Source of the DNA: a virus
Taxonomy: Duplodnaviria; Heunggongvirae; Uroviricota; Caudoviricetes
Virus record (IMG/VR): IMGVR_UViG_3300028888_000113
Length of the DNA: 11,640 nucleotides
Strand: one strand, 5' to 3'
The position numbers were made by a program, and so were the translations under genes. Below, piece after piece: positions 1 to 11,640 of this stretch. Positions within the stretch are counted from its first letter, which is position 1; every line of letters begins with the position of its first letter. The notes beneath the pieces are model-generated. The model ran no database searches. It saw nothing but the letters and a program-made list of their open reading frames with translations, and had not been told where the DNA came from.

Positions 1-369
1 CTCTGACTCAATGATGACCTGACGACAGGAGCCGCAAGGCCCCACAGGCTCATATTGCAATTCTCCGTCAGTTCCTCTCGCGGCAATAGCCAACATTTTC
101 ACAGGCACATCAGGATATTGGGCACCAGCAGCAAACAAAGCGGTACGCTCAGCGCAAAGCCCCGATGGATAGGCTGCATTTTCCTGATTGCAACCAATGA
201 TCTCCTGACCATTGGCAAGCAGCACGGCTGCACCGACATTGAAATGTGAATATGGGGCATAGCTTCGACTCGTGGCTTCTATGGCGAGCTCTACCAAATG
301 GCGTTCTGCTTCGCTCAGTTCGTCCATCTGACAAGACATAATCGTGGATTTCAGTTCAAGTTCTTCCAT
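1..369 (-). CDS. cdd: Cytidine deaminase (3' end runs off the window; not in the ORF track)
   Basis: Reverse-strand translation from ATG at 369: MEELELKSTIMSCQMDELSEAERHLVELAIEATSRSYAPYSHFNVGAAVLLANGQEIIGCNQENAAYPSGLCAERTALFAAGAQYPDVPVKMLAIAARGTDGELQYEPVGPCGSCRQVIIESE. Contains the YAPYS.F.VGAA, N.ENA, CAE and PCG.CRQ zinc-deaminase motifs. Confidence 0.96.
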   Translation of the reverse strand, partial: MEELELKSTIMSCQMDELSEAERHLVELAIEATSRSYAPYSHFNVGAAVLLANGQEIIGCNQENAAYPSGLCAERTALFAAGAQYPDVPVKMLAIAARGTDGELQYEPVGPCGSCRQVIIESE

Positions 370-388
370 AAATTGCAATATTTTTCTG

Positions 389-426
389 CAAATATACGAA
401 TAATTCGAGAGAAAACACTAATTTTG
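389..426. promoter_or_regulatory. Divergent Bacteroidota sigma-A -7 boxes for cdd and the GH73 gene
   Basis: TATATTTG on the minus strand (396-389) and TAATTTTG on the plus strand (419-426) both match the TAnnTTTG consensus and lie just upstream of their start codons. No clear -33 TTTG for either. Confidence 0.6.
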
Positions 427-444
427 CACAAGAAATTCGAAATT

Positions 445-1353
445 ATGAGGAAATTTTTCATAAGTATAGCCATTGTTCTGTCATTGGGGGCTCATGCTCA
501 GGCCAGATGGAATCAGGTTTATCAGCAATATATCGACCAGTATAAGGACATTGCTATCGAGCAGATGCAACGCCATCGTATTCCAGCTTCTATCACGCTG
601 GCACAGGGCTTGTTCGAAAGTGGTGCAGGTCGTAGTGAACTGGCTGTTAAGGGCAATAATCATTTCGGCATCAAGTGTAATGGTTGGTCTGGGAGGAAAG
701 TTTATCATGATGATGACGAACGGAATGAGTGCTTCCGTGCTTACAACTCGGCGTTCGAATCGTATGAAGATCATTCCAGATTCCTGACAGGGAGCAAGCG
801 CTATAGTGCGTTGTTTAATCTGAGGATTACTGATTATAAAGGTTGGGCAAAAGGACTGAAGGCGGCTGGTTATGCTACCAATCCGCAGTATGCCAACAAA
901 CTGATAGAGATCATCCAACTGTACAAGCTTTATCAGTATGACACGCAGAAGAGCTACGACAAGTTCATGGTGGCGCACTCGAAAGATCAGCCCGTGGACG
1001 GCCAGGCGCTGCACAACATTAAGATATTCAACAAGAACTACTACGTCATTGCGCGACGTGGCGACACCTTCAAGTCGCTGGCAGAGGAGATTGGCATCAG
1101 CTATAGAAAGCTGGCGAAGTACAACGAGCGCGACAAGCGCGACCAGCTAGAGGAAGGTGAGATCATCTGGTTGAAGAAGAAGCAGAAGAAAGCCCCCAAA
1201 GATTACAAGGGTCGCCTGCATTACGTGCGTAGTGGCGAGTCGATGTACTCCATCGCACAGAAATACGGCATCCGCCTGAAGAACCTCTACAAGATGAACC
1301 ATCTGACACCCGACCATCAGATCAGGGTAGGAGAAGGTCTTCGACTGAGATAA
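445..1353 (+). CDS. Secreted GH73 glucosaminidase/muramidase (peptidoglycan hydrolase) with two C-terminal LysM domains
   Basis: Start moved from 298 (which overlaps cdd) to ATG 445, giving signal peptide MRKFFISIAIVLSLGAHAQA. GH73 motifs IPASITLAQG.FESG.G.S.LA...NNHFGIKC and GYATNPQYA..LI..I..Y.L..YD; LysM motifs YVIARRGDTFKSLAEEIG and HYVRSGESMYSIAQKYGI. Confidence 0.95.
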   Translation: MRKFFISIAIVLSLGAHAQARWNQVYQQYIDQYKDIAIEQMQRHRIPASITLAQGLFESGAGRSELAVKGNNHFGIKCNGWSGRKVYHDDDERNECFRAYNSAFESYEDHSRFLTGSKRYSALFNLRITDYKGWAKGLKAAGYATNPQYANKLIEIIQLYKLYQYDTQKSYDKFMVAHSKDQPVDGQALHNIKIFNKNYYVIARRGDTFKSLAEEIGISYRKLAKYNERDKRDQLEEGEIIWLKKKQKKAPKDYKGRLHYVRSGESMYSIAQKYGIRLKNLYKMNHLTPDHQIRVGEGLRLR

Positions 1354-1361
1354 TACGAAAC

Positions 1362-1400
1362 AAGAATGCAGGTCGATGAAACCTGCATTCTTTCTTTTTG
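1362..1400. terminator. Bidirectional intrinsic terminator
   Basis: 12-bp stem AAGAATGCAGGT / ACCTGCATTCTT with loop CGATGAA, followed by TCTTTTTG on plus and GTTTCGTATTA on minus. It lies between the GH73 stop and the 3' end of the minus-strand tRNA-Gly remnant. Confidence 0.9.
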
Positions 1401-1403
1401 TAG

Positions 1404-1444
1404 AGCGGAATACGGGAATCGAACCCGCCTCCCAGGCTTGGGAA
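1404..1444 (-). pseudogene. 3' half of tRNA-Gly(CCC): displaced fragment at the prophage attachment site
   Basis: Minus strand reads TTCCCAA (anticodon loop, CCC) GCCTG GGAG GCGGG TTCGATT CCCGT ATTCCGC T. The 5' anticodon strand (expected CAGGC), D arm and 5' acceptor strand are absent and replaced by AT-rich sequence. Confidence 0.9.
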
Positions 1445-1466
1445 ATTTAAGCAAAATCTGAACGGT

Positions 1467-1523
1467 GCTGATATTCAGCCACTTACTGAATTGTTTGATG
1501 TTTGCTGTACTATTTGCTGACTA
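1467..1523. repeat. Candidate integrase arm-type or accessory binding sites next to att
   Basis: Inverted repeat GCTGA-TAT-TCAGC (1467-1479) and tandem near-repeat TTTGCTGTACTA / TTTGCTG-ACTA (1501-1523), within 80 bp of the att core. Confidence 0.5.
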
Positions 1524-1532
1524 TTCAAATTT

Positions 1533-1877
1533 CTATTTGTTTAAGTCAATAATCCTTTTGAGTACATCTGCAAGTTCGATACTGAGAGCGATACGTTCTT
1601 TCTCGACCTCAGAGTTGTCCGTAGTTTCTTCTTCTCCACGTAATGGAGAGCCAATACCACAACAGAGATAATCAGTACTTAATTCTGGCCAGTGTTCACA
1701 CACTCGCTCAATAATCATACCAGGCACATCACCATTGGTGTTGCGCCACATACTCTGTAACTTTGCCTTACTTATACCAAGAGCTTCAAGTTCTTTGTCA
1801 TAAGGCTTGACTCCAACTGCCTCTAAGCAGTCTTGGAGTCTTTTTTTTATCCCTGATTCAACATTCTCTTTCATCAT
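1533..1877 (-). CDS. Putative prophage repressor (short HTH protein, no S24 peptidase domain)
   Basis: 114 aa, divergent from cro/xis-like genes. The segment IERVCEHWPELSTDYLCCGIGSP resembles the 'I...YPELN.DWLLTG.G.M' signature of CI-like HTH proteins. Start may be 1877 or 1874. Confidence 0.7.
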   Translation of the reverse strand: MMKENVESGIKKRLQDCLEAVGVKPYDKELEALGISKAKLQSMWRNTNGDVPGMIIERVCEHWPELSTDYLCCGIGSPLRGEEETTDNSEVEKERIALSIELADVLKRIIDLNK

Positions 1878-1932
1878 TACCTCCTTTTTTTGATGTTAGA
1901 TAGGCTACATAACAAAGTGTTAAACGATGTTA

Positions 1933-2017
1933 TAATTTTGGCCAAAAGTAGATTTTACGCTAAATTTCTTTTGCGCATATTAGTTTTTTAACTACCTTTG
2001 CAATTGAATATTAGTTT
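1933..2017. promoter_or_regulatory. Candidate operators in the switch region
   Basis: 18-bp near-palindrome TAATTTTGGCCAAAAGTA (1933-1950; each half is itself a TAnnTTTG box) and a 10-bp direct repeat ATATTAGTTT at 1977-1986 and 2008-2017 flanking the rightward -7 box. Confidence 0.45.
1970..2000 (+). promoter_or_regulatory. Rightward (early/lytic) promoter
   Basis: TTTG (1970-1973), 19 nt spacer, TACCTTTG (1993-2000): full Bacteroidota -33/-7 consensus. Confidence 0.75.
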
Positions 2018-2050
2018 GACATCTACTTATTCACTTTTGATTTTCAGTTG

Positions 2051-2082
2051 CAAATATAACAAAATTATACGAATGGAACAAA
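2051..2082 (-). promoter_or_regulatory. Leftward (repressor) promoter
   Basis: Minus strand TTTG (2082-2079), 20 nt spacer, TATATTTG (2058-2051): full consensus, overlapping the cro-like start codon at 2073. Confidence 0.7.
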
Positions 2083-2276
2083 TAAAATTAGTAAAATCTA
2101 CAGATGTGACGCAAACTTTGTTGGCAATTCCCGTAAATCAGCCCACAATTTGCCCAAATCGGCTCATTGCATCGCAAGTTGTGCGCTCTACAGTTAGCCG
2201 TCTGAAAGCCCAAGGAAAGGGCGATTATGTTGTTGAAGTCCATGGCGACGGTGTACTTATAACTCGCAAATGGTAG
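2073..2276 (+). CDS. Small Cro-like/DNA-binding protein (first early gene)
   Basis: Start moved to ATG 2073 (MEQIKLVKSTDVTQTLLAIP...), downstream of the rightward promoter. 67 aa with a possible helix-wing segment ASQVVRSTVSRLKAQGKGDYVVEVHGDGVLITR. The function is inferred mainly from position. Confidence 0.55.
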   Translation: MEQIKLVKSTDVTQTLLAIPVNQPTICPNRLIASQVVRSTVSRLKAQGKGDYVVEVHGDGVLITRKW

Positions 2277-2289
2277 TTATAAAACTAAA

Positions 2290-2520
2290 ATGGACGGAGT
2301 TAAAATCGCGAAGGTTGACACAACAAAGCTCTGGCTTTCAAGCCGTGAAGCTGCAAAGTACCTCGGAGTCAGTAAAGACTGGTTCGATAAAAGACGCGAG
2401 GATGGTACTCTGCATTATTCCAAGGTCGGGAACACCATCTTCTACATCAAGAAGGAAGTTGATGACCTGATCAGGAATAATGCTGTCTCTGGGAAACAAA
2501 TATTCAGAAAAGTAATTTGA
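2290..2520 (+). CDS. Excisionase-like winged HTH (HTH_17/MerR-like) protein
   Basis: WLSSREAAKYLGVSKDWFDKRREDGTLHYSKVGNTIFYIKKEVDDLI matches the typical excisionase pattern. Confidence 0.88.
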   Translation: MDGVKIAKVDTTKLWLSSREAAKYLGVSKDWFDKRREDGTLHYSKVGNTIFYIKKEVDDLIRNNAVSGKQIFRKVI

Positions 2521-2613
2521 CATAACGCATAATAAAGTACATCATAGGCTTTACAGAACGTCGTGAGACATTCGCCTCAACTCAGATTAACAAAGCAATA
2601 GTTTCATAGGCTT

Positions 2614-2648
2614 GCAATGCCCGCTGTGACAGTTCGCATTGCTTTTTT
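2614..2648 (+). terminator. Intrinsic terminator upstream of the tRNA pair
   Basis: GCAATGC (2614-2620) / GCATTGC (2636-2642) with an inner CTG-TGA-CAG hairpin, followed by TTTTTT. Confidence 0.7.
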
Positions 2649-2653
2649 CAAAA

Positions 2654-2726
2654 GGATGAATAGCTCAGTTGGTAGAGCGTCGGTCTCCAAAACCGAAGGT
2701 CGTAGGTCCGAGTCCTGCTTCATCTG
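2654..2726 (+). tRNA. trnW: tRNA-Trp(CCA), prophage-encoded
   Basis: Acceptor GGATGAA/TTCATCT, D stem GCTC/GAGC, anticodon stem TCGGT/ACCGA with loop CTCCAAA, variable loop AGGTC, T stem GTAGG/CCTGC, discriminator G. The T loop is the atypical TCCGAGT; CCA is not encoded. Confidence 0.93.
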
Positions 2727-2756
2727 CAAGCCAATTTTTCAGCAGTGCCGATGATG

Positions 2757-2869
2757 TCTGTGTGGCGAACAGAAGGAGGCCGGGATTTGCTACGTGGCTA
2801 ACAGTCGCATGGCTTTTGAGGATTCGATGTTTGAAAATGCTTTTATCCTCGCGATGATGACGGCCACGT
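2757..2869 (+). other. Structured non-coding segment between the two tRNA-like genes
   Basis: Hairpin TCTGT-GTGGCGA-ACAGA (2757-2773). Long interrupted hairpin ACGTGGCT(2792-2799)/GGCCACGT(2862-2869), GTCGC/GCGAT and GAGGAT/ATCCTC. Confidence 0.55.
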
Positions 2870-3033
2870 TTGTTCTTTGACTTATTGATACAACAAAGAT
2901 ACAAAAGAAGTTAGGATGATATAGATTCATCAAGTTTTTAACCCAATATAAGCCCTGAAAAGGACAGGGCGGAGTGAAAATCTCCACGAACGAGTTATAC
3001 CGAATTGCAAATTGCCTCCATCTGGAGGCAAAC

Positions 3034-3137
3034 CTCAGAATAGCTCAGTGGTAGAGCGTCGGCAGATGATAACTGTTGTATAGCCATAATTGTAATTATA
3101 TAGCCGAAGGCCGGGGGTCCGAATCCCTCTTCTGAGA
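3034..3137 (+). ncRNA. tRNA-like RNA with a 39-nt insert in place of the anticodon loop
   Basis: Acceptor CTCAGAA/TTCTGAG (7 perfect bp), D stem GCTC/GAGC, anticodon stem TCGGC(3059-3063)/GCCGA(3103-3107), variable loop AGGCC, T stem GGGGG/CCCTC with loop TCCGAAT, discriminator A. Insert 3064-3102 = AGATGATAACTGTTGTATAGCCATAATTGTAATTATATA. Confidence 0.85.
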
Positions 3138-3155
3138 CTCAAAACCAAAAAGAAT

Positions 3156-3326
3156 ATGCTAATGGAGATTCCTATTTCAAAGACAGATTATGAGAAGATG
3201 ATGTCACTCATAGATAAAGCCTGCACAATCATCAAGTCAGGCAATCCTTCGCCAAAGGAGTACAATGTGGCAAGGCAGCTATCTCAGTTGAAGAAGAAAA
3301 TAGATAAGAAGAATGGCAAAGGCTGA
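3156..3326 (+). CDS. Hypothetical 56-aa basic protein (not in the ORF track)
   Basis: MLMEIPISKTDYEKMMSLIDKACTIIKSGNPSPKEYNVARQLSQLKKKIDKKNGKG. A-rich upstream region (AAAACCAAAAAGAAT); overlaps the next ORF by 14 nt. Confidence 0.7.
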   Translation: MLMEIPISKTDYEKMMSLIDKACTIIKSGNPSPKEYNVARQLSQLKKKIDKKNGKG

Positions 3327-3531
3327 GTTTCATTGTTGCATTGACTGTGCAAGGGCGAAGATATTCCAATACGACTTCGATCCGATTATTGCAGAGTGCT
3401 TTGACGGTCAGCGTTATGTCGCGCGTTATCCTGTATCTTGCAATGATTTCAAAGGATTGGAAACATTGGATAAAAAGGAAAAGAGGTTTATCCGTTGCAT
3501 AGAGAACAGAGAGAAGAAAATTGGAATTTAA
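3313..3531 (+). CDS. Hypothetical Cys-rich small protein
   Basis: 72 aa with CCIDC...C...C, a possible metal-binding site; in operon order. Confidence 0.7.
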   Translation: MAKAEFHCCIDCARAKIFQYDFDPIIAECFDGQRYVARYPVSCNDFKGLETLDKKEKRFIRCIENREKKIGI

Positions 3532-3543
3532 ATAAAAACATAT

Positions 3544-4299
3544 ATGTATGAGAACGAAGAAAACTTATTCGGAGTGGATATGCGCCATCGGCCACCACTC
3601 ACCATCATGCCAACAGAAGAGCATGGATGGGGAGGCAGTCATGGAAGACTTGCTTATTCCCAAATGAATCGCCAACAGGAATCAAACTATAGCGAGTATG
3701 CTCTCAATACAATGGGCATCCTTCCTAAGAACTATGTCATCGTCAATGCCGACGAGGTGAATGTAAACATAGAATCTGCATTCAAGGTATGTCATGGACG
3801 TGTCGCTATTCCCGTCAAGGAGTTTGCACGTCAGAAACGTCTCACCCTCAAAGAACAATGGGAATTAATGAATCCCCAATGGGTAGGAACTTTCTTTGGC
3901 TACCTTGGTGACGATCCATACAGGAGCCAGCGTAAGACGCTCGAAGATGCAATGTCCGAAGCCGTTAATCAAAATCGCCTTGACGAGTTCATGAAACAGT
4001 TCTGGTCTGCAAAGCACGGACATAATGCTGCAGTAGAACGACTTGAACGTAGGGCAACAGAACTCGAACGACGAGGCAAAGAACTCTACAGGGAATGTCT
4101 GAGGCTAAACAATCAGATCAGCAAGATCGAGAGCGACATCAACAAAGGTCTGCTCGACTTCTATCATCTTCAAGGTCTCAATGCTCATGAGTATCTGAAT
4201 GAGCTGAGAGCAAACAGACGTACTGTAAGATGGGAAAGTATTGAGGCTTCAAACAAGGCAAAACGTATTAGGGAATATCTTAACTCAATAACTTACTGA
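3544..4299 (+). CDS. Hypothetical protein with C-terminal coiled coil
   Basis: 251-aa open frame with A-rich upstream region and heptad-like AVERLERRATELERRGKELYRECLRLNNQISKIESDINK. No family recognised. Confidence 0.8.
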   Translation: MYENEENLFGVDMRHRPPLTIMPTEEHGWGGSHGRLAYSQMNRQQESNYSEYALNTMGILPKNYVIVNADEVNVNIESAFKVCHGRVAIPVKEFARQKRLTLKEQWELMNPQWVGTFFGYLGDDPYRSQRKTLEDAMSEAVNQNRLDEFMKQFWSAKHGHNAAVERLERRATELERRGKELYRECLRLNNQISKIESDINKGLLDFYHLQGLNAHEYLNELRANRRTVRWESIEASNKAKRIREYLNSITY

Positions 4300-4302
4300 A
4301 CT

Positions 4303-5016
4303 ATGCTTCTACCGACAATGACACATGAGGAAGAGCGTTCTGAGATCCTGAAAGATCTGCCGAACGTTGAGCGATGGGATCAACATCGTTGGAAAGACTA
4401 CCGCAGAATGTCTCTCAAGATGAAAGATTTTCCAAAGTATGTCTTCACCGAGTATGTCAGTCCAAGGAAGAATCGTTGGCTTGTAACCACGAAGTTCTGG
4501 GGTAAGGATGATTTCTGTTCCACCTTTGGAGTGTTGCAGATTTTGAACGGATTGGTCTTGCATCAGGTGTTCTGTTCACTATATGAAGAAAAGTTCTCTA
4601 CGATCTGCACATTCATACCACACTTCTTCGACAGATACCGACAGTACAACAAGCTCGACATCAAGGGCATTCCACTTATAAAACAGATGCTCAAAGATGA
4701 CTGCTCTTTCAATTTGGATCGGACGCAGGAAATATCCGGTCGTAAAGAACTCGACAAAGAGAATAACATACATTGTTGTATGCGTCAGGGAGTAGGACTT
4801 GGATATGAACTTGGGTACAAACACTATCTGATAAAGACATTTGTGACATACGATATGGCGCGTGGCCGTCAGAAGAAAATATTTGAGGCTACACGCGATG
4901 ATTTTTCAAGGAAACTCACTGATAAACCACAGCCAATACAGAGGTTCGATCAGCCGTCTTTCCTTCTCTCAGAAGAAGAAATTAAAAATGCCATTCGCAA
5001 GATTGGCAAAATATAG
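4303..5016 (+). CDS. Hypothetical protein
   Basis: 237-aa open frame starting 3 nt after the previous stop; contains PHFFDRYRQY and IKTFVTYDM motifs. No confident family. Confidence 0.82.
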   Translation: MLLPTMTHEEERSEILKDLPNVERWDQHRWKDYRRMSLKMKDFPKYVFTEYVSPRKNRWLVTTKFWGKDDFCSTFGVLQILNGLVLHQVFCSLYEEKFSTICTFIPHFFDRYRQYNKLDIKGIPLIKQMLKDDCSFNLDRTQEISGRKELDKENNIHCCMRQGVGLGYELGYKHYLIKTFVTYDMARGRQKKIFEATRDDFSRKLTDKPQPIQRFDQPSFLLSEEEIKNAIRKIGKI

Positions 5017-5041
5017 TATTAACATAAATAAAAAACAGCTT

Positions 5042-5473
5042 ATGCAAAGAGTATTAGGCCAAGACATCAAGGATTTGGAAGAGAGGAAAAATTTCCTCAT
5101 TGACAATGCTGATGGTGTTGAAGAAATGGACTACCACAAGTCCTATGAGTCTGAGGAACTTGAGCAGATGAAGACGGAGTTTGCAAACAAGCATATCCGT
5201 ATCGCAGCTCTCGAAGAACAGATCTCTGATTTCAAGGAAGAAATCAACAAGGAACTAAAGCCTCTCAAGGAGGAAGTGAAGAATCTCCGTGAAGATCTCA
5301 AGTCAAAGGGCCGCACGGTTCATGAGAAGGTCTATCGTTTCCTTGATGAAGAGGAACGAATGGTTGGCTTCTACAACTCAGAGGGAATGCTTGTTTCCTC
5401 ACGTCCCGCACGTCGTGACGAATTACAGAAGACAGTTTTCGCAGACTTGCGAAAAGAAGGTACTAACAATTAA
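5042..5473 (+). CDS. Phage hypothetical coiled-coil protein
   Basis: Start moved from 4862 (overlapping the previous gene) to ATG 5042 after A-rich AAATAAAAAACAGCTT. 143 aa with a central coiled coil and a C-terminal GFYNSEGMLVSSRPAR motif. Confidence 0.82.
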   Translation: MQRVLGQDIKDLEERKNFLIDNADGVEEMDYHKSYESEELEQMKTEFANKHIRIAALEEQISDFKEEINKELKPLKEEVKNLREDLKSKGRTVHEKVYRFLDEEERMVGFYNSEGMLVSSRPARRDELQKTVFADLRKEGTNN

Positions 5474-5484
5474 AATTCAGAAAC

Positions 5485-6234
5485 ATGGATCCAGAGAAAC
5501 TTAACATCTTTTTCCCCGAAGGGAAAGACAAGGCAGAGTTAGTCATCCGTCAGGTGAATGACGAAGTGAAGACTACGCTTCCAATTCTTGAGCCTGACAA
5601 AGTATCAATCAGTGGTAACATCACGGCCATTTTCGATTTCCTTGAGAAACGTTGGAATGCAGAAGACAACCAGATTGACCACTGCCGTACTCACATTCTT
5701 GTTGACCGTGACAATCTCAAGATGACTCTTGTTGTCAATGAGACTGACTCACGCAACAAGAAGACAGTGACTGGCACCATCCAACTTTCTCGTCAGTACA
5801 TCGCTTTTGGTGTTAATAAGAAGTTGTGGGAGTCAACTGACCTCGGTAACTTCTTCCGCATCAACCGTTCTTACTTCGAGAAGAAGGAAACCAACATGTC
5901 TCTTGTCAATCTGCTAAAGCGTTTCACAGCCAAGGTAAATACAGAGGTTGAGCGAGAAGAGAAGGATAACGGCTCTGTTACAGATGTATTTCGTAAGGTT
6001 GTCGATTCCAATCTTCCAGAGTCTTTCGCTGTTAGGATTCCTATTTTCAAAGGTTCTCAGCCGGAAGTGTTCACTATTGAGATTATTGCTCATGTCGAAG
6101 GAAGACATGCCGTGCTCGAACTGATTTCTCCTGATGCAGAGGCAATCGTTGAAGAAGTTCGCGACAAACTCATTGACGAAGAGATTGCAAAGATCCGTGA
6201 GCTGGCTCCTGAGATTCCAATCATAGAAGTATAG
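5485..6234 (+). CDS. Phage hypothetical protein, possibly DUF2303/YfdQ-like
   Basis: 249 aa. The C-terminal LPESFAVRIPIFKG...FTIEI and ELAPEIPIIEV segments are reminiscent of YfdQ/DUF2303 proteins (recalled similarity, not searched). Confidence 0.75.
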   Translation: MDPEKLNIFFPEGKDKAELVIRQVNDEVKTTLPILEPDKVSISGNITAIFDFLEKRWNAEDNQIDHCRTHILVDRDNLKMTLVVNETDSRNKKTVTGTIQLSRQYIAFGVNKKLWESTDLGNFFRINRSYFEKKETNMSLVNLLKRFTAKVNTEVEREEKDNGSVTDVFRKVVDSNLPESFAVRIPIFKGSQPEVFTIEIIAHVEGRHAVLELISPDAEAIVEEVRDKLIDEEIAKIRELAPEIPIIEV

Positions 6235-6237
6235 GTC

Positions 6238-6360
6238 ATGGGAAATCCGTATTTCAAACACTCACCGCAGCCCAAGGAGCGTAAAAACTCCTTGGTTGCT
6301 GCTATGAATAGAGAACATTCATCGAATATGGATGACTACCCCGAATATTACTATGGTTAA
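6238..6360 (+). CDS. Possible 40-aa small protein (not in the ORF track)
   Basis: MGNPYFKHSPQPKERKNSLVAAMNREHSSNMDDYPEYYYG starts 3 nt after the previous stop and fills the gap, overlapping the next ORF. Confidence 0.5.
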   Translation: MGNPYFKHSPQPKERKNSLVAAMNREHSSNMDDYPEYYYG

Positions 6361-6529
6361 AGACGGCCAGTACTACTATGCTCCACATCGTCGCATGTGG
6401 GGCATTTGGAAACATCATGAAGACGGTAATGGTTACAGTCATGGTGATTTCATAAAAGATGTACCAACAAAAGAAGAAGCATCAAATGAGGTTTATCGCC
6501 TCAATGGATGGAAACAAAAAACAAATTGA
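6332..6529 (+). CDS. Small phage hypothetical protein
   Basis: 65 aa, GQYYYAPHRRMWGIW...PTKEEASNEVYRLNGW; ends 3 nt before recT. The start could be the ATG at 6353. Confidence 0.75.
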   Translation: MTTPNITMVKDGQYYYAPHRRMWGIWKHHEDGNGYSHGDFIKDVPTKEEASNEVYRLNGWKQKTN

Positions 6530-6532
6530 TTA

Positions 6533-7420
6533 ATGACGAACATTTTAGAAACACTAAAAACTGCTCCACATGAGCAGATTCCAGACCTCGCACACGATAA
6601 ATTCGTAGAAGTCTATTCACAGAAGTTTGGTCCTGAGAAGGCCGAGGCGTTCTTTGAAGAGCAGAAGAATTTGTTCATCAATGAACTTGTTTATGGATCA
6701 TACAAGGATTACTTGAAGCAATCCGATTCCATGTCAATCTACTTTGCTTTTCTGTTCCTGGCTATCAATGGCCTGTCGCTTGAAAAAGGTACAACCACGA
6801 CTTGTTACCTTGAGTGCCGGCGCATTAAGATTGGCGAGGATCCAAACAAACTCGACCCGAAGTATCACCGTCCGACTCCTATCTATCAGTCCAATGCTGT
6901 CATCACAATCACTGGCTACGGAGAGATCATACTCCGTCAGCGTGCCAAACAGATTCGCTCTGTCGATTCTCCGAAGGTTGTTTACGACTGCGACACGTTC
7001 CGCTATGGGGAGTCCGATGGGCATCCTACACTAACATGGGAGAAATGCCTGCCACGTCCGCAAGGCTCCAAGATCATCGCCTGTTATGTCCGCATCATCA
7101 AGAACGATGGTTCTGCTGACTATTTCGTTCTCGACACAGACGAAATCCAAAGACTCAAAGCCTACTCAGGCAAATCCAACTTTGGTAAGACGAATGCTTT
7201 GTATGGAACACAGGCAGACTGCTCCGACATCGATACAGGCTTCTTGAAGTCCAAGACCGTGAAACATGCTTTCAAAGGCTATCCGAAACTCAGCATCGGT
7301 GCAGGTGGTGCCTTCGAGTCAGATAAGGATATTGAGCCTGCTGAGCCAATAGCAGAGCCTACGCCAACACCGCAGGGCGTTCATGCACAGACAGATGATA
7401 TAGATCCATTTAATCAGTAA
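6533..7420 (+). CDS. recT: RecT-family single-strand annealing protein
   Basis: A.NGLSL, CYL, I.GYGE......R...I..VD....VY..D.F, ACYVRI...DG....F.L...EI.RLK.YS and FLKSKTVKHAF pattern, with a Pro/acidic tail. Confidence 0.88.
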   Translation: MTNILETLKTAPHEQIPDLAHDKFVEVYSQKFGPEKAEAFFEEQKNLFINELVYGSYKDYLKQSDSMSIYFAFLFLAINGLSLEKGTTTTCYLECRRIKIGEDPNKLDPKYHRPTPIYQSNAVITITGYGEIILRQRAKQIRSVDSPKVVYDCDTFRYGESDGHPTLTWEKCLPRPQGSKIIACYVRIIKNDGSADYFVLDTDEIQRLKAYSGKSNFGKTNALYGTQADCSDIDTGFLKSKTVKHAFKGYPKLSIGAGGAFESDKDIEPAEPIAEPTPTPQGVHAQTDDIDPFNQ

Positions 7421-7423
7421 ATC

Positions 7424-8713
7424 ATGGCAGATAATCAATTACAGGTAATTGTTCAGCAGTCAGCGGAAGTCACAAAGAATGTGGCTTCCATTAAGACTGA
7501 CATCACTAATGCAATTCAAGAAAACAACACTTCTTTACAGAATTGCATAAAGGCTGGTGAAGGGCTTCTTGCTCAGTCAGAGAGCATGACAGACGAACTT
7601 GATTCCCAGATCGCATCTTTCATCAAGAAAGCGTCTGCAACCAAGAAAGCGATGAATGATAGACGCAAGAGAGTTACGCAGGTCTTTGATTTGGTAAAGA
7701 CTGGATTCACTAAAATGGAGAATCTTCTTGATCCAAAGTCAGAAGAGAGTGTGGTCTATAAGTTACAGAAGAAGCGCGATGAATATGCCGCTTACAAACT
7801 TGAGCAGCAACGCAAGGCAGAAGAAGAGCGTAAGCGTCTGGCTCGTATCGAAGCTGCCAAGACACAACTCCACGACGATGTTATCTCCGTCTGCAATCAG
7901 ATTATCACGGAGAAGACATCGCAGGCCCTCGATCAACTCAATGACAAGTTCCGGCTTCTGACTCTCGATAATGCCAAAGTCGTAAAGCAGGAAATCACAG
8001 ACTTCCCGACTGAGATCAAACTCGGCCAGTTCCTCGCAGAGCGCAAGCCGTCATATTCTCAGGAGGTTGCAGAGGATGATGCACGTCAGATTATGAATGC
8101 TGCATACAAGGAATGTCACGATGCACTTGTGAAATCCTACACGGATTCAGTCGCACAGACAAAGCAGGATATTCTTGACACCTTCGACTCGAAGATTGCA
8201 GAACTCCAGGAGCAGAAACGTCTCGAAGACGAACGCAAGGAGGCTGAGCGTAAGGCTAAAGAAGCCAAGGATGCGGCAGAGAAAGCCGATGCAGAGGCCA
8301 AGGCCAAGGCTGCTGCAGAGGAACAGAAAAAGCGTGAAGCCGAACTTAAAGCCGCCGAAGAAGCCGCTGAAAAGGAACGTCAGGCCAAGGCCCTTGAAGA
8401 GCAGAAGAAGCGTGAAGAGGAAGAGCGTCTTCGCAAGGCTCAGTCTCAGTCTCAGTCACTCTTCGACCAGACACCTACGATTTCCGCACCTGTCAAGGCA
8501 AAGGTTTCTCACCATATTGAGATTGATAATCCAAAAGGCTATATTGCTGTCATTCAGATGTGGTGGACGCATGAGGGCTCCAATATGTCTCTCGAAGATC
8601 TGGCGAAGAAACTTGGCTTTATGGTCAAAGCTTGCGAAAAGTTGAAGAACAAGGAAGACGTTTCGGTTACTGATCCTAACGTCCACTATGTCGAAGACAT
8701 TGTAGCTAAGTAG
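7424..8713 (+). CDS. Long coiled-coil protein with an Ala/Glu/Lys-rich segment
   Basis: 429 aa, mostly helical heptads. The EAERKAKEAKDAAEKADAEAKAKAAAEEQKKRE tract lies at about 8210-8440; small globular C-terminus. Confidence 0.85.
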   Translation: MADNQLQVIVQQSAEVTKNVASIKTDITNAIQENNTSLQNCIKAGEGLLAQSESMTDELDSQIASFIKKASATKKAMNDRRKRVTQVFDLVKTGFTKMENLLDPKSEESVVYKLQKKRDEYAAYKLEQQRKAEEERKRLARIEAAKTQLHDDVISVCNQIITEKTSQALDQLNDKFRLLTLDNAKVVKQEITDFPTEIKLGQFLAERKPSYSQEVAEDDARQIMNAAYKECHDALVKSYTDSVAQTKQDILDTFDSKIAELQEQKRLEDERKEAERKAKEAKDAAEKADAEAKAKAAAEEQKKREAELKAAEEAAEKERQAKALEEQKKREEEERLRKAQSQSQSLFDQTPTISAPVKAKVSHHIEIDNPKGYIAVIQMWWTHEGSNMSLEDLAKKLGFMVKACEKLKNKEDVSVTDPNVHYVEDIVAK

Positions 8714-8714
8714 T

Positions 8715-9380
8715 ATGGATGCGTATTACTCTCGAAGTGAGGTCTCTAACTCAGACCTCACTTCCCTCAAACTCCAGTTGCATCCTCAGTTGGATTTCGT
8801 CAAGCCGAAAGACAAGAAGAAAGCGTTTCATCTTGGCACCCTCGTTGATGGACTTGTCACAGAGCCAAAGAACTGCAATCACTTCCGTTATACCGTCGGC
8901 GACGAAAAGTACACCAAAGATGAATGGGAGTGGGGAAAGAAGCAACTCGAAAAGCTCAGAAAAGCATCTGCCAAAGATCCTTTCCTTGCTTATGTACTTA
9001 CAAATGCAATAGGTCAGGAGGTCTTTATAAATCCTTGTCAGCACTTTGATGTGGGATGCTATAGTTTCGACTTGGCTACACGCTGCAAGTTCGACTGGCA
9101 TCTGGGATTGTTTGGTGGCGACCTCAAGACGGTTACTGCATCTACACAGGACCAGTTTGAAGCTGCTGTTGATTTCTTCGATTGGGATAGGAGCCGTGCA
9201 TTTTACATGGATCTCACTCATTCCCTTGATCCTCGTCTTGGCAATCAGGATTTTATCTATGGAATCTCAAAGACTACAAATAAAGTTTTCTTTAAGAAGA
9301 TAGTCCGAGGTGACGAAACGTATCTCCGAGGAAAAGAGAAATATGAGGAACTTGCGTTCAAAAAATGGTTATTCACGTAG
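8715..9380 (+). CDS. PD-(D/E)XK exonuclease, RecE/exonuclease VIII-like (DUF3799 type)
   Basis: YYSRSEVSNSDL, AFHLGTLVDGLVTEP, RCKFDW and GGDLKT catalytic D...DxK motifs; downstream of recT. Confidence 0.85.
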   Translation: MDAYYSRSEVSNSDLTSLKLQLHPQLDFVKPKDKKKAFHLGTLVDGLVTEPKNCNHFRYTVGDEKYTKDEWEWGKKQLEKLRKASAKDPFLAYVLTNAIGQEVFINPCQHFDVGCYSFDLATRCKFDWHLGLFGGDLKTVTASTQDQFEAAVDFFDWDRSRAFYMDLTHSLDPRLGNQDFIYGISKTTNKVFFKKIVRGDETYLRGKEKYEELAFKKWLFT

Positions 9381-9386
9381 TCCAAA

Positions 9387-9408
9387 TGGCAGCGTTCATA
9401 CGCTGCTA
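9387..9408. other. Intergenic hairpin without U-tract
   Basis: TGGCAGCGT-TCAT-ACGCTGCTA, 9 bp including one G-T pair. Confidence 0.55.
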
Positions 9409-9431
9409 CTACAAACCAATTCTTATTTATT

Positions 9432-10820
9432 ATGGCAAAATATAATCCTTATCCTTATCAAGAAGAAGGCATAGCCAAGACTCTTGAAATGAAACGTTGC
9501 ATCAATGGCGACGAAATGGGCTTGGGAAAGACAGGTCAGGCAATCGTATCTGTAGCCAGAGCGAAAGCAACACCATGCCTGGTGATTTGTCCTGCTTCTC
9601 TCAAGATCAACTGGCAGCGCGAGGTCGAGAACTTCACAGATCTTCGTCCTCTGATTCTCACAGACTCTATCAAATCCACCTTTCCCTATTTCATCGGCAC
9701 GATGAATCTCTATGATGTGGTAATCGTCAACTACGAATCTCTCAAGAAGTATTTCGTGGTCAAGGCTGAGAAGGGTGCCAAGCTCGACGACATCATCTTT
9801 CAAGATGTTATCAAGCTGTTCAAGTCTGTAATCATCGATGAATCTCACCGCTGCAAGAATCCAGCTACTGCAACTGCCCGCTTCTGTATGGGTATCTGTA
9901 AGGGAAAGGAATACATCAATATGCTTACTGGTACTCCAGTAGTCAATGACACAATGGATCTTGCCACCCAACTCTGCATCCTTGGTAGGATAGGGGACTT
10001 CGGTGGTTTCAGTAATTTCGTCAATACCTATGGCGAAGGTAAGCACCTCGAAGAGCTGAATGCCATCCTTCATAATACATGCTATTTCCGTCGTGGAAAG
10101 AAAGAAGTGCTCAAGGATCTGCCAGACCTTACACGTTCAAAGGTTATCACAGAACTCTCCAATCAGGAAGAATACGACCTATGCGAGAATGATCTCCGTC
10201 AATGGCTCAAAGACTATAAGGAACTCACCGACGCAGAGGCACGCAGGAAAATGCGCATGGAAGCACTGGTTCGCTTCATGAATCTTCGCAAACTATCCGG
10301 TCAAGGAAAGGTTGAATCTGCAGTATCATTCATTCAAGATACTTCTGAGCCTGTTGTCGTTTTCGCAGAACACCATGATATAGTGGATGCCCTGCTCGAA
10401 AAGATTCCTGATGCCGTCTGTGTCACTGGCCGTCAGAATGCCGTGCAGAAACAAGCTGCTATCGACGCATTCCAAGCAGGCCAGCGTCGTGTTATCATCT
10501 GCTCCATCAAGGCGGCGGGTGTTGGCCTTACGCTTACCGCTTCATCCAATGTCATCTTCGTGAATCTTCCTTGGACCTTTGCTGATCTATCTCAATGTGA
10601 GGCACGTTGTCACCGCAACGGTCAGAAGAATGCAGTCAACTCATGGATTCTGATTGGAAATAGAGGTGACAAAGGTACCATCGACACCTATCTCTATCAT
10701 CTGATAATGAAGAAGGGATCAATGGCCTCTAAGATTACAGGTGCAGTCGATGATGCTCTTAAAGACGAGAAGTATTTCGACGAACTCACAGATCTCTTCT
10801 TGAATGGAATACACGAATAG
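9432..10820 (+). CDS. SNF2-family (SF2) helicase/ATPase
   Basis: DEMGLGKT (motif I), LVICPASLKINWQRE (Ia), IIDESHRCKN (II), LTGTP (III), GVGLTLTA (V) and QCEARCHRNGQ (VI). Confidence 0.95.
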   Translation: MAKYNPYPYQEEGIAKTLEMKRCINGDEMGLGKTGQAIVSVARAKATPCLVICPASLKINWQREVENFTDLRPLILTDSIKSTFPYFIGTMNLYDVVIVNYESLKKYFVVKAEKGAKLDDIIFQDVIKLFKSVIIDESHRCKNPATATARFCMGICKGKEYINMLTGTPVVNDTMDLATQLCILGRIGDFGGFSNFVNTYGEGKHLEELNAILHNTCYFRRGKKEVLKDLPDLTRSKVITELSNQEEYDLCENDLRQWLKDYKELTDAEARRKMRMEALVRFMNLRKLSGQGKVESAVSFIQDTSEPVVVFAEHHDIVDALLEKIPDAVCVTGRQNAVQKQAAIDAFQAGQRRVIICSIKAAGVGLTLTASSNVIFVNLPWTFADLSQCEARCHRNGQKNAVNSWILIGNRGDKGTIDTYLYHLIMKKGSMASKITGAVDDALKDEKYFDELTDLFLNGIHE

Positions 10821-10828
10821 TCTCTTAT

Positions 10829-10847
10829 GCCGCTGTTATTCAGCGGC
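10829..10847. other. Intergenic hairpin without U-tract
   Basis: GCCGCTG-TTATT-CAGCGGC, 7 perfect bp. Confidence 0.55.
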
Positions 10848-10887
10848 CCTAACAACTAACATTATAAACAATAAAAAATTATAAATC

Positions 10888-11310
10888 ATGGAATTAACAG
10901 GTACTATTATCGCTGTTATGCCTGCAAAGTCAGGTGTTTCAGCACGTACAGGAAACTCGTGGATGACTCAGGAATATGTAATTGAAGTTCCTGGTCAATA
11001 CCCAAGAAGATGTGTATTCTCTATTTTTGGTGAAGACCGCATCAAACAGTTTGCTATTCAACAGGGCGAGCAGAACGTCACTGTTCAGTTTGACATTGAT
11101 GCTCATGAGTACAATGGTCGTTGGTTCAACGAGGTACGTGCTTATAATGTCATTCGTGCCAATCAGCAAGCCGCTTCTCCTGCTCCAGCTGCAACACAAC
11201 AGACAGATATGTTCGCAGGCCAGCAGCAGGCTCCTGCTCAAGCGCAAGCTCCTGCTGCACCTTTCCCTCCTGCTCAAGAACAGAATAACGCTGATGATCT
11301 ACCATTTTAG
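10888..11310 (+). CDS. DUF3127-family single-stranded DNA-binding-like protein
   Basis: OB-fold-like N-terminus (MELTGTIIAV...SGVS..TG..W..QEYVIE..GQYP....F..FGEDRI...V.V.FDIDA.EYNGRWFN.VRA), Gln/Ala/Pro linker and acidic DDLPF tip. Confidence 0.88.
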   Translation: MELTGTIIAVMPAKSGVSARTGNSWMTQEYVIEVPGQYPRRCVFSIFGEDRIKQFAIQQGEQNVTVQFDIDAHEYNGRWFNEVRAYNVIRANQQAASPAPAATQQTDMFAGQQQAPAQAQAPAAPFPPAQEQNNADDLPF

Positions 11311-11313
11311 CGT

Positions 11314-11640
11314 ATGAAGCTATACTTGCTCAACACTCGCGAAGGTCTGAAACCGATGTATGATGAAGACTACGACGAGAAGAAAAAGCTCAAGATCGGT
11401 GAGACTTACGAGGTGGAGATTCGTCTGCCTCGTAATCTCCGTTTTCATCGAAAATACTGGGCTTTATTACGGTGTTCTTGGGAGTATCTGAACGAGAGAC
11501 AGCAAGAGTTTTTCAAGAATGATATAGACGTGTTTCGTAAGAGTCTCGAAGTCACCGCAGGATGGTGTGAGCCTCTGTACGATTTAGAAACTCAGTCATG
11601 GTACCATGCTCCGAAGTCTATCAGCTTCGAGAAGATGAAA
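11314..11640 (+). CDS. DUF1367-family phage protein (3'-partial; not in the ORF track)
   Basis: MKLYLLNTREGLKPMYDEDYDEKKKLKIGETYEVEIRLPRNLRFHRKYWALL...TAGWCEP...PKSISFEKMK, with the RN..FHRK.(W/F)AL and PKSISF..M signatures. Confidence 0.8.
   Translation, partial: MKLYLLNTREGLKPMYDEDYDEKKKLKIGETYEVEIRLPRNLRFHRKYWALLRCSWEYLNERQQEFFKNDIDVFRKSLEVTAGWCEPLYDLETQSWYHAPKSISFEKMK

Follow-up and report, generated by a model that had tools for sequence, protein, structure and literature searches.

The closest described systems are two small RNAs of enterobacterial phages. The C4 RNA of P1 and P7 occludes a ribosome-binding site with its loops after processing by RNase P (PMC5320573), and the CI RNA of P4, whose targets seqA and seqC lie upstream and downstream of it on the same transcript, is processed from a phage transcript (PMC4825925). 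A sequence-only reading of the window considered here, which is 11,640 nt of a Caudoviricetes record (IMG/VR IMGVR_UViG_3300028888_000113), had proposed an immunity system of the same logic, with a tRNA-like RNA that pairs with repeats in its own leader and with a site downstream. Our analysis of the window and of related phages shows that the RNA is a core small-RNA gene of temperate phages, located in the early rightward operon and preceded by a conserved cassette of hairpins and a boxA-like motif. We put at about 0.5 the probability that it acts in trans as an antisense RNA: encoded in the early lytic operon and displayed on a tRNA scaffold, it would block translation starts.

The window begins with host genes (cytidine deaminase, glucosaminidase) and continues into the left arm of a temperate phage with a divergent repressor/cro-like layout, the cro-like gene coming after the gene in the repressor position. 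A non-coding stretch at 2520-3155 is followed by an early operon that leads to RecT-like, SNF2 and SSB-like genes. The features are as follows.

1533-1877, minus strand: gene in the repressor position, with no family match itself; its positional equivalent in L069 is HTH_3 plus Peptidase_S24
1993-2000, plus strand: TAnnTTTG promoter -7 element, likely the early rightward promoter
2290-2520, plus strand: excisionase-type HTH_17 gene, the upstream anchor of the RNA cassette
2654-2727, plus strand: tRNA-Trp(CCA) in a variable slot, which holds other tRNAs or tRNA-like RNAs in relatives
2728-2871, plus strand: optional two-hairpin cassette with GTGGC repeats (2762-2773, 2794-2805), not the conserved target of the RNA
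2872-2888, plus strand: boxA-like motif, found in 25/29 loci at about 180-200 nt 5' of the RNA
2915-2987, plus strand: conserved hairpin (2915-2931) and twin hairpins (2952-2987)
3012-3031, plus strand: conserved GC-rich hairpin directly 5' of the RNA
3034-3138, plus strand: tRNA-shaped non-decoding RNA with a 7-bp acceptor stem, D arm, 5-bp anticodon stem, T arm and discriminator A, and no encoded CCA
3064-3102, plus strand: display arm of 39 nt in place of the anticodon loop, weakly paired and variable among relatives
3083-3088, plus strand: invariant GCCATA core, the complement of U-AUG-GC
3156-3326, plus strand: gene of 54-56 aa after the RNA, containing the 3261-3271 site
5003-5044, plus strand: candidate two-segment target formed by the last part of a 237-aa gene and the bases that precede the AUG of a 143-aa gene (phrog_12688), strong in six relatives and weak in the window

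Relatives were drawn from metagenomes and IMG/VR; one homolog is named Bacteroidales by its source. The tRNA-shaped RNA is carried by 29 loci with 25 distinct arms, and in most of them a gene of 54-58 aa lies directly downstream. L058 is the same phage as that of the window (96-98% identity), and 49.5 kb of this phage were examined; G005 is the complete genome of a relative (75.6 kb). We did not count L043, L019, or archaeal or eukaryotic matches as family members, and discarded L008-L012, which a motif scan had returned and which are ordinary tRNA-Gly genes. A scan of genome contigs gave no Bacteroidota member of the family. At the left boundary of the phage lies the 3' half only of a tRNA-Gly-like gene (about 1404-1445, minus strand), likely an attachment scar; in relatives the same left side holds integrase genes or other host genes. 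The phage of the window also encodes a reverse transcriptase (RVT_1, L091:8796-9980).

The RNA at 3034-3138 matches the Rfam tRNA model with 53.6 bits and a 39-nt loop, and is not called by ARAGORN. Measured against RF00005, it has the stems of the cloverleaf and lacks the 7-nt anticodon loop with U33 and the conserved identity elements, having the 39-nt arm instead. We rejected an intron-containing tRNA, as the ARAGORN calls for homologous RNAs are inconsistent (Gly, Tyr) and the bases that follow the anticodon stem vary among relatives and lack U33. Across the relatives, 92% of the cells of the cloverleaf are paired, a value that falls to 41-47% in slid controls. Two-sided changes occur at 13 of the 21 pairs, including all seven acceptor pairs, a type of count that related sequences inflate. 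Judged from these alignments, the cloverleaf is under selection. The acceptor stem changes freely, which argues against an aminoacylation identity, and the RNA keeps the shape of a tRNA, not its aminoacylation or decoding identity.

The body of the RNA resembles the tRNA-Trp of the same phage, as a decaying copy of that tRNA would, but the compensatory changes show selection on the fold. A companion idea takes the conserved AUG of the complement to belong to a small gene on the opposite strand. The minus strand of the window does offer a good start and a 30-aa frame; however, the antisense frames run from 3 to 93 aa with unrelated sequences, and no leftward promoter is conserved. Taken as one, this pair of explanations is very unlikely.

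Rfam gave no family beyond tRNA for the RNA or its relatives, and our literature searches found no description of it; it is a real and apparently undescribed family. The more distant L090, LoVEphage and BS-TP2 gave no member of it. Other RNAs of similar shape were seen in these and further genomes. In the early region of BS-TP2, a cultured Bacteroides phage, lie tRNA-like RNAs that are not annotated, have extended arms and lack the GCCATA core (L115:2983-3098, 3375-3457, 9193-9301), and LoVEphage has a tRNA annotated as undetermined with a long insert (L114:10791-10993); the two phages are tractable models for the broad class of tRNA-like RNAs with odd arms. In a divergent phage the family member is followed, about 330 nt farther downstream, by another tRNA-like RNA whose long arm is rich in A/U (L017:928-1028). 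The uncounted L043 holds a 110-nt tRNA-shaped RNA with GCCATG in a long arm (L043:752-861), in a neighbourhood apparently made up of sugar-pathway genes and free of phage homologs.

The display arm is 30-45 nt long among relatives, rich in A/U and G-U, weakly folded and without a fixed loop. Within it, GCCATA is present in 29/29 loci, 17 of which came from searches with protein anchors or with a pattern that did not include GCCATA. The base 5' of GCC in the core is U or A only, which fits GCA/GCU. At positions -3 (A), -2 (U), -1 (U), +6 (A) and +7 (A), the complement of the arm has the modal base of 82 predicted Met-Ala starts. Bacteroidetes, which do without Shine-Dalgarno use, favour A at -3, a known determinant (PMC6847099). 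The 8-mers upstream in the arm complements score like those of real starts (2.58 versus 1.85, with all ATGGC sites at -1.0), and they exceed positional shuffles with p=0.0002, or 0.018 with -1 fixed, in sequences that are related and not independent. Intramolecular pairing could be an alternative reason for the conservation of the A/U-rich 3' flank of the core. Presumed resemblances of the peptides of the complement to restriction-modification proteins, and a presumed likeness to helix 41 of 16S rRNA and to CRISPR repeats, are not claimed.

An invariant core could also serve as bait. As a decoy, the RNA would be a tRNA mimic whose GCCAUA tip, read as GCC (Gly), CCA (Trp) or CAU (Met), soaks up a host defence protein that cuts or binds tRNAs. 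The core is invariant though no universal target was found, the RNA sits among real tRNAs in the early operon, and the first slot holds an unrelated tRNA-like RNA that likewise displays GCCAU, in a loop on a compensated stem (L018, L031, L061, L088, L089, G005). We nevertheless hold a decoy to be unlikely: the geometry of the loop is not conserved, predicted loops being 3-6 nt or largely open, the equivalent of U33 is A in two lineages, and the flanks of the core follow the statistics of start sites.

Three or four hairpins and the boxA-like motif precede the RNA; the motif at 2872-2888 is a putative boxA. The upstream cassette at 2872-3000 resembles the DUF2693 RNA (RF02956) with 32.7 bits and E=0.003 (27-32 bits in two relatives), far below the cut-off of 81.3 bits, and was not assigned to it. 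Farther upstream, 2543-2648 holds a pair of related hairpin motifs, of which the second is joined to a terminator-like stem; they are kept in most relatives and are a possible put-like antitermination element. In the slot of the tRNA-Trp, relatives carry no fewer than six further tRNA-like RNAs, which measure 80-187 nt and have odd arms (L018:2197-2277, L089:1561-1639, L057:6647-6733, L014:944-1042, L005:443-629, L036:3873-3975); in one slot class GGCCAU caps a stem of 8 bp, and L089 shows compensatory changes.

The RNA stands at a fixed position just before the first downstream gene, about 190 nt after the boxA-like motif. This position and the free covariation of the acceptor stem would suit a processing or antitermination element, whose tRNA body directs RNase P/Z cuts in the early transcript in the manner of a t-element, together with the boxA-like cassette, the arm being incidental or protein-binding. 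Such an element leaves the invariant hexamer and its start-like flanks unexplained, and we consider it quite improbable.

The leader repeats on which the immunity proposal was built belong to the cassette at 2728-2871, and all of the motifs quoted in support of it lie where they were placed. Each half of the cassette carries the motif CGATGATG; the sequence is near-invariant in 8 loci, with no Rfam match and no compensatory changes among them. The exposure claimed for the repeats held in the minimum-free-energy fold, with GTGGCGA of copy 1 in a loop and copy 2 as the 5' arm of the 2792-2869 stem, but ACAGA of copy 1 is paired in the hairpin and GTGGC of copy 2 is fully paired (7.4 expected pairs). 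Likewise, the repeats are complementary to segments of the insert in the correct order, but not above chance: against 200 dinucleotide-shuffled inserts the best leader hybrid has p=0.15. Hybrid energies are -11.9 kcal/mol for copy 1, -14.0 for copy 2, -8.2 for the third site and -12.7 for the 3261 site, and after opening costs the net values are +4.2, +0.4, -1.7 and -2.0 kcal/mol. When 2654-3330 is folded, the expected number of insert pairs is 0.0 for the leader copies and 2.2 for the 3261 site. The two-copy motif, which was defined after the fact, occurs in 0/300 shuffled leaders.

Comparison of loci bears on the same question. The cassette is present in 8/29 loci and missing in 21/29, its slot in other phages being filled by tRNA-Arg or other structured RNAs, and L057/L058, which are the same phage and have an arm identical to that of the window, lack it. 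While inserts change, the cassette stays nearly the same: L088, G005 and L014 have the cassette and no CUGUU, and L031 has a pair-breaking change in one copy. RNAs from leader-bearing and leaderless loci pair with it equally (-14.0 versus -13.8; -12.2 versus -11.6). The sequence-only reading had itself named energies no better than shuffled controls, and a lack of covariation between insert and motif, as results that would speak against it, and for the leader both were found. The GTGGC repeats are an exchangeable cassette and not immunity targets. The proposed downstream target at 3261-3271 fared better in one respect, in that the 3139-3330 region beats shuffled inserts (p=0.02); against this, the site is coding (EYNVA), its 11-mer is private to this phage, and its net energy is small.

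As a role for the family, an immunity RNA that pairs with the GTGGC repeats and the 3261 site to stop read-through is largely refuted, and we regard it as extremely unlikely. It retains the ordered complementarity, the result for the downstream region, a somewhat higher frequency of CUGUU in loci with the cassette (5/8 versus 5/21, Fisher p=0.08), and 10-13 nt of pairing with copy 1 by the L031 and L042 RNAs. Opposed to these are the leader energies, the loss of the cassette even within the same phage, and the missing covariation. A role in immunity is doubtful on other grounds as well: the RNA lies in the rightward early operon of a phage with a divergent repressor/cro-like layout, and no Bacteroidota-type TAnnTTTG promoter occurs on the plus strand between 2001 and 3034 from which it could be expressed internally. 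What survives in kind is the idea of a tRNA body co-opted to display antisense segments, as the shape is kept and the arm is weakly structured and antisense-looking; the leader targets named for it do not.

We searched elsewhere for targets of the arm and obtained two candidates by sequence complementarity, the junction at 5003-5044 and the start of the tape-measure gene. Among 15 gene starts, only that of the 143-aa gene passed for cognate-specific pairing (p=0.0006); no cognate covariation was found at the SNF2, 429-aa and 72-aa Met-Ala starts. The junction ranked top of 232 aligned windows and was the best two-segment site within 4-13 kb in 7 loci (L063, L067, L044, G003, L031, L020, L059), with shuffle p<=0.003 in six; these seven loci are related, and after de-duplication an antisense control window scores as well. 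About 7-11 pairs form at the end of the upstream gene and 9-11 pairs end at the next AUG, with a spacer of 18-21 nt looped out. Three changes keep pairing (L020, L059, L067), and the net energy is -7 to -9 kcal/mol in four loci and -0.6 in L059. The cognate pairs are not always the best within the subgroup, and in G003 the same energy is found at chance sites across 49 kb. In the window both sides of the junction have drifted and the site is only median; it is also weak in the third scaffold type. A second window at 4522-4581 gave no common pairing register.

In the phage of the window the tape-measure start (L094:16888, minus strand) pairs at all 16 target nucleotides, with a 2-nt bulge in the RNA. 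It is the best of 65 starts in the same phage (-23.9 versus -17.1 kcal/mol; p=0.0175 allowing for the 65 starts), with a net energy of about -7 kcal/mol. TATGGC stands at 8/8 of the tape-measure starts retrieved. G002, G003 and G005 show weak cognate pairing, and the mean z of -1.1 across the family is close to that of a random set of such starts (-0.9). The L020 arm is complementary to 20 bases in a row at the RecT start of a different phage (L068:11780-11825), a match with a chance of about 1% per RNA and therefore unremarkable over 23 RNAs. The complete G005 genome contains no strong target of its own RNA, so a target in the host or in a rival element is possible. Wider searches gave little: the best contiguous arm complements in 850 kb barely exceed shuffles, a viral scan with the complement of one class matched the RNA gene only, and plasmid searches with two arm complements returned only noise at E=6. 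No single target is common to the whole family.

In the antisense mechanism that we favour, transcription would start from the early promoter near 1993-2000, and host RNase P and 3' trimming would release a stable RNA, with which the intact cloverleaf is compatible. The arm would act in trans by pairing with an mRNA on or close to a start codon of the form (A)UU-AUG-GC(A/U), and its variable 5' half would add specificity. Pairing over the start codon would block translation initiation, possibly with polarity on recombination and replication genes. Bacteroidota initiate without a Shine-Dalgarno sequence, which makes the region of the start codon the natural place for such a block. Targets may differ by lineage, being the 237-aa/143-aa junction in one subgroup, the tape-measure start here, or genes of the host or of rival phages. 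A bolder version, which we offer tentatively and hold to be less probable, is a natural tRNA-scaffold delivery of antisense guides, in which a fixed anti-AUG-GC seed is joined to a variable specificity segment and each lineage silences the start of a different gene (its own late or recombination genes, a rival phage, host defence) in a phylum without Shine-Dalgarno recognition.

With canonical and phage tRNAs (RF00005), including the tRNA-Trp of this phage, the RNA shares the D, T, acceptor and anticodon stems and the sequence of the body; it differs in the arm of 30-45 nt that replaces the 7-nt loop, in an acceptor identity that is not conserved, and in that decoding is impossible. Like C4, it is a small phage RNA within a longer transcript, with a presumed end of the tRNA-processing type. 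C4 pairs with short targets and occludes a ribosome-binding site, and the RNA may work like that of P1. Two short segments that covary with a cognate target near a start, as in C4, were seen at 5003-5044 in six relatives and not in the window or the third scaffold type. Where C4 has three stem-loops with a'/b', the RNA has a full cloverleaf with one long arm; no conserved cognate target was found for it, and it is placed early in the lytic programme of a phage that has a repressor-type switch. The Rfam C4 family gave no match at E<=1 in the window and none at E<=0.5 in ten relatives. P4 CI is similar in that it is processed from a phage transcript, as the RNA would be, and in the proposed pairing of short segments, but the flanking upstream (seqA-type) and downstream (seqC-type) targets are not conserved here, and no internal promoter for expression in the lysogen was found. 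With no motif match and no conserved flanks of the seqA/seqC type, the RNA falls outside both the C4 and the CI family. If the antisense reading is true, RNase P-type antisense control in phages extends from the enterobacterial C4 and CI to Bacteroidota, where it would use a true tRNA body and a seed directed at the start codon, and phage tRNA-like RNAs without an anticodon gain a first concrete, testable mechanism. The feature that distinguishes the RNA from these systems is its invariant anti-start-codon core.
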